A program made the position numbers and the translations under genes. DNA of 64,000 nt from contig CAXNJO010000003.1 in assembly GCA_964202905.1 (NCBI GenBank), positions 727,776-791,775 on the forward strand. Reading direction: 5' to 3'. The notes beneath the pieces are model-generated. The model was not told the origin of the DNA, made no database searches, and worked only from the letters and a program-made list of their open reading frames with translations. Each line of letters begins with the position of its first letter. Positions within the stretch are counted from its first letter, which is position 1. This document shows positions 1 through 64,000 of the stretch, piece by piece. The stretch comes from Polyangiales bacterium (GTDB lineage: Bacteria > Myxococcota_A > Polyangia > Polyangiales > JADJQN01).

Positions 1-2
1 GC

Positions 3-458
3 CCCGACCGCGACGCACGCATCGCCCGAAAGATGCGTGCTTTCTTATGGATGCACGTCGGCGCGTTGGTCGTGCTGCGCCTCGTCGCGCGCTTCGGCTA
101 CGAGCTGCTCGGGGCCGAGGCGTACGCAGGCGGCCTCGCGTACGTGCCGTGGCTCGCGCTCGGCAACTTCTTCTTCCTCGCGGGGAACATGCTCGCCGCG
201 GGCCTCGGGCAGGCCAAGCGCACGGGCCTCGCCGCGCTCACCTTCGCGGTCCCGTCGGCCATCACCGTCGCCCTGCAGCTCGCGCTCGTGCCGCGCTTCG
301 GCGCCCGCGCGGCCGCGCTCGTGAGCGTCGGGGGCTATGCGATGTTCGCGCTCTCCTCGTACCTGCTCGGGCGCCGCTTCTACGCCTTCGCGGAGCTGCG
401 CCGCGCGCTCGTGCCGATGTCGGTCGCCTGCGCGGTGACGCTCGCGCCGCTCGGCTGA
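3..458 (+). CDS. Polysaccharide flippase (Wzx/MATE-like), C-terminal part, truncated by window start
   Basis: Frame open from window start; several hydrophobic helices; LVPRFGARAAA resembles the Wzx C-terminal 'L.P.FG..GAA' motif. Confidence 0.65.
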   Translation, partial: PDRDARIARKMRAFLWMHVGALVVLRLVARFGYELLGAEAYAGGLAYVPWLALGNFFFLAGNMLAAGLGQAKRTGLAALTFAVPSAITVALQLALVPRFGARAAALVSVGGYAMFALSSYLLGRRFYAFAELRRALVPMSVACAVTLAPLG

Positions 459-544
459 CGCCGCCGGGCGCCCCGCGCAGCCCGGACGCGCCCTCCCCGC
501 ACGCTGGCCCGCCCGCGCGGCCCGTGGCAGAACCGCGGCGCGCC

Positions 545-1566
545 ATGACGCTCACGAACTCAAGCCGCTCTTCGACGCCCCGCCCGACCTCGACGGCAAG
601 GTCATCCTCGTCACCGGCGGGACGGGCTCGTTCGGGCAGGCGTTCGTACGGCGGCTGCTCTCGGCGCACAAGCCCGCGAAGGTCATCGTCTTCTCGCGCG
701 ACGAGCAGAAGCACGTCGTGATGGAGCAGAAGCTGCGCGACCCGCGCGTGCGCTACTTCGTGGGCGATGTGCGCGACCGCGAGCGCCTGATGCGCGCCTT
801 CGACGGCGTCGACATCGTCGTGCACGCGGCGGCGATGAAGCACGTGCACGTCGCCGAGTACAACCCGATCGAGGCGATCCGCACGAACGTCGACGGCGCG
901 GCGAACGTCATCGACGCCGCGCTCGAGCGGCGCGTGTCGCGCGTGATCGCGCTCTCGACGGACAAGGCCGCGTCGCCCGTGAACCTCTACGGCGCGACCA
1001 AGCTCTGCATGGAGAAGCTCTTCGTCGCGGCGAACTCGTACGCGGGCGGGCGCAAGACGCGCTTCGATCTCGTGCGCTACGGCAACGTCGTCGGCAGCAA
1101 CGGCAGCGTGGTCCCGCTCTTCCTCGAGCAGCGCAAGACGGGGAAGCTGACGATCACCGACGCGTCGATGACGCGCTTCTGGATCGGGATGGACCGCGCG
1201 GTCGACCTCGTGCTCCTCGCGCTGAAGGAGGGGCTCGGCGGCGAGACCTTCATCCCGCGCATTCCGGCGTGCACGGTCGAGGTGCTCGCCGAGGCGCTCG
1301 CGCCGGGCAAGCCGCGCGAGATCATCGGCATCCGCCCCGGCGAGAAGCTGCACGAGACGCTCATCACGCCGGACGAGTCGCGCTCCGTCGTCGAGTACGA
1401 CCAGTACTACGTGATCAAGCCGAGCTTCCCCTCCTGGGGCGGACCGGTGCGCACGCACGGGGCGCCCGTCACGCCGGGCTTCTCCTTCTCGAGCGGCGGC
1501 GCCTACGCCCTCAGCGTCGACGAGACGCGCGCGCTGCTCGAGCAGCTCGGCTTCGCGATCGGCTGA
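545..1566 (+). CDS. pseB: UDP-GlcNAc 4,6-dehydratase (PseB/FlaA1); apparent 1-nt frameshift near 555
   Basis: ILVTGGTGSFG, FSRDEQK, LSTDKA, NLYGATK, RYGNVVGS, GIRPGEKLHE. The Rossmann motif lies upstream of ORF 718 with no in-frame start; ATG at 545 is one base out of frame. Confidence 0.88.
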
Positions 1567-1664
1567 GTCGCACGCGGCCAGCGCGAAGAGCGCGAAACCC
1601 TTGTTTCGTCGGGAGACGCGCCTCTTGACGCAGCGCGTCAAAGCGCATCCCTTCGACGCCTGAT

Positions 1665-2139
1665 TCAGAGCGCGCGCTCGAAATGCAGCGCGGGGGCGCC
1701 CTCGATCGTGGCCTCCGCGACGCGCGCGTAGCCCGTCGCGACGAAGGCCCTCGCGCTCGCGACGTTGGTCGCCTTCACGAACGCGCGCAGCTGCGTGAAG
1801 CCGTGTGCGCGCGCCTCGTCTGCGAGCGCCTCGAGCAGCGCGCGACCGACGCCGCGACCGCGCGCTTCGGGGGCGATGTTCAGGCTGACGACGGCGACGC
1901 GCGCATCCTCCGCGTCGCGATCGAGCCGCGCGGTGCCGACGGCCGAGCCGCCCTGCTGGGCGACGTAGAGGCGGCGGCGCGGATCGGCCAGCGCGGTCGG
2001 TGAGCCAGGCGATGTGCGTCTCCCACGCGATCGGCGCGTTTCGGAAGGAGACGGCGCGCGCGACGGGGTCGTTGGCCCACGCGAACAAGCGCTCGGCGTC
2101 GTCGAGATGCGCGGGTCGGAGCACGACCGACACGCTCAC
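1665..2139 (-). CDS. GNAT N-acetyltransferase (PseH-like); frameshift near 1995
   Basis: LRPAHLDDAERLFAWANDP..SF start; continues in another frame as ARGRGVGRALL...NVASARAF, stop at 1665. Confidence 0.75.
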
Positions 2140-3194
2140 GCGAGGCCTTCGACGTCTTCGACCGCGAGCAGCGCCTCGGCCTCGAGATCACGCGCCGCGG
2201 GTTTGCCGAGCACGTCGTCGAGGCGCTCGGGGGGCAGGCCATCGCCGCGCTTGCCGCGCCGGAGCACGTCGAGGTTCTCGCGCGTGAGCGGCTCGCCCTT
2301 CTTCACGGGGCGCGTCGTGAAGAGCGCGCGCCGCGCGAACTGGCGCAGCTCGTCCTCGACGGGTTGCACGATCTTCTCGCCGGTGCCGAGGGACTGCTCG
2401 ATCGCGCGCACGCCGCGCACGAGCTCGGCGAGCCCGGCGGGCTCGATCGCGAAGGCGTGATCGGGGCCCGGCAGGCGACGGCTGAGCGTGTAGTGCTTCT
2501 CGATGACGGAGGCGCCGAGCGCGGCCGCGGCCATCGGCGCGATCGCGGGCTCGCTCGAGTGGTCGGAGAGCCCCGTCGGCACGCCGAGCGCGTCGCGGAT
2601 GGTCACGAGCGCGCGCACGTTGATGGACGCGAGCGGCGAAGGGTACGAGGCCGTGCACTGCAGGACGACGAGCGAGCGGCAGCCCGCGTCGCGCACGGCG
2701 GCGACGGCGCGCTCGACCTCAGCGAGCGTCGAGGCGCCCGTCGACATGATCACGGGCTTGCCGGTGCGCGCGACCTCGCGCAGCAGCGGGACGTGCGTCA
2801 TCTCGTAGGAGGCGATCTTGAAGGCGTCGACGTAGGGATCGAGGAGCGCGACGGCCTCCTCGTGGAAGGGGCTCGAGAGAAACGCGAGGCCGAGCCGGTG
2901 CGCGCGCTCGGAGAGCCCCGGCCACCACTCGCTGGGCGTCTCGAGGGACGCGATGATGTCGTAGATCGAGCGCGCGTCGCCGAGGTAGTCGCTCGTGCCC
3001 GCGGAGCGCGGGTAGAGGCGCTTGGCGCTGAAGGTCTGGAACTTCACCGCGCAGGCGCCGGCCTCGGCCGCCGCATCGATGAGCGCGTGCGCCTGCTCGA
3101 GGCTGCCGTTGTGGTTGGAGCCGGCCTCCGCGATGAGGAAGCAGGGCGCCCCCGCGCCGACGGGCTTGCCGAAGATCTCGAATCGCTGGTTCAT
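2136..3194 (-). CDS. pseI: Nonulosonic acid synthase (PseI/NeuB family) with SAF domain
   Basis: IAEAGSNHNG, AVKFQT, FKIASYE, MSTGAS, GLSDHS, IEKHYTL motifs. Confidence 0.85.
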   Translation of the reverse strand: MNQRFEIFGKPVGAGAPCFLIAEAGSNHNGSLEQAHALIDAAAEAGACAVKFQTFSAKRLYPRSAGTSDYLGDARSIYDIIASLETPSEWWPGLSERAHRLGLAFLSSPFHEEAVALLDPYVDAFKIASYEMTHVPLLREVARTGKPVIMSTGASTLAEVERAVAAVRDAGCRSLVVLQCTASYPSPLASINVRALVTIRDALGVPTGLSDHSSEPAIAPMAAAALGASVIEKHYTLSRRLPGPDHAFAIEPAGLAELVRGVRAIEQSLGTGEKIVQPVEDELRQFARRALFTTRPVKKGEPLTRENLDVLRRGKRGDGLPPERLDDVLGKPAARDLEAEALLAVEDVEGLA

Positions 3195-5059
3195 CCGCCG
3201 TCCTCCGCTGCGTGCTTCTGCCCCTGCGCGCGCCGCGCGATCGCGTCGGCGAGCGCGTCGATCACGCGTAGCACGCCACGCCCGTCGACGAGCCCGCGCG
3301 CGGTCCTCGCCATGGCGGCGAGGCGCGGCGCGTCGTCCCAGAGCGCGAGCGCCTGCGCGACGAGCGCGGCGGGCGTGGTGTCCGCGGCATCGCCTGCATC
3401 GACGCCCGCGCCCGACGACGCGAGCCCCGCGCACACGACGCGCTGGTTCGGCGCGACGGACACGCACACGCTCGGCACGCCCGAGCGCGCGAGCTCCCAC
3501 ACCGTGCTCCCCGCGGCGACGAGCGCGAGGCGCGCACGCAGGAAGAGCGGCACCACATCGCGCACATCCTCGTGCACGCGCAGCGGCGCGCCGCCCGCGG
3601 CGAGCGCATGCAGCGCAGCGACCGCAGCGCGCGGCACGCCCGCGCCACACAGCACGTCCACCTCGGGCGACTCGGCGTTCGCACCGCGCCCGGCGAGCGC
3701 GGCGAGGAGCGCCTCCGCGACGGGCAGCGTGAGCCCCGCGGGATCGCTGCCGCCGAACGACAGCAGCAGCGACGGACGCGGCCCCTCGGGCAGCGCCGCG
3801 CGCAGCTCCGCGCGCAAAACGACGAAGGGCGCGCCGACGAGCAGCCGCGTGCCGGGCGCGACGTCCGTATAGCGCGACGCGTCGAAGCCCACGTTCTGGT
3901 TGAGCACCAGGTCCGCGCGCTGCGCCTGCGCGGCCTCGTCGTCGAGCGCGAGGAGCGGCGCGAGCGCGCGGAGCCGCGCGTGATCGACCGGGCCGAGCGC
4001 GTAATCGTCGACGACGAGGGCCGCGGCGCCCGCCGTGCGCGCCGTCTCCTCGAGCACGTCGAGCGCGCCGGGCTCCGCCGCGACGAACGCGATGTTTGCC
4101 GCCGCGAGTCGCTCGGCGGCGGCGCCCGTCACACCGCTGCCGACGAGCCGCGCGCGGCCGCCGAGCTCCGTCCACGCCGCGAGGATCGCGCCGACCCGCG
4201 CCACGTGCCCCGCCCCGAGCTGCGGCGTCGCGTGCGCCCAGCCGACGAGCAGCGTCCCGCGCACACGGCCGGCGCGCCGGGCGTGCTCATCGTCGATGCC
4301 CTTCTGCACGACGCCCGCGTTTTTCGCGGCGATCTCGGGGTGCGCGTCGAGAAAATCCGCGACGGCGTCGGTCGTCGCGTCGTCCCCGAGCGCGCGGAAC
4401 ACCGCGTCGACGACCTCGAGATCGTCCGGGGTGTCCACGGTCAGGCGCAGGTGATCGCGCGCAGGGCCCTCGGGATCCGTGACGCGCGTGCGCAGCCGCC
4501 CCGGTACGCGATAGAGCCACGGCGTGACGTGCTCGCGATCGCCGGGCTCGGTCGCCTCCGCCTGCGCGCGCACGAGCGCCGCCCGCGAGAAGACCTCGAC
4601 GTCGAGGCCGCGCGGGATGCGCCGCACGAGGCCCGCCTGGTTCGTCACGTAGTCGAGCGGCGCGCCCGCGGCGGCGGCGTCGCGGAACACGGCGACGACG
4701 CGCTCGAGCTCGCCCGGATCGAGCAGCGGGCAATCGGCGGTGACGCGCACGAGCACGTCGCTCTCGAGCTGCGCGAGCGCGCCCGCGAAGCGCGCGAGCA
4801 CGTCGTCGACGGGCCCGCGGTGCACGCGCGCACCGAGCCGCGCGGCCTCGTCGGCGAGCGCGTCGTCGGAGGGCTCGACCGTCGTCGCGACGAGCACCTC
4901 ACGCACCGAAGGCGCACGCCGCACACGCCGCAGCACGTGCGCGAGGACGCTCGTGCCCGCACGGCCCGCGACGCGCAGCACCTTCCCCGGGAGCCGCGAC
5001 GAGCCCATCCGGGCCTGCACGATGACCGCGACCCCGGGCTCGCTCGGCGTGCTCGACAC
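3191..5059 (-). CDS. SpsF/PseF-like cytidylyltransferase fused to PseG-like UDP-sugar hydrolase
   Basis: N-terminal IVQARMGSSRLPGKVL, RVTADCPLLDP, LTVDTPDD; C-terminal GAGHVAR, SFGGSDP, AAGSTVWELA, NQ. Confidence 0.82.
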   Translation of the reverse strand: MSSTPSEPGVAVIVQARMGSSRLPGKVLRVAGRAGTSVLAHVLRRVRRAPSVREVLVATTVEPSDDALADEAARLGARVHRGPVDDVLARFAGALAQLESDVLVRVTADCPLLDPGELERVVAVFRDAAAAGAPLDYVTNQAGLVRRIPRGLDVEVFSRAALVRAQAEATEPGDREHVTPWLYRVPGRLRTRVTDPEGPARDHLRLTVDTPDDLEVVDAVFRALGDDATTDAVADFLDAHPEIAAKNAGVVQKGIDDEHARRAGRVRGTLLVGWAHATPQLGAGHVARVGAILAAWTELGGRARLVGSGVTGAAAERLAAANIAFVAAEPGALDVLEETARTAGAAALVVDDYALGPVDHARLRALAPLLALDDEAAQAQRADLVLNQNVGFDASRYTDVAPGTRLLVGAPFVVLRAELRAALPEGPRPSLLLSFGGSDPAGLTLPVAEALLAALAGRGANAESPEVDVLCGAGVPRAAVAALHALAAGGAPLRVHEDVRDVVPLFLRARLALVAAGSTVWELARSGVPSVCVSVAPNQRVVCAGLASSGAGVDAGDAADTTPAALVAQALALWDDAPRLAAMARTARGLVDGRGVLRVIDALADAIARRAQGQKHAAEDGG

Positions 5060-5384
5060 GCGCGCAGGGGTAGCACGCGCGCGCCGGAATCTTCGCCCCC
5101 GCGGACGCGTGGCGTAGGTTCGCGGGAAGTGGGCGCAGGTGTGAATCCTGCGCACACCCCCCGGCCTCTCACCGTATCCGGACTGCCACAGTTCGCCGTG
5201 CCGCGGCCCCGGCGGGCGCGACGCGTGGACCTGCGCCCACGCCGCGCTGCGTCGAGAGCGCGCGCACGAAGACCTTTTTCTTCAACAAAATCAGTCACTT
5301 CTGCGTCCTGATAGCGCGCCCCTCCCTCGCACCGCGCGGCCCTCCCCCGCCGCTGGCACTCCCTGTGCTCCCGAGGCCCCCGAC

Positions 5385-7030
5385 ATGCCGTCCATGCGCC
5401 CCGACGACCTCCCCTCCGCCCCGCCCGGCAACGCCCTCCCCGGGCCCGCGCGCGCCTTCCCGAAGCGCATCGGCATCCTCAACGACTACGTCCGCATCCC
5501 CTACGCGAACGGCTCGTCCTTCGCGTCGCAGTTCTTCTACCGGGAGTTCACGCAGCGCGGCCACGAGGTGACGATCGTCGGCCCGCACGACCCGGTCGCC
5601 GAGGCGCACGAGATGCCGCGTCGCTACGTCGAGCTGCCGAGCGTCCCATTCAAGAACCACCCGGGCGTGCGCCTCACGCTGCCGTCGAGCGCATCCTTCG
5701 AGGCGCTCGCGGCCGCGCGCTTCGACGTCGCGCTCGGCCAGTCGAACACGCACCTGCTCCAGGCGGGCGTGTGGCTGCGGCACACGCACGACGTGCCCTT
5801 CCTGCCCGTGCACACGGTGCACCTGCCGAGCGTCTACAACGTCGTCCTTCCGGACGCGCTGATGAAGAATCCGGTCGCGAACAAGGTCTTCTCGGACGGC
5901 CTGATCCCGATGCTCGAGCGCCAGAGCGCGTCCGTCTACAACCACTCGGACGGCCTCATCGTCCTCGCGGGCGGGCTCAAGCGCTATTGGGAGCAGCGCG
6001 GCGTCACGGTGCCGATCCACGTGATCCCGCGGCCGATCGAGCCGAAGATCTTCGACGTCGCGCAGCCCGAGGACCCGTATCCGGCGCACTTCGCGCGCGG
6101 CGGTCGTCTCATCGTCGTATGTCGGCACACCCGCGAGAAGAACGTGTCTCGCGGCTCCTCGAGATCTTCGCGCGGCACGTCGCGCGCACGGTGCCCGAAG
6201 CGACGCTCACGCTCGTCGGCGACGGGCCCGATCACGATCACTTCCGCGCCGAGGCCGAGACGCTCGGCATCGCGGCGCGCTGCCACTTCCCCGGCGAGAT
6301 CGCGCTCCGCGACGTGCCCGCCTGGTACGCGCACGGCGACGTGTTCGTCTACACGTCGCTCTCCGAGACGTACGGGCAGGTCGTGAGCGAGGCGCTCTGG
6401 TGCGGGCTGCCCGCGGTCGCGCTCTCGGACGGCATGGGCGTCGACCAGCAGGTCGTCGACGGCGAGAACGGCTGGCTCGTGCCGCAGGGCGACGACCCGC
6501 TGCGCGCCGACGCGCAGTTCGGACGCGACGTCGTCGGCCTGCTGCAGAACGCCGACAAGCGCCGCGCGATGGGGCGCCGCGCCGCCGAGATCGCGCGGGA
6601 TCGCTCGGATCCGTCGCGCTGCATCGATCGCTTCTACGACGCGTTCGCGGCGTCGCGGCGGCACCTCGAGGCGACGCGCGCCGAGCGCGCGCGCGCGGGC
6701 TACCGGCGCCGCCTCGCGCTCGTGAACTGGACGGGCATCCACCTCGCCGCCGCTGCGCTCGGCCTCGTGCGGCAGCCCGCGAAGGTCAACCGCCACGGCC
6801 GCAAGCCGCCGACCTGGGACGAGCTGCTCCACGCGGCGGCGCCGGCGACGCAGGTCGCAGCCACGCCCGCGGCGACGCCGGCCGATGCGGGCGGCGAGTC
6901 GATCGCGCGGGGCGTCGCCTTCGCGCAGAAGATCGCGGCGCGCGAGGTGCGCCTGCGCGCACGGGCCGCGAGCGCGGCGCGGGCGTCGCTCGCCGGCGAG
7001 GCGCGGCGGCGCGCGGCGGCCGCGGAGTAG
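5385..7030 (+). CDS. GT4 family glycosyltransferase; frameshift near 6144
   Basis: REKNV joins SRLLE across an extra GT dinucleotide; VGDGP, SLSETYGQVVSEALWCGLP (EX7E). Confidence 0.8.
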
Positions 7031-7092
7031 ACGCGACGCAGTGGCTGGGCACCACGCGCAAAGACTTGCAAAACAAGGCTTTGCGCGATGGG

Positions 7093-7876
7093 TCAGCGAC
7101 CGCGTGGCGGTCGGAAGCCGGCGCGGCGCGCTTCGGCTTCCGTGCAGAACCAGCGCTCGCCGTGCGCCTCGTCCACCCGCGTCGCCGCATACGGGCGCGT
7201 GCCGGGCAGGTGGTAGATGCGCTCTCCGCGCGCGCTGACGTTGCCCTTGATGAGGCAGTCGGGGCGCGGCGGCGTGCTCGCGCGGGGCGGCCCGTCGGCG
7301 CGCGTCTCGCCCGCGCGGCGGGCGCGGCGCCACTCCCACGGCGGCTGGCACTGGCCTGGCCCAGAGCCCGCGGCGTGCGCGGCGCGCGTCGTCTTCGGCG
7401 GCGACGTGGTCGAGTCCGTAGCTGCGGTACGCGAAGGCGAGGCCGGAGCGCACGAGCCACGCGCCGAGGTCTTCGCGGCCCATCGCGCACGACGCGACGG
7501 TGCGACCGTGCACGTCGTTGCCGCCCACCGTGCAGCGCAGTTCCTGCCCGGCGATCTTCGCGTCGAGCGCGAGGCGCGCGGCTTCGCCCGCGAGGTGCGG
7601 CTGGCCGCGGGCGTCGGTGCACGCCTGCGAGCGCTCGGGCGCGTCGACGGCCCGGAGGCGGATCCGCGCGCCGCCGACGTCGAGCGTGTCGCCGTCGATG
7701 ACGCGCGCGACGCCGCGGATCACGCCGGGCTCGGCGGGCTGCGCGGACGCGGTGCACGCCGCGCACGGCGCGAGGCCCGCCGCGACGAGGGCCGCCACGA
7801 GGGCACGGACACCGCGCTGCCGCGGCCGCGCGTGACGCGCGACGCCCTCCGACCCAACACGCCGAGACGCCTGCAT
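7093..7876 (-). CDS. Secreted thermonuclease (SNase) with C-terminal CLIKGN/IYH domain; frameshift near 7357
   Basis: VIDGDTL, RIRLRAVDAPE, GRTVA, RGLWA; other frame continues PPWEWRR, CLIKGNVS..IYHLPG..WFCTEAEARRAGFR. Confidence 0.8.
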
Positions 7877-7993
7877 CGGCCCATGGTCCCAGACGCGCGG
7901 CGACTTGCCCAGCGCCGTCCCCGCAGCCCCGCACGCCGCGCGATCTTTTGAGCACCAACGGGCACGCGCGACGTGATTGAATCTCCAGCGCGA

Positions 7994-9340
7994 ATGAACG
8001 CCATCGTCCGAGAGCGCACACACCGGGACGCAGGGCGCGGCCGTTCGCGCGTCACCCCCACGGCCCACGCGCGGCCCGCGGCGCCGCCCCGCCGGGGCAT
8101 CGCGGCCCTCTGCGGCATAGCCCTCTGCGCGGCCCTCCTCGGCGGCCCGCAGCGGGCGGCCGCGAGCCCGCCGGACCTCTTCGGCTTCGGCTCGCGCAGC
8201 CCCGCGATGGCGGGCACCGGCGTGTCCTTCGCCGACGACTACGAGTCGACCTTCGTGAACCCGGCGGGCCTCGCGCGGGCCCGGCAGCGCGGGCTGACGT
8301 TCGGCCTCCAGGGCGGCGCCTACCGCTACGAGCTCGACGGAGAGCGGCTCCCGCTCGCGCCGGTGAAGGCCAACGTCATCGGCGGCACCATCCCGCTGCC
8401 TTTCGGCGGCGTGATGGAGGACCGCCTCACGCTCGGGCTCGGCTTCTACACGCCGCTCGACATCGTGCTCGTCGGCGACATCGGCTACGCCGACGTGCCG
8501 CGCGCCATCGTGCTCGACCGCGCGCAGTCGCTCGCGATCCAGTTCGGGCTCGGCCTCGACCTGCACGGCGTGGTCGACGGACTGCGCGTCGGCGCCGGCG
8601 TCACCGCGCTCGGCTCGTTCGCGGGCTCGATCCTCGCGGGCATCGACGCGACGGGGAAGTTCGGCTCCGTCGTCGAGACACAGGTGATCGCGACGTTCGC
8701 GCCGATCGTCGGTGCCAGCTACGACGTCGGCGAGTTCTCCTTCGGCGCGGCGTGGCATGGCGAGATCCGTTCGGAGTTCGTCTTCCGCATCACGACGCGG
8801 GACCTGCCGCTGACGGTGCCCGTGCTGAACATCGGCGGGATCGCGCAGTACGACCCGCAGACCTTCGTGCTCGAGGCGTCGTGGCGCGCGACGCCCGCGC
8901 TGCGCGTCGTCGCCGGCGCGTCCTACGCGCTGTGGAGCGACTACCCGGGGCCGCTCATCTCGACGAGCCGCGGCTCGCCGGCGCCGCCCGCGATGAACTT
9001 CGCGAACACGCTCACGCCGCGCGTCGCCGCGGAGTACACGCTCCGCACCGGGCGCACCGCGATCCACCTGCGCGCGGGCTACGCCTACGTGCCGACCCCC
9101 GCGCCCCCGGCCCGCGCCGAGGCGCGCTACCTCGACAACGACAGGCATCTCGTCACGGGCGGCGCCGGCCTCGATCTGACGCTCGGCGACGACGGCGCGC
9201 GGCTGCTCGTCGACGCCTACCTGAGCACGAGCCTGCTGGCGTCGCGCACGCACGATGCGCCGGCCGAGGGGCGGACGACGAACATGGAATCGAGCGGCTT
9301 CGTCGTCGTCGGCGGCGGGTCGGTGGGGGTCGCATGGTGA
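7994..9340 (+). CDS. FadL/OmpP1-family outer membrane transporter
   Basis: Signal peptide; FGFGSRSPAMAG...NPAGLA hatch motif; C-terminal aromatic residue (W). Confidence 0.75.
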   Translation: MNAIVRERTHRDAGRGRSRVTPTAHARPAAPPRRGIAALCGIALCAALLGGPQRAAASPPDLFGFGSRSPAMAGTGVSFADDYESTFVNPAGLARARQRGLTFGLQGGAYRYELDGERLPLAPVKANVIGGTIPLPFGGVMEDRLTLGLGFYTPLDIVLVGDIGYADVPRAIVLDRAQSLAIQFGLGLDLHGVVDGLRVGAGVTALGSFAGSILAGIDATGKFGSVVETQVIATFAPIVGASYDVGEFSFGAAWHGEIRSEFVFRITTRDLPLTVPVLNIGGIAQYDPQTFVLEASWRATPALRVVAGASYALWSDYPGPLISTSRGSPAPPAMNFANTLTPRVAAEYTLRTGRTAIHLRAGYAYVPTPAPPARAEARYLDNDRHLVTGGAGLDLTLGDDGARLLVDAYLSTSLLASRTHDAPAEGRTTNMESSGFVVVGGGSVGVAW

Positions 9341-10740
9341 CGCGCACATCGGGTCGCACGGCCACGCGCAGCACGACGGCGCGCATCGTCTTCGGTCTCG
9401 GGACGCTCGGCGCCGCGCTCGCGCTCGCAGCCCTCGCGCCCATCCCGACCGCGCGCGCGAATCCGCCCGACACCTTCGGCCTCGGCGCACGCAGCGCCGC
9501 GATGGGCGGCGCCGTCACGGCCGACGTCTCGGATTTCTCCGCGAGCTACTACAACCCCGCGGGCCTCGCCGAGACGGGTGATCTGCGCCTCGAGGTCGGC
9601 TACTACCGCGCGCACCCCGAGCTGCGCATGGCAGGGCGCGACAACGAGCTCGACGACATCCGCGCCGTCGTCGGCGGGCTCGTCGTGCCGGGCCGCATCG
9701 CGGGCACGACGTTCGCGTTCGGCCTCGCGCTGCAGCTCCCCGACGAGCGCATCTCGCGCACCCGCTCGCTGCCGCTCACGCAGGCGCGCTGGGAGCTCTA
9801 CGACAACCGCCCGCACCGGCTCTTCCTCGGCGTGAACCTCGCGTGGAAGCCGCTCGATTGGCTCTCCTTCGGCGGCGGCATCTCGTTCATGTCCACGAGC
9901 GAGACGCGCCTCGAGGTGACGGGCGAGATCCCCGCGATCGGCGCCGCGACGCGCTCGCGCCTCGAGCACGCGCTGCGCACCGATCTGCTGAGCGTCCGCT
10001 ACCCGCAGGCGGGCGTGCAGGTGAAGGCGAGCGACTCGCTCAGTTTCGGCCTGAGCTACCGCGGCGAGTTCCAGCTCGGCCTCGCGCTCGACGCGAACGT
10101 GACGGCCGACATCACGCTCGGCGCCGACGCCATCCCCGTCTACTTCCAGATCCTCACGGCGAGCATCAACGCCTTCCTCCCGCAGCAGCTCACGCTCGGC
10201 GCCGCGTGGCACCCGCTGCCCTCGCTGCGCATCGGCCTCGATCTCACCTGGGTCGACTGGTCCGCGTACCGCGCGCCCGTCGGCAAGACGGACGTCGTGC
10301 TCGACCTGACCGTGCCGCCGGCCTTCTCGATGTTCGTGACGCAGCCCGGGCCGATCAGCGGCTCCCGGCCCGTGCCCGCGAACTTCACCGACCGCATCGT
10401 CCCGCGGCTCGGCGTCGAGTGGCTCGCGGCCGAGACGCGCTACGTCGACGTGCGCGTGCGCGGCGGCTACTTCTACGAACTCTCGCCGGTGCCCGTGCAG
10501 AGCGGGCTCAGCAACTTCGTCGACACCGACCGGCACGCGTTCTCGACGGGCTTCGGCGTCGCGCTGCACGACCTCGGCGCGGGGCTGCCCGGCACGCTGC
10601 TCTTCGACGCCTATTTCCAGGGCAGCTACATGGTCCCGCGCACCATGACGAAGGCCTCGCTCCTCGATCCCACAGGCAGCTACGTCGCGGAGGGCGCGAT
10701 CTGGGCGGCCGGCGCGACGACGGGAGTGACCTTCGAATGA
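9334..10740 (+). CDS. FadL/OmpP1-family outer membrane transporter (paralog)
   Basis: FGLGARSAAMGG...YYNPAGLA; overlaps the upstream stop. Confidence 0.78.
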   Translation: MVTRTSGRTATRSTTARIVFGLGTLGAALALAALAPIPTARANPPDTFGLGARSAAMGGAVTADVSDFSASYYNPAGLAETGDLRLEVGYYRAHPELRMAGRDNELDDIRAVVGGLVVPGRIAGTTFAFGLALQLPDERISRTRSLPLTQARWELYDNRPHRLFLGVNLAWKPLDWLSFGGGISFMSTSETRLEVTGEIPAIGAATRSRLEHALRTDLLSVRYPQAGVQVKASDSLSFGLSYRGEFQLGLALDANVTADITLGADAIPVYFQILTASINAFLPQQLTLGAAWHPLPSLRIGLDLTWVDWSAYRAPVGKTDVVLDLTVPPAFSMFVTQPGPISGSRPVPANFTDRIVPRLGVEWLAAETRYVDVRVRGGYFYELSPVPVQSGLSNFVDTDRHAFSTGFGVALHDLGAGLPGTLLFDAYFQGSYMVPRTMTKASLLDPTGSYVAEGAIWAAGATTGVTFE

Positions 10741-11966
10741 CGCGCCGCGTTACACCTCCGCGACCCCTCGTTTTCGGCATGTTCTCGCGACCGGCGACGC
10801 TCGCCCGCGTGGCACTGACGGCCGCGCTCGCGCTCGCGCCGTCCGCGTGCGGCACGGGCGGCGAGGAGAGCCGCGGCGGCATGTCGGGGCTGCCCGGCGC
10901 GGGGCTCGGGCCGTATCGGCGCCTCGACACCGACGAGGTCTCCGGCCGCCTCGCGCTGCGCCGCATGGCCCTCGTCGAGAGCGGGATGGTGCTCCGCGGC
11001 GCGGGCCCGCAGCCCGCGCTGTTCTACACGGCGGCCGACCTGCCGCCCGCTCCGCTGCCGCCGCTTCCCGACGCGGGCATGGCCGTCGATGCGGGCGCCG
11101 ACGTCGATGGCGGCGTCGATCTCGACGCGGGCATGGCCGCCGATGCGGGCGCCGACGTGGATGGCGGCGTCGATCTCGACGCGGGCATGGCCGTCGATGC
11201 GGGCGCCGACGTGGATGGCGGCGTCGCCGATCCGCTCGCGGGCTTCGCGCCGCGCCGCATCCTGCGCAGCAACCCCGGTGATGGCCCCGCCTTCAGCGGC
11301 GGCGAGCCGGTGCTCGAGGCGCGCGAGGCGTGGGAGGGCGACGCCGTGTTCGATCCGTGGGCGGTCGCGCTCGCGGACGGGCGCGTGCGGCTCTATTACG
11401 CGGCCGCGGGCGGGCTCGGCGTCGCCGAGGCGGCCAGCGTCGCCGGGCCCTTCACGCGCGTCGGCGCGGGCCCGATCCTCGCCGGGCTGCGGCGCCCGAC
11501 CGTCACCGCGCGCCCCGACGGCGCGCCCGGCTTCCTGCTCTACGCCGAGGACGCAGGCACGATCGTCGTCGCCACGTCCGCGGACGGACTCGCCTTCACC
11601 GCGCCCGAGGCCGTCGATCTCGGCTTCCCGCCGGGCGACGCGGGCGTGCCGCAGGTCGCGGTCGGCAGCCCCGGCGCGGGCCTCCAGATCCCGACGCTCG
11701 ATCCGCCCCGCGTGGTGCTCTTCTTCGAGTCGCGCCGCGCCGACGGCTCGCAGACGCTCGGCATCGCCGCCTCCCGCGACGGGCGCACCTTCGAGCGCGC
11801 GACGTTGCCATCCTTCGGGATGGGGTTGGCCGAAGGCTTCCCGGCGCCGGACTTCGTCGATGCGCAGACGACGCTGCTCTACTTCACGGTCGCGGCCGTC
11901 ACGGACGACCGTCCCTCGCGCGCGCTCACCGTCGCGGTGAGCCCGGGCACGCTGCGCTTCGACTGA
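10737..11966 (+). CDS. Putative lipoprotein with DAG repeats and beta-propeller/GH43-like domain
   Basis: APSAC lipobox-like; WEGDAVFDPWAV, RLYY, SADGLAF and SRDGRTF Asp-box-like motifs. Confidence 0.55.
   Translation: MTRRVTPPRPLVFGMFSRPATLARVALTAALALAPSACGTGGEESRGGMSGLPGAGLGPYRRLDTDEVSGRLALRRMALVESGMVLRGAGPQPALFYTAADLPPAPLPPLPDAGMAVDAGADVDGGVDLDAGMAADAGADVDGGVDLDAGMAVDAGADVDGGVADPLAGFAPRRILRSNPGDGPAFSGGEPVLEAREAWEGDAVFDPWAVALADGRVRLYYAAAGGLGVAEAASVAGPFTRVGAGPILAGLRRPTVTARPDGAPGFLLYAEDAGTIVVATSADGLAFTAPEAVDLGFPPGDAGVPQVAVGSPGAGLQIPTLDPPRVVLFFESRRADGSQTLGIAASRDGRTFERATLPSFGMGLAEGFPAPDFVDAQTTLLYFTVAAVTDDRPSRALTVAVSPGTLRFD
11070..11225 (+). repeat. 54-bp tandem repeat, about 3 copies (DAGMAVDAGADVDGGVDL)
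   Basis: Units start at 11070, 11124 and 11178. Confidence 0.9.
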
Positions 11967-11993
11967 GCCGCGTCGCGCGCCCACAGGAGCCCC

Positions 11994-12791
11994 ATGGAGA
12001 ACGACCTCGACCGCGCCACGCGGCTCACCGCGCTCGGCGGCGGCACCTTCGCCGCGCAGATCCCGGACGGCTGGCAACAAGGGCGCGGCGCCTACGGCGG
12101 CCTCGTCGTCGCGGCGCTGCTGCGCGCCGTCGAGCACGCGGAGTCGGAGCCCGAGCGCACGCTGCGCGCGATCTCCGCGGAGATCTGCGCGCCGGTGGGC
12201 GTCGGCGACGCGACGATCCGCGTGGAGCCGCTGCGCCGCGGGGCGGCGGTCGGCTACTACGACGCGCGGCTCGTGCAGCAGGGCGAGGTGCAGGCCCGCG
12301 CGAGCGTCGTGCTCGGCGCAGCGCGGCCCGTCGACTCGGCGGTGCCGGCCCCGACGCCGCCCTCCCCGCCCGCGTGGCGCGGGCTCCCGGTCATCGCGGT
12401 CGCGCCGCCGCTCGGCCCGCAGTTCGCGCAGCACTTCGAGTACCGCCCGACGGGCGTGCCGCCGTTCAGCGGCAGCCCGGAGGCGAGCGCCTCCGGCTTT
12501 CTGCGCGAGCGCTCCCCGCGCACGCGCTTCGACGCCCCCGCCGTGCTCGCGCACCTCGACGCGTGGTGGCCCGCGCTCTTCGCCGTCGAGCGCGCGCCGC
12601 GCCCCTGCGCGACGGTGTGCTTCACCGCGCAGCTGCTCGTCGATCCCGCGACGCTGCCCGCAGGTGAGCCGCTCTTCCACCGGGCCCGCGTCGAGGCGCT
12701 GCGCGAGGGCTATTTCGTCGAGTTTCGCGAGCTCTGGAGCGGCCCGACGCTCGTCGCGCTGAACCAGCAGACCTTCGCCGTGCTGCGATGA
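11994..12791 (+). CDS. Acyl-CoA thioesterase (double hotdog)
   Basis: WQQGRGAYGG, LDAWWPA, LVALNQQ. Confidence 0.8.
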   Translation: MENDLDRATRLTALGGGTFAAQIPDGWQQGRGAYGGLVVAALLRAVEHAESEPERTLRAISAEICAPVGVGDATIRVEPLRRGAAVGYYDARLVQQGEVQARASVVLGAARPVDSAVPAPTPPSPPAWRGLPVIAVAPPLGPQFAQHFEYRPTGVPPFSGSPEASASGFLRERSPRTRFDAPAVLAHLDAWWPALFAVERAPRPCATVCFTAQLLVDPATLPAGEPLFHRARVEALREGYFVEFRELWSGPTLVALNQQTFAVLR

Positions 12792-12857
12792 GCGGGGCCC
12801 CGCGCCCGCCCGGCACGCCGACGCCCCGCGCATCGACGCCCGGCAACGCACGCGCCC

Positions 12858-13643
12858 TTGGCGCCCGGTGTCGAGGCGGCCGAGGTCGAGGCGGCCGAGC
12901 GCGCCGTCGCGCGGCTGCCCCGCTTGCGCGCGGGTTGGGTCGGGCGCGCCCTCTTCCTCGGGCTCTTCCTCGCCACGCCGATGATCGCGATGCGCTTCCC
13001 GGCGTTCCGCGCGCAGCTCGCGTCCCTCGCGTACGGGCTGCGCGACGGCGGGGTCGGGGCGCTCGCGATCTACTGGGTGGTCTGCGCGTTGAGCGGCGTG
13101 CTCGCGACGCCGGTCGTGCTGTTCGCGGGCGTCGCCGGCTTCGCGTTCGGGCCGGTCGGCGGCGTGGGCGCGGCGCTGCCGGGCATCACGCTGCACGCGT
13201 GCAGCGCGTTCCTCGTCGGGCGTACGTTCCTGCGCGCGCGCGTCGCGCGGCGCCTCGCGGGCAACGCGCGCTGGTCCGCGATCGAGGGCGCGCTCCGGGC
13301 CGAGGGCTTCCGCATCGCGCTGTTGCTGCGCCTCACGCCGTTCATGCCGCAGAACCTGCTCAGCTACGCGTTCAGCGCGAGCCCGCTCCCCTTCGCACGG
13401 TTCGCGCTCGCGACGACGCTCGGCCTCGCGCCGATCGTCGCCGTGCAGGCCACGCTCGGCAGCCTCGTGCAGGACGCCGCGCAGCTGCTCGACAGCGACG
13501 GGGACGCGTCCAGCCAGCTCGCGCTGCTCGTCGGCAGCGCGGTCGTGTCGCTGGTCGCGCTCTACGCCGTCACGCGCGTCGCCTCGCGCGCGCTCGGCCG
13601 CGCGATGGCGCGGCACGACACGCCCCCGCCACCCGGTCCATGA
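12858..13643 (+). CDS. TVP38/TMEM64 (DedA/VTT) membrane protein
   Basis: GFAFG, LLRLTPFMPQNLLSY, FALAT..G..P; start uncertain. Confidence 0.8.
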   Translation: MAPGVEAAEVEAAERAVARLPRLRAGWVGRALFLGLFLATPMIAMRFPAFRAQLASLAYGLRDGGVGALAIYWVVCALSGVLATPVVLFAGVAGFAFGPVGGVGAALPGITLHACSAFLVGRTFLRARVARRLAGNARWSAIEGALRAEGFRIALLLRLTPFMPQNLLSYAFSASPLPFARFALATTLGLAPIVAVQATLGSLVQDAAQLLDSDGDASSQLALLVGSAVVSLVALYAVTRVASRALGRAMARHDTPPPPGP

Positions 13644-13728
13644 CCGCAAGGTCCTTGCGGTGTTCGGTCGAGCACCCCTGATTTTCTGGGCACATCGCAG
13701 GCTCGCGCGCTGGAGGTCCCCGCAGGCG

Positions 13729-14388
13729 TCAGCGCCTCACGCCGAGCCAGACGTGCTCGTGGAACGTGGTCACGCCGCGCTCGCGGTAGCGTGGGCTCTC
13801 CGGGAGGATGTCGTGCCGGCCGAGCAGCGTGAGCGCGAACGAGGCGTCGAAGAGCGCGCGCACCTCGTCGTCCGGGACGCTGTGCGGCGGTCCGACGGGC
13901 GGGCCATCGAAGACGAAGGTCACGAGCAGGAGCCGCCCCGCGGGCCGCACGAACGACGCGAGGTGCGGCGCGTAGCGGCTGCGCAGCGCGGGCGGCAGGG
14001 CGACGAGCGCCGCGCGATCCCAGACCGCGTCGAACGTCCCGAGCCCCGCGGCGTCCTGCGCGAAGAAGTCGCCGACGACGATCGTGATGCCCCGCGCCGC
14101 GTAGCGCGCGACGCCGTCCGCGCGCGTCACCGCCGGCGTGAGCCCGCGCTCCGCGAAGAAGGCCGAGGCCGCGTCCTCGACGAGCTCGACGCCGACGACC
14201 TCCGCGCCCTGCGCGGCGAGGAACTCGAGGTCGACGCTCTTGCCGCAGAGCGGGACGAGCACGCGCCGCGGATCGGGCCCGGCTCCGAGCAGCGCGTCGA
14301 GGTGCGCGCGCAGGAAGGGGTTCACATCCCCGCGGTGAAAACCGATCTGCCCGCTCCGCCAACGCTCCCGCCAGAACTCCGGTTCCAT
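13729..14388 (-). CDS. tpm: Thiopurine S-methyltransferase
   Basis: FWRERW..GQIGFH, VLVPLCGKSVD, GDFF, WDRAALVALP, GPP. Confidence 0.88.
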   Translation of the reverse strand: MEPEFWRERWRSGQIGFHRGDVNPFLRAHLDALLGAGPDPRRVLVPLCGKSVDLEFLAAQGAEVVGVELVEDAASAFFAERGLTPAVTRADGVARYAARGITIVVGDFFAQDAAGLGTFDAVWDRAALVALPPALRSRYAPHLASFVRPAGRLLLVTFVFDGPPVGPPHSVPDDEVRALFDASFALTLLGRHDILPESPRYRERGVTTFHEHVWLGVRR

Positions 14389-14418
14389 GCGCGCGAGCAT
14401 GGCACCGCGCAGGTCCGC

Positions 14419-14937
14419 TCAGCCAGCCGGCACCCGCACGAGCAGCGCGTCGAAGCGCTCGCACAGCGTCGCGAGGCTGCGCTGGTCGTTGAGGCGATGG
14501 CCCGCATCGACCAGCGTGAGCTCCACGCGATGCGCGTCCGCGAAGCGCAGCACGTTCGCCGACGGCACGACGTCGTCGCCCCAGCCGTGCACGACGGACA
14601 CGTCCGCGGGCAGCCCTAGAAACGTCTTCACCTCAAGCCCCGGCTTGTCGAGGTAGACGGCGGGCGCCATCAGAAAGAGCGCCGCCGGCCGGACGTGTTC
14701 GCACGCGACGAGGGACACGTAGGCGCCGAGGCTCGATCCGACGAGCACGACGGGACGCGGCAGGCGCGTCGCGTGGGCGACCAGGCGCTCGACGCGATCC
14801 GCGGGCGAGCGATCCGCGCGGTAGTTGAGCGCGTCGACGTGCGCGCCGCGACGCCGCGCGACCTCGGAGAGCGCATCGATCTTGGAGCCGGTGGGACCGG
14901 ACTCGAGCCCGTGCGAGAAGACGACGTTCAGCGCCAT
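14419..14937 (-). CDS. Alpha/beta hydrolase (YqiA-like)
   Basis: FSHGLES, GSSLG, HGWGDDVVP, GHRL. Confidence 0.82.
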   Translation of the reverse strand: MALNVVFSHGLESGPTGSKIDALSEVARRRGAHVDALNYRADRSPADRVERLVAHATRLPRPVVLVGSSLGAYVSLVACEHVRPAALFLMAPAVYLDKPGLEVKTFLGLPADVSVVHGWGDDVVPSANVLRFADAHRVELTLVDAGHRLNDQRSLATLCERFDALLVRVPAG

Positions 14938-15038
14938 CGGGCGGCGATAGCACGAACCGCGACCCACGCGGGGCGGGTCGGCCCGGGCCGCACGAGCGCC
15001 CCCGACGCGCGCAGGCGCGCCGCTGCTATCGTCGCCCG

Positions 15039-15704
15039 ATGACGCGCGGCTGGCTGCGACGCACGTACGACCGCGAGGTGCTCGGGCGGCTGCTCGACGC
15101 GGGCATGCGCGGCGTCGCGCCCGTGCGCGCCGAGCTGCTCGCGCCGCTCCGCGGCCGCGTCGTGGAGCTTGGGTTCGGCACCGGCGCGAACCTCCCGCAT
15201 TACCCCGCGGCGGTGACCGAGCTCGTCGCGGTCGAGCCGAGCGAGGGACTCGCCGCGCTCGCCCGCGCGCGCCTCGCGGCCGGGCCGCTCGCGCACCGCG
15301 TGGTGGTCGGCAGCGCGTCACGCCCGCTGCCCCTCGACGCGGGCTCCTTCGACGCCGCCGTCGTGACCTTCGTCCTCTGCAGCGCGCGTGACGTGGCCGC
15401 GCTGCTCGCCGAAGCACGCCGACTGCTCGCGCCGGGCGCCCCGCTCCATGTCGCCGAGCACGTCGCGGCGCCGGGGCCCGCGCTCGCGATGACGCAGCGC
15501 GTCATCCGACCTGCATGGCGCGCGGTGCTCGGCGGCTGCGACCCGGCGCGGGACAGTCGCGCCGCGCTCGAGGCCGCGGGCTTCGACACCACGGGGCTCC
15601 GCGACGTGCGCCTCGCGCTGCCTTTCCCCGTCGGGACGGGGCTCGTCGGGCGCGCAATCCCGCGCGTCGGGGCGCCCCCCCGGGACGGGCCCCAGGGCGG
15701 GTGA
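15039..15704 (+). CDS. Class I SAM-dependent methyltransferase
   Basis: VVELGFGTGANL, FVLCS, EH, GGC. Confidence 0.85.
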   Translation: MTRGWLRRTYDREVLGRLLDAGMRGVAPVRAELLAPLRGRVVELGFGTGANLPHYPAAVTELVAVEPSEGLAALARARLAAGPLAHRVVVGSASRPLPLDAGSFDAAVVTFVLCSARDVAALLAEARRLLAPGAPLHVAEHVAAPGPALAMTQRVIRPAWRAVLGGCDPARDSRAALEAAGFDTTGLRDVRLALPFPVGTGLVGRAIPRVGAPPRDGPQGG

Positions 15705-15713
15705 TCGCGCCCG

Positions 15714-17684
<1,971 letters not shown>

Positions 17685-17756
17685 CGCGGCGGCCTCTAGC
17701 AGCAAGCGTCGCGCGGCGCGACCCGCAAGTCTTGCGCGCGACGCGGGAGGCGCGCG

Positions 17757-18953
<1,197 letters not shown>

Positions 18954-19195
18954 CGCACCTCACGCCCCGCGAACGGCGGGACCTCTGCTGCCTGAACCCG
19001 TGCGGGAGCTTACCGAGCCGCGCGCGTGTCGTCTTGCGTTTCCTGCTTGGACCGATGGCGCCCGTCGTGCAGAGTCCCGACGCGCGCGTCGAGCGCGCCG
19101 CGGGAAGAAAATGCCCGATGACCGGCGGTGTACGGCACACCGCGCGGGAGACGCGCATGGGCGCCCGGCGCGGCAGACCGAGATGAGACAATCCC

Positions 19196-19224
19196 CTCAA
19201 GAGTTCGCCCGATCCTGCCGATGG
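19196..19224 (+). promoter_or_regulatory. sigma28 (FliA) promoter of motA
   Basis: CTCAAG-N15-GCCGATGG; same motif upstream of fliC and flgM. Confidence 0.75.
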
Positions 19225-19247
19225 CGACCGGGAGGCACGACACACCC

Positions 19248-20108
19248 ATGATGGTCCTGGTCGGAGTAGTCGTCGTGATCGTCGCCGTCCTCGGCGGGTT
19301 CACCATTGCAGGCGGACACATCCCCGTCCTGTTTCACATTTCCGAGTTCGTCACGATCGGTGGCGTCGCGCTCGGCGGCATCCTCATCTCTACGCCCGTC
19401 AAGGTCATCAAGGCGACGATCGCCAAGATGAAGCACCTGCTCCGCAAGGACCCGTTCGACCGCGCCCTCTACCTCGACGCGCTCAAGCTGCTGTACGAGT
19501 TCTTCCAGATCGCCCGCAAGGACGGCCTCGTCGGCGTCGAAGGCCACATCGAAAACCCCGACAAGAGCGCCATCTTCGCGAAGTACGCGAAGGTCATGGA
19601 GCACCACCACGCCGTCGAGTTCTTCTGCGACTCGATGCGTCTCGTGATCGCCGGCAGCGTGCCGCCGCACGACCTCGAGGCGATGATGGACGAGGAAATC
19701 GACGTGCATCACCACGCCGAGGCCGCGACCGTCGGCGCCGTCCAGAAGGTCGGCGACGCGCTCCCGGGCATCGGGATCGTCGCCGCGGTGCTCGGCATCG
19801 TCGTGACGATGAGCGCGATCTCCGGCCCCGTCGAAGTCATCGGCGAGAAGGTCGGCGCGGCGCTCACCGGGACGTTCCTCGGCGTGCTCGCGGCGTACGG
19901 GTTCCTGAACCCGATGGCGACGGGCATGGAACACCTCAACGACGCGGAGTCGCGCTTCTACTACTTCTTCAAGTCGGCGGTCGTCGCGAGCGCGAAGGGC
20001 TTCCCGCCCATCGTCGCCGTCGAGTTCGCGCGGCGCGCGATCAGCGCGGACGTGCGCCCCACGTTCGCGGAGATGGAGACCGCCTGCACCGGCAAGGCGA
20101 AGGACTGA
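19248..20108 (+). CDS. motA: Flagellar stator MotA
   Basis: ARKDGLVGVE, LPGIGIVAAVLG, GTFLG, VEFARRAI, RPTF. Confidence 0.95.
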   Translation: MMVLVGVVVVIVAVLGGFTIAGGHIPVLFHISEFVTIGGVALGGILISTPVKVIKATIAKMKHLLRKDPFDRALYLDALKLLYEFFQIARKDGLVGVEGHIENPDKSAIFAKYAKVMEHHHAVEFFCDSMRLVIAGSVPPHDLEAMMDEEIDVHHHAEAATVGAVQKVGDALPGIGIVAAVLGIVVTMSAISGPVEVIGEKVGAALTGTFLGVLAAYGFLNPMATGMEHLNDAESRFYYFFKSAVVASAKGFPPIVAVEFARRAISADVRPTFAEMETACTGKAKD

Positions 20109-20109
20109 C

Positions 20110-21183
20110 ATGGCGCGTCCTTCCCGCGACACCCCGATCATCATTCGCAAAAAGAAGGTCGCGGGTCACGGCCACCATGGCGGCGCGTGGAAGGTCGCGT
20201 TCGCGGACTTCATGACCGCGATGTTCGCGCTCTTTCTGGTGCTCTGGCTCGTCAACCAGAGCGCGGACGTCAAGAACGCCATCGCCAACTATTTCCGCGA
20301 TCCGATCGGCTTCGAGCAGGGCGGCAACATGCAGCTCGCGATCGGCGGCGCGGACTCCCCGCAGGCCGAGCGACAGATCGTCGATGCCGTCACCGCGCGG
20401 CGCCGCGCCCAGCTGAGCGCCGCGGGCGACCGGATCCGGCGCGCCCTCTCGCAGAGCCCCGCGCTCGCCGCGGTCGCCCGGAACGTCGCCATCGAGATGA
20501 CGCCCGAGGGGCTCCGCATCTCGATGGCCGAGGACGAGGGCGCCACGTTCTTCGAGTCGGGCAGCCCGCGCCTCGAGCCGCACGCCGTCGAGGTGCTCGG
20601 CGTCGTCGCACACGAGCTGGGCGAGTTGGGCAATCCGTTGCTCGTCGAGGGCCACACCGACGCCCGTCCGCTGCACCGCGGCGACGGCTACTCGAACTGG
20701 GAGCTCTCGACGGACCGCGCGCATCAGGCGCGGCGTCTCCTCGCGGAGGCCGGGATCGCGGAGGACCGCATCCAGCAGGTGCGCGGCTTCGCGGATCGCG
20801 ACCTGCTCGTGCCGGACGACCCGCTCTCACCGCGGAACCGCCGCATCACGATCACCGCGCTCGACGCGCCGTCGCCGGGCAACGCCAACCTCGATGTCAA
20901 CGTCCAGCTCGACGACGACGACGGCGGCGGCGCCGAAGCCGCGGGCGACGCGGGCGTCGCGCCCACGGGCGAGCGGGACGCCGCCACGCTCGCCGAGCCG
21001 GCGGCCGACGCCGGCAGCCGCGCAGCGGCACCCGCGCACGGCGCAGCCCACGACGGACACGCCGCGCCTGTGGACGGCGCCATGGCCCACGACGACCCCG
21101 CAGCGCCCGCACGCGGCGCTGCTGCGCACGACGAACACGCGGGCCAGGGCCCCGCGGGCGCCGGCCATGGAGCCACACGATGA
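20110..21183 (+). CDS. motB: Flagellar stator MotB
   Basis: HHGGAWKVAFADFMTAM, EGHTD, NWELSTDRA, NRRI. Confidence 0.95.
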   Translation: MARPSRDTPIIIRKKKVAGHGHHGGAWKVAFADFMTAMFALFLVLWLVNQSADVKNAIANYFRDPIGFEQGGNMQLAIGGADSPQAERQIVDAVTARRRAQLSAAGDRIRRALSQSPALAAVARNVAIEMTPEGLRISMAEDEGATFFESGSPRLEPHAVEVLGVVAHELGELGNPLLVEGHTDARPLHRGDGYSNWELSTDRAHQARRLLAEAGIAEDRIQQVRGFADRDLLVPDDPLSPRNRRITITALDAPSPGNANLDVNVQLDDDDGGGAEAAGDAGVAPTGERDAATLAEPAADAGSRAAAPAHGAAHDGHAAPVDGAMAHDDPAAPARGAAAHDEHAGQGPAGAGHGATR

Positions 21184-22361
21184 GTCGCACAGAACCTGTT
21201 GTACTCGTGGTCGACGACGATCCGGACCAGCTCCGGATGACGTCGACGTTGTTGCGGCTCACGGGCGGTTGCCGCGTCGAGTTGGCCGAAGACGGGCAAC
21301 GCGCACTCGAGGTCGCGCGCACGCTCGGCCGCGCGCTCGACGTGGTGCTCTGCGACTACTCGATGCCCATCCTCGATGGTCTCGAGACGTGCCGGATCAT
21401 GCGGGCGGAGCCCGCCCTCGAAGGCGTGATCTTCGTGATGCTCACGGCGCACGCGGAGACGCAGCTCAAGATCCGCGCGCTCGACGCGGGCGTCGACGAC
21501 TTCCTCGCGAAACCGGTCGGGCAGGCCGAGTTGCTCGCGAAGACGCGCTCCGCCCTGCGCACGAAGGGCCTCTTCGACCGCGTCCGTGAGGAGAAGGCGA
21601 GCGCCGAGGCGCAGCAGGTCGCGACCTCGCACAGCTTCACGCAACTCGTGGACATCCTCGGCCACCTCGTCGAGCTGCGCACACCCGGCGCCGCCGACCG
21701 CGGCGCCCGCCTCTCGCGTGCGGCGGAGGGGATGGCCGAGCGCCTGCAACTCCCCGTGGAGCAGGCACGCGCGCTCAAGACCGCGGCGCGGCTCTTCGAG
21801 GTCGGCAAGCTCATCGAGGTCGAGGCCACGGGCGGCGAGCGCGGCGCCATGCTGAGCGTGCAGCGGCGCGGTACGCTCGCGGCCGCGGTGCTCGAGCGCG
21901 TCGTCGCGCTCCGCCCGGCCGCGGAGGTACTCACCTCGGTCGGCGAGACCTGGGACGGGACGGGCGGCCCGGAGCGCCTGCGGCAGAGCGTCATCCCGCT
22001 GCCGAGCCGCATCCTGAGGCCGCTCGTCGATTTCTTCTCCGAGCAGGACCGCACGAACGTCGCCAAGGCCATGGACGTCGTCTCGACGCGCGCCGGAACG
22101 ACGTACGACCCACTCGTCGTCGGGCACCTCCTGCAGCTCGCGCGCGCGCCCGAGGCCCGCGCGTGGCGCGCCCACGGCGATCGCGTCCCCGTTCATGCGC
22201 TCATCGAGGGCATGACGCTCGAAGAGGATCTGCTCACCGCGTCCGGCCTCAAACTCGCGGCTTCAGGCACGCTTTTGACGCGCAGCGTCATCGACATCAT
22301 CCGTCGCCGCCACGAGAACGAGCCGTTCCTGCACGGCGCGCTCGTGAGGCGCAACGTCTGA
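21180..22361 (+). CDS. Response regulator with degenerate HD-GYP-like domain
   Basis: REC (VVDDD, CDYSMP, DDFLAKP); RLFEVGK, ETWDGTGGP, IPLPSRI, GTTYDP. Confidence 0.75.
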   Translation: MSRTEPVVLVVDDDPDQLRMTSTLLRLTGGCRVELAEDGQRALEVARTLGRALDVVLCDYSMPILDGLETCRIMRAEPALEGVIFVMLTAHAETQLKIRALDAGVDDFLAKPVGQAELLAKTRSALRTKGLFDRVREEKASAEAQQVATSHSFTQLVDILGHLVELRTPGAADRGARLSRAAEGMAERLQLPVEQARALKTAARLFEVGKLIEVEATGGERGAMLSVQRRGTLAAAVLERVVALRPAAEVLTSVGETWDGTGGPERLRQSVIPLPSRILRPLVDFFSEQDRTNVAKAMDVVSTRAGTTYDPLVVGHLLQLARAPEARAWRAHGDRVPVHALIEGMTLEEDLLTASGLKLAASGTLLTRSVIDIIRRRHENEPFLHGALVRRNV

Positions 22362-22440
22362 CGCCGCGCCCGTGAAGCGCGGAGTCTGACGGCGCGGGCG
22401 GACCGCGCGCGATCCAGCGATCTTCGTGGGCCCCGCGCGC

Positions 22441-23265
22441 TCAGCCCTTCGTCATGAGCCCCGCGCGCTCAAACTCTTTCACGCCGCGGGCCAGCCACTC
22501 CGCGGCGAGGCCCCCGTCGATGCCGATCGCCGCGAGCGCCGCCTCGGGCGAGCGCGCATCCGGGGTCCCGTCTGCGGCGTGGACCAGGATGTCCGCGGCC
22601 GCGACGATCGAGGGGAGTTTGCGGTCGCCAGGCTCGTGGTGATGCAGGCATACCTCGGCGATCTCGTCCGGGAGCTGCCACTTCACGACCAGCGCGTGCC
22701 CCGCCGCCGCGTGCAGCGCATCGACGACGGCGAGCGCCTCGGCGTCGTCGCCGCCCGACGTCGGGAGCCGCTTCGCGACGAGGCTCCAGCAGCGCGCGCG
22801 CCCGAGGTCGTGGAGCAGCCCCGCGAGGAAGGCGTCATCGGGGTCGGCCGGCGCGACACGCGCGAGGGCGCGGGCGAGCGCAGCCGTCGCGACGCTGTGC
22901 ACGAAGTCGGCGGCGACCGCCTTCGCGAAACGCGGCACGTCGACGATCATCGAGGCGTACGCCGTCTGATAGAGCACCTCGCGCAGCGCCGCGCCGCCGA
23001 TGTGCGCGATCGCGCGGCGGGGTGACACATGCCGAGCACCGCGCGCGTAAAGCGCCGAGTTCGCCACCGCGAGCACGCGCGCCGCGAGCGGCGGATCGTT
23101 CTCCGCAAGCGTCGCCGCGGCGTCCACGTCGAAGTCGGCCACGCTCGCGAGGCGCAGCGCCTCGGCCGCCCCCTTCGCGAGCTGCGGCAGATCGCTCGTG
23201 CCCCGCTGCAGATCGCGCTCGACCAGTTCCAGGAGCCCCGCGCCCGCGTTCTCGCTGACGGTCAT
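22441..23265 (-). CDS. HDOD domain protein
   Basis: DPPLAARVLAVANSALY, AGLLHDLG, WQLP, HH. Confidence 0.85.
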   Translation of the reverse strand: MTVSENAGAGLLELVERDLQRGTSDLPQLAKGAAEALRLASVADFDVDAAATLAENDPPLAARVLAVANSALYARGARHVSPRRAIAHIGGAALREVLYQTAYASMIVDVPRFAKAVAADFVHSVATAALARALARVAPADPDDAFLAGLLHDLGRARCWSLVAKRLPTSGGDDAEALAVVDALHAAAGHALVVKWQLPDEIAEVCLHHHEPGDRKLPSIVAAADILVHAADGTPDARSPEAALAAIGIDGGLAAEWLARGVKEFERAGLMTKG

Positions 23266-24278
23266 TCTTCGCCTCCCTCTGCCGCGTTGGTCGAGGCGGC
23301 AGGATACCGACTCCCTCGCGCGAGCACGACACGGTCGCGGCCGCCGCGCTTCGCGTCGTAGAGCGCGCTGTCCGCGGCCTCGAGGAGCACCGCGCGCGTC
23401 AGGCGCGCCCCGGGCGGCCCGTCGCAGAACGACACGCCCACGCTCGCCGTCACGCGGGAGACGCCCGCCTCGGGCGGCAGCGTCAAGTCGCGGATCGCGC
23501 TCCAATAACGCTCGCCGATCGCGACCGCCGCCTCCGGCCGCGCGCCGCGCGCGATCACGACGAACTCTTCGCCGCCGTAGCGCGCCGCGATGTCGCCGCT
23601 GCGGGCGCGCGCGCCGAGCCGCGCGGCGACTTGCTTCAACACGCTGTCGCCCGCGGCGTGGCCGTGCGTGTCGTTGACCGACTTGAAGAAGTCGAGGTCG
23701 AGCATCACGACGACGACCGGCTCGCCGCTCTGCAGCGAGGAGTCGAGCGCCTCGTCCGCCGCGCGGCGGTTCGCGAGCCCGGTGAGCGGATCGCGGAGCG
23801 CTGCGGCGAGCAGCGACGCGCCGCGGCTGCGCACCCAGGCGAGCAGCTCGCGCTCGCGGCGGTTGCGCAGCTGCACGTGGACGCGCGCGCGGAGCTCGGC
23901 GATCCGCGAGGGCGTGACGATGTAGTCGTCGGCGCCGCACATCAGCCCGCTCACGACGCTCTCCTCATCGCCGACGCCGCACGTCACGAGGATGATCGGC
24001 GTCAACATCATCTCGTCCATCATCCGCAGATCGGCGCAGATCGCGAGCCCCGACGCGCCGGGGAGCAGCACGTCGAGCAGCACGAGATCGGGCGGGCGCG
24101 CCTTCACGAGCTCGAAGAGCCCCTCGCCGTCCGGCAGCAGATCGACCTCGTACCCCTCGGACTCGAGCACGCGCGCGAAGAGATACCGACGCGCTTCGTC
24201 GTCGTCGACGACGAGCACCCGGCGCGGCCGATCGGGCGGGGGTGGGAGACTCAGCGCGGTCGGGGGGATGGTGGCCAC
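23262..24278 (-). CDS. REC-GGDEF diguanylate cyclase (PleD/WspR-like)
   Basis: VLVVDDD, LLDVLLPG; DPLTGLANRR, RSGD I-site, GGEEF; start uncertain. Confidence 0.88.
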   Translation of the reverse strand: MATIPPTALSLPPPPDRPRRVLVVDDDEARRYLFARVLESEGYEVDLLPDGEGLFELVKARPPDLVLLDVLLPGASGLAICADLRMMDEMMLTPIILVTCGVGDEESVVSGLMCGADDYIVTPSRIAELRARVHVQLRNRRERELLAWVRSRGASLLAAALRDPLTGLANRRAADEALDSSLQSGEPVVVVMLDLDFFKSVNDTHGHAAGDSVLKQVAARLGARARSGDIAARYGGEEFVVIARGARPEAAVAIGERYWSAIRDLTLPPEAGVSRVTASVGVSFCDGPPGARLTRAVLLEAADSALYDAKRGGRDRVVLARGSRYPAASTNAAEGGEE

Positions 24279-24512
24279 GAGACCTCCGCGGGGGGCTGGG
24301 GGATGCGCGAGCCCGGGGCCCGCTGCGCGGCCGGGGAGGTAGCACGCCCGTGGGCATGGACGATGGGACTTCGGGTTCGCATCCGGAGTCGTTGGGGGCT
24401 GGGAGGAGAATCGACGGGTCGACCGAGTTTCTTGAGCGGTTCCCCTCCTCGCCGCCGGCAGTGTGCCGGGACCGACCCGCGAACGCGACGGGAAAGAAGG
24501 TTCGATTTTCTG

Positions 24513-24541
24513 CTCAAGGCCGGATCGCCCCCGACCGAAGA
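24513..24541 (+). promoter_or_regulatory. sigma28 promoter of fliC
   Basis: CTCAAG-N15-ACCGAAGA. Confidence 0.7.
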
Positions 24542-24611
24542 GATGTCTGCGGCGGAGATGTCGCCCGGACGTCAAGACGACGACCGGTTACCTCAAGGAA
24601 GAGAGAACACC

Positions 24612-25451
24612 ATGGCCATCAGCATCAAGACGAACGTCGAGTCCCTCGGCGCACAGCGCAACCTGAACCAGACGCAGAAGGCCCTCGCGGCGAACTTCGG
24701 GCGTCTGTCGAGCGGCTTGCGTATCAACACGGCAGCGGACGACGCCGCCGGCCTCGCGATCAGCGAGCGACTGAAGTCGCAGATCCGCTCGATGACGCAG
24801 GCCGAGCGCAACGCGAACGACGGCATCAGCCTCCTGCAGACCGCCGAAGGCGCGATGAACGAGAACAGCGGCCTGCTCATCCGCATGCGTGAGCTTGCGA
24901 TGCAGTCCTCGACGGACACCGTCGGCACGGCGGAGAAGGCCCTGCTCCAGACGGAGTTCAACGAGCTGACGGAGGAGATCGGCCGCATCGCGTCGGTCAC
25001 GCAGTTCAACGGCGTGACCCTCCTCGACGGCACGACCACCGCCTTCAATTTCCAGGTCGGCATCGGCACCACGGCGTCGGACACCATCACCGCCGACATG
25101 GAGTCGCTCACCAGCACGTCCTACGGCGCGAGCGGCAGCGACCTCACCACGCTCGACATCTCGACGACCACGGGCGCGCAGGCGGCGCTCACCATGCTCG
25201 ACACCGCGATCTCCGACACCTCGCAGTCCCGCTCGACCCTCGGGTCGGTGCAGAACCGCCTCCAGGTGACGACCGCGAACCTCATGAGCACGCGCGAGAA
25301 CCTCAGCGCCGCGAACTCGCGTATCCGCGACGTCGACGTGGCGGAGGAGAGCTCCGCGATGACCCGCAACAACATCCTGATGCAGGCCGGCGTCTCGGTG
25401 CTGTCGCAGGCGAACCAGGCTCCGCAGACGGCTCTCTCGCTGCTCCGCTGA
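24612..25451 (+). CDS. fliC: Flagellin (279 aa)
   Basis: RLSSGLRINTAADDAAGLAISE, QNRL, SRIRDVDVAEE, QANQAPQ. Confidence 0.98.
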   Translation: MAISIKTNVESLGAQRNLNQTQKALAANFGRLSSGLRINTAADDAAGLAISERLKSQIRSMTQAERNANDGISLLQTAEGAMNENSGLLIRMRELAMQSSTDTVGTAEKALLQTEFNELTEEIGRIASVTQFNGVTLLDGTTTAFNFQVGIGTTASDTITADMESLTSTSYGASGSDLTTLDISTTTGAQAALTMLDTAISDTSQSRSTLGSVQNRLQVTTANLMSTRENLSAANSRIRDVDVAEESSAMTRNNILMQAGVSVLSQANQAPQTALSLLR

Positions 25452-25578
25452 TCCCGCGTCGCAGGGAGGCCGGGCGCGCTCACTCGGTGCATCGGCACCG
25501 GGCTGAGGCGTCGGGCCTCCCCTCGGCCCGTTCTGCGTCCCGCGCGTCTTCCCCGGCCTCTGCGAAGGGAGTTCCACC

Positions 25579-26922
25579 GTGCCTGTTGCCTCATTCAGCG
25601 GACTCGCCTCGGGCATCGACTCGACCGCCCTCATCAGCGGCCTCGTGGGGATCGCGCGCCAGCCGATCACGCGGCTCCAGAAGGAGCAGTCGACCCTCAG
25701 CCAGCAGGCCGCGCGCGTCGACGATCTGCGCTCGAAACTCTCCACGTTTCGCACCGCCGCGCAGGCCCTGAACTCCACGCAGGAGGTGCTCGCGACGAAG
25801 GCGAGCTCCGCGGACGCCACGATCGTCAAGGTCACCGCCGGCGCGGACGCCACGACGAGCGCGTACGACATCCACGTCACCTCGCTCGCGACCTCCACGC
25901 GCGCCTACGCGAATCCCGTCGCGGCGAAGGACCAGACCGGCCTCTTCGGCACGGGCACGCTCTCCCTCACGATCGGCACGACCACGACCGACATCACGGT
26001 CGACGCGAGCGACACGCTCGCCTCGGTCGCCGGCAAGATCAACGACGCCGACATCGGCGCGGTCGCCGGCCTCTTCTTCGACGGCACGAACTGGCGGCTC
26101 TCCGTGAACGGCACGGCCACCGGCGCGGCCAACGCCGTGGGCTTCGCCGAGGCGGGCGGCCTCACGCTGGGTCTCTCCGGTCCGGCGAACCTCGTGCAGC
26201 CCGCGCTCGACGCGGTCTTCGAGGTCGATGGCTTCGGGGTGACGAGCGCGTCGAACACGGTGAGCACCGCGATCGAGGGCGTGACCCTCGAGCTCGTGAA
26301 TGCGTCGCCCACGACCGCCTCGACCGGCGTGAAGATCGACCGCGACCCCGCTGCGCTCGAGACGAAGGTCAACGACTTCGCCAAAGCCTACAACGACGTG
26401 ATGGCCGCGATCGACGCGGAGACGCCGAGGAACGGCGTCCCGCGCGCGGGCGCGCTCAGCGGCGACGCGACGCTGCGCAGCATCCAGGCGCGCCTCCGAA
26501 ACGTCGTCGGGCAGGACGTCGCCGGGCTCACCGGCAACTACAAGACGCTCGCGTCGGTGGGTATCTCGCTCGGCCGCACCGGCACGATGTCCGTCAACGC
26601 CACGAAGCTCACTGCGGCCGCGGCCGCCGACCCGATGGGCGTCGCCTCGCTCTTCGCGGCCGAGGGCACCTCGACCGGCCTGATGCGGACGATCGACACG
26701 ACGCTCGAGGGCTACGTCAAGACCAGCACGGGCGTTCTCTCGACCAAATCGAAGGGCCTCCGCGACCGGGCGAACACCCTCAACGACCGCATCGACGGGA
26801 TGGAGCGCCGCGTCTCGAAGTACGAGGACACCCTGAAGCGGCAGTTCGTCTCGCTCGAGCAGCTCGTCTCCGGGCTCAACGCGCAGAGCAACCAGCTCGC
26901 CAGCATCACCCGGAATCTCTGA
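25579..26922 (+). CDS. fliD: Filament cap FliD
   Basis: FSGLASGIDS, IEGVTLEL, LKRQFVSLE. Confidence 0.95.
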   Translation: MPVASFSGLASGIDSTALISGLVGIARQPITRLQKEQSTLSQQAARVDDLRSKLSTFRTAAQALNSTQEVLATKASSADATIVKVTAGADATTSAYDIHVTSLATSTRAYANPVAAKDQTGLFGTGTLSLTIGTTTTDITVDASDTLASVAGKINDADIGAVAGLFFDGTNWRLSVNGTATGAANAVGFAEAGGLTLGLSGPANLVQPALDAVFEVDGFGVTSASNTVSTAIEGVTLELVNASPTTASTGVKIDRDPAALETKVNDFAKAYNDVMAAIDAETPRNGVPRAGALSGDATLRSIQARLRNVVGQDVAGLTGNYKTLASVGISLGRTGTMSVNATKLTAAAAADPMGVASLFAAEGTSTGLMRTIDTTLEGYVKTSTGVLSTKSKGLRDRANTLNDRIDGMERRVSKYEDTLKRQFVSLEQLVSGLNAQSNQLASITRNL

Positions 26923-26991
26923 TCCGCATGCCGAACCCCCTTCCCATCCCGCCCCCCAACCACCCACAATCGACACCCACGAGGTGAGGCG

Positions 26992-27366
26992 ATGTCGTTC
27001 GCAGTCGCTCAATATCAAGCCAGTCGCATCGAGACATCCTCACCGGTGCAGATCGTCGTCACCCTCTACGACGGGGCGCTCCGCTTCCTGCGCACGGGCA
27101 TCAACGCCCTTCAGGTGGGCGACATCGCGGGCAAGGGCATCGCCCTGACCAAAGCCCACGCGATCATCACCGAGCTCCTCGTGACGCTGAACCACGAGGC
27201 CGCCCCGGAGATCTCCGGGCAGCTCGAGGCGATCTACTCCTTCGTCCTCGACCGCATCCTCCGCGCGAACGCGGAGTGCGACGAGAAGCTGATCGACGAG
27301 GCCATCCGCGCGCTGCTCCCGCTGCGCGACGCCTGGGCGCAGCTCGCGCGCACGGGCCACCCATGA
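26992..27366 (+). CDS. fliS: Flagellin chaperone FliS
   Basis: SPVQIVVTLYDGAL, L..IY, LRDAW. Confidence 0.93.
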   Translation: MSFAVAQYQASRIETSSPVQIVVTLYDGALRFLRTGINALQVGDIAGKGIALTKAHAIITELLVTLNHEAAPEISGQLEAIYSFVLDRILRANAECDEKLIDEAIRALLPLRDAWAQLARTGHP

Positions 27367-27725
27367 CCCAAGGCGGCGCCGCCGACGCGCAGTTCCTCGC
27401 GCTCGTGACCGAGCTCGAAGCGCTGACGTTCGATCCGGCGGGCGCCGACCTCGAGCCCCTCGTCGAAGACTTGACGCGGCGTCAACGGATCCTCGACGCC
27501 CTCGCGGAGACCGACACCACGCAGCTCGCCGCCGAGACCCGGCGCACGGCGCGCGCGCGGATGGAGGCCGTGCAGCGCCGGGATGCCGCGGCCCTCGCCG
27601 CCCTCGCGTCGCGACGCGCGGAAATCCTCGAATCCCTTGAGGATTCGGGCCGTGCTCGGGAGGCCGCGCGGGGCTATCGCGCGGCCGCCGCGGACGAGCG
27701 CACGCCGAGCCGCGGAGCCCTCTAG
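27363..27725 (+). CDS. FliT-like helical protein
   Basis: Coupled to fliS; about 120 aa helical protein with RRQRIL and a C-terminal Y. Confidence 0.55.
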   Translation: MTQGGAADAQFLALVTELEALTFDPAGADLEPLVEDLTRRQRILDALAETDTTQLAAETRRTARARMEAVQRRDAAALAALASRRAEILESLEDSGRAREAARGYRAAAADERTPSRGAL

Positions 27726-27742
27726 CGGCGCAGATTTCGGGC

Positions 27743-27758
27743 AGGCACGGCAGTTGCT
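27743..27758 (+). promoter_or_regulatory. sigma54 -24/-12 promoter
   Basis: AGGCACGGCAGTTGCT (GG-N10-GC). Confidence 0.7.
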
Positions 27759-27770
27759 TTGATGCCCTGC

Positions 27771-28511
27771 ATGCCCACGATGCTCCGCCACTTTCCGACG
27801 CATCCCTTCTACGACACCGACACGTTCGCGGCCTCCGAGCGGGACCCGCACTTCCGCATCACGCGCGCCCTCGAGCGCTCGCGGACGGAGCTGGAGACGG
27901 TCCTCATCGAGGTGAAGCGGACGACCTCCGCGACCCGACGCCTCGAGCTCGTCGACCGCGCGCTGCGCCTGCACTTCCTCGGCTCGCGGCTCGGGCGCCG
28001 CCTCTCGCTCCTCGGCGACGGCGGGCTGCTGACGCTCTCGGCGATCCGCGAGGCCGACGTCGCGAGCGTCATCCGCGAGTGCGCGTTCGAGATCGCGCCG
28101 GAGTGCCGCCGGCGCCACATCGTCCTCGAGCTGCGCCTCGACCCGAGGCTGCCCTCGACGTGGATCGACACCGAGCAGTTCGCCGAGGCGATGCGCTGCA
28201 TCCTCGACGACGCGATGGCCGCGTTGCCCGAGCAGGGCACGCTCTTCGTCGAGGCGCGCAGCGACGGCTACGGAATCGCCCTGATGGTGCACGACGACCG
28301 CCCGCGCGACGGGGGCCTCAGTCTCGACGCCGGCGAGCTCTACGTCGCGGCGCGGTTCGCGGACGCGCTCGACGGCGACCTCGAGCGGCGCGTCATCGGT
28401 TCCGGCGCGTCGGCGCTCACCGAGACGATCCTCCGCATCCCCGAGGTGCGCGCGGTCGGGCTCACGGCCGAGACCGCGCCGCCGTCCGCCGGCTCGTCGA
28501 AGGCGGCATGA
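27771..28511 (+). CDS. Degenerate histidine-kinase ATPase-like protein
   Basis: LDPRLPSTWID.EQF.EAM..ILDDAMAALP..GTL; N-box and G1 box altered. Confidence 0.55.
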   Translation: MPTMLRHFPTHPFYDTDTFAASERDPHFRITRALERSRTELETVLIEVKRTTSATRRLELVDRALRLHFLGSRLGRRLSLLGDGGLLTLSAIREADVASVIRECAFEIAPECRRRHIVLELRLDPRLPSTWIDTEQFAEAMRCILDDAMAALPEQGTLFVEARSDGYGIALMVHDDRPRDGGLSLDAGELYVAARFADALDGDLERRVIGSGASALTETILRIPEVRAVGLTAETAPPSAGSSKAA

Positions 28512-29029
28512 GCCGCGCGCTCCCGCCGCTCGCGCTCGCAGCCTTCCTCGCGACGTTCGCGCTCCCCGCCGGCGTCGATGCGCAGACGCGCTCGTACGCC
28601 GCGTCGCTCACGGGCGGCAGCGGGCTCTCCATCGGCAACGGCGCGCAGACCGCCGTCCTCGCGCGGACGCCCGTCTTCGTCGACGTCGCGCTGCGCACGA
28701 CGCGCAGCGACGAGCCCACCTTCGCGTGGGGTGGCGCGTTGCGCGTCGAGGTCGACGGCCGCGTGGGCATCGGCGGCGTCGCGCGCGCCGAGCTGGTGCA
28801 CCCCCTCGGGCCGGTCGCGCTGCGCGCCGGGATCGGCGTGCCGTTCTTCTTCGCGCCGTACGTCTTGCTCGGCGTCGAGGGCTCGCTCACGCTGCGGTGG
28901 CCCGCGACAGCCCCCATCGCCGCGACCGCGTCGATCCTGCTCGATGCCTTCTTCGCCGGCAGCGACCTCCCGCGCAACAGCGCGCTCTTCATGGCCAACG
29001 GAGCCCTCGGTGTCGACTTCCTCTTCTAG
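28508..29029 (+). CDS. Hypothetical exported protein, possibly a small OM beta-barrel
   Basis: Signal peptide, alternating strands, C-terminal LGVDFLF. Confidence 0.55.
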   Translation: MSRALPPLALAAFLATFALPAGVDAQTRSYAASLTGGSGLSIGNGAQTAVLARTPVFVDVALRTTRSDEPTFAWGGALRVEVDGRVGIGGVARAELVHPLGPVALRAGIGVPFFFAPYVLLGVEGSLTLRWPATAPIAATASILLDAFFAGSDLPRNSALFMANGALGVDFLF

Positions 29030-29030
29030 C

Positions 29031-29396
29031 GTGCCTGTCGACCCGCGGGTCACGGTGGGCTTCGCGTGTGCCCCACGCTCGCCACACCGCCGCCCGCTGC
29101 GTCGTGCGTTCAGCGCCGCCGCGTGGCTCGTCGCGGCCGCCGTGTGCGCCATGCTCGGTGCGTGCACCCCCGACGCGTGCCTCCGCGAGAGCGACTGCGC
29201 CGCCGGCTTCACGTGCACGGCCGGCGCCTGCACCGAGGACCCGGTCGACGCCGGCCGCGCCGATGCCGGCACGCTCGACGCAGGCCCCCGCGACGCCTCG
29301 GCCGCCGACGCCGGCCCGCGCGACGCCGGCCCCACGGACGGCGCGACGACCGAGGTCGACGCAGGCACGGACGCCGGCAGCGACGCAGGCGCCTGA
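29031..29396 (+). CDS. Small Cys-rich lipoprotein with DAG repeats
   Basis: LGAC lipobox, C-x4-DC..GFTC..GAC, repeated DAG; start uncertain. Confidence 0.5.
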   Translation: MPVDPRVTVGFACAPRSPHRRPLRRAFSAAAWLVAAAVCAMLGACTPDACLRESDCAAGFTCTAGACTEDPVDAGRADAGTLDAGPRDASAADAGPRDAGPTDGATTEVDAGTDAGSDAGA

Positions 29397-29482
29397 CCCC
29401 CCGCCGCGCTCAGCCCCGCGGTGGCGCGCGCCAACCGCCGCGCAGCCCGGGCAGCACGGCCAGGCGCCCGCGACGTTCGGTT

Positions 29483-29540
29483 TCGCGGAACGTCGCAACG
29501 AGGTTGCGACATCGCGGAACGTCGCAACGGGGTTGCGACA
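29483..29540. repeat. Two 29-bp direct repeats, each containing the palindrome GTCGCAAC-N3-GTTGCGAC
   Basis: Units 29483-29511 and 29512-29540, one mismatch, between convergent genes. Confidence 0.85.
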
Positions 29541-29580
29541 TCACGGGGTTGCGGTGTCGTCGCGCGTGGCGACGAGGGCG

Positions 29581-30183
29581 CTACATCGACGCGAGCAGCG
29601 CCTTGTCGGCGACTTCGTCGAGCGGGGCTTGCGGCGACAAGCCGGAGGTGTCGAGCACCACCTGCACGCCGAAGCGCTCGGTCATCGAGATGACGACGGG
29701 CGCGAGCAGGTTCGCGCTCGGCGGGCCGCCATCGCCCGGGATGACGAGCACGACCGCCACGACCGCGGACTCGAGCGGGATGCCCGACGCGGCGCACGCG
29801 GCCTCGAGCGGATAATCGGGGAACCACGTCGCCGCGTCCGCGACGACGAAGCGGATGGCCGGGTCGTCCTCGGCGACGAGCAGTCGCAGCGAGGGCGCGC
29901 CGGGCACCTCGCAAGGGAAGAAACGCGTGTAGACGCGGAGGCCGAGGAAGCCGCCGCGAATCTCGAGCACTTCTTCGCCGGACGGCACGGACAGGGCCAG
30001 GGATTGCAGCGCGCGGCGGTTCTCCGCTTCGATGCGCTCCACCACCTCGCCGCGATGGATCGAGACCGTGCGCGGCGCCGTGACGCCGACGCGCACACGC
30101 CCGCCCCCGACGTCGAGGATGGTGACCTCGATGTCACCGCCGATCACGATGCGCTCGCCTGCGCGGCGCGTGAAGGTGAGCAT
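29581..30183 (-). CDS. csrA: CsrA-FliW fusion protein
   Basis: Residues 1-60 MLTFTRRAGERIVIG..VRVGVTAP..IHRGE..ENRRA (CsrA); remainder GGFLG, FVVAD..FPDY, ANLLAPVVI, QVVL (FliW). Confidence 0.85.
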   Translation of the reverse strand: MLTFTRRAGERIVIGGDIEVTILDVGGGRVRVGVTAPRTVSIHRGEVVERIEAENRRALQSLALSVPSGEEVLEIRGGFLGLRVYTRFFPCEVPGAPSLRLLVAEDDPAIRFVVADAATWFPDYPLEAACAASGIPLESAVVAVVLVIPGDGGPPSANLLAPVVISMTERFGVQVVLDTSGLSPQAPLDEVADKALLASM

Positions 30184-31067
30184 CAGCGACCGCCGCCGAC
30201 GAGCCCCGGGAAGGGCAGGCGCGACGCCACGGCGACCGCCGCCTCGAGCGCGCGCTCGGCGTTCAACAGCTCGGAGTATGCGCGGTACGGGTCAACCTCG
30301 ACCTGCTCCGCGCGCGACGCGGCGCTGCGATCCTTCACGAGCTCCGCCGTCGACAGGGTCACCTCGAAGCCGCGGATCTGCCCGCCGAGCTCGACGCGCG
30401 AGCCGTTGACCTGCTGGGCCGACGCGTCGAGGCCGGCGATGGTCGCGCGCACGGCGTCCGGGTCGTTGGCGTCGAGCGCCGTCGCGAGCTGCTCGAGCGT
30501 CGCGAGGACGTCCGTCCCGGTGCCGGCGCCGAACGTCGTCGCGCCGGACACGCTCATGCTCAGCCGGAGGTAGGGCGCGACCTCGGCCTCCTTCACCTGA
30601 CCGTCGCCGCTGTAGGCACCCGTCACCGCGTCGAAGGGCGGCGCGCCGTCGCGGTAACCACCGAACACATACGTCCCATCGACCTCGCGGTTCGCGGCGT
30701 TGACGATCTCGAGACGCAGCTCCCGCGCAGCCGCAGCCGCGAAGGTGCGCTCGTTCGCCGTGTACGTGCCGTTCGCCATCTGCACGGCGAGCTCGCGGGC
30801 GCGGGCGAGCGCCTCGCCGGTCTCGGCGAGGGCCTGGTCGGCACCGATGGCGACCGACATCGCGTATTCCGAGGTGCGCGCGCTGGCGGTCGCCGTGGCC
30901 TCGCGCGCCGTGTCGCGGCGGCCGAGGGCGAACGCGACCGGGTCGTCCGAGGGTTTCTGGACACGCAGCCCGCTCGACGCGATGGACGTCGCGGCGGACG
31001 AGCGCTCGCGCGCGTTCGCGATCGCGCGCTGCCCCAGCTCGTGGACCATACCGTCGGATACACGCAC
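30183..31067 (-). CDS. flgL: Hook-filament junction FlgL
   Basis: SSGLRVQKPSDDP, MANGTY, YVFGG. Confidence 0.9.
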   Translation of the reverse strand: MRVSDGMVHELGQRAIANARERSSAATSIASSGLRVQKPSDDPVAFALGRRDTAREATATASARTSEYAMSVAIGADQALAETGEALARARELAVQMANGTYTANERTFAAAAARELRLEIVNAANREVDGTYVFGGYRDGAPPFDAVTGAYSGDGQVKEAEVAPYLRLSMSVSGATTFGAGTGTDVLATLEQLATALDANDPDAVRATIAGLDASAQQVNGSRVELGGQIRGFEVTLSTAELVKDRSAASRAEQVEVDPYRAYSELLNAERALEAAVAVASRLPFPGLVGGGR

Positions 31068-31069
31068 GG

Positions 31070-32455
31070 CTACCTCCTGAGGGCGAGTAGGCTGCTGAGC
31101 ATCTCATCCGCGACGCGGACGACCTCGAGCGATCCTTGGTAAGCGCGCTGGTAGCGGGTCAGGTTCATCATCTCTTCGTCGAGCGTCACACCGGAGATCG
31201 AGGACCGCAGCGCTTCGATCTGGACCTTCGCGTCGTCAGTGTACGCGCGATCGCGGATGGCTGTCCGCACCAAAGTTCCCACCTCCGCGCCCGCGTCGGA
31301 GAAGGCGTCGTTCGCGGTGCGCGTTCCGCCCGAGGCGAACGCGGTCGACGCGAGGGCCTGCAGCGCGAGGGCGTTGCGGTTGTCACCGGGCAGCGAGGTG
31401 ACGTCCGTCGCGGCCGCGAGGCGCCGCGGCTGGCCGGCGATGCTGGCCGAGAGCGTGATGTTCCCGGCCGCGCCTGCGGATGTGGCGGGCACGTCGAAGA
31501 GGTCGTTGCCGGTGCCGCCGTCGAGGTCGAAGCCCGTGGACTGCACGGCGTTGTAGGCGGTCGCGACGTCGAAGGCGAGCTGGTCGAGGCGCTGGGCCGC
31601 CGTGGTGATCGCGCCGTCGCGGGCGGCGACGAGGCCGGCGATGGTGCCGCCTTCCGCGTAGCTCGTGACGTCGACGGGCGCGCCGGCCTGGATGGCCGTG
31701 ACGCGCATGTCCCCCGAGCCGGGGGCCAGCGAGGCCGTGAGCAGGTGCGCCTGACCGTCGCGCGAGACGAGTTCCGTCCGGCCGCCGAGCAGCACCGTGA
31801 GCTGGCCGTCGTCCTGCGCGATCGTGGTGATCGTGATCTGGGAGGCGACCTCGCGGACGAACTGATCGCGGCGGTCACGCAGGTCGCCCGCCTCGCGGCC
31901 GTCGACCTCGGCCTTCGAGATCTCGGTGCCGAGCTGCGCGATCTGAATCAACCGCTCGTTGATCGTGCCGACCTCGTCGGCGAGCTTGCCGTTCGCGTCC
32001 GCGCGGGCCTCGGAGACGCGCGCGGAGGCCTCGTTGAAAGCGCGGGCGAGCCCATCGGCCGTCGAGAGCGCCGCCACGCGGGGGGCGTACTCGCCGGGCC
32101 GCGACGCGACCTCGGCGATCGCGGCCTGGAACGCGTCGAGCTGGACGCCGAGCCCGGAGTCGCCGAACACCTCGTCGACCGTCGTGAGCGCCTGGGCGCG
32201 GGCCGCCGCCTCGCCCGCGCTCGCGCGGACCCCGAGGAGGCGCTTCTCGACGAACGCGTCGACCACACGGTGATAGCCGACAGCGCGCGCGCCGTTGCCA
32301 CCCGCTGGCGCCGGGCCGAGCGGCGTGAGCATCGCGATGCGGCGGGTGTAGCCCTCCGTCGCGACGTTGGACGCCCCCTGCGACGCGACGTTGGCGCCGA
32401 ACGTGCCGGCCGCCATCCCGTTGGCGCCGACGTTCAGGAGGCTCATGACAGTCAC
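31070..32455 (-). CDS. flgK: Hook-filament junction FlgK
   Basis: NVATEGYTRR, DLRDRRD, SGVTLDEEMMNL..YQRAY. Confidence 0.93.
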   Translation of the reverse strand: MTVMSLLNVGANGMAAGTFGANVASQGASNVATEGYTRRIAMLTPLGPAPAGGNGARAVGYHRVVDAFVEKRLLGVRASAGEAAARAQALTTVDEVFGDSGLGVQLDAFQAAIAEVASRPGEYAPRVAALSTADGLARAFNEASARVSEARADANGKLADEVGTINERLIQIAQLGTEISKAEVDGREAGDLRDRRDQFVREVASQITITTIAQDDGQLTVLLGGRTELVSRDGQAHLLTASLAPGSGDMRVTAIQAGAPVDVTSYAEGGTIAGLVAARDGAITTAAQRLDQLAFDVATAYNAVQSTGFDLDGGTGNDLFDVPATSAGAAGNITLSASIAGQPRRLAAATDVTSLPGDNRNALALQALASTAFASGGTRTANDAFSDAGAEVGTLVRTAIRDRAYTDDAKVQIEALRSSISGVTLDEEMMNLTRYQRAYQGSLEVVRVADEMLSSLLALRR

Positions 32456-32814
32456 AGCGCCCCCCGCCTCCGCGGCGCGATCGACGGAGCACGGCGGCCC
32501 GCGGGGCTGTACATCGGCTCTTCGTCACCCACCAGCGAGCGGAGGCAAGAGACCAGGTGGCGGAGCAACATCAGGTTCTCCCGCGCGACATCCGCGAGTC
32601 GCCCGGCATTCGGGGGAAACACGCCAGCATGCTCGCCGAGCACCGCGTCCACCGCGCGCTGCTTTTCCGCTTGGATCGCGAGGAGCCGGTCGACGTCGGC
32701 CGAGAGGGCCGCGGCGCGCTCGGCGTCGAGCAACTCGGCGAGGCGCGCGACGGCATCCGGCGGCTCCACGGCGGCGAGCGGTGCTGTCCCGAAATCGATG
32801 GCGGCGGCGAGCAT
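32452..32814 (-). CDS. flgN: FlgN-like chaperone
   Basis: Between flgM and flgK; L..ER.A, EK, N..LL, Y..G pattern. Confidence 0.6.
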   Translation of the reverse strand: MLAAAIDFGTAPLAAVEPPDAVARLAELLDAERAAALSADVDRLLAIQAEKQRAVDAVLGEHAGVFPPNAGRLADVARENLMLLRHLVSCLRSLVGDEEPMYSPAGRRAPSIAPRRRGAL

Positions 32815-32816
32815 GG

Positions 32817-33071
32817 TCAGGTCTCCTCTCGCAACATCGCGTCGGCGATGCGGTCCAGGTCGATCTTGAAGGTGCCCTTCTCGAAGGACTCCCGGAGGCG
32901 CGCGACCTTCTGGGAGTCGACGGACTCAGGAGCCCGCGCATCCGCGAGCGCTTGGGCCTGACCGGAGATGCGGACCCGCTCCGCCGACGTCGTCGTGCGG
33001 GCGTCCTCGCTCTTGAGCGTGCCCCGGGGCTCGTAGGTGGCGGTGGTGCGTGACGGGCCGTTGACCTTCAT
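32817..33071 (-). CDS. flgM: Anti-sigma28 factor FlgM
   Basis: VRIS, KVARLR...GTFKID..RIADAML. Confidence 0.9.
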   Translation of the reverse strand: MKVNGPSRTTATYEPRGTLKSEDARTTTSAERVRISGQAQALADARAPESVDSQKVARLRESFEKGTFKIDLDRIADAMLREET

Positions 33072-33089
33072 GGCGTCTCCTGATGGGTA

Positions 33090-33118
33090 ACTTCGGACGT
33101 TGGTGATCGAAACTTGAG
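33090..33118 (-). promoter_or_regulatory. sigma28 promoter of flgM
   Basis: CTCAAG-N15-TCCGAAGT on the minus strand, with an A-rich tract upstream. Confidence 0.72.
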
Positions 33119-33137
33119 CGGTTTTTTTGGTTTTGTG

Positions 33138-34286
33138 TCAACGGTGATCCTGCACGCTCGGGCGTGCATGCCGGCTGGTCGGCGTCTCGGGGCCCTCGCC
33201 CTCGGTCGGGCGCCTCAACTCGAGGACCTCGATCTGGGACAGCCCGTTCCGCGCTCCCCGCTCGGCGTGGCCCGCGCGGGTCCAGACACGGCCCTCGAGG
33301 CGCTGCGCGCCACGTGCGCGCGCCTCCCAGCCATCGAACACGACGCGCTCGACCTGGCCTTCCGCGTCGTAATCGACCGCGTGGATGCGCTCGACGACCG
33401 CCATGTGCCCGGCGTGACCCGCCGAGCCGCTGCCCGCGAGCACGAAGGCGCGCTGCCCCCGCTCCCCCGCGGCGACGAGCGGCGACTCGCCCTCGCCCGT
33501 CACGATGCGCGCCCAGTCCTGCTGCATGCGCCCGTCGGATGCATCACGAACGACACCATCCGGGTTCGGATAGCCCCAGCCGTGCTGGCGGGCCTGGAGG
33601 GGGACGGCGTACCCCGCGCGCCGCGCCGCCTCGAGCGCGAAGAGGTTGCACTTGTAGTGGCCCTCGAAGCCGTTCGCGTCCTCGACGTTGAAGGCCGCGA
33701 CGCCACCATCCGGCGTCGGCGTGGCGAAGTCGCTCGCGAGATCCGCCCGGGTCAGCGCGCCATCGCGCGCCCAGTGCTGCGCGGCCTCGCCCGCGCTCAT
33801 GCGCGCCGCGGCGCCGGCCAGCGCGCCGGCGGCCCCCGGGATACCGGGGTGCGCGGCGCCCGAGGCGTGGAGGGCGGCGAGCCGCCCGGCCAACGGGTCC
33901 TGCGCGAGGGGCGCGAGGCCTCCGCCGCGGCCGGGCGTGACGAGCGGCTCGCCCCCGAGTTGCGCGGGGTCGGCGCCGAGCGACGGCCCGATGACGCGCG
34001 CGAGACCGATGCCGCCCCCGTCCGCGAGGCGCTCGGCGAGCACCTCGTCGAACATCGAGAGGTACTGCTGCGACGCGCCGGACACCTCGGCGCCGCCGGA
34101 CTGCGCGGTCTTGCGCAGGACCTGGATCATCTGCTGGAGCAGCACGCTCTCGAAGCGGCGCGCGGCCTTGGCCGCCTGATCGGGGCCACCGGGGCCGGTG
34201 CGCGCCCGCTGCGCCGCGAGCTCGGCGGCGCGCGTCGGACCATCGATCGTGGCGTCCTGACCGGTGCGCGGGATCACGGCGACCAT
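33138..34286 (-). CDS. flgJ: FlgJ rod-binding domain fused to a non-canonical C-terminal domain
   Basis: AARRFESVLLQQMI..LRKT, Y.SMFD..LA..LA.GGGIGLA; follows flgI. Confidence 0.8.
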   Translation of the reverse strand: MVAVIPRTGQDATIDGPTRAAELAAQRARTGPGGPDQAAKAARRFESVLLQQMIQVLRKTAQSGGAEVSGASQQYLSMFDEVLAERLADGGGIGLARVIGPSLGADPAQLGGEPLVTPGRGGGLAPLAQDPLAGRLAALHASGAAHPGIPGAAGALAGAAARMSAGEAAQHWARDGALTRADLASDFATPTPDGGVAAFNVEDANGFEGHYKCNLFALEAARRAGYAVPLQARQHGWGYPNPDGVVRDASDGRMQQDWARIVTGEGESPLVAAGERGQRAFVLAGSGSAGHAGHMAVVERIHAVDYDAEGQVERVVFDGWEARARGAQRLEGRVWTRAGHAERGARNGLSQIEVLELRRPTEGEGPETPTSRHARPSVQDHR

Positions 34287-34338
34287 GGGCGGAGTCCTCC
34301 TCGTCCGGCGGGGCGGCCGGGCATGCGGACCGACAACG

Positions 34339-35475
34339 TCACTGGGACTCGATGCGGGCGCGGAGCGCGCCCGCCGTGTGGAGGGCTTGCAGGATCGGCA
34401 CGAGGTCGCGGGGCCGCGCGCCGAGGGCGTTGAGCGCGGCGACGACCTCGCGCAGCGACGCCGCGTTCGGCACGAGGGCGACGGCGCCGCCCTCCGACCG
34501 CGCCGTGACCTGCGACTGCTCGACCGTGGTGGTCGTCCCCGCGGCGAGCGGCGCTGGCTGCGAGACGGTCTGCTGCTCGACGATCTCGACGGTGAGGTTG
34601 CCGTGGGCGACGGCCGCCTCCGTGATCCGCACCCCCGCGCCGAGCACCACCGTGCCCGTCCGCTCGTCGACCACGACGCGCGCGACCGAATCTGCCTCGA
34701 CCTCGAGCAGCGAGAGCTGCGCGACGAGCGCCACCGGGCGCGTGCGGAACGCCTCGGGCACCGTGACCTTCACGAGCGCGTGGTCGACCGCCTCCGCGCT
34801 CCCCTCTCCGAGCGAGGCGACGATCGCCTGCGCGATGCGCTCGGCCGTGACGAACGAGGGCTCGCGGAGCTGCAGAAAGATGCCGTTTGCGCCGAGCGCG
34901 GGCGACTCGACCGGGCGCTCGACGATGGCGCCGTCGGGCACGCGGCCCGAGGTCGGGTGGTTCTGCTGGACGCGGGAGCCGCTGTTCCCCGAGGCCGCGA
35001 ACCCGCCGACGAGCACGGGCCCCTGCGCGACGGCGTAGACGCGGCGGTCCGCGCCGTAGAGCGGCGTTTGCAGGAGCACGCCGCCGAGCAGGCTCTTCGC
35101 GTTGCCGAGCGACGCGACCGTGACGTCGACCCGCACGCCGGCGCTCGCGGACGACGGGATCGTCGCCGTCACCATCACGGCAGCGGCGTTGCGCATCTGG
35201 ATGTTCTGGATGGTCTCGATGTCGACCGTCGCGCCGAGGCGGCGGAGCATCGCGGCGGTGCTCTGCACGGTGAAGCGATCCGGACCACGGTCGCCGCTCT
35301 GGTTCAGGCCGACGACGAGGCCGTAGCCGACGAGCTGGTTGGGACGCACGCCGCCGACGTCGCAGAGGTCCTCGATGCGGGTCGCGCGGGCGCGGGGGAC
35401 CGGGCCGAGCGACGCGAGCGCGAGGAACGCGAGCGTGGGAACGAGGCGGAGGACGGCCGTGCGTGTGCGTGACAT
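34339..35475 (-). CDS. flgI: P-ring protein FlgI
   Basis: NQLVGYGLVVGL..GD, AKSL.GG.LL.TPL, ERTGTVV, LQAL..AGAL. Confidence 0.97.
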   Translation of the reverse strand: MSRTRTAVLRLVPTLAFLALASLGPVPRARATRIEDLCDVGGVRPNQLVGYGLVVGLNQSGDRGPDRFTVQSTAAMLRRLGATVDIETIQNIQMRNAAAVMVTATIPSSASAGVRVDVTVASLGNAKSLLGGVLLQTPLYGADRRVYAVAQGPVLVGGFAASGNSGSRVQQNHPTSGRVPDGAIVERPVESPALGANGIFLQLREPSFVTAERIAQAIVASLGEGSAEAVDHALVKVTVPEAFRTRPVALVAQLSLLEVEADSVARVVVDERTGTVVLGAGVRITEAAVAHGNLTVEIVEQQTVSQPAPLAAGTTTTVEQSQVTARSEGGAVALVPNAASLREVVAALNALGARPRDLVPILQALHTAGALRARIESQ

Positions 35476-35485
35476 GGGCGGTTCC

Positions 35486-36205
35486 TCAGAAGGGGTTGAT
35501 CGCGTCGAGCAGCTTCACGAGCCAGCCGCGGTCCTGGTTGTCGGTGAGCGCGCCGCGCCCCGTCAGCTCGATCTCCGCGTCGGCCACCAAGCTCGAGCGC
35601 ACGGAGTTGTCCGGCTCGATGTCCTCGGGGCGGATCACGCCGGAGATGTAGATGTGGAGCTCCTCGTCGTTGACGAGCACGACCTTGGTTCCCTCGACGA
35701 AGAGGTCGCCATTCGGCAGGCCCTGCTTCACGCGGACGGCGATGGCGGCGCGCACGCGGCTCTCGCGCGTGGTCTCGCCGCGCCCGTCGAAGTTGCGCTG
35801 GCTCATCAGCGAGACGAGCTCGTCGGGGTTGATGTCGGGGTAGGCGCGCTGGAGCGCGGTGCCGAGGCCGAGCATGTCGCCGCCGAACGTCATCGAGGAG
35901 TCGCGCTCGAGGCGCGTGCTCGCGTCGCCGCTCGCGTTCGCCGTCTCGTCGATCCGGATGGTGACGATGTCGCCGACGCGGTTCGCGCGGAAGTCCGCGA
36001 AGAGCCCGCGCCCCGAGTCCGGCCAGAGCGAGCCGCGGCTCGTCGCGCGCGGCGCGGTCGCGTACGCGTCGGCGTCGTAGACGCGCGTGCGCGGGACGCG
36101 CGGCGCGACGTGGCGGACGCCGCCGCACGAGGCGAGCAGCGGCGGGAGCAGGAGCGCAGCGGCGATCGCGTGCGCGCGGCGGCCCGCGGAACGGGGCGCG
36201 GTCAT
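35486..36205 (-). CDS. flgH: L-ring lipoprotein FlgH
   Basis: LASC lipobox, GDIVTI, PNGDL, SGVIRPEDI. Confidence 0.95.
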   Translation of the reverse strand: MTAPRSAGRRAHAIAAALLLPPLLASCGGVRHVAPRVPRTRVYDADAYATAPRATSRGSLWPDSGRGLFADFRANRVGDIVTIRIDETANASGDASTRLERDSSMTFGGDMLGLGTALQRAYPDINPDELVSLMSQRNFDGRGETTRESRVRAAIAVRVKQGLPNGDLFVEGTKVVLVNDEELHIYISGVIRPEDIEPDNSVRSSLVADAEIELTGRGALTDNQDRGWLVKLLDAINPF

Positions 36206-36984
36206 GGGCTCACCTCGACGGTGTGGGCATCGACGACGCGCCCGCGGAGCTGCGAGCGTGTGTCGAGGTTGGTGACGCGGACCTCGTCGCCCGGTCGTCC
36301 AGGTTGGCCGACGATCCCGGGCGCCGACGCGCGCACCGCGCCGATCGCGACGACGATGCGCACGCGCGCCCCCGCCGTGACGACGGGCGCCGGACACGCG
36401 ACGCGCGCGCTCGCGAGCACACGCTGTTCGCGACCCGCGACGCGCACGAGCAGGGGCGCTGCGACGCGGCCACTCGCCCGCGGCGCCTCGGCCTCCACGG
36501 AGACCGTCGGCGTGCCGGCGGGCAGCACGAGCGATGCAGGCAGCTCGAGCGCCTCGACGTCACATGGCGCGAGCGCGGACTCGACGGCGGGGCGCAACAG
36601 GCGCTCGACCTCCGCGCGATCGAGCCGCCGCGCATCGCGGCGCACGCGTGTCGCGCGCGGGATGTCGAGCCCGCGGGCATCGCGGCCCGCGGCGCGGATC
36701 GCGCGGCGCACGTCGGAGGCGCGGACCACGCGCACCTCGCCGGGCGAAGGCGCAGCGCCGAGGTCGAGGGCGCCGAGCGCCGAGCCCGCGAGCGCCGGGA
36801 GCACCTCGGCGAGCGTCACGCGGTCCGGGGCGTCTTGGGCGGCCGCGCGGGACGCGGCGCCGACGCCCGCCGCGATCAGGGCCGCGGCGAGGAGCGGGGC
36901 GACGCGCGCCGCACGTGCGGCGGCGCGGAGCGCGACCGGCGGGGCAGCGCCGCGGGAGAGCGCCGGGGTGACTTCGTGGGCCAT
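36202..36984 (-). CDS. flgA: P-ring chaperone FlgA
   Basis: LGAAPSPG; C-terminal V..G..V...G..GDEVRVTN..S. Confidence 0.8.
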   Translation of the reverse strand: MAHEVTPALSRGAAPPVALRAAARAARVAPLLAAALIAAGVGAASRAAAQDAPDRVTLAEVLPALAGSALGALDLGAAPSPGEVRVVRASDVRRAIRAAGRDARGLDIPRATRVRRDARRLDRAEVERLLRPAVESALAPCDVEALELPASLVLPAGTPTVSVEAEAPRASGRVAAPLLVRVAGREQRVLASARVACPAPVVTAGARVRIVVAIGAVRASAPGIVGQPGRPGDEVRVTNLDTRSQLRGRVVDAHTVEVSP

Positions 36985-36996
36985 CTCCCCGTGATG

Positions 36997-37012
36997 AGCA
37001 TGCGCCGTGCCA
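36997..37012 (-). promoter_or_regulatory. sigma54 promoter of flgA
   Basis: TGGCACGGCGCATGCT. Confidence 0.75.
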
Positions 37013-37108
37013 GATCCACATCCTCGAAATCACTGGGTTTTTCAGGCATCCCCCGCGCGCCTCCGTCGGAGCCCCGACACGAGCGGCGGAAGCCTGACAC
37101 CCGTCCGC

Positions 37109-37891
37109 TCAGCGCTCGGTCGCCTTGCGGAGCATCTCGTCCGCCGCGCTGATGACGCGCTGGTTGATCTCGTAGGCGCGCTGGCTCGCGATGAGGTCGA
37201 TCATCTCGGTCACGACCTCGACGTTCGAGCCCTCGATGAAGCCCTGCGCGAGGGTGCCTGTCCCCTCCTCGCCCGGGGCAGCGACGATCGGGTTGCCGCT
37301 CGCCGCGGTCTCGAGGAAGAGCGAACGCCCGGCCTGCAACAGGCCCGCGGGGTTCGCGAAGGTGGCGAGCTGCAGCTGACCGACCTCGGTCGTCTGTGCG
37401 CTCCCGGGCTGCGTGACCGACACGACGCCGTCTGGTGCGACGGTGATGCTCGTCGCATCGACGGGGATCTGGATCGACGGCTCGACCGGCAAGCCATCGA
37501 CGGTGACGAGGCGCCCCTCGGCGTCGGCCTTGAGGTTGCCAGCGCGCGTGTAGGCGAGCGTCCCGTCCGGGCGCTGCACCTGGAAGAAGCCCTTGCCCTC
37601 GATGGCGAGGTCGAGCGGGTTCCCGCTCTGCGCCATCGTGCCCTGCTCGAAGATCGTCGTGGTCGCGACCGTGCGCGTTCCCTGCCCGATCTGCAGGCCC
37701 GTCGGGAGCGTGCCGCCCGCGGCCGTCTGGCCGCCCGGCTGCCGCATCGTCTGGTAGAGCAGGTCCTGGAACTCGGCGCGGCTGCGCCGGAAGCCGTTGG
37801 TGTTGACGTTCGCGACGTTGTTCGCGACGACGTCGATGTGGAGCTGCTGAGCGGCCATTCCCGTAGCTGCGGTGTTGAGCGCTCGGAGCAT
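37109..37891 (-). CDS. flgG: Distal rod FlgG
   Basis: ANNVANVNTNGF, EFQDLLYQ, YTRAG, EGSNV, QRAYE. Confidence 0.97.
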   Translation of the reverse strand: MLRALNTAATGMAAQQLHIDVVANNVANVNTNGFRRSRAEFQDLLYQTMRQPGGQTAAGGTLPTGLQIGQGTRTVATTTIFEQGTMAQSGNPLDLAIEGKGFFQVQRPDGTLAYTRAGNLKADAEGRLVTVDGLPVEPSIQIPVDATSITVAPDGVVSVTQPGSAQTTEVGQLQLATFANPAGLLQAGRSLFLETAASGNPIVAAPGEEGTGTLAQGFIEGSNVEVVTEMIDLIASQRAYEINQRVISAADEMLRKATER

Positions 37892-37946
37892 GGGTGTCCT
37901 CGTGGGGGCTGGGGGTTACTGCAAGGGGAGAGGAGGAGCCCGCCGA

Positions 37947-38690
37947 TCAGCCGCTGCGGCTGCCGACGTCACGCGCGGTGCGGTTGTCGAGCTCCGAGAA
38001 CGTGTGGATGACGCGCTGAAAGGCGTCGAAGAGCCGCGTGACCGAGATGAGTTCGTTGAGACCCGCGACGGCGTTGACGTTCGACTGCTCGAGCGCGCCC
38101 TGCACGACGGTGGTGTTCGCAGGCGGGGCGATCGGCGGGGCGACGGCGCTGAAGCGCGACTCACCCTCCTTGCCGACGGTGGCGGGATCCGCGAAGGAGA
38201 CGACGCGGATGCGGCCCACGTCGGCGCCATCCGCGAGGACGGCACCATCACTGCCGATGGTCACGTCACGCACGCCCTCCGGGATGCGGATGCGCTCGTT
38301 CGGGCCGCCCTCGGCGATGAGTTCGAGTCCGTCCGGCGTGCGGAGGATCCCGTCCGCGCCGGGGATGAACGAACCGGTGCGCGTGTAGCGCTCGCCCTGC
38401 GGGGTCGCGAGCGCGAAGAAGCCGTCGCCGCCGAGCGCGAGATCGTAGGGGTTTCCCGTGATCCGATGGGCGCCGGCGGAGGTGTCGATGACGACGCGCT
38501 CGGCGACGGCGTAGCGCAGCGACGGCGGCTGCGCGGTGCGCGCGCCCGCGGTCGCGAGCGCCTCGTCGAAGGCCACGCGGTCCGCGCGGAAGCCGATGGT
38601 GTTCGCGTTTGCGACGTTGTTCGCCGTGACGTCGAGCGCCCGCTGCTGGGCGACCGCGCCGCTCGTCGCGCTGTAGATACCGTGGGACAT
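37947..38690 (-). CDS. flgF: Proximal rod FlgF
   Basis: ANNVANANTIGF, TGNPYDLAL, YTRTG, LEQSNVN. Confidence 0.92.
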   Translation of the reverse strand: MSHGIYSATSGAVAQQRALDVTANNVANANTIGFRADRVAFDEALATAGARTAQPPSLRYAVAERVVIDTSAGAHRITGNPYDLALGGDGFFALATPQGERYTRTGSFIPGADGILRTPDGLELIAEGGPNERIRIPEGVRDVTIGSDGAVLADGADVGRIRVVSFADPATVGKEGESRFSAVAPPIAPPANTTVVQGALEQSNVNAVAGLNELISVTRLFDAFQRVIHTFSELDNRTARDVGSRSG

Positions 38691-39430
38691 CAGGCCTCCA
38701 TGAACGCGCGCAGGCGCACCGTGGCATCACCGAGGATCTGGCAGACGCGGCTCTCGGTCACACCGAGGATCCGACCGATCTCCGACTGGGTGCATTCCTC
38801 CTGGTAGTAGAGCGCGAGGACCTGCTGCTGCCGCTCGGGCAGGCGGCCGAGCGCCTTGACGAGGCGGCCGCGGAGCTCGGCACCGAGGAGCGCCTCGGGC
38901 GGGCCGGCGGAGGCGCTCGGGAGGGCGTCGGGGTCTTCGCCGACGCGACCGAGCGCGGGGCCGCGGTTCAGGTCCTCGGAGAGTTTCTGGTAGGCCTCGA
39001 GCGTGAGGCCGAGTTCCTTCGCGATCTCCTCTTCCTCGGGGGCGCGACCGAGCCGCTGCTCGAGCGCGCGCACCGCGTGCGCGGTCTCGGTGAGGCGACG
39101 CCGGCCGTGGCGCGTCATGACGTCGGAGGCGCGGAGCTCGTCGAGGATCGCGCCCCGGATCCGCGCGTCGAGGTAGGCCTCGAAGGAGGGAGCGCGCGTC
39201 GCGTCCCAGGCGTCGATCGCCTTCAGCATGCCCTCGCTGCCGGCGCCGATGAGGTCGCCGACATCGACGTTCGGCGGGAGGCGGCGCGCGAGGCGGAAGG
39301 CGACACGGCGCACGATCGGCAGTCCGACCGCCATGAGCTCCGCGCGCGTCGGCCGCGGCACCGCGGCGAGCGTCGGCTCCGCCGAGGCGCCGCCCGAGCC
39401 CTCCGCCTCGTACGCCGCCGCTCTCAGCAC
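38690..39430 (-). CDS. fliA: Flagellar sigma factor FliA
   Basis: RIRGAILDELR, LYYQEE, IGRILGVTESRVCQI. Confidence 0.95.
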   Translation of the reverse strand: MLRAAAYEAEGSGGASAEPTLAAVPRPTRAELMAVGLPIVRRVAFRLARRLPPNVDVGDLIGAGSEGMLKAIDAWDATRAPSFEAYLDARIRGAILDELRASDVMTRHGRRRLTETAHAVRALEQRLGRAPEEEEIAKELGLTLEAYQKLSEDLNRGPALGRVGEDPDALPSASAGPPEALLGAELRGRLVKALGRLPERQQQVLALYYQEECTQSEIGRILGVTESRVCQILGDATVRLRAFMEA

Positions 39431-40290
39431 GGCCCCGCCTCTTTGGGTGCGGGCGCGAGCCGCCGCGCGACCTCGCGGATGGCGCGCGACGGCTGGCTCT
39501 CCGGCGCGCCGATCACGAAGGGAAGCCCTGCGCCGACCGCACGACGCACCGCGTCATCACGGCGGATGCAGCCCAGGTAGTCGACCTTCAACGCGAGGAA
39601 GCGCTCGACGATCCCAGCGAGGCGCGCGTGCACCTCGCGGCCCTCGAGGTCGCTGCCGACCTGGTTCGCGAGCACCCCGATGCGCTCGAGCCCGCCACGC
39701 CGGTGGAGCACCTTGGCCATCGCGTAGGCGTCGCGGAGCGAGGTCGGGTCCGGCGTCGCGACGAGCACGACCTCGTCGGCGAGCGTGGCGAAGGCGACCG
39801 AGTTGGTGCCGATGCCCGCGCCCGTGTCGATGACGAGCACGTCGAAGTCGCGGGCGATGTTGTCGACCGCCGCGACGAGCCGGTCGCGCTCGGCGCCGCC
39901 GAGGTTCGCCATCTCGTAGCGTCCGGGGCACGCGGGCAGGAGCATCACGCCCGCCGGGCCCTCGACGAGCACCTCGGCCGACGTCGCGCCGCGCTCGAGC
40001 AGCGCGAGGAGGTCGGCGTGCGGCCTCACGCCGAGGACGAGGTCCTGGCTCGCGAGGCCCAGATCCGCGTCGAGTACGAGGACACTGTGGCCGAGCCGCG
40101 CGAGCGAGACGGCGAGGTTCGCGGAGACCTGCGTCTTACCGACGCCGCCCTTCCCGCTGGTCACGGCGATGGAGCGCCGCGAGGCGAACGTGACGCGGCG
40201 CTCAGGGGCGCCCGACGTCTCCGAGCGCTCCATCTGTCCGCGGAGCGCGAGCGCGCGCAGCCCATCTGCTTGATTGCCGCTGGTCATCAT
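39424..40290 (-). CDS. flhG: FlhG/FleN MinD-like ATPase
   Basis: NQADGLR, TSGKGGVGKT, DADLGLA, DTGAGI, DAYA..K. Confidence 0.92.
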   Translation of the reverse strand: MMTSGNQADGLRALALRGQMERSETSGAPERRVTFASRRSIAVTSGKGGVGKTQVSANLAVSLARLGHSVLVLDADLGLASQDLVLGVRPHADLLALLERGATSAEVLVEGPAGVMLLPACPGRYEMANLGGAERDRLVAAVDNIARDFDVLVIDTGAGIGTNSVAFATLADEVVLVATPDPTSLRDAYAMAKVLHRRGGLERIGVLANQVGSDLEGREVHARLAGIVERFLALKVDYLGCIRRDDAVRRAVGAGLPFVIGAPESQPSRAIREVARRLAPAPKEAGPC

Positions 40291-41318
40291 GCCTCCACCC
40301 CTTCGCAGCAGAGCAGGCCGGCCAGCCGTTCCGCAGAAGCGACCTCGATATCCTCGGGGACACGCTGCCCCGTCGTCAGCCAGGCGAGCGGCAGGCCGCT
40401 CACGACGTGCGCGGCCACGATGCCGCCGGCATCGACGGCCTCGTCGACCTTCGTCACCGTCAGGCGCACCGGCGAGAGCGGCGCGAGACGCCCGATGGCC
40501 CGCGCGAGCTCGGCCTCGCGCATCGCCGCAGCGAGGCAGAGGTGCACGAAGATGGGCTCACCCGCGCTCTCGAAGCACCCGGCGAGGCGCGCGATCGCGA
40601 CCTTGTCGCTGGGGGAGCGCCCCTCGGTGTCGATGAGCACGAGGTCCGCCCAGGCGAGCTCGGCGAGCGCGTTCGCGAGGCTCTGCGCATCCCAGGCGTG
40701 GCGGACGGGGACGCCGATGAGCTCCGCGTAGCGCTCCAGCTGCTCGACGGCGCCGACGCGGTAGTGGTCCATGCCGACGAGCGCGACGCGGCGCCCCTCG
40801 ACGAGCGCAGCGTGCGCCGCGAGCTTCGCGACGGTGGTCGTCTTGCCCACGCCGGTCGGACCGGCGAGCGCGACGACACGCGCCTCGCGCAGCCCCGAGG
40901 GCGCGAAGACCATCCGCTCGCGCAGCACGGGCGCGAGCGCGCCGGCCGCCTCGAGCAGGTCCCCCGGCTCCCGCCCGAGCCGCCCGCGGACGCGCATGGA
41001 GAGCTCGCTCGAGGCGGCGGCCGGCACGCCCGCGCGCAGCAGCCGCTGCTCGAGGCCGCTCGCCACGCGCACCTCCGGCGCCCGCGCGGGCTGCGGCTCC
41101 GCGACGGAGCAGGAAGACGCCCCCGCGCTCTGCCCGCGGGCCTGCGACCCGGGGACGTCGCCCGCGGCGATCGCGAGGAGCTCGACGGTGGCGGGCGTGC
41201 CCGCGCGGCCGCCGAGTTCCCGTGTCCCGACGATCATGGCGTCGGGACCGAGCTCGCGTTTGGCGAGGGCGAGGGCTTCCTCGAAGCGGGGCGCACGGTA
41301 GGTACGAGGTAGCGTCAT
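40287..41318 (-). CDS. flhF: SRP-family GTPase FlhF
   Basis: ELGPDAMI, GPTGVGKTTT.AKLAA, DTEGR, TKVDE, GQRVPEDI. Confidence 0.93.
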   Translation of the reverse strand: MTLPRTYRAPRFEEALALAKRELGPDAMIVGTRELGGRAGTPATVELLAIAAGDVPGSQARGQSAGASSCSVAEPQPARAPEVRVASGLEQRLLRAGVPAAASSELSMRVRGRLGREPGDLLEAAGALAPVLRERMVFAPSGLREARVVALAGPTGVGKTTTVAKLAAHAALVEGRRVALVGMDHYRVGAVEQLERYAELIGVPVRHAWDAQSLANALAELAWADLVLIDTEGRSPSDKVAIARLAGCFESAGEPIFVHLCLAAAMREAELARAIGRLAPLSPVRLTVTKVDEAVDAGGIVAAHVVSGLPLAWLTTGQRVPEDIEVASAERLAGLLCCEGVEA

Positions 41319-41331
41319 CGGCTCGGCTCCT

Positions 41332-43383
41332 TCAGGCGGTGACCACACCGACGGTGCGGACGGTGGTCTTGGCGTCGATCTCGCGGAACGAGATCACGGA
41401 GAGGCCCGGCACACGCCGGGAGAAGAACTCGGACACGACCTTGCGGACGTCCGGCGCGCAGACGAGGACGGGTGGCGTCGAGACCCCCGCGAAGTTGCGG
41501 GCGGCACCGTCGAGAGACGAAAGCAAACGCTGGGCCGAAGTCCCATCCGGCCCGCCCTGACGGAAGGTCTCCTCCGCGCGCGGGTCGAGGACGAGCGCGA
41601 CGACCTTCCCCTCGGGCCCACGGAAGCGCCCCGAGATGTGCCGCGCGAGCCGCTGGCGAACGAGCTCGACGAGGATGTTGGCGTCCTTCGTCTCGCGGCC
41701 ATGATCCGCGAGGGCCTCGAAAATCGTGCGGAGATCGCGCACCGGGACCTGCTCGCGCAGCAGCCCGCGGAGCACCTTGATGACCTCGCCGAGCTGCAGC
41801 ACGGAGGGGATGAGCTCGTCGACGAGCTTCGGCTCGCGCTTCGCGAAGAGGTCGACCAGCTCCTGCGCCTCGGCGCGTCCGACGAGGTCCGGGGCGTTCG
41901 CGCGGAAGAGCTCCGTCAAGTGAGTGGCGATGACCGTCGGGACGTCGACGACCGTGTAGCCGATCATCTCCGCGCGCTCGCGCTCCGACAGCGCGATCCA
42001 GCGCGCCGGCAGACCGAAGGCGGGCTCCTTCACGAGCTCGCCGCCGACGGGGCTGAGCGAACCCGTCGGATCCATCGCCAGGAGGCGGCCGATGCGCAGC
42101 TCGCCCGTGCCGACCTCGTTGCCCGAGACGAGCAGCCGATACGCGCCGGGACGAAGGCGCAGGTTGTCGCGGATGTGGACCGCCGGGACGATGATCCCGA
42201 GCTCGGTCGCGAGGTTGCGGCGCACGGCCGCGATGCGCTCGACGAGCTCTCCGCCACGCGACGCGTCGACGAGGGGCACGAGATCGAAGCCCACTTCGAG
42301 CTCGAGCAGATCGACCGGGAGCGCCTCCTCGAGCCGATCGCGCTCGGCCTCGTGCGGCGTGCGCGTGGGGGACGCCGCGGCGGCCTCCGTCTCGCTGCGG
42401 AGCTTCGGCGTCTTGCCGGCCGCGCGGGCGGCGAACGCGATGGCGCCGCCGAGCAGGGCGAAGGGCGCGAGCGGCATGCCCGGCACGAGGCCGATGGCCC
42501 CGACGATGCCCGCGGTGCCGTAGAGCGCGCCTTGCCGATTTCCGAGCTGCGCGACGAGCGTGGGGCCGATGGCCGCGCCTGCCGAGGCCCGCGTGACGAC
42601 GACACCGGCGGCCGTCGAGACGAGCAGCGCGGGGATCTGCGAGGCGAGCCCGTCACCTACTGACAAGATGGTGTAGGTCGCGGCCGCCTCGGAGGCGGTC
42701 ATGTCGTGCTGCACCATGCCGACGATGAAGCCGACGATGATGTTGATCGCCGTGACGATGAGCGCGGCGATGGCGTCGCCACGGACGAACTTCGATGAGC
42801 CGTCCATCGCGCCGAAGAAGTCGCTCTCCTGCTCGACCTCGCGGCGACGCGCGCGCGCGACGTCCTGCGTGATCGCGCCGGTGGCGAGGTCGGCGTCGAT
42901 CGCCATCTGCTTGCCCGGCATCGCGTCGAGCGTGAAGCGCGCGGCGACCTCGGCGACGCGCCCGGCGCCCTTCGTGATGACGACGAAGTTGATGACGACG
43001 AGCAGCAGGAAGACCGTCGCGCCGACGACGTAGTTGCCGCCGATCAGGAACTCGCCGAAGCCGCGGATGACCTCACCGGCCGCCGCCGTCCCCTCGTTGC
43101 CGTGCAGCAGGATGAGGCGCGTGGACGCGACGTTGAGCGCGAGGCGGAGCAGCGTCGAGAAGAGCAGGATCGCGGGGAAGCTCGAGAGCTCGAGCGGCTT
43201 CTCGAGGTGGATCGCGACGAGCAGCAGCGCGACCGCGATGCCGATGGACACCGCGAGCAGCAGGTCGATGAGGATGGCCGGCAGCGGCACGACCATCATC
43301 AGCACGATGCCGACGAGCGCGATGGGCAGGATCGCCATGGCCCGGTGCGGCGCCTTGACGATCGGGGCGGCGACGGCGCTCAC
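41332..43383 (-). CDS. flhA: Export gate FlhA
   Basis: RVAEVAARFTLDAMPGKQMAIDADL, GDGLASQIPAL. Confidence 0.98.
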   Translation of the reverse strand: MSAVAAPIVKAPHRAMAILPIALVGIVLMMVVPLPAILIDLLLAVSIGIAVALLLVAIHLEKPLELSSFPAILLFSTLLRLALNVASTRLILLHGNEGTAAAGEVIRGFGEFLIGGNYVVGATVFLLLVVINFVVITKGAGRVAEVAARFTLDAMPGKQMAIDADLATGAITQDVARARRREVEQESDFFGAMDGSSKFVRGDAIAALIVTAINIIVGFIVGMVQHDMTASEAAATYTILSVGDGLASQIPALLVSTAAGVVVTRASAGAAIGPTLVAQLGNRQGALYGTAGIVGAIGLVPGMPLAPFALLGGAIAFAARAAGKTPKLRSETEAAAASPTRTPHEAERDRLEEALPVDLLELEVGFDLVPLVDASRGGELVERIAAVRRNLATELGIIVPAVHIRDNLRLRPGAYRLLVSGNEVGTGELRIGRLLAMDPTGSLSPVGGELVKEPAFGLPARWIALSERERAEMIGYTVVDVPTVIATHLTELFRANAPDLVGRAEAQELVDLFAKREPKLVDELIPSVLQLGEVIKVLRGLLREQVPVRDLRTIFEALADHGRETKDANILVELVRQRLARHISGRFRGPEGKVVALVLDPRAEETFRQGGPDGTSAQRLLSSLDGAARNFAGVSTPPVLVCAPDVRKVVSEFFSRRVPGLSVISFREIDAKTTVRTVGVVTA

Positions 43384-44447
43384 GAGCTACCTCCGGGCAG
43401 CGGTCCGCCACCGATGCGAAGGACCTCGGCGATGACGGCGGCGACCGCGCGGTAGAGGTCGAGCGGGATGGGCTTGCCGGGCTTGCCCGTCGCGTGGAGC
43501 GCGCGGGCGAGCGGGCGGTTCTCGACGATGGGCACGCGCAGCTTGCGGGCCTCGGTGCGCATCTGGAGGGCCTTCTCGTCGATGGCCTTCGCGATGACCA
43601 TCGGCGCGGCGTCCTGATCGGGCACGTACTTGAGCGCGACCGCGAAGTGCGTCGGGTTCACGACGAGCACCGTGGCCTGCGCCAGCCCGGGCTCGGAGCG
43701 GCGCTTCGCGGCCTCGCGCATGCGCTGCCGGATGCGGCGCTTGACGTGCGGATCGCCGTCGTCCTGCTTCATCTCGTCGCGGACGTCCTGCCGCGACATC
43801 TTCGACTCGTCGTTGAACTTGCGCCACGCGAGGAACCAATCGAGCCCGGCGACCGCGATGAACGCGACGATCGCCGTGATCACGAGCTTGCCCGCGACCG
43901 TCGCGACCTCGCTCGCCGCCGTGAGCGGCGAGACGTTCGAGAGCAGCGCGAAGCGCGGCATCGCCGCCGCGACCACGCGCCACACGACGACGCCGAGCAC
44001 GACGAGCTTGAGCAGCGACTTGCCGATCTCGATCGCGGAGTCCTTCGAGGGCAGGACGTTCATGATGTTGGTGGTCGGGTCGAGTCGCTCGAGCTTCGGC
44101 GCGACGAGGTCGAGCTGGAAGAGGCCGCGGGTCTGCGCGACGCCGACCGCGATCACCCCGAGCACCACCGACGCGAACAGCGGCAGCACCGCCCCCGCGA
44201 GCACGGGCAGCGTCGCGCCGAGGAGCGCGAACGGCTCGCCGCGATCGACGAGGCGCAGCGCGCGGTGCGCGAGCCCGGCGACGCCGATGGCCGCGTCGGC
44301 GCCGGTGAGCGCGAGGGCGCTCGCCGCGGTCGCGAGCACGACGGCCGAGGAGGCGTCGGCGCTCTTGATGACCTTGCCTTCCTTGCGGAGGTCTTCCTCG
44401 CGCTTCGGTGTCGCTTGTTCTGTTTTGTCGTCCTTGTCGTCGCTCAT
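43380..44447 (-). CDS. flhB: Export switch FlhB
   Basis: KTEQATPKR, GDPHVK, NPTH autocleavage site, LARAL. Confidence 0.96.
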   Translation of the reverse strand: MSDDKDDKTEQATPKREEDLRKEGKVIKSADASSAVVLATAASALALTGADAAIGVAGLAHRALRLVDRGEPFALLGATLPVLAGAVLPLFASVVLGVIAVGVAQTRGLFQLDLVAPKLERLDPTTNIMNVLPSKDSAIEIGKSLLKLVVLGVVVWRVVAAAMPRFALLSNVSPLTAASEVATVAGKLVITAIVAFIAVAGLDWFLAWRKFNDESKMSRQDVRDEMKQDDGDPHVKRRIRQRMREAAKRRSEPGLAQATVLVVNPTHFAVALKYVPDQDAAPMVIAKAIDEKALQMRTEARKLRVPIVENRPLARALHATGKPGKPIPLDLYRAVAAVIAEVLRIGGGPLPGGSS

Positions 44448-45223
44448 GGGCGGCCCCCGAGCGCGGTGACGAGCTGGGTGGGCATCGCAGCCATCGTCTC
44501 GCCGATCGACGAGAGGATCGTCGGGCCCGCCGCGCTGAGGGAGAGCAGGCCGACGCTCGTCGCGACCGCGAAGGTGAGCGAGAAGACCTGCACACGCGGC
44601 GCCGAACGCGCCACGAGCGCGGCCCCGAGCTGGACGATGAACATCGTGGCGATCACTGGGGCCGCAATACGCAAGCCTTGTGCCACGATGTCCGTGCCGA
44701 CACGCAACACGCCGTCGTGCGCCAGCACCGCGAGCGCGGCGCCCGGCGGCGCGACGTCGAGCGACGCGCCGAGCGCGGCGAAGACTGCGTGATGTCCTTG
44801 AATCGAAAAGAAAACCAGCCCGGCGAGGGCGCCGAGCAGCCGCGTCGTCGGGAGCACCTCTTCGCCCCGCAGCGGGTCGACGGAGGTCGCGAAGCTGAGG
44901 CCCATCGCCGTCCCCGCGAGGCTCCCGGCCGTCTCGACCGCCGCGAGGGTGGCGCGAACCGTCAAACCGATGACAAGGCCCACCGCGACCTCGCCGAGCG
45001 CCCCGCGGACGAGCGTCATGGTCTCGAGGTCGAGCTCCGGCCCGTGTCCGGCGCGGGAGACCGAGATCGCGAGCGCGATCAGCAGGCTGAGCGCGACGCG
45101 CACCTGCGCGGGTGCGAGGTCGCTGAACGGCGCGGGGAAGGACACGAGGGCGACCCCCACGCGCAGCGAGACGAGCATGACGGTCGGCAACAGCGCGAGA
45201 CCGAGGGTGCTCAGCGCCTCCAT
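44444..45223 (-). CDS. fliR: FliR
   Basis: Hydrophobic; MGLSFA...DP, GHH, RSAPRVQVF. Confidence 0.92.
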   Translation of the reverse strand: MEALSTLGLALLPTVMLVSLRVGVALVSFPAPFSDLAPAQVRVALSLLIALAISVSRAGHGPELDLETMTLVRGALGEVAVGLVIGLTVRATLAAVETAGSLAGTAMGLSFATSVDPLRGEEVLPTTRLLGALAGLVFFSIQGHHAVFAALGASLDVAPPGAALAVLAHDGVLRVGTDIVAQGLRIAAPVIATMFIVQLGAALVARSAPRVQVFSLTFAVATSVGLLSLSAAGPTILSSIGETMAAMPTQLVTALGGRP

Positions 45224-45230
45224 CTCGGCC

Positions 45231-45500
45231 TCACGGGTGGATGGAGCCCATCGCGCGCAGCGCAGCGCCCGTGAACTCCACCAGCTCCGAGAGCATCCAC
45301 GGGCCCGCGACGACGAGCGCGATCCCGCTCGCGACGGCCTTCGGCACGAAGGCGAGCGCGGAGTCGTTCACCTGCGTCGCGGCCTGCAACACGGCGACGA
45401 CCAGGCCGACGATGAGGCCGGTGAGGATGACGGGCGCGGACACCAACGTGGCCGTCCACATCAGCATGCGGAACCAGTCGAGGCCGGCGGCGATCGTCAT
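45231..45500 (-). CDS. fliQ: FliQ
   Basis: LQAATQVND..L.FVPK, GPWML. Confidence 0.95.
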   Translation of the reverse strand: MTIAAGLDWFRMLMWTATLVSAPVILTGLIVGLVVAVLQAATQVNDSALAFVPKAVASGIALVVAGPWMLSELVEFTGAALRAMGSIHP

Positions 45501-46288
45501 GAGAACGACGCCACGATCGAGCGGGTGAGCAGCGCCCAGCCGTCGACGGAGACGAACAACAGCAGCTTCAGCGGCGTCGACAGCATCGTCGGCGGCAGCA
45601 TCACCATGCCCATCGACGTGAGGATCGAGGCGACGATGATGTCGATCATCACGAAGGGCAGGAACAGCAAAAAGCCCATCTCGAAGCCGGTCCGCAGCTC
45701 CGAGATGAGGAACGCGGGCACGAGCAGGTGCAGCGCGACCTGCTGTGGGCTGGCGGGCGGCGCGACCCGCGCGAGCTCGTGGAAGAGCCGCAGATCGGAC
45801 TCGCGCGTCTGCCGGAGCATGAACTCCGACACGACGAGCCGCGCGGCCTCGAAGGCGGTCGCCTCGTCGATCTGCTCGGCCGCGTAGGGCGAGAGCGCCT
45901 GCTCGTCGACGCGCTTGGCGATCGGCGCCATGACGACGAAGGTCAGCAGCAGCGAGAGCGCGACGACGACCTGCGAGGGCGGCGCGTTCTGCGTGCCGAG
46001 CGCCTGCTTCACGAAGGAGAGCACGACGATCGTGCGCGTGAAGGAGGTCATCGAGACGAGGACCGCGGGGGCGAGCGAGAGGAGCGTGAGCCCGAGGAGG
46101 ATCTTCAGCGCGGGGACGACCTGCTTCGGCCCCTCGACGCCGCCGAGCGTGAGCGTCATCTGCGGGGTCGGGCCACTCGCCGTCGCCACGAGGGGCGCGT
46201 CCTGCGCGGCCGCGAGCGCCGGCAGCCCGAGGGCGGCCGGCACGAGCAGCGCAGCGACGAGCCCGAACGCGGCGAGGCGCCTGTTCAT
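45497..46288 (-). CDS. fliP: FliP
   Basis: MTSFTR, PAFLISEL, MGMVMLPP, PLKLLLFV..DGW. Confidence 0.96.
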   Translation of the reverse strand: MNRRLAAFGLVAALLVPAALGLPALAAAQDAPLVATASGPTPQMTLTLGGVEGPKQVVPALKILLGLTLLSLAPAVLVSMTSFTRTIVVLSFVKQALGTQNAPPSQVVVALSLLLTFVVMAPIAKRVDEQALSPYAAEQIDEATAFEAARLVVSEFMLRQTRESDLRLFHELARVAPPASPQQVALHLLVPAFLISELRTGFEMGFLLFLPFVMIDIIVASILTSMGMVMLPPTMLSTPLKLLLFVSVDGWALLTRSIVASFS

Positions 46289-47573
46289 CGCGCGACCTTC
46301 GACTCGCGGAGGCGGACGAGCCCGGAGACGGAATCGCTCACGGCCGGTCGGCTCTGCGTCGCGCCCGGCGCCATGGCGCGGACCATGCGCGCGAGCTCGT
46401 CGCTGAAGGGGAGCGAGCCCGCGGCCTTCGCGGGCTCCGCCGTCGGCGCGGGCCGGTCGAAGCTGGGTGCGGCGGCGGGGACCATCGCGAGGAGACGACC
46501 CACCGCGGCGCCGCGGTGCTCGACCGGCGTCTCGCCGTCGCCCATCGGGGCGAGTTCCGTCGGCTCGCCGGCGCGGCGCGAGGCGATGCGGCGCGTCTCG
46601 TTGCCGTTCACCGAGAGCAGGATCTCCTGGTCGAACGCCCGAACGACGATGAGTTGGTGCTTCGAGCCGAGGCGGTGCGACGCGAGGACGCGGATGGCCG
46701 CCTCGGGCTGGCTCGCGCGACGCTGCCTGAGCCACCGACCGAAGAGCGCGAGCCCGCCGAGCAGCGCGACGATCAGCCCGATCGTGCGGAGTCCCGCGCC
46801 CTTCGCGTCGGGGATCGTGCCGGCGAAGGCGCCCGCGCCGGGCGGGAGCGGCGCCGTGTCGGCGCCTCGTGGTGAGCCGGGCGTGCTCGCGGCCGCCCCA
46901 GCGGCAGGCGCGGGGGTCGCCGCCGAGGGTGCAGCGGCCACAGCGGCTGCAGGCGCAGCGGACGCGGCGGCTGCAGGCCCAGCAGGCGCGGCACCCGCGG
47001 CGGGCGCGGACGCGGCCACGGCGGGCGCAGACGCGGCCACGACGGGCGCGGACACGGCGGGCACGGCAGCCGTCGACGCAGCTGCAGCGCCGTGGCGGCG
47101 GGCGCGACGGCGGCGGGCGTCGCGGTGGCGGGCGCGACGGCGGCGGGGCCCGGCGCAGCCGGGGCCGCGGCGGGAACGCCCTGCGGGAGCAGCGCGCGCG
47201 CGATCCGCAAGGTCGCGGTGTGCCCCTCGACGGTGACGCGGACGTCGCGGGCGGAGAGCTTCCGGCGGTCGCCCAGCCGGAGCACCACGAGGGCCGTGTC
47301 CGCCTCGCCCGGGCGCACGCTCGCGCGCCGGACGACCTGACCGTCGCCGGGCTGATCGAGGAAGCGGGTCTGCGCGAGGCCCGCGAACCAGAGGCGGACC
47401 GTCCCACGCTCGGTGTGTACGCGTGGCGTACGGAGATTGGTATCCGACTCGATACGCATCGACGCGTCCTGCGCGTCGAGCGCGAGACCGAGGCCGGTCA
47501 CGTCGTCCGCGTGCGCGAGCGACGCCTGACAGGCGAGCGCGAGGCCGAGCCCGGCGGCGACGAGGGCGCGCAT
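46285..47573 (-). CDS. fliO: FliO with N-terminal periplasmic domain and Ala/Pro linker; frameshift near 47088
   Basis: Between fliN and fliP; signal peptide, TM helix, then IRVLASHRLGSKHQLIVV; two overlapping ORFs. Confidence 0.7.
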
Positions 47574-47878
47574 CACTCGGACCCGAGCCCGCCGAGGCGC
47601 TTCACGCGCTCGCGCGGGGAGACGATGTCGGTGATGCGGATGCCGTAGCGCTCCCCGATGACGACGGCCTCGCCACGCGCGACCAGCGTCTGGTTCGCGT
47701 AGACGGCGAGCGGCGAGCCGGCCGTCACGCCGAGGTCGATGACGCTGCCGACGCCGAGCCCGAGGAGTTCGGAGATCCGCATGCGCCGGCGACCGAGCTC
47801 GACGTGGACCTCGAGCGGGATCTCCATGATGCGATCGAGATCGCTGGATTCGGGCGGGAGCGATTCATTGCCTGCCAT
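47573..47878 (-). CDS. fliN: C-ring FliN
   Basis: IPLEVHVELGR, ARGEAVV, YGIRITDI. Confidence 0.95.
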   Translation of the reverse strand: MAGNESLPPESSDLDRIMEIPLEVHVELGRRRMRISELLGLGVGSVIDLGVTAGSPLAVYANQTLVARGEAVVIGERYGIRITDIVSPRERVKRLGGLGSE

Positions 47879-47898
47879 GGGCGTCTCCTCCAGAAAAT

Positions 47899-48849
47899 TC
47901 AGAGCGTCTCGACGACGCGGACGGCGAGATTCCCGTGCTCGACGACGGGCATGCCGCGCATCTTGGTGATGCCGCCGACCCGCACGTCGATCGGGTTTTC
48001 CGGCACGTGCTCGAGGCGGATGACGTCGCCGACCGCGAGCGCGAGCACCGCGCGCACCGTCGACGGCACGGAGCCGAGGTAGGCGATGACGTCGACCTCG
48101 GCCTGGGTGAGGCGGGTCGCGATCCGCTGCCGGTGGTCGCTCGTCGGCACCACGACGACGACCTGGCGCTCGGTGGGCAGCGTGTCGCGCACGGCGCCCG
48201 AGCTGAGCGCGAAGAGCACGTCGCTCTCGAGCGACTTGCCGAGCGTGATGTAGGCACGCGTCCGCAGGACGGACTCGAAGCGCGAGCCGAGGTCGTCGGC
48301 GTCGAGCACGCCCACGAGGTCGCGCACCCTGAACGCGTCTTCCTGCCCGCACCACGCGAGCCCGAAGGCGCGCACGGCGGACTCGATGAAGGAGCGCAGC
48401 ACGGCGCGGTCGAGCGGGCTGAGCGCGCCGCGCGAGCCCGCGTCGTCGACGTCGAGGGGCGCGCCGAGGCGCCGGTCGATGATCGTCAGCGCGAGCGCCG
48501 GGGAGATCACGAGCAGCGCGAGGCTGCCCTCGCGGGTCTCCAAGACGGCGAGCCCGGCGCCGAGCGGGACCGTGCCGGCCACCTCGTCGAGCGTCGCGAT
48601 GTCGGCCGGGACGCGGCGCACCTGCGGAACCGCGCCGCTCACGCGCCGGAGCATCTTCTTCAGCTCGATGTGGAAGCCCGGCTCGACGCGCTCCGCGTGG
48701 GCCTGCGCGGCCGCCATGCGGCGATCCTGGGAGGCGAGGTCGATGCCTTGCGCCTCGACGGGCTCGACCGGCCCCGCCTCGCGCACGACGGCGAGGAGCG
48801 CGAGCGTCTCCTCGTCCGAAAGCAGCGGCTCCTGGGGCTCGAAGCTCAC
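47899..48849 (-). CDS. fliM: C-ring FliM (divergent)
   Basis: N-terminal LLSDEETLALL (CheY-binding-like), LGA, SpoA-like C-terminus LAVGDVIRL. Confidence 0.85.
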   Translation of the reverse strand: MSFEPQEPLLSDEETLALLAVVREAGPVEPVEAQGIDLASQDRRMAAAQAHAERVEPGFHIELKKMLRRVSGAVPQVRRVPADIATLDEVAGTVPLGAGLAVLETREGSLALLVISPALALTIIDRRLGAPLDVDDAGSRGALSPLDRAVLRSFIESAVRAFGLAWCGQEDAFRVRDLVGVLDADDLGSRFESVLRTRAYITLGKSLESDVLFALSSGAVRDTLPTERQVVVVVPTSDHRQRIATRLTQAEVDVIAYLGSVPSTVRAVLALAVGDVIRLEHVPENPIDVRVGGITKMRGMPVVEHGNLAVRVVETL

Positions 48850-49421
48850 TGGACGACGAACTCCGTGAAGTACACCCGCTTCACGCGGCGGGCGCCGAGC
48901 TCGCGGTTGATCATCGTGCGGAGCTCTTCCTGCAGGGCGCGCTTCTTGTCCGCCCCCCGCGTCTCGGCGACGGTGAGCGAGGAGAGGCGCACGAGGACGA
49001 GATCCTGGATGGCGACGAGGGCCTCCTCGATCTTCACCTTCGCGGCCTCGTTCTTCGCCTCGAGCTGGACGGTGACCTTGAGGAAGAAGGTCTCGTCCGA
49101 GTCGACGAAGTTCGTGATCTGGGACTCGAGCGAGAGGATCGGTCCGCGCTGGCGCGACCCGGAGCCCTCGTCGCCGTCCTCCTCGTCGTGCTCCGCCTCC
49201 TCTTCGTCTTCTTTCTCCGCTTCCGCGTGCGCGGCCGGCGGGTGCGCGCCCCCGGCCGCCGGGGCGGGCGCAGCGGGGTGTCGCGACTGGTACACGAGGT
49301 AGCCGCCGACTCCCGCGACCGCGAGCAGGTTGAAGACGACGAGAGCGAGGACGAGCTTGTTCGACTTGCCGCCCTTGGGGGCATCGGTCTTGGCAGCGCT
49401 CACGGCGGGGGCCTGGGACAT
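48846..49421 (-). CDS. fliL: FliL
   Basis: Single TM, ITNF, FLKV, VYFTEFVVQ. Confidence 0.92.
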   Translation of the reverse strand: MSQAPAVSAAKTDAPKGGKSNKLVLALVVFNLLAVAGVGGYLVYQSRHPAAPAPAAGGAHPPAAHAEAEKEDEEEAEHDEEDGDEGSGSRQRGPILSLESQITNFVDSDETFFLKVTVQLEAKNEAAKVKIEEALVAIQDLVLVRLSSLTVAETRGADKKRALQEELRTMINRELGARRVKRVYFTEFVVQ

Positions 49422-49433
49422 GCGCCGGGCATA

Positions 49434-49449
49434 AGCACGCAGCGTGCCG
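49434..49449 (-). promoter_or_regulatory. sigma54 promoter of fliL
   Basis: CGGCACGCTGCGTGCT. Confidence 0.68.
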
Positions 49450-49578
49450 CACGGCTGGTTGGTCCACTTTAGTTGGATTCCCAGCGTTTCTCGACGGCTC
49501 GAGGAGCCGGCCGGGCGATGGGGAGTCGGGGTTTTGACGCTCGCGGGCGGGGAGAGCGCGGTCCGAGCGACGGAAGCA

Positions 49579-49614
49579 CGACGGGCCGCACACCCGGAGG
49601 CGTGCGGCCCGTCG
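49579..49614 (-). terminator. Hairpin downstream of flgE
   Basis: 13-bp perfect inverted repeat CGACGGGCCGCAC/GTGCGGCCCGTCG; weak U tract. Confidence 0.55.
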
Positions 49615-49638
49615 CGGCGAGCGACCCGGGGTCGGGGC

Positions 49639-50934
49639 TCAGCGCTTGATGTTCACGAGCTCTTGGTACATCTCGTCCGCGGTCGTGATGATCTTCGAGT
49701 TGGCCTGGAAGCCGCGCTGGAAGGCGATGAGGTCGACGAACTCACGGCCGATGTCGACGTTGGCCTGCTCGAGCGTGCCGGAGAGGACCGCGCCACGGCC
49801 ACCCGTGCCCGCCGCGCCGACCAGCGCCTCGCCGGACTCGCGCGACTCGACCCAGAGGCCCTCACCCGCGCGGAGGAGTCCGTCCACGTTGGTGAAGTCC
49901 GCGATCGCCACCTGACCGAGGGTGCGGCGCTGACCGTTCGTGAACGAGCCGGACACGACGCCGTCCTGCGAGATGTTGATGGACGCCACGGAGCCCGAGG
50001 CGAAGCCGTCCTGCAACAGGGCGGTGGTGTTCGAGGCCGACGCGAACTGCGTGCTGCCGTCGAGCCCGAGGCCGCCGTCCGTCGTGATGCTGGTGCCGAA
50101 GTCGAAGCCGATGACCTGCGCCGGCGTCGCGCCGACGAAGTCGAAGCTCGAGACCGCGGTGACCTCGGTGTCGAGCTCGCCTTCCGTCGTGAAGGTCAGG
50201 CTGCCGTTCGCGCCCTCGAAGGGGACGCCCGCCGTGCCGCCCGTGATCTCGCCGCCGTCGACCATCGCGTGCCAGTCCCACGCGCCGGGCACCGCGGTCT
50301 TGACGAAGTAGACGGTCGTCGAGTGCGCCGCGCCGAGCGAGTCGTACGTCGTCAGCGAGGTGGAGAAGTTCGAGGTCGCCGCCGGGTTGAGCGGGTCGAA
50401 GGTGAGCGCCGTCGAGTCGGAGTCGAGGTTCGCGCCGACCGTGATCTGGGTCGTCGCCGTCGCCGGGATGGTACCGGGGTTGATACGGAGATCGCCGATC
50501 GTGCCGAGCACGTTGAAGTCGTCGTCGACGCCGTAGCCCTGCAGTTTGAGTCCGGCCGGGTTCTGCATGAAGCCCTCGTTGTCGAGGGTGAACTGACCGG
50601 CGCGCGTGTAGAAGTTGCCTTCGGCGCCGTTCGAGTTGCCGCGGGCGATGAAGAAGCCGTCGCCCGAGAGCGCGAGGTCCGTCGGCGCGTCCGTCGTGAG
50701 GAGCGCGCCCTGCGCCCACATCTGCTGGATGTTGCCGAGCTTCGAGCCGGCGCCCGCCGTCGGGAGCGACTGCCCGCCGGCGATCGAGCGGCCGAGCAGA
50801 TCCTGGAAGTTCGCGCGCGACCGCTTGAAGCCCACGGTGTTGACGTTGGCGATGTTGTCGCCGACGACGTCGATGGCCTCGGAGTGCGAGCGGAGACCCG
50901 TGGCGCCGGTGTTCAAGGAGCGGAGGATGGACAT
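49639..50934 (-). CDS. flgE: Hook protein FlgE
   Basis: GDNIANVNTVGFK, YTRAGQF, YDSLG, QRGFQANSK.ITT.D. Confidence 0.97.
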   Translation of the reverse strand: MSILRSLNTGATGLRSHSEAIDVVGDNIANVNTVGFKRSRANFQDLLGRSIAGGQSLPTAGAGSKLGNIQQMWAQGALLTTDAPTDLALSGDGFFIARGNSNGAEGNFYTRAGQFTLDNEGFMQNPAGLKLQGYGVDDDFNVLGTIGDLRINPGTIPATATTQITVGANLDSDSTALTFDPLNPAATSNFSTSLTTYDSLGAAHSTTVYFVKTAVPGAWDWHAMVDGGEITGGTAGVPFEGANGSLTFTTEGELDTEVTAVSSFDFVGATPAQVIGFDFGTSITTDGGLGLDGSTQFASASNTTALLQDGFASGSVASINISQDGVVSGSFTNGQRRTLGQVAIADFTNVDGLLRAGEGLWVESRESGEALVGAAGTGGRGAVLSGTLEQANVDIGREFVDLIAFQRGFQANSKIITTADEMYQELVNIKR

Positions 50935-51009
50935 GGTGGTTCTCGTCTTTCTGGTGTTCTGAAGGGTTGATGGACTCTCAAACTCGGACGGACCCGTGGG
51001 CGGACCGCC

Positions 51010-51672
51010 TCACATCCCGATGCTGGTGACGTCACCGAGCATCACGCGCGCCTCCCCGATCACGACCTCGGGGTAGCCGTTCGCGTAGCTGATCTCGCGG
51101 ACCTCCCCGCGGATGCGGGTGCTCGCGTCGACGGGGCGGTTGGCCGCGTCCGTCGCGGAGACCTCGACGGTGTAGCGCCCCGGGGGCACGCGCTCTCCGT
51201 CCGGTCCGATGCCGTTCCAGGAGACCGAGCGCGTCCCCGGGAACGTGTCGCTGAGCTCGACCTTGCCGACGACCTCGCCATCCGCGTTGCGGAAGGTCGC
51301 CGTCACCTTCGCCGCGCGGGCGCCGAGGGTGATCGGCACCGACGCGCTGCCCGCGTCGTCGAGGTAGACGCTCTTGGTCTCCGCCTCGACGGTCTTGCCG
51401 ACGAGGCCGCTGACCTGCGTGTTCGCGAGGCTCGCCATGCCGACCTCGAGCGAGGCGAGCCGGTCGCTCATCGTCACCAGCTGCTCGACGCTCGTGAGCT
51501 GCGAGAGCTGCGTGATGAAATCCTTCGAGTCGACGGGCGACTCCGGGTCCTGGTTGCGGAGCTGCGCGACCAGCAGCTTCATGAAGGCGTCGCGCCCCAT
51601 GCCGTTGAGGTCGCCCTGCTTCTGGGCGGTCATCCCGCCGAGGTTCGATGACGAAACGTTCGACACAGCCAT
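51010..51672 (-). CDS. flgD: Hook cap FlgD
   Basis: AFMKLLVAQLRNQDP, QLSQ..SVEQ, WNG; RBS GAGGAGG. Confidence 0.92.
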   Translation of the reverse strand: MAVSNVSSSNLGGMTAQKQGDLNGMGRDAFMKLLVAQLRNQDPESPVDSKDFITQLSQLTSVEQLVTMSDRLASLEVGMASLANTQVSGLVGKTVEAETKSVYLDDAGSASVPITLGARAAKVTATFRNADGEVVGKVELSDTFPGTRSVSWNGIGPDGERVPPGRYTVEVSATDAANRPVDASTRIRGEVREISYANGYPEVVIGEARVMLGDVTSIGM

Positions 51673-51674
51673 GA

Positions 51675-52434
51675 TCAGGCCTCCTCTTCGAGATCGGCTA
51701 CGGCGCCGGGGCGCCCGGGAAACGGTGGTGCGGGAGTCGCTCGCGACGTCCACGCGCAGGGCGCGGAGGGCGACGCCGCGAGTCGCGAGCGCCTTCGCGA
51801 CCGAGGGCTCGAGCGCGCGGAGCAGCGCGGCGGTGGCGCTGTTCGGGGTGAGCGCGCGCAGCGAGACGGCGCCGCCGGCGAAGGAGAGCTCGAGCCGGAT
51901 CGGGCCGAGCTCCGGGTGCACGATCTCGATGACCGCGTCGGCGCCGCCCGCGCCGAACTCGACGGCCGAGGCGTGCGCGGAGACGAGGGCCGCCATGACG
52001 GGGGTTGCGGGCGAGGCGGGGCGCGGGGGAGCGCCGGCGGGTGGCATGTCCGCGACGAGCGATGCGGACGTCGGGGCGGGCTGGATCGGGGTGGCGACCG
52101 CGCGGGAGGCCGCGGCACGGACGAGGGCCTCGACGTCGCTCGGTGACGGACCGCGGACCGCGGGGCCTGCGTCGGGCGCGTCGTTCGCCGCATTCGTGAC
52201 GTGGGCCCGCGCCGAGACGTGGGCGTGCTGCGCCGCGTGCAGGGCGAGGTCGTCGGAGCGGCCCGGCCCCTGCCCTTCGGGCGTGGTGCGGAGGGACACC
52301 CGCGCCGGCGCCGGCGCGGCGAGCGTGAGGCCGTAAAGGAGGGCGTTCACGGCGTCCGAGAGTTGGGGAGAGACATCGACGCCGAGCTCACGGACCGGGA
52401 GCTCGTACGCGCTTCCGAGCGCACTCGCCTTCAT
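51675..52434 (-). CDS. fliK: Hook-length control FliK (short); reads in frame into flgD as given
   Basis: Pro/Ala-rich N-part; IEIVHPELGPIRLEL T3S4 domain; between fliJ and flgD. Confidence 0.7.
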
Positions 52435-52865
52435 GACTGCCTCCTCGACCGCGTCGCGGCCGTCTCATCGGTGATACTCTGCTCCTGGCGCGCCTCGGCG
52501 CGCCGCGCGACCGTCACGACCCGGCGCTCGAGCTCCTCGAGCACGCGGACGTCCCGCTTGGCCTCGACCGCGCGGACCGCCGACGCTTCCCGCTCCGCGG
52601 CGCGCTCGACGACGGCCTGCTCCGCACGGCGCTGGCTCTCGACCGCGGCGCGCACCATCGTCGCCCGCAGCGCGAGCTCGTCGGGGAGCACCTCGCCCAC
52701 GCCCCGGAGCGCCTCGACCGTCGCGTCGAGATGCGCGGCGACGCGCACGGCCTCCGCCTCGGCCTGGGTGAGCGCCGCGGCGGACTCCGCCAGCTCGCCC
52801 TGACGCACCGCGAGCAGCCGCTCGCGCACGACGATGAGCCGCCCGAGGCGCTTCGCGTCCTTCAC
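52431..52865 (-). CDS. fliJ: FliJ
   Basis: After fliI; coiled coil ending EQSITDE. Confidence 0.75.
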   Translation of the reverse strand: MKDAKRLGRLIVVRERLLAVRQGELAESAAALTQAEAEAVRVAAHLDATVEALRGVGEVLPDELALRATMVRAAVESQRRAEQAVVERAAEREASAVRAVEAKRDVRVLEELERRVVTVARRAEARQEQSITDETAATRSRRQS

Positions 52866-54178
52866 GGCGCCTCCTTGTAGAGCGTGGTGAGCGCGGCGAG
52901 GGTGGTCTTGGCGGCGCACGGCTCGTCGACGCGCTGCCGCAGGAACTTCTCGACCTTCGGCATCCGCGCGAGGGCGTCGTCGAGGCGGGGCACCGCGCCG
53001 TGCCGGTACGCGCCGACCGCGACGAGGTCCTCGGCCTCGCGGTAGGAGGCGAGCGTCTCGCGGAGCTGCTGGGCGAGCGCGACGTGCTCGCGGCTCGCGA
53101 CGTGGGACATCACGCGCGATACGCTGCGCGGGACGTCGATGGCCGGGAAGCGACCCCGCTCGGCGAGCTCGCGCGAGAGCACGATGTGTCCGTCGAGGAT
53201 GGCGCGGGCGGCGTCGGCGATCGGGTCCGAGAGGTCGTCGCCCTCGACGAGGACCGTGTAGATCCCGGTGATCGAGCCGGGCCCGGTGCTCGTGCCGGCG
53301 CGCTCGAGCAGGCGGGGCAGCGAGGCGAAGACCGAGGGCGTGTAGCCCTTGGTCGTCGGCGGCTCGCCGACGGCGAGGCCGATCTCGCGCATCGCCATCG
53401 CGTAGCGGGTGACGCTGTCCATCACGAGCAGGACGTCGCGGCCCTCCTCGCGGAAGTGCTCGGCGACCGCCGTCGCGTAGAGGGCGCCGCGCACGCGGAC
53501 GAGCGGCGGATCGGCGCTCGTCGCCGCGATGACGACGCTCTTCGCGAGGCCCGCCTCGCCGAGCGTGCGGTGCACGAACTCCTCGACCTCGCGGCCGCGC
53601 TCGCCGACCAGCGCGATGACCGCGACGTCGGCGACGCTCTCGCGCACCATCATGCCGAGCAGCGTGCTCTTGCCGACGCCGCCGCCCGCGAAAATCCCGA
53701 TGCGCTGCCCCTTCGCGAGGGTCAGGGCCGCGTCGATGGCGCGGACGCCGACCCACACGGGCTCCTCGACCGCGCGGCGCCGCAGGGGGTTGATCATGAC
53801 GCCGTGCAGCGGGCGCTCCGCGTCGAGGCGCGGCGGCGGCAGCCCGTCGATGGGGCGGCCGAGCCCGTCGAGCACGCGGCCGAGCAAGCCGTCGCCGACG
53901 CGCGCTCGCGCCGAGCGGCCCACGCGCCGCAGCGGCGCCCCAGCCACCACGCCGAAGGTCGGCGCGAGCGGCATGAGCAGGGTGCGGTCGCCGCGGAGCC
54001 CGACGACCTCCGCCTCCACCGGCGCGACCCCCGGCACGAGCACCTCGAAGACGTCGCCGATCGCGGCGTTGCAGCCGCGGGCCTCGAGCACGAGGCCGAG
54101 CGCGTCGCTGAGGCGCCCCTCGATCGCGGGCTGCGCCGCGCTGCGGCCGATGGCCGCGTAGCCGCTCAGGTCGATCAC
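52862..54178 (-). CDS. fliI: Export ATPase FliI
   Basis: GGGVGKSTLL, GERGREV, DSVTR, GEPP..KGY, LDGHIVLSR. Confidence 0.97.
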   Translation of the reverse strand: MIDLSGYAAIGRSAAQPAIEGRLSDALGLVLEARGCNAAIGDVFEVLVPGVAPVEAEVVGLRGDRTLLMPLAPTFGVVAGAPLRRVGRSARARVGDGLLGRVLDGLGRPIDGLPPPRLDAERPLHGVMINPLRRRAVEEPVWVGVRAIDAALTLAKGQRIGIFAGGGVGKSTLLGMMVRESVADVAVIALVGERGREVEEFVHRTLGEAGLAKSVVIAATSADPPLVRVRGALYATAVAEHFREEGRDVLLVMDSVTRYAMAMREIGLAVGEPPTTKGYTPSVFASLPRLLERAGTSTGPGSITGIYTVLVEGDDLSDPIADAARAILDGHIVLSRELAERGRFPAIDVPRSVSRVMSHVASREHVALAQQLRETLASYREAEDLVAVGAYRHGAVPRLDDALARMPKVEKFLRQRVDEPCAAKTTLAALTTLYKEAP

Positions 54179-54984
54179 GACGTCACCTCCGCCTCGCGAC
54201 GACGGCGCTCGTCCTGCATCGCGCGGAGCGCCGAGCGCAGGCGCTCGCCCACCCGGCCGTCCACGCGCGAGTCCGGCCCCTCGACGACGACGCCGACACC
54301 CTCGAGCTTTGTATCAAGAACGACACGAACCGGCACGCCCTCGAACTCGATGTGCGGGTCACCAAAAGTATCGACGATGGCACTGTACGAAGCGCGCGAC
54401 GCCCGCACGCTGGTCGGCTCGATCCCCTCGAGCGAGGCGAGCGCGGACCGCGCGAGCGTCCCGAGGAGCTCCGGTTCCCGCGTGATCTCGCGCTCGACGA
54501 GGACCTCGGCCAGTTGTACGGCGAGCTCGAGCAGCTGCGCCTCGACGGCGGCGAGCGCGCGGCGACCGGCCGTCGCGTGCTCGACCACGGCGCGCGCGAA
54601 GGCTTCTGCGTGCGGGTCGCGCTGGGGCGCAGGGGTCGACTCGACGCGCGGAGGCGCCGAGCCCGGGCGGGCGAGCGCGGCGTCGGCGCGGGGCGCCTCG
54701 GGCGCAGCGGGCGGCACGGACGAGACGCGCGGGGCCGGCGGCTCGATCGACGGGGGCGCGCCGACGGGGGGCGCGGGCGGGGCGACCGCGATGCGGCGCG
54801 CGCGCTCCTCGGTGGCGGCGGCGGCGGCGGCGTAGAGCTGCTCTTCCTCGGGGGAAAGTCCGGCCTCGAACTCGCCCTCGTCCGCGCCCCCGAAGAGCGG
54901 CCGGATGCTCATCCGGCCGGCATCGACGAGCCAGGGCGCAGGCTTCAGCGACGTGTCGCTCACGGCGAAGCTCACCGGCTTCAC
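54175..54984 (-). CDS. fliH: FliH
   Basis: Between fliG and fliI; LLELAVQLAE, G..VEG..VDG; start uncertain. Confidence 0.75.
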   Translation of the reverse strand: MKPVSFAVSDTSLKPAPWLVDAGRMSIRPLFGGADEGEFEAGLSPEEEQLYAAAAAATEERARRIAVAPPAPPVGAPPSIEPPAPRVSSVPPAAPEAPRADAALARPGSAPPRVESTPAPQRDPHAEAFARAVVEHATAGRRALAAVEAQLLELAVQLAEVLVEREITREPELLGTLARSALASLEGIEPTSVRASRASYSAIVDTFGDPHIEFEGVPVRVVLDTKLEGVGVVVEGPDSRVDGRVGERLRSALRAMQDERRRREAEVTS

Positions 54985-55027
54985 CGCGAGGCCACGGTGC
55001 GACTTCTCCGAACGGGTGGCGCGCGGC

Positions 55028-56098
55028 TCAGACAAAGTCGGCCTCCCCCTCGCGACGGATCTGGATCGTGCCGTCCGCCTCGAGCTCGAGCGCGGCGTCG
55101 ACGATCGCGGCCTGGGCGTTCTCGACATCGGTGATGCGCACGGCGCCGAGCAGCTCCAGCTCCTCGCGCAGCATGCCGGCCGCGCGCGTCGAGAGACTCC
55201 CGAGGATCTTCTCGCGCAGCTCGGCGCTCGCCGTCTTCAGCGCGATGACGAGCTGGTCGGTCGCGACCGACTTGAGCAGCGCCTGCATGCCGCGCGCGTC
55301 GATGCCGCGGAGATCCTCGAACGTGAAGAGCGCCTTCTTGATCTTGTCGGCGGTGTGCGCGTCGGTCTCGGCGAGACCGGAGAGCAGGACCTGCGTGTCC
55401 TCGCGGCCGAGCCGCTTGACGAGCGCGGCGGCGACCTCGAGGCCGTCGACGGTGGCGGGGCGGGCCGCGCCGTCCGCGGGGATCTCCGCGGCGAGCTGCG
55501 CCTCGATGGCCTGGATCACGTCGTCGGGCACGGCCTCGAGCCGCGCGAGGCGCTGCACGATGGCGACGCGGCGCTCGGGGCTCGTCCGCGCGACGACCTC
55601 CGCGGCGCGGGCCGCCGACACGCGCGAGAGCACGACCGCAGCCGTCTGCGCGGACTCCTCCTCGAGGATCGCCGCGAGGGTATCGGTGTCGAGACGTCCG
55701 ACGATCGCGCCGGCCGGCTCCTTCTGCTCGTCCGCGAACACGGCCGAGGCGGGTCCATCACCCAGCGCGCGCGTCGTGAGCTTGCGGAGGTAGGCCGTCG
55801 AGCCCTCGAGCGTGGGCGTGATACCGAGCTTCGCGCGCTCCGCGAACTCGCGGTGAACGAAGTGCACGGCCGAGGGCGAGACCCGCTTGGTCTTCTCGCT
55901 CGCCGCGCGCAGCGCGCGGAGCTCGGTCTCGCTGAGGAGCTTGATGATCGAGGCGGCCACCGCCTCGTCGAGGCTGAGCAGGAAGAGCAGCGCCTTCTGC
56001 GGACCGCTCATCGAGAGCGTCTCGCGGGCGACGGCGGTGTTCGGGGCCGGGACGATGCTGACGGGACCAGCGCCGTTCGGCGGAGTGTCGTCGCTCAT
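55028..56098 (-). CDS. fliG: Rotor FliG
   Basis: SGPQKA, EESAQTAA, LFTFEDL, LSTRAA.MLREE. Confidence 0.93.
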   Translation of the reverse strand: MSDDTPPNGAGPVSIVPAPNTAVARETLSMSGPQKALLFLLSLDEAVAASIIKLLSETELRALRAASEKTKRVSPSAVHFVHREFAERAKLGITPTLEGSTAYLRKLTTRALGDGPASAVFADEQKEPAGAIVGRLDTDTLAAILEEESAQTAAVVLSRVSAARAAEVVARTSPERRVAIVQRLARLEAVPDDVIQAIEAQLAAEIPADGAARPATVDGLEVAAALVKRLGREDTQVLLSGLAETDAHTADKIKKALFTFEDLRGIDARGMQALLKSVATDQLVIALKTASAELREKILGSLSTRAAGMLREELELLGAVRITDVENAQAAIVDAALELEADGTIQIRREGEADFV

Positions 56099-57720
56099 GC
56101 GGCCTCCGAGAGCCAGCCGCGCACGATGTGGGCGGCGAGGTTGGGATCCTCACGGACGATGTCCGACGCGAGCATCGGGGCCCGCACGCCGCTCGCGGGC
56201 GTCGGCGTCGGGCGGCCGTCGAGGGGCTGGGCGTCCACGGACACCGAGACGGGCCCGCCGAGGGCCTCGGCCACGGCGCCGGACTCCCCGGTCGCGAGCA
56301 CCAGCCCGGCGGACGGCGCGAGCGCCGCCTGGTTCTTCTTGCTGCGACGACGCAGGACGAAGAGCACGACCGCGAGGGCGAGCAGGGCCGCGAGGCCGAT
56401 CCCCGCATAGAGGCCGTACTGCTTGGCCAGAACCTGGATGGCGTCGGCCGCGGGCTCGCCCGCCACAGCGGGGACCGCCGCGAACTGGACGTTCTCGACC
56501 GTCACGCGGTCGCCGCGGTCTGCCTGGGAGCCGATCGCGCTCTCGACGATCGTGCGGATGCGCGTGATCTCCTCCGCCGGGCGCGCACGGTAGCGACGCT
56601 GCGCGCCGGCGCCCGTCCACGTGCCGTCGACGACGACCGCGACGTCGAGGCGCGTGACGCGTCCAACCGGCTCGATGGCGCGCGTCGTGACCTTGCTGAC
56701 CTCGTAGTTGCGGGTCTCGCTGCGGCGCGAGAGACCATCATCGCCGGTGGTACCCGTCGTCGGCGTCTCGCCGCCGGGGAGGTTCGACGGCGTGCCCGGC
56801 ACGCCCTCGGCGGTCGGGCCCGCCGCGCCGTTGCGCTCTTCGGTGATCTGGAAGCTGCGGGTCGCGATGGTCGAGGGATCGAAGCGCTCCTCGGTGCGCT
56901 CTTCCCGCGCGAAGGTCATGTCGGCCGCGACGCGGACGACGGCGACGCCGGGCCCGAGCGTCGCGTCGAGCAGCTGCTGCACCGCGCGCTCCTTGCTGTG
57001 CTCGTACGAGCGCCGGACCTCGAGCGAGCGGGTCGCGAGCTCATCCTCCGCCTGCTCGCCGCCCGCGAGGGGACGCCCGTCGCCGTCGACGACGGTGACG
57101 CTCTCGGGCGCGAGGCCACGCACCGACGAAGCCACCAGGTGCACGACGCCGCGCACGCGCTCGTCGGCGAGGCGCGCGCCGGGGCGCAGCTTGACGACGA
57201 CCGAGGCGGTGGCCTGCGACTCGTCCGCCGCGAACAGGTTGCGCTGCGGCAGCACGAGGTGGACGCGCGCGCTCTCGACGCCGGCGAGGTGGCCGATCGT
57301 GCGGGAGAGCTCGCCCTCGAGGGCGCGGTGGTACTTCACCTGCTCGGCGAACTCGCTCTCGCCGAAGCGCTGCTCGTCGAAGATCTCGAAGCCCACGCCG
57401 CCGCCGCGCGGCAGCCCCTCGGCCGCGAGCGCGAGGCGCGTCTCGTGGACGCTCGCCTCGGGCACCCACACCTGCGTGCCTGAGCGCTCGAGCTTGAACG
57501 GCACCTGCTTCTCGCGAAGCCGCTCGACGACCGCACCCGCATCCGCCTCCTCGAGGTTCGCGTAGAGCAGCGCGTAGGCCGGCTCGGCGTCGCGGAGCAG
57601 CGAGAACGCCGCGACCGCGATCGTGACGAGCACGCCTGCGAGGATGCCCCAGCGCGCGCGCCCCGGGAGCGCGTCGAAGCGCTCGCGTGCGGCCGAGAAG
57701 CGGGTGCGGAACTCTTCCAT
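56095..57720 (-). CDS. fliF: MS-ring FliF
   Basis: GFEIFD, RALEGELSRTI, ARVHL, NYEVS, two TM helices. Confidence 0.96.
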   Translation of the reverse strand: MEEFRTRFSAARERFDALPGRARWGILAGVLVTIAVAAFSLLRDAEPAYALLYANLEEADAGAVVERLREKQVPFKLERSGTQVWVPEASVHETRLALAAEGLPRGGGVGFEIFDEQRFGESEFAEQVKYHRALEGELSRTIGHLAGVESARVHLVLPQRNLFAADESQATASVVVKLRPGARLADERVRGVVHLVASSVRGLAPESVTVVDGDGRPLAGGEQAEDELATRSLEVRRSYEHSKERAVQQLLDATLGPGVAVVRVAADMTFAREERTEERFDPSTIATRSFQITEERNGAAGPTAEGVPGTPSNLPGGETPTTGTTGDDGLSRRSETRNYEVSKVTTRAIEPVGRVTRLDVAVVVDGTWTGAGAQRRYRARPAEEITRIRTIVESAIGSQADRGDRVTVENVQFAAVPAVAGEPAADAIQVLAKQYGLYAGIGLAALLALAVVLFVLRRRSKKNQAALAPSAGLVLATGESGAVAEALGGPVSVSVDAQPLDGRPTPTPASGVRAPMLASDIVREDPNLAAHIVRGWLSEAA

Positions 57721-57728
57721 GATGCGCC

Positions 57729-58037
57729 TCAGGCCCCCATCCGCATGACTTCGCGATAGGCCTCGAGGCAGCGGTTACGCACGCTGGCGAGGAGCCGGAT
57801 GGAGATGTCGGCCTGCGCGCCGGCGATCATCGTGCCGTGCAGGTCGTTCTGCCGACCCGCGGCGTACTCGTTGGCGAGCACCTCCGCGGCGCGGCTGCGC
57901 TCGTCCGCGCTCGCCGCGATGTCGCGCACCTGCTGGCCGAAGGACGTGCCGCCGACGCCCGGGGTCTCCGGGCGCTCGATGCGCGGCAACTCCAACGGGA
58001 GCGCGCGACCGCCGACTGCCGTGAGGTTGGCCGCCAT
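57729..58037 (-). CDS. fliE: FliE
   Basis: LH..MIA, VRNR.LEAYREVMRM. Confidence 0.93.
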   Translation of the reverse strand: MAANLTAVGGRALPLELPRIERPETPGVGGTSFGQQVRDIAASADERSRAAEVLANEYAAGRQNDLHGTMIAGAQADISIRLLASVRNRCLEAYREVMRMGA

Positions 58038-58042
58038 GACGA

Positions 58043-58480
58043 TCAGCCCGCGATCGACAGCGCGGAGCGCGCCATCCCCTTGATGGACTGCATGGCGGTG
58101 ACGCCCGCCTCGTAGGCGCGCGAGGCGGTGATCATGTTGACCATCTCCTCGACGACGTTGATGTTCGGCAGCGCCACGTAGCCGCGCGCGTCCGCGTCCG
58201 GGTGCGTGGGGTCGTAGACGAGCTGCGGCGGGGCCTGGTCCTGACGGATCTGGCTGACCTCGACGGTCGAGGCCGACTGCGCCGCGCTGTCGCCGACGAG
58301 CTCGCCGAAGCGCGTGCCGACGGGCACGGCCTGAAACACGGCGTCGAGACGCTGGTAAGGGCCGCCCGCCGCGGTGCGCGTGGTGCGCGCGTTCGCGAGG
58401 TTGGACGCGAGGACGTTCATCCGCGTCCGCTGCGCGTCGAGACCGGACGCGGTGATGGTCATGGCCGTGAAGAAGTTCAT
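58043..58480 (-). CDS. flgC: Rod FlgC
   Basis: ASGLDAQR.RM, NLANA, YDPTHPDA, ASRAYEA. Confidence 0.97.
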   Translation of the reverse strand: MNFFTAMTITASGLDAQRTRMNVLASNLANARTTRTAAGGPYQRLDAVFQAVPVGTRFGELVGDSAAQSASTVEVSQIRQDQAPPQLVYDPTHPDADARGYVALPNINVVEEMVNMITASRAYEAGVTAMQSIKGMARSALSIAG

Positions 58481-58515
58481 CGCTGAGTCCTCCTGCGTGT
58501 GAAAACCGATGGAGA

Positions 58516-58917
58516 TCAGCCGCCCGTGCCGTCGTTCGCGGCGTAGCGGAGCATCGCGAGTTTGCCGATGACGATCTTCACCGCGCCGTCGTAGCGGAGG
58601 TCGTTGGCCGCGAGCTTCGACATCTCGCGCTCGAGAGAGACCGAGTTCCCGTCGAGGCCGCCGGACACGGTCGTGTCCTCCGAGGCCTCGACGACGAGGC
58701 CGGAGAGCTCGCCGCCCGACATCCGGAAGTGCGCGCCATCGGTCGCCGCGAGCGCACGCGGCGCGCCGTCGCCGCCGTCGTCCGAGCGCAGCAGCTCCTG
58801 CGGACGGAACCCGGGCGTGTCGACGTTGGCGACGTTCGATGAGATCACGCTGTGGCGCTGGAGGTGGTAGTCCAGCGCGCGGTGCATCAGGCCCACGGAG
58901 CGGAAGAGGTCGGTCAC
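58516..58917 (-). CDS. flgB: Rod FlgB
   Basis: SSNVANVDTPGF, DGNSVSLEREM. Confidence 0.93.
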   Translation of the reverse strand: MTDLFRSVGLMHRALDYHLQRHSVISSNVANVDTPGFRPQELLRSDDGGDGAPRALAATDGAHFRMSGGELSGLVVEASEDTTVSGGLDGNSVSLEREMSKLAANDLRYDGAVKIVIGKLAMLRYAANDGTGG

Positions 58918-58930
58918 GATGACCCCTCCA

Positions 58931-58946
58931 AGCATCCCGCGTGCCA
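58931..58946 (-). promoter_or_regulatory. sigma54 promoter of flgB
   Basis: TGGCACGCGGGATGCT. Confidence 0.72.
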
Positions 58947-59120
58947 TCCGTGATCCGCCGGAGAATCAGTCCTTTTTCGGCGATCTTCCCGCGATCGAGC
59001 GCTGGGCCTGCCAAGGGCCTGACGATTCCCCGACGGGGACCGACGGAACGCCGACGGGGGCCGCGAGCTGCCTCGTGACCCCCGTTCGGTCGGCGCCGAG
59101 GCGCCCTCCCCCGCTGCCGC

Positions 59121-60569
59121 TCAGGCGACGTTCGAGTCGGGCGTGCCGGGCGTCTCGTCGCGCCCGCCGGTTCCGAAGTCGCGCTTCTTGAGCTTCTCGA
59201 CGAGCGTCGTGCGGTTCATCTGCAGGATCGCCGCCGCGCGGTTCTTGTTCCAGCCGGAGCGCTCGAGCGCCTGCCGGATGAGCGCGTTCTCGAAGCGCTC
59301 GACCGCGTCGCGCAGGTCGATGCCCTCGGTCGGGAGCATCGGCTCCGACATGATGTCGCGCTCGAGCTCGAGCACGGGGGCGGAGTTGCGGATGCGCTCG
59401 GGCACGTCGTCGAGGTCGAGCTGCCCGCCCGCCGAGAGCAGCACCATGCGCTCGATCGTGTTCTCGATCTGGCGGATGTTGCCGGGCCAGTTGTAGGCGA
59501 GCAGCAGCTCGAGCGCGCGCCCGGTGATGCCGGTGATGCTGCGGTTCCGTCGCTCGTTGGTGCGCTCGATGAAGTGGCGCACGAGCTTGGGGATGTCGGT
59601 GCGCCGCTCGCGGATCGGCGGGAGGTGGATGGGGATGACGTCGAGCCGGTAGAGCAGATCCTCGCGGAAACGGCCCTCCGCGACCATCTTCTCGAGGTCG
59701 CGGTTGGTGGCCGTGACCACGCGCGCGTCGAAGCGCTGCGCGCGCCCTTCGCCGACGGGCGTGACCTCGCGCTCCTGCAGGACGCGCAACAGCTTTGCCT
59801 GCACCGCCAGCGGGAGCTCGCCCACCTCGTCGAGAAAGAGCGTGCCGCCGCTCGCCTGCATGAAGCGACCGACGCGCGCGCCGACGGCGCCCGTGAACGA
59901 CCCGCGCGCGTGGCCGAAGAGCTCGCTCTCGACGAGATTCTCGGGGATCGCCGCGCAATTGACGGGCACGAAGGGCCGGTGCCGGCGCCCGCTCGCCGCG
60001 TGCAGCGCGCGCGCGACGAGCTCCTTGCCGGTGCCGCTCTCGCCCGTCACGAGCACGGTGCAGTCGGTGTCGGCGACGCGCTCGAGGACGCTGAAGACGC
60101 GGCGCAGCTTCGGGTCCTCGCCCACCATCGAGCCCGCGTACGCCGAGTGCCAGTCCTTCGGCGCGGCGCGCCCGGGCCCGCGCTCGGTGGGCCGCTGCTG
60201 CTGCTCGCGGCGGGTGGCCGCGCGCTCGAGCGACTCGTCGAGCGCGTCGAGGGAGAAGGGCTTGAGGAGGAAGTCCGCGGCCCCGCAGCGCAGCGCGCGC
60301 ACGGGCAGGTCCGCGGCGTCGTTGCCGGTCATCACCACGAGCGAGGCGCCACGCAGGGGCTCCTCGAGCGCGAGCGCGAGCGCGAAGGCGTCGCCGTCCG
60401 GGAGCATCACGTCGCACAGGACCACGTCGGGGATGCCGTCCGCCTCGACCACGTCGAGCGCTTCGGCCGCCGTGCCCGCCTCCGCCACGTCCCAGCCGCG
60501 CGCGTCGAGATGACGGCGCAGCGACCCCCGAAACGACGTCTCGTCTTCGACGATCAGGATTCGCGGCAT
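59121..60569 (-). CDS. sigma54-dependent activator (REC-AAA+-HTH), probable flagellar master regulator
   Basis: [45 protein letters not shown]. Confidence 0.92.
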
Positions 60570-60748
60570 GGTCGACCTCCCGGAACAGCGAAACTTCTCT
60601 GCAGAGCGGACAGCCGTGCGCAGAAGCGTCCAACACGGACGGTAACGGACAAGACTCGAGGGGGGCCAACTTTTTTCCCAACGGAACATGCGACATGTAC
60701 GTTCCCGCGGGCCTCGCCCCGCACGCCGCGCGGGCCCATGGTGCCCGC

Positions 60749-61348
60749 ATGCGCCGCGTCCCTCTGCTGCTGCTGCCCCTCGCGCTCGTCGTCCCCCAGC
60801 CAGCGTGCGGCGGCCCCACCCACGCCGATCCGTCGCGCGCGCCCCTCGCCTCCACCGCGCCCGGCCCGTCGCCCACCGCGACCGCGCCCACCGCGTCCGC
60901 GCCCACCGAGCGAGCCGCATTGCCCCGCGCGGGTGGGCGCGCATGGCCGCCGGTCGGCGAGCGCGTCACGCACACCGACGCGGCGTGGCGGCGCCTGCTG
61001 ACGCCCGCGCAATACGAGATCCTCCGCGAGCACGGCACCGAGCCCGCCGGCTCCGGCGAATACGCCCACCACCACGCGGCGGGCGTCTACGCCTGCGCGG
61101 GCTGCGGCGCGCCGCTCTTCCGCGCCGCGGACAAGTTCGAGTCCGGCACCGGCTGGCCGAGCTTCACGCGCCCCTTCGAACCCGGCCGCGTCACGGTCCG
61201 CACCGACACGAGCTATGGCATGATCCGCCGCGCGCTCGCGTGCGCGCGCTGCGACGGGCACCTCGGCCACGTCTTCGACGACGGCCCGCCCCCGACGGGC
61301 CAGCGCCACTGCATCGACTCGCTCTCGCTCGCGTTCGTGCCCGACTGA
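60749..61348 (+). CDS. msrB: Methionine-R-sulfoxide reductase with signal/lipoprotein extension
   Basis: GTE, CAGC, SGTGWPSF, CARCDGHLGHVFDDGP..TGQRHC. Confidence 0.92.
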   Translation: MRRVPLLLLPLALVVPQPACGGPTHADPSRAPLASTAPGPSPTATAPTASAPTERAALPRAGGRAWPPVGERVTHTDAAWRRLLTPAQYEILREHGTEPAGSGEYAHHHAAGVYACAGCGAPLFRAADKFESGTGWPSFTRPFEPGRVTVRTDTSYGMIRRALACARCDGHLGHVFDDGPPPTGQRHCIDSLSLAFVPD

Positions 61349-61459
61349 ATCAGGCCCGAGTGACTGAATCGGGCCCGACGGCTCGGCGCGCGCGGGCCCG
61401 AGAGCTCGGCGCGCGCGGAGCTGCGCGAGGCGCCGAGACGGCCCGCCGACCCCCGGGAA

Positions 61460-61843
61460 TCAGGCGCTTTCGGGGTCGCGGTGCGCGAGATCGGGCGCGA
61501 AGGCCGGCAGGCACACCGCGAAATACTCGCTCTCCTCGGCGTACGGGTTCGCGTAGCGCACGCGCACGCCGGGCTCGAGCCAGATCGCCTGCCCCGCGCG
61601 CACCTCGACGACCTCCGCGCCCTCGTCGCCGAGCTCGACGCGCATCGCGCCGCGCACCATCACCGTCAGCTCCGCGAACGCGGGCGTCTGCGGGGGCTCG
61701 CCCCAGCCGGGCGGCGCGACCATGTGCGCGACGCTCACGGCCGCGTTCCCCGTGCGCACGCGCCCGACGTACTCCTCGATCAGCTTGCCGCCCGGGACGG
61801 GGATGCGCGTCGGCGCGTCGATCAGCATGTAGCGATGCGTCAT
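61460..61843 (-). CDS. Cupin domain protein
   Basis: [31 protein letters not shown]. Confidence 0.8.
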
Positions 61844-61874
61844 GCACGCCTTGTAGCGGCGCTCGGCGCGCGTG

Positions 61875-62247
61875 TCACCGCGCGGCGTCGTGGGGCGCGC
61901 GCACGCGGACGTGCACGCGGTCGTCAGCGTCCTCGCCGAGCGAGAAACTCTCGTGCTCCGTCACGCGCGCGAAGCGCACACGACGCTGCCCCACGTAGAC
62001 GCCGTTCGTCGAAGCGAGGTCGAAGACCTCGATGCCGCCTTCGCAGCGCATGAGCCCGAGGTGCATGCGCGACACGCCGTCCGAGAACACCTCGCCGCGC
62101 ACGTGGCAGCGGTCGTAGCGGCCGAGGACGACGAACCCCTCGAGCTGCGCCGCGGAGAGGTGCAGCACGTCGCGCCCACGCGGCCCGCGCAGCGCGAGGG
62201 TGACGACCGAATCGTCCGGCACGGCGGACTCGAGCGCCTCGATCACT
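61875..62247 (-). pseudogene. 3' remnant of an FHA-domain gene, cut off by IS insertion
   Basis: LGRY.RC, VSRMH, DLASTNGV; composition changes abruptly upstream and there is no native start. Confidence 0.65.
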
Positions 62248-64000
62248 GCGAGGGATCTTCCAAGAGCATCGCGACTTCGGGCCAATGCTGATCGACGACT
62301 AAACCTCGATGTCGCGCCTGTCGACCTTCGAGGTATCGTGAGCCGGTCCGCGACATACTGAGTCGTCGCATCGAAGCATGAGAGTGTTGAAATTGCATGT
62401 GTCGAGCACACTTCCCCCTCTCCCCCCCCCACGGTCCGTGGCAGGCCCTGCAACGCAGCGGTGGAGGACCTCACTCACGCCGACCGCCGATCGCGTAGAG
62501 CGCTGTGCCGGGCATGACGAGAATGGATGTCCGTCGGCCTGAGCGCGCGAGAATGCCAGCGACGCAGAGGAAGGCGCGGCGTACCCAGTCCGCATGCCAC
62601 ACGACGACCTGCGGCGCGACCGCGCGCACGAAGCGACGAAGAAGGTTGAAGGCCAGCATCTTGAGCAGCAGCGTCGCGTGATTCGCGTTGAAGTGCCAAC
62701 TCGGAGTCTCGGCGATTCCCCACTGGTTCTTCCACTCGGCGATCATCGTCTCGATTCCTGCACGACCGTCGTAGCGGGCGGCGACCGCCTCTGGCGCCTC
62801 GTCGGAGTTCGTGACGTACATTCGCACGGCCCACTCTTCGCCTTCCCAGAGCGTGAGCTGCTTGCCACAGCGGTCTTCGTTCGTGCGCACGGCGACGACC
62901 CGTGGCTTGATGCCCGCGGCATGCCACGAGCCCCGCGTGAAGGGCACCTCCGCTACCTGCGTGACCGGCTTGCCGTCCGCGTCCCACTCGGTCGTGCACC
63001 ACGTGATGGTTTCGCGAGCGACCCGGCAGACGAGGTCGTCGGTGGCGCGAGCCTTGACGACGTAGACCGCGCCTGCCTCCGCGATCGCGGCCAGAATCTG
63101 CGCGCAGTCCGCCGCACTGTCGATTCGCACGAAGAGCTTCTGACGGCGCGTGAGCGTGGCCTTCACGCGCTCGACGATCTGCTTCACGGCGGGTGCGTCG
63201 TCGGCGCCGAATGTGGTGTCACCGGGCCGGAGAATCGCGGCGACGCACGTGTCGACCTCCGCGATGCGGGCGACGATCGGGTGGTAGCTCTCGCGACCGT
63301 GTGCCCTCGGGTTGTAGCCGACAGCTGCGCCCTCGCGGCTCCCGTAAACGACCTCGACAGTCGAGTCGATGTCGAGATGCACCTCTCGATGCGACTCAAG
63401 CGCATGGCCAGTGACACCATGCGTGAACATCAGCGCGTCGAGCGCACGCAGTGCGTCGACATCGAAACGCGCGAGGTCGCGATAGACGGTGTCGATGCTC
63501 GGTATGTAGCCGCCGTTGAGCAGGACGAAGAGCGGGTCCGCCGACAACGCTTCGATGTCGAACACGCGCGTTGCCCCGACGGCCTGCGCGTCGATGAGCA
63601 AGCGCAGCTGTCCGGCCATCGGATAGACGACCCGCGGACCGTCCTTGAGCCGGTTCGCGATGTGCGCGAGATCCCGGCCGAGCCCGAGTTCGTCGACGAA
63701 GCCCGCGAACGTCGCGAGCCCAGCCATGTTGGTCAGCTTCGCAGACGTCGCACCCAGGCCCAGCCTGCGAGCCTCCCGCCGCTTCACCTGTCGGCTCTGG
63801 GCTTGCAGCGCGTGCCCTGCACCTCGCTGTCCGCCCATCGCATCGCGCCTCACCTTGCAGGTGCCCAAAAGCTTCGCTGTGCTCGTCATCATGCGCGCTA
63901 CAACGCCCGAGGCGATCGACGGATTCCCTTGCAGAACAACGTTTCTCACGATTCTTTCTCAGCTCGCACGGCAAATGGTAGCCGCGACGGAGCGAAAGCT
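62248..64000 (-). mobile_element. IS1380-family insertion sequence (ends approximate; may extend past the window)
   Basis: Lower-GC segment containing the transposase. Confidence 0.7.
62471..63949 (-). CDS. IS1380-family DDE transposase
   Basis: T..AGL, LDIDST, GYNP...SYHP, LRPG, RIDS, Y..R..IE..I.E.K. Confidence 0.88.
   Translation of the reverse strand: MRNVVLQGNPSIASGVVARMMTSTAKLLGTCKVRRDAMGGQRGAGHALQAQSRQVKRREARRLGLGATSAKLTNMAGLATFAGFVDELGLGRDLAHIANRLKDGPRVVYPMAGQLRLLIDAQAVGATRVFDIEALSADPLFVLLNGGYIPSIDTVYRDLARFDVDALRALDALMFTHGVTGHALESHREVHLDIDSTVEVVYGSREGAAVGYNPRAHGRESYHPIVARIAEVDTCVAAILRPGDTTFGADDAPAVKQIVERVKATLTRRQKLFVRIDSAADCAQILAAIAEAGAVYVVKARATDDLVCRVARETITWCTTEWDADGKPVTQVAEVPFTRGSWHAAGIKPRVVAVRTNEDRCGKQLTLWEGEEWAVRMYVTNSDEAPEAVAARYDGRAGIETMIAEWKNQWGIAETPSWHFNANHATLLLKMLAFNLLRRFVRAVAPQVVVWHADWVRRAFLCVAGILARSGRRTSILVMPGTALYAIGGRRE

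Follow-up and report, generated by a model that had tools for sequence, protein, structure and literature searches.

A natural single-chain CsrA-FliW fusion in flagellated myxobacteria and its candidate role as a flagellin sensor

Here we describe a gene of an uncultured flagellated myxobacterium in which CsrA and FliW, the separate proteins of the flagellin (Hag)-FliW-CsrA partner switch, are encoded as a single open reading frame (ORF). In the accessible parts of the literature this switch is described for Bacillus subtilis, and also for Campylobacter jejuni and Clostridioides difficile. The product consists of CsrA (residues 1-58), a 14-residue linker and a FliW domain without about 10 N-terminal residues, and is a real fusion that has long been kept; CsrA (PF02599) and FliW (PF02623) occupy one ORF here and throughout a clade of related proteins, unlike in the two-protein switch. 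We propose that the protein is an autoinhibited, single-chain flagellin-FliW-CsrA sensor, a reading that we infer with a probability of roughly 0.6. A full-text search, with subscription papers (including the 5DMB structure paper) beyond its reach, found no description of a natural CsrA-FliW fusion, and in the papers listed that name both proteins the word 'fusion' refers to reporter or tag fusions. The natural single-chain CsrA-FliW is an uncharacterised variant of a known partner switch.

The host genome spans 5.68 Mb on 19 contigs and is 94% complete. The window, that is, the whole 64,000-nucleotide stretch of DNA analysed here, is a large flagellar cluster (Table 1). A flgK-flgL operon ends with the fusion gene, whose ATG shares 1 nt with the flgL stop (TGATG). 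No other CsrA and no other FliW was found in the genome, so the fusion is the sole copy of each. Besides the flagellin gene of the window, the genome carries a second one on contig C11.

Table 1 Features of the window, with positions counted from its first nucleotide
Feature	Position	Strand	Description
fliE to fliI, flgE, fliQR, flhBA, flhFG, fliA, flgFGHI, flgM, flgK, flgL	window	(-)	
motAB, fliD, fliS	window	(+)	
Response-regulator/GGDEF diguanylate cyclase gene	23262-24575	(-)	divergent from the flagellin gene, with a common upstream region
Putative CsrA site CTCAAGGAAGAG	24592..24603	(+)	9-20 nt before the flagellin ATG, overlaps the Shine-Dalgarno sequence
Flagellin gene	24612..25451	(+)	279 aa
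fliD	25579-26922	(+)	downstream of the flagellin gene
fliS	26992-27366	(+)	downstream of the flagellin gene
Two small secreted-looking ORFs	28500-29400	(+)	between fliS and the fusion gene; judged from ORF translations only
Two tandem 29-nt repeats	29483-29540		probably a terminator-like element
csrA::fliW fusion gene	29581..30183	(-)	one ATG-started ORF, 200 aa plus stop
FliW domain, residues 73-190	29614..29967	(-)	profile and fold matches
Linker, residues 59-72 (14 residues)	29968..30009	(-)	sequence variable, pLDDT about 57
CsrA domain, residues 1-58	30010..30183	(-)	beta core and C-terminal helix 45-57
flgL (hook-filament junction protein)	30183..31067	(-)	directly upstream of the fusion gene, translationally coupled
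flgK	31070..32455	(-)	
474-aa ORF	51010-52434	(-)	possibly a FliK-FlgD fusion, or else an ORF called too long

Several other features of the cluster were observed alongside the fusion gene. One of the two small plus-strand ORFs ends in an outer-membrane-type C-terminal Phe, and the second combines a lipobox-like signal with a tail rich in Asp, Ala and Gly. The two 29-nt repeats contain one 8-bp hairpin apiece (stem GTCGCAAC / GTTGCGAC, 3-nt loop) and occupy the gap in which a small plus-strand ORF and the fusion gene converge; the paired motif was found nowhere else in the genome. We considered these repeats as a CsrB-like decoy RNA and rejected the idea, as there are just two copies, no others in the genome, and they sit between convergent genes. 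The 474-aa ORF has a FliK-type Flg_hook match at residues 159-234 (30.1 bits against a cut-off of 29.8), with FlgD N-terminal, Ig-like and Tudor domains downstream of it.

An initial annotation, made from the sequence of the window, had read the 200-aa ORF as a complete CsrA including the ENRRA extension, a short linker and a FliW core, with no ribosome-binding site at the junction, and profile searches bear this out. Pfam CsrA matches residues 1-52 with 73.9 bits (cut-off 27) and Pfam FliW matches residues 75-187 (profile positions 3-121 of 122) with 49.5 bits (cut-off 25), both within the same ORF. The fusion also passes two NCBIfam CsrA equivalogs (74.4 against a cut-off of 73, and 70.8 against 70.1). 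The C-terminal helix of the CsrA domain carries Ile51 and Asn55, and the ENRRA motif comprises residues 54-58. Cut-offs of the full-length NCBIfam FliW models are not reached (best 51.7 against 165), with matches beginning at profile positions 8-21. The FliW N-terminus is short: unfused relatives have about 10-13 extra N-terminal residues, and the FliW of 5DMB can be aligned to the fusion by sequence only from its residue 19 onward. There is no in-frame stop within the ORF, no Shine-Dalgarno-like sequence was seen at the CsrA/FliW junction, and no internal Met is conserved across 18 orthologues; in-frame GTG codons in the linker encode Val66 and Val72.

The possibility that a lost stop or a frameshift, introduced in sequencing or assembly, has joined two genes deserves attention because the assembly is of metagenome type. 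The initial annotation had pointed to reads across 29980-30030 as a check, and assembled Logan contigs from two lake-water metagenome runs of one study bridge this junction with no indel (X1 record 4, covering 29895-30500, and X2 record 8, covering 29807-30095). These contigs show just two substitutions, G>A at 30009 and at 30058, and by codon reading each is synonymous. As the study may be the assembly's own source, we take the contigs as weak independent support and the orthologues as strong support. One contig of run X3, with a depth of 4.7, has a 1-base deletion at 29663, but this position is well away from the junction. A stop at the junction misread in this assembly, such as TAA read as CAA, had also been envisaged; the contigs report no difference in the CAA codon of Gln60, and the orthologue matches run without stops.

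Ten other genomes from six families carry the fusion at 35-67% identity, each with one match. Both domains lie in a single ORF in nine of these ten, and the tenth (G001) ends at a contig edge. Within the same family, two of three other genomes gave a full-length, single-frame match without stops, and the third (94% complete) gave no match to the fusion query. A class-level sample of 401 genomes contained 117 with a match, and in eight of them, from families f3, f4, f6, f8 and f22, it was full-length, single-frame and without stops. A word-index search added 11 homologues, 10 of which have both domains (195-201 aa, 48-84% identity); the remaining one is a fragment on a 1-kb contig. In their source databases these proteins are called only 'carbon storage regulator'. 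Finally, searching 1.84 billion representatives with a profile yielded 50,362 matches at E ≤0.001, and among the 150 of these matches listed, which are 50%-identity representatives, 50 were assigned as CsrA-FliW by two HMMs, two of them doubtfully, leaving 48 firm single-ORF cases. The same single ORF thus recurs in 10 other genomes, 10 word-index homologues and 48 firm representatives, and, with the junction bridged in two runs, an artefact has next to no chance of being the explanation and is refuted for practical purposes.

The listed matches and the word-index homologues together gave 160 proteins for comparison. Among them were 60 CsrA-CsrA, 12 FliW-FliW and 3 FliW-CsrA proteins, as well as 4 four-fold CsrA proteins (P0012-P0160 set). 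The linkers of the CsrA-FliW proteins among the matches listed are either 14-26 or 30-60 residues long.

To trace the origin of the fusion, we compared it with unfused csrA-fliW pairs of the same class (loci L015-L017, L022-L025, L027, L029, L030 and L032-L035). In these myxobacterial loci csrA also precedes fliW, the genes overlapping by 4 nt (L016, L027) or by a few codons, or being closely spaced, and the proteins share with the fusion the ENRRA-type helix and the FliW motifs ANL..P and G.Q. Unlike the fusion, they are two ORFs, their CsrA has a tail of 25-50 residues past the ENRRA-type helix, and their FliW has its own N-terminal strand. Set against these relatives, the tailless CsrA and shortened FliW indicate that the fusion joins a CsrA cut at about residue 60 to a FliW starting from about residue 11. 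In family f2 of the same order, separate csrA and fliW genes lie about 29-31 kb apart on one contig (for example G173:C190 and G386:C16).

A quick maximum-likelihood IQ-TREE analysis of the FliW domains (101 rows, 121 columns, SH-aLRT support only) was made with P0003 (a near copy), P0119 and P0145 (doubtful two-domain proteins) and all FliW-FliW and CsrA-only rows left out. One clade with an SH-aLRT of 98 unites 40 short-linker fusions with 4 fragments and with 1 N-truncated fusion that had been scored as long-linker, and the short-linker junctions of this clade measure 14-23 residues. Every fused locus of the class falls inside this clade and the unfused class relatives fall outside. This pattern fits one old fusion event between adjacent csrA and fliW genes, followed by retention in at least six families. 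The long-linker and remaining short-linker fusions scatter among unfused FliWs, with starred branches of the tree forcing at least four state changes. Fusions outside the clade therefore look independent, and the CsrA-FliW design seems, from these sequence relationships, to have arisen more than once.

We then asked which functional residues are retained, counting conservation over 36 members of the fusion clade. The RNA-binding residues of CsrA, as known from mutagenesis in E. coli, are Leu2, Arg6/Arg7, Arg44 and their neighbours. In an alignment with the E. coli-type CsrA 1Y00, the RNA-binding residues of the fusion are identical, and across the clade Leu2 (35 of 36), Arg6 (36 of 36), Arg44 (35 of 36) and Glu46 (36 of 36) are kept. 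The FliW-binding Asn55 of CsrA is kept in 32 members and absent from 4. On the FliW side, Asn158, Ala161 and Gln174 are each invariant (36 of 36), and Gly172 is kept in 33 of 36. By sequence alignment to 5DMB chain A, on which the mapping rests, fusion residues Leu80, Phe112, Asn158, Ala161, Gly172, Val173 and Gln174 correspond to P26, F58, N108, A111, A122, K123 and Q124 of Bacillus FliW. According to the accessible text of Oshiro et al. (bioRxiv 10.1101/2020.07.02.184341), P26, F58, N108, A111 and Q124 form a cluster near CsrA N55 that is needed for binding, and Q124 and N55 are in direct contact. The Asn55/Gln(124) contact pair is thus common to the fusion and the Bacillus switch.

A further Bacillus contact is missing. 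The portion of the same preprint available describes a salt bridge between Asp41 of CsrA and Lys123 of FliW that is required for inhibition and not for binding (bioRxiv 10.1101/2020.07.02.184341). Unlike in Bacillus, this salt bridge is absent from the fusion, which has Ser41 and Val173, and across the clade none of the 36 members is acidic at position 41 and just 8 have Lys or Arg at position 173. FliW binding therefore need not inhibit CsrA in the way it does in Bacillus. In C. jejuni, as PMC7829508 describes it, FliW binds CsrA at the helix (V51, N55), and CsrA can do without its last 15 residues. A dispensable tail fits a CsrA cut at about residue 60, just after the helix.

Structure models were in line with the domain assignment. 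An AF2 model of the single chain, built from 18 sequences, had a mean pLDDT of 85.1 and a pTM of 0.77, with a pLDDT of 57 in the linker block 61-70; a pTM this high for a two-domain chain suggests, as far as the model goes, that the domains have a defined mutual position. The FliW part matched 5DMD, 5JAK and 5DMB_A with Foldseek E values of about 1e-8, and the value for 5DMD (2.6e-8) joins the Pfam score in settling that the C-terminal part is a FliW, the point on which the initial annotation had staked its reading. Its claim that this FliW lacks the N-terminal strand stood in part: it holds at the sequence level, but linker residues 61-72 are modelled along the path of the first FliW strand, as a low-confidence coil, in AF2 and in the VIA superposition. 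The latter placed model residues 61-190 on residues 6-139 of 5DMB_A (Z 14.2, rmsd 2.4 A, 128 residues). By VIA the CsrA part matched CsrA/RsmA chains with Z 4.8-4.9 (4.9 to 1VPZ/2BTI). In the Geobacillus thermodenitrificans CsrA-FliW crystal complex (PDB 5DMB), the fusion thus has counterparts for both domains, its FliW domain superposing on chain A and its CsrA matching chain D (Foldseek E 2.1e-3 over 64 alignment columns). That complex differs from the fusion in being non-covalent, with two chains of each kind, and its FliW has about 20% sequence identity to the FliW part of the fusion.

We also modelled the 279-aa flagellin encoded in the window (18-row alignment A3) in complex with fusion residues 61-200 (alignment A2). 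The predicted complex scored 0.61 (runs 0.64, 0.56 and 0.61), compared with 0.00 for the best of three controls. Of 157 solved complexes 116 reach the 0.61 mark, as do 2 of 215 mismatched pairs, a yardstick that is rough here since our own alignments were used. The score expresses how confident the model itself is, and resemblance to known pairs may contribute to it. The runs had at least 38% of contacts in common, with a partner pLDDT of at least 79. On the FliW side, the predicted interface comprises residues 77, 79-84, 109-113, 145-151, 156, 158, 160-161, 174, 176, 178 and 184-185, and so takes in the equivalents of all five residues of the CsrA-N55 cluster (80, 112, 158, 161 and 174). On the flagellin side it is formed mainly by 211-234, in the C-terminal helix, together with 50-64 and 149-159. 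The model supports flagellin as a candidate ligand of the fused FliW domain. Provided that it is correct, flagellin would compete with the CsrA helix for one FliW face, as a partner switch requires.

Asn223 and Asn230 of flagellin are invariant in alignment A3, and in a gap-free alignment Asn230 falls on residue 255 of the 5WJT flagellin (304 aa). We take the latter flagellin to be Bacillus Hag and its residue 255 to be the asparagine reportedly required for FliW binding. A Hag asparagine tied to FliW binding is mentioned in PMC5466977, and the same text places the FliW site of C. jejuni flagellin in its N-terminal part. This speaks against a site in the C-terminal helix, although the interface predicted here extends to residues 50-64 as well. 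Among the flagellin PDB entries listed (60 and 57), no solved FliW-flagellin complex was found.

The flagellin mRNA leaders carry candidate sites for the CsrA domain. We compared 23 flagellin leaders from 11 fusion-bearing genomes with a background of 2170 ORF leaders of this genome. The motif CTCA[AC]GGA lies within 32 nt of the start in 20 of 23 flagellin leaders and 3 of 2170 background leaders, and the looser CA[ACT]GGA in 22 of 23 and 56 of 2170, respectively. A GGA-loop hairpin of at least 5 bp is also present in 15 of the 23, and both features (hairpin and CA[ACT]GGA) occur in 11 of 2170 background leaders; since the flagellin leaders are related to each other by descent and the background starts were guessed from the longest ORFs, this contrast overstates independence. 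The two flagellin leaders of the genome differ. The leader in the window (24500-24611) has the Shine-Dalgarno-overlapping site and a weak upstream hairpin, whereas that of the C11 copy (L036 1915-2010, (-)) has two clean GGA-loop hairpins: a 7-bp stem topped by the loop AGGAA, and a further hairpin that exposes GGA in its loop and uses the Shine-Dalgarno sequence as its 3' arm. Folding energies of the whole leaders were no different from those of shuffled sequences (z -0.51 and -0.43), and only the local GGA hairpins carry weight. A genome-wide scan for the 12-nt pattern CTCA[AC]GGA[AG]GA gave 30 matches, nearly all in coding sequence, and was rejected as a map of the regulon because only the flagellin site and a site at one 70-aa ORF precede starts. 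In the latter, on contig C16 near 55719 (+), CTCACGGAGGAG stands three bases before the ATG. Being the sole non-flagellin start in the genome with the 12-nt site, this ORF is a possible second CsrA target.

These observations bear on how the fusion could work. The fusion protein would dimerise through its CsrA domains, and each FliW domain would dock on the CsrA C-terminal helix (Ile51, Asn55) via its Asn158/Ala161/Gln174 face. The tether makes the local concentration of FliW very high, and the docked FliW would therefore keep CsrA off flagellin mRNA by default. As unexported flagellin builds up, its C-terminal D1 helix (about residues 211-234, including Asn223 and Asn230) would compete for the FliW face, and the freed CsrA core would bind the GGA hairpin and the Shine-Dalgarno GGA site of the flagellin leaders and block translation. 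Export of flagellin would reset the switch. The initial annotation had likewise proposed a one-component, autoinhibited flagellin sensor, and the proposal is partly supported: the RNA-binding residues, the Asn55/Gln174 pair, the AF2 model, the leader sites and the predicted interface speak for it, and the absent salt bridge, the 4 clade members without Asn55, the loss of the first FliW strand at the sequence level, the C. jejuni data on the flagellin site and the weak upstream hairpin of the window's own flagellin leader speak against it.

Two other accounts of the gene have to be weighed against the autoinhibited sensor. Internal initiation or proteolysis of the linker could yield separate CsrA and FliW from one ORF, and an ordinary two-protein switch would then operate. 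The linker is variable and modelled with low confidence, and the GTG codons at Val66 and Val72 are in frame, but neither GTG has a Shine-Dalgarno-like sequence before it, the linkers of the 18 orthologues have no start-type residue in common, the FliW part is without its own first 10 or so residues and the short junction of 14-23 residues is kept by a single clade, all of which makes two products very unlikely. Alternatively, CsrA could be permanently silenced or act as a dimerisation scaffold, making the protein a dimeric FliW-type flagellin chaperone without RNA regulation. A tethered inhibitor could in principle never let go, and the fusion has no counterpart of the salt bridge that is linked to allosteric control in Bacillus. 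Such a role is hard to square, however, with the retention of Leu2, Arg6, Arg44 and Glu46 in 35-36 of 36 clade members, with flagellin leaders of which 20 of 23 keep the Shine-Dalgarno-overlapping site and 15 the full two-site CsrA layout, and with a genome that has no other CsrA to use these sites. We consider a silenced CsrA unlikely.

Within the autoinhibited-sensor reading, the covalent tether may also change the logic of the switch. According to the accessible text of PMC6529632, one FliW inhibits one CsrA dimer in Bacillus, a 1:1 ratio set by translational coupling; here, covalent linkage gives two FliW domains per CsrA dimer. With two FliW per dimer and an antagonist that cannot diffuse away, CsrA is predicted to be off by default and to respond to flagellin with a steeper threshold. 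If one FliW suffices for each dimer here, two flagellins would be needed per dimer, and the response would be steeper. Moreover, because flagellin-bound FliW cannot leave CsrA, repression would fall to a ternary complex that keeps flagellin attached, through FliW::CsrA, to the mRNA that encodes it. Were this so, both FliW domains would have to be occupied before RNA binding, and flagellin mRNA-protein complexes might be delivered to or localised at the export gate. That the tether does alter the switch in these ways, with a flagellin-FliW::CsrA-mRNA ternary repressor, a cooperative two-flagellin threshold and steric or tether-driven inhibition without the Bacillus salt bridge, is a tentative and on balance doubtful proposition.

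Compared with the Bacillus switch, the fusion uses the same two protein families, lies in a late-flagellar operon near flgK and flgL, and comes with flagellin leaders that have a GGA hairpin and a GGA site on the Shine-Dalgarno sequence. It differs in being one polypeptide instead of two, and in having neither a CsrA tail past about residue 60 nor the first 10 or so FliW residues. The gene order differs as well, csrA preceding fliW here and fliW lying upstream of csrA in Bacillus, as stated in the accessible part of PMC6529632.

How FliW inhibits CsrA has been argued in terms of allostery, electrostatic repulsion and core contact, as far as the accessible text of two reports goes (bioRxiv 10.1101/2020.07.02.184341; PMC7829508), and the stoichiometry dependence of the partner switch is, in the part of PMC6529632 available, an active question. 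A natural fusion with a 14-residue link is a ready-made test object for the inhibition of CsrA by FliW. It fixes the ratio of the partners, limits their geometries and can be compared directly with unfused relatives of the same class, and it is without the salt bridge required in Bacillus and yet has been kept across several myxobacterial families. Public annotation hides this CsrA-FliW architecture. The myxobacterial lineage is better known for gliding, and the cluster described here documents in it a complete flagellar regulon.
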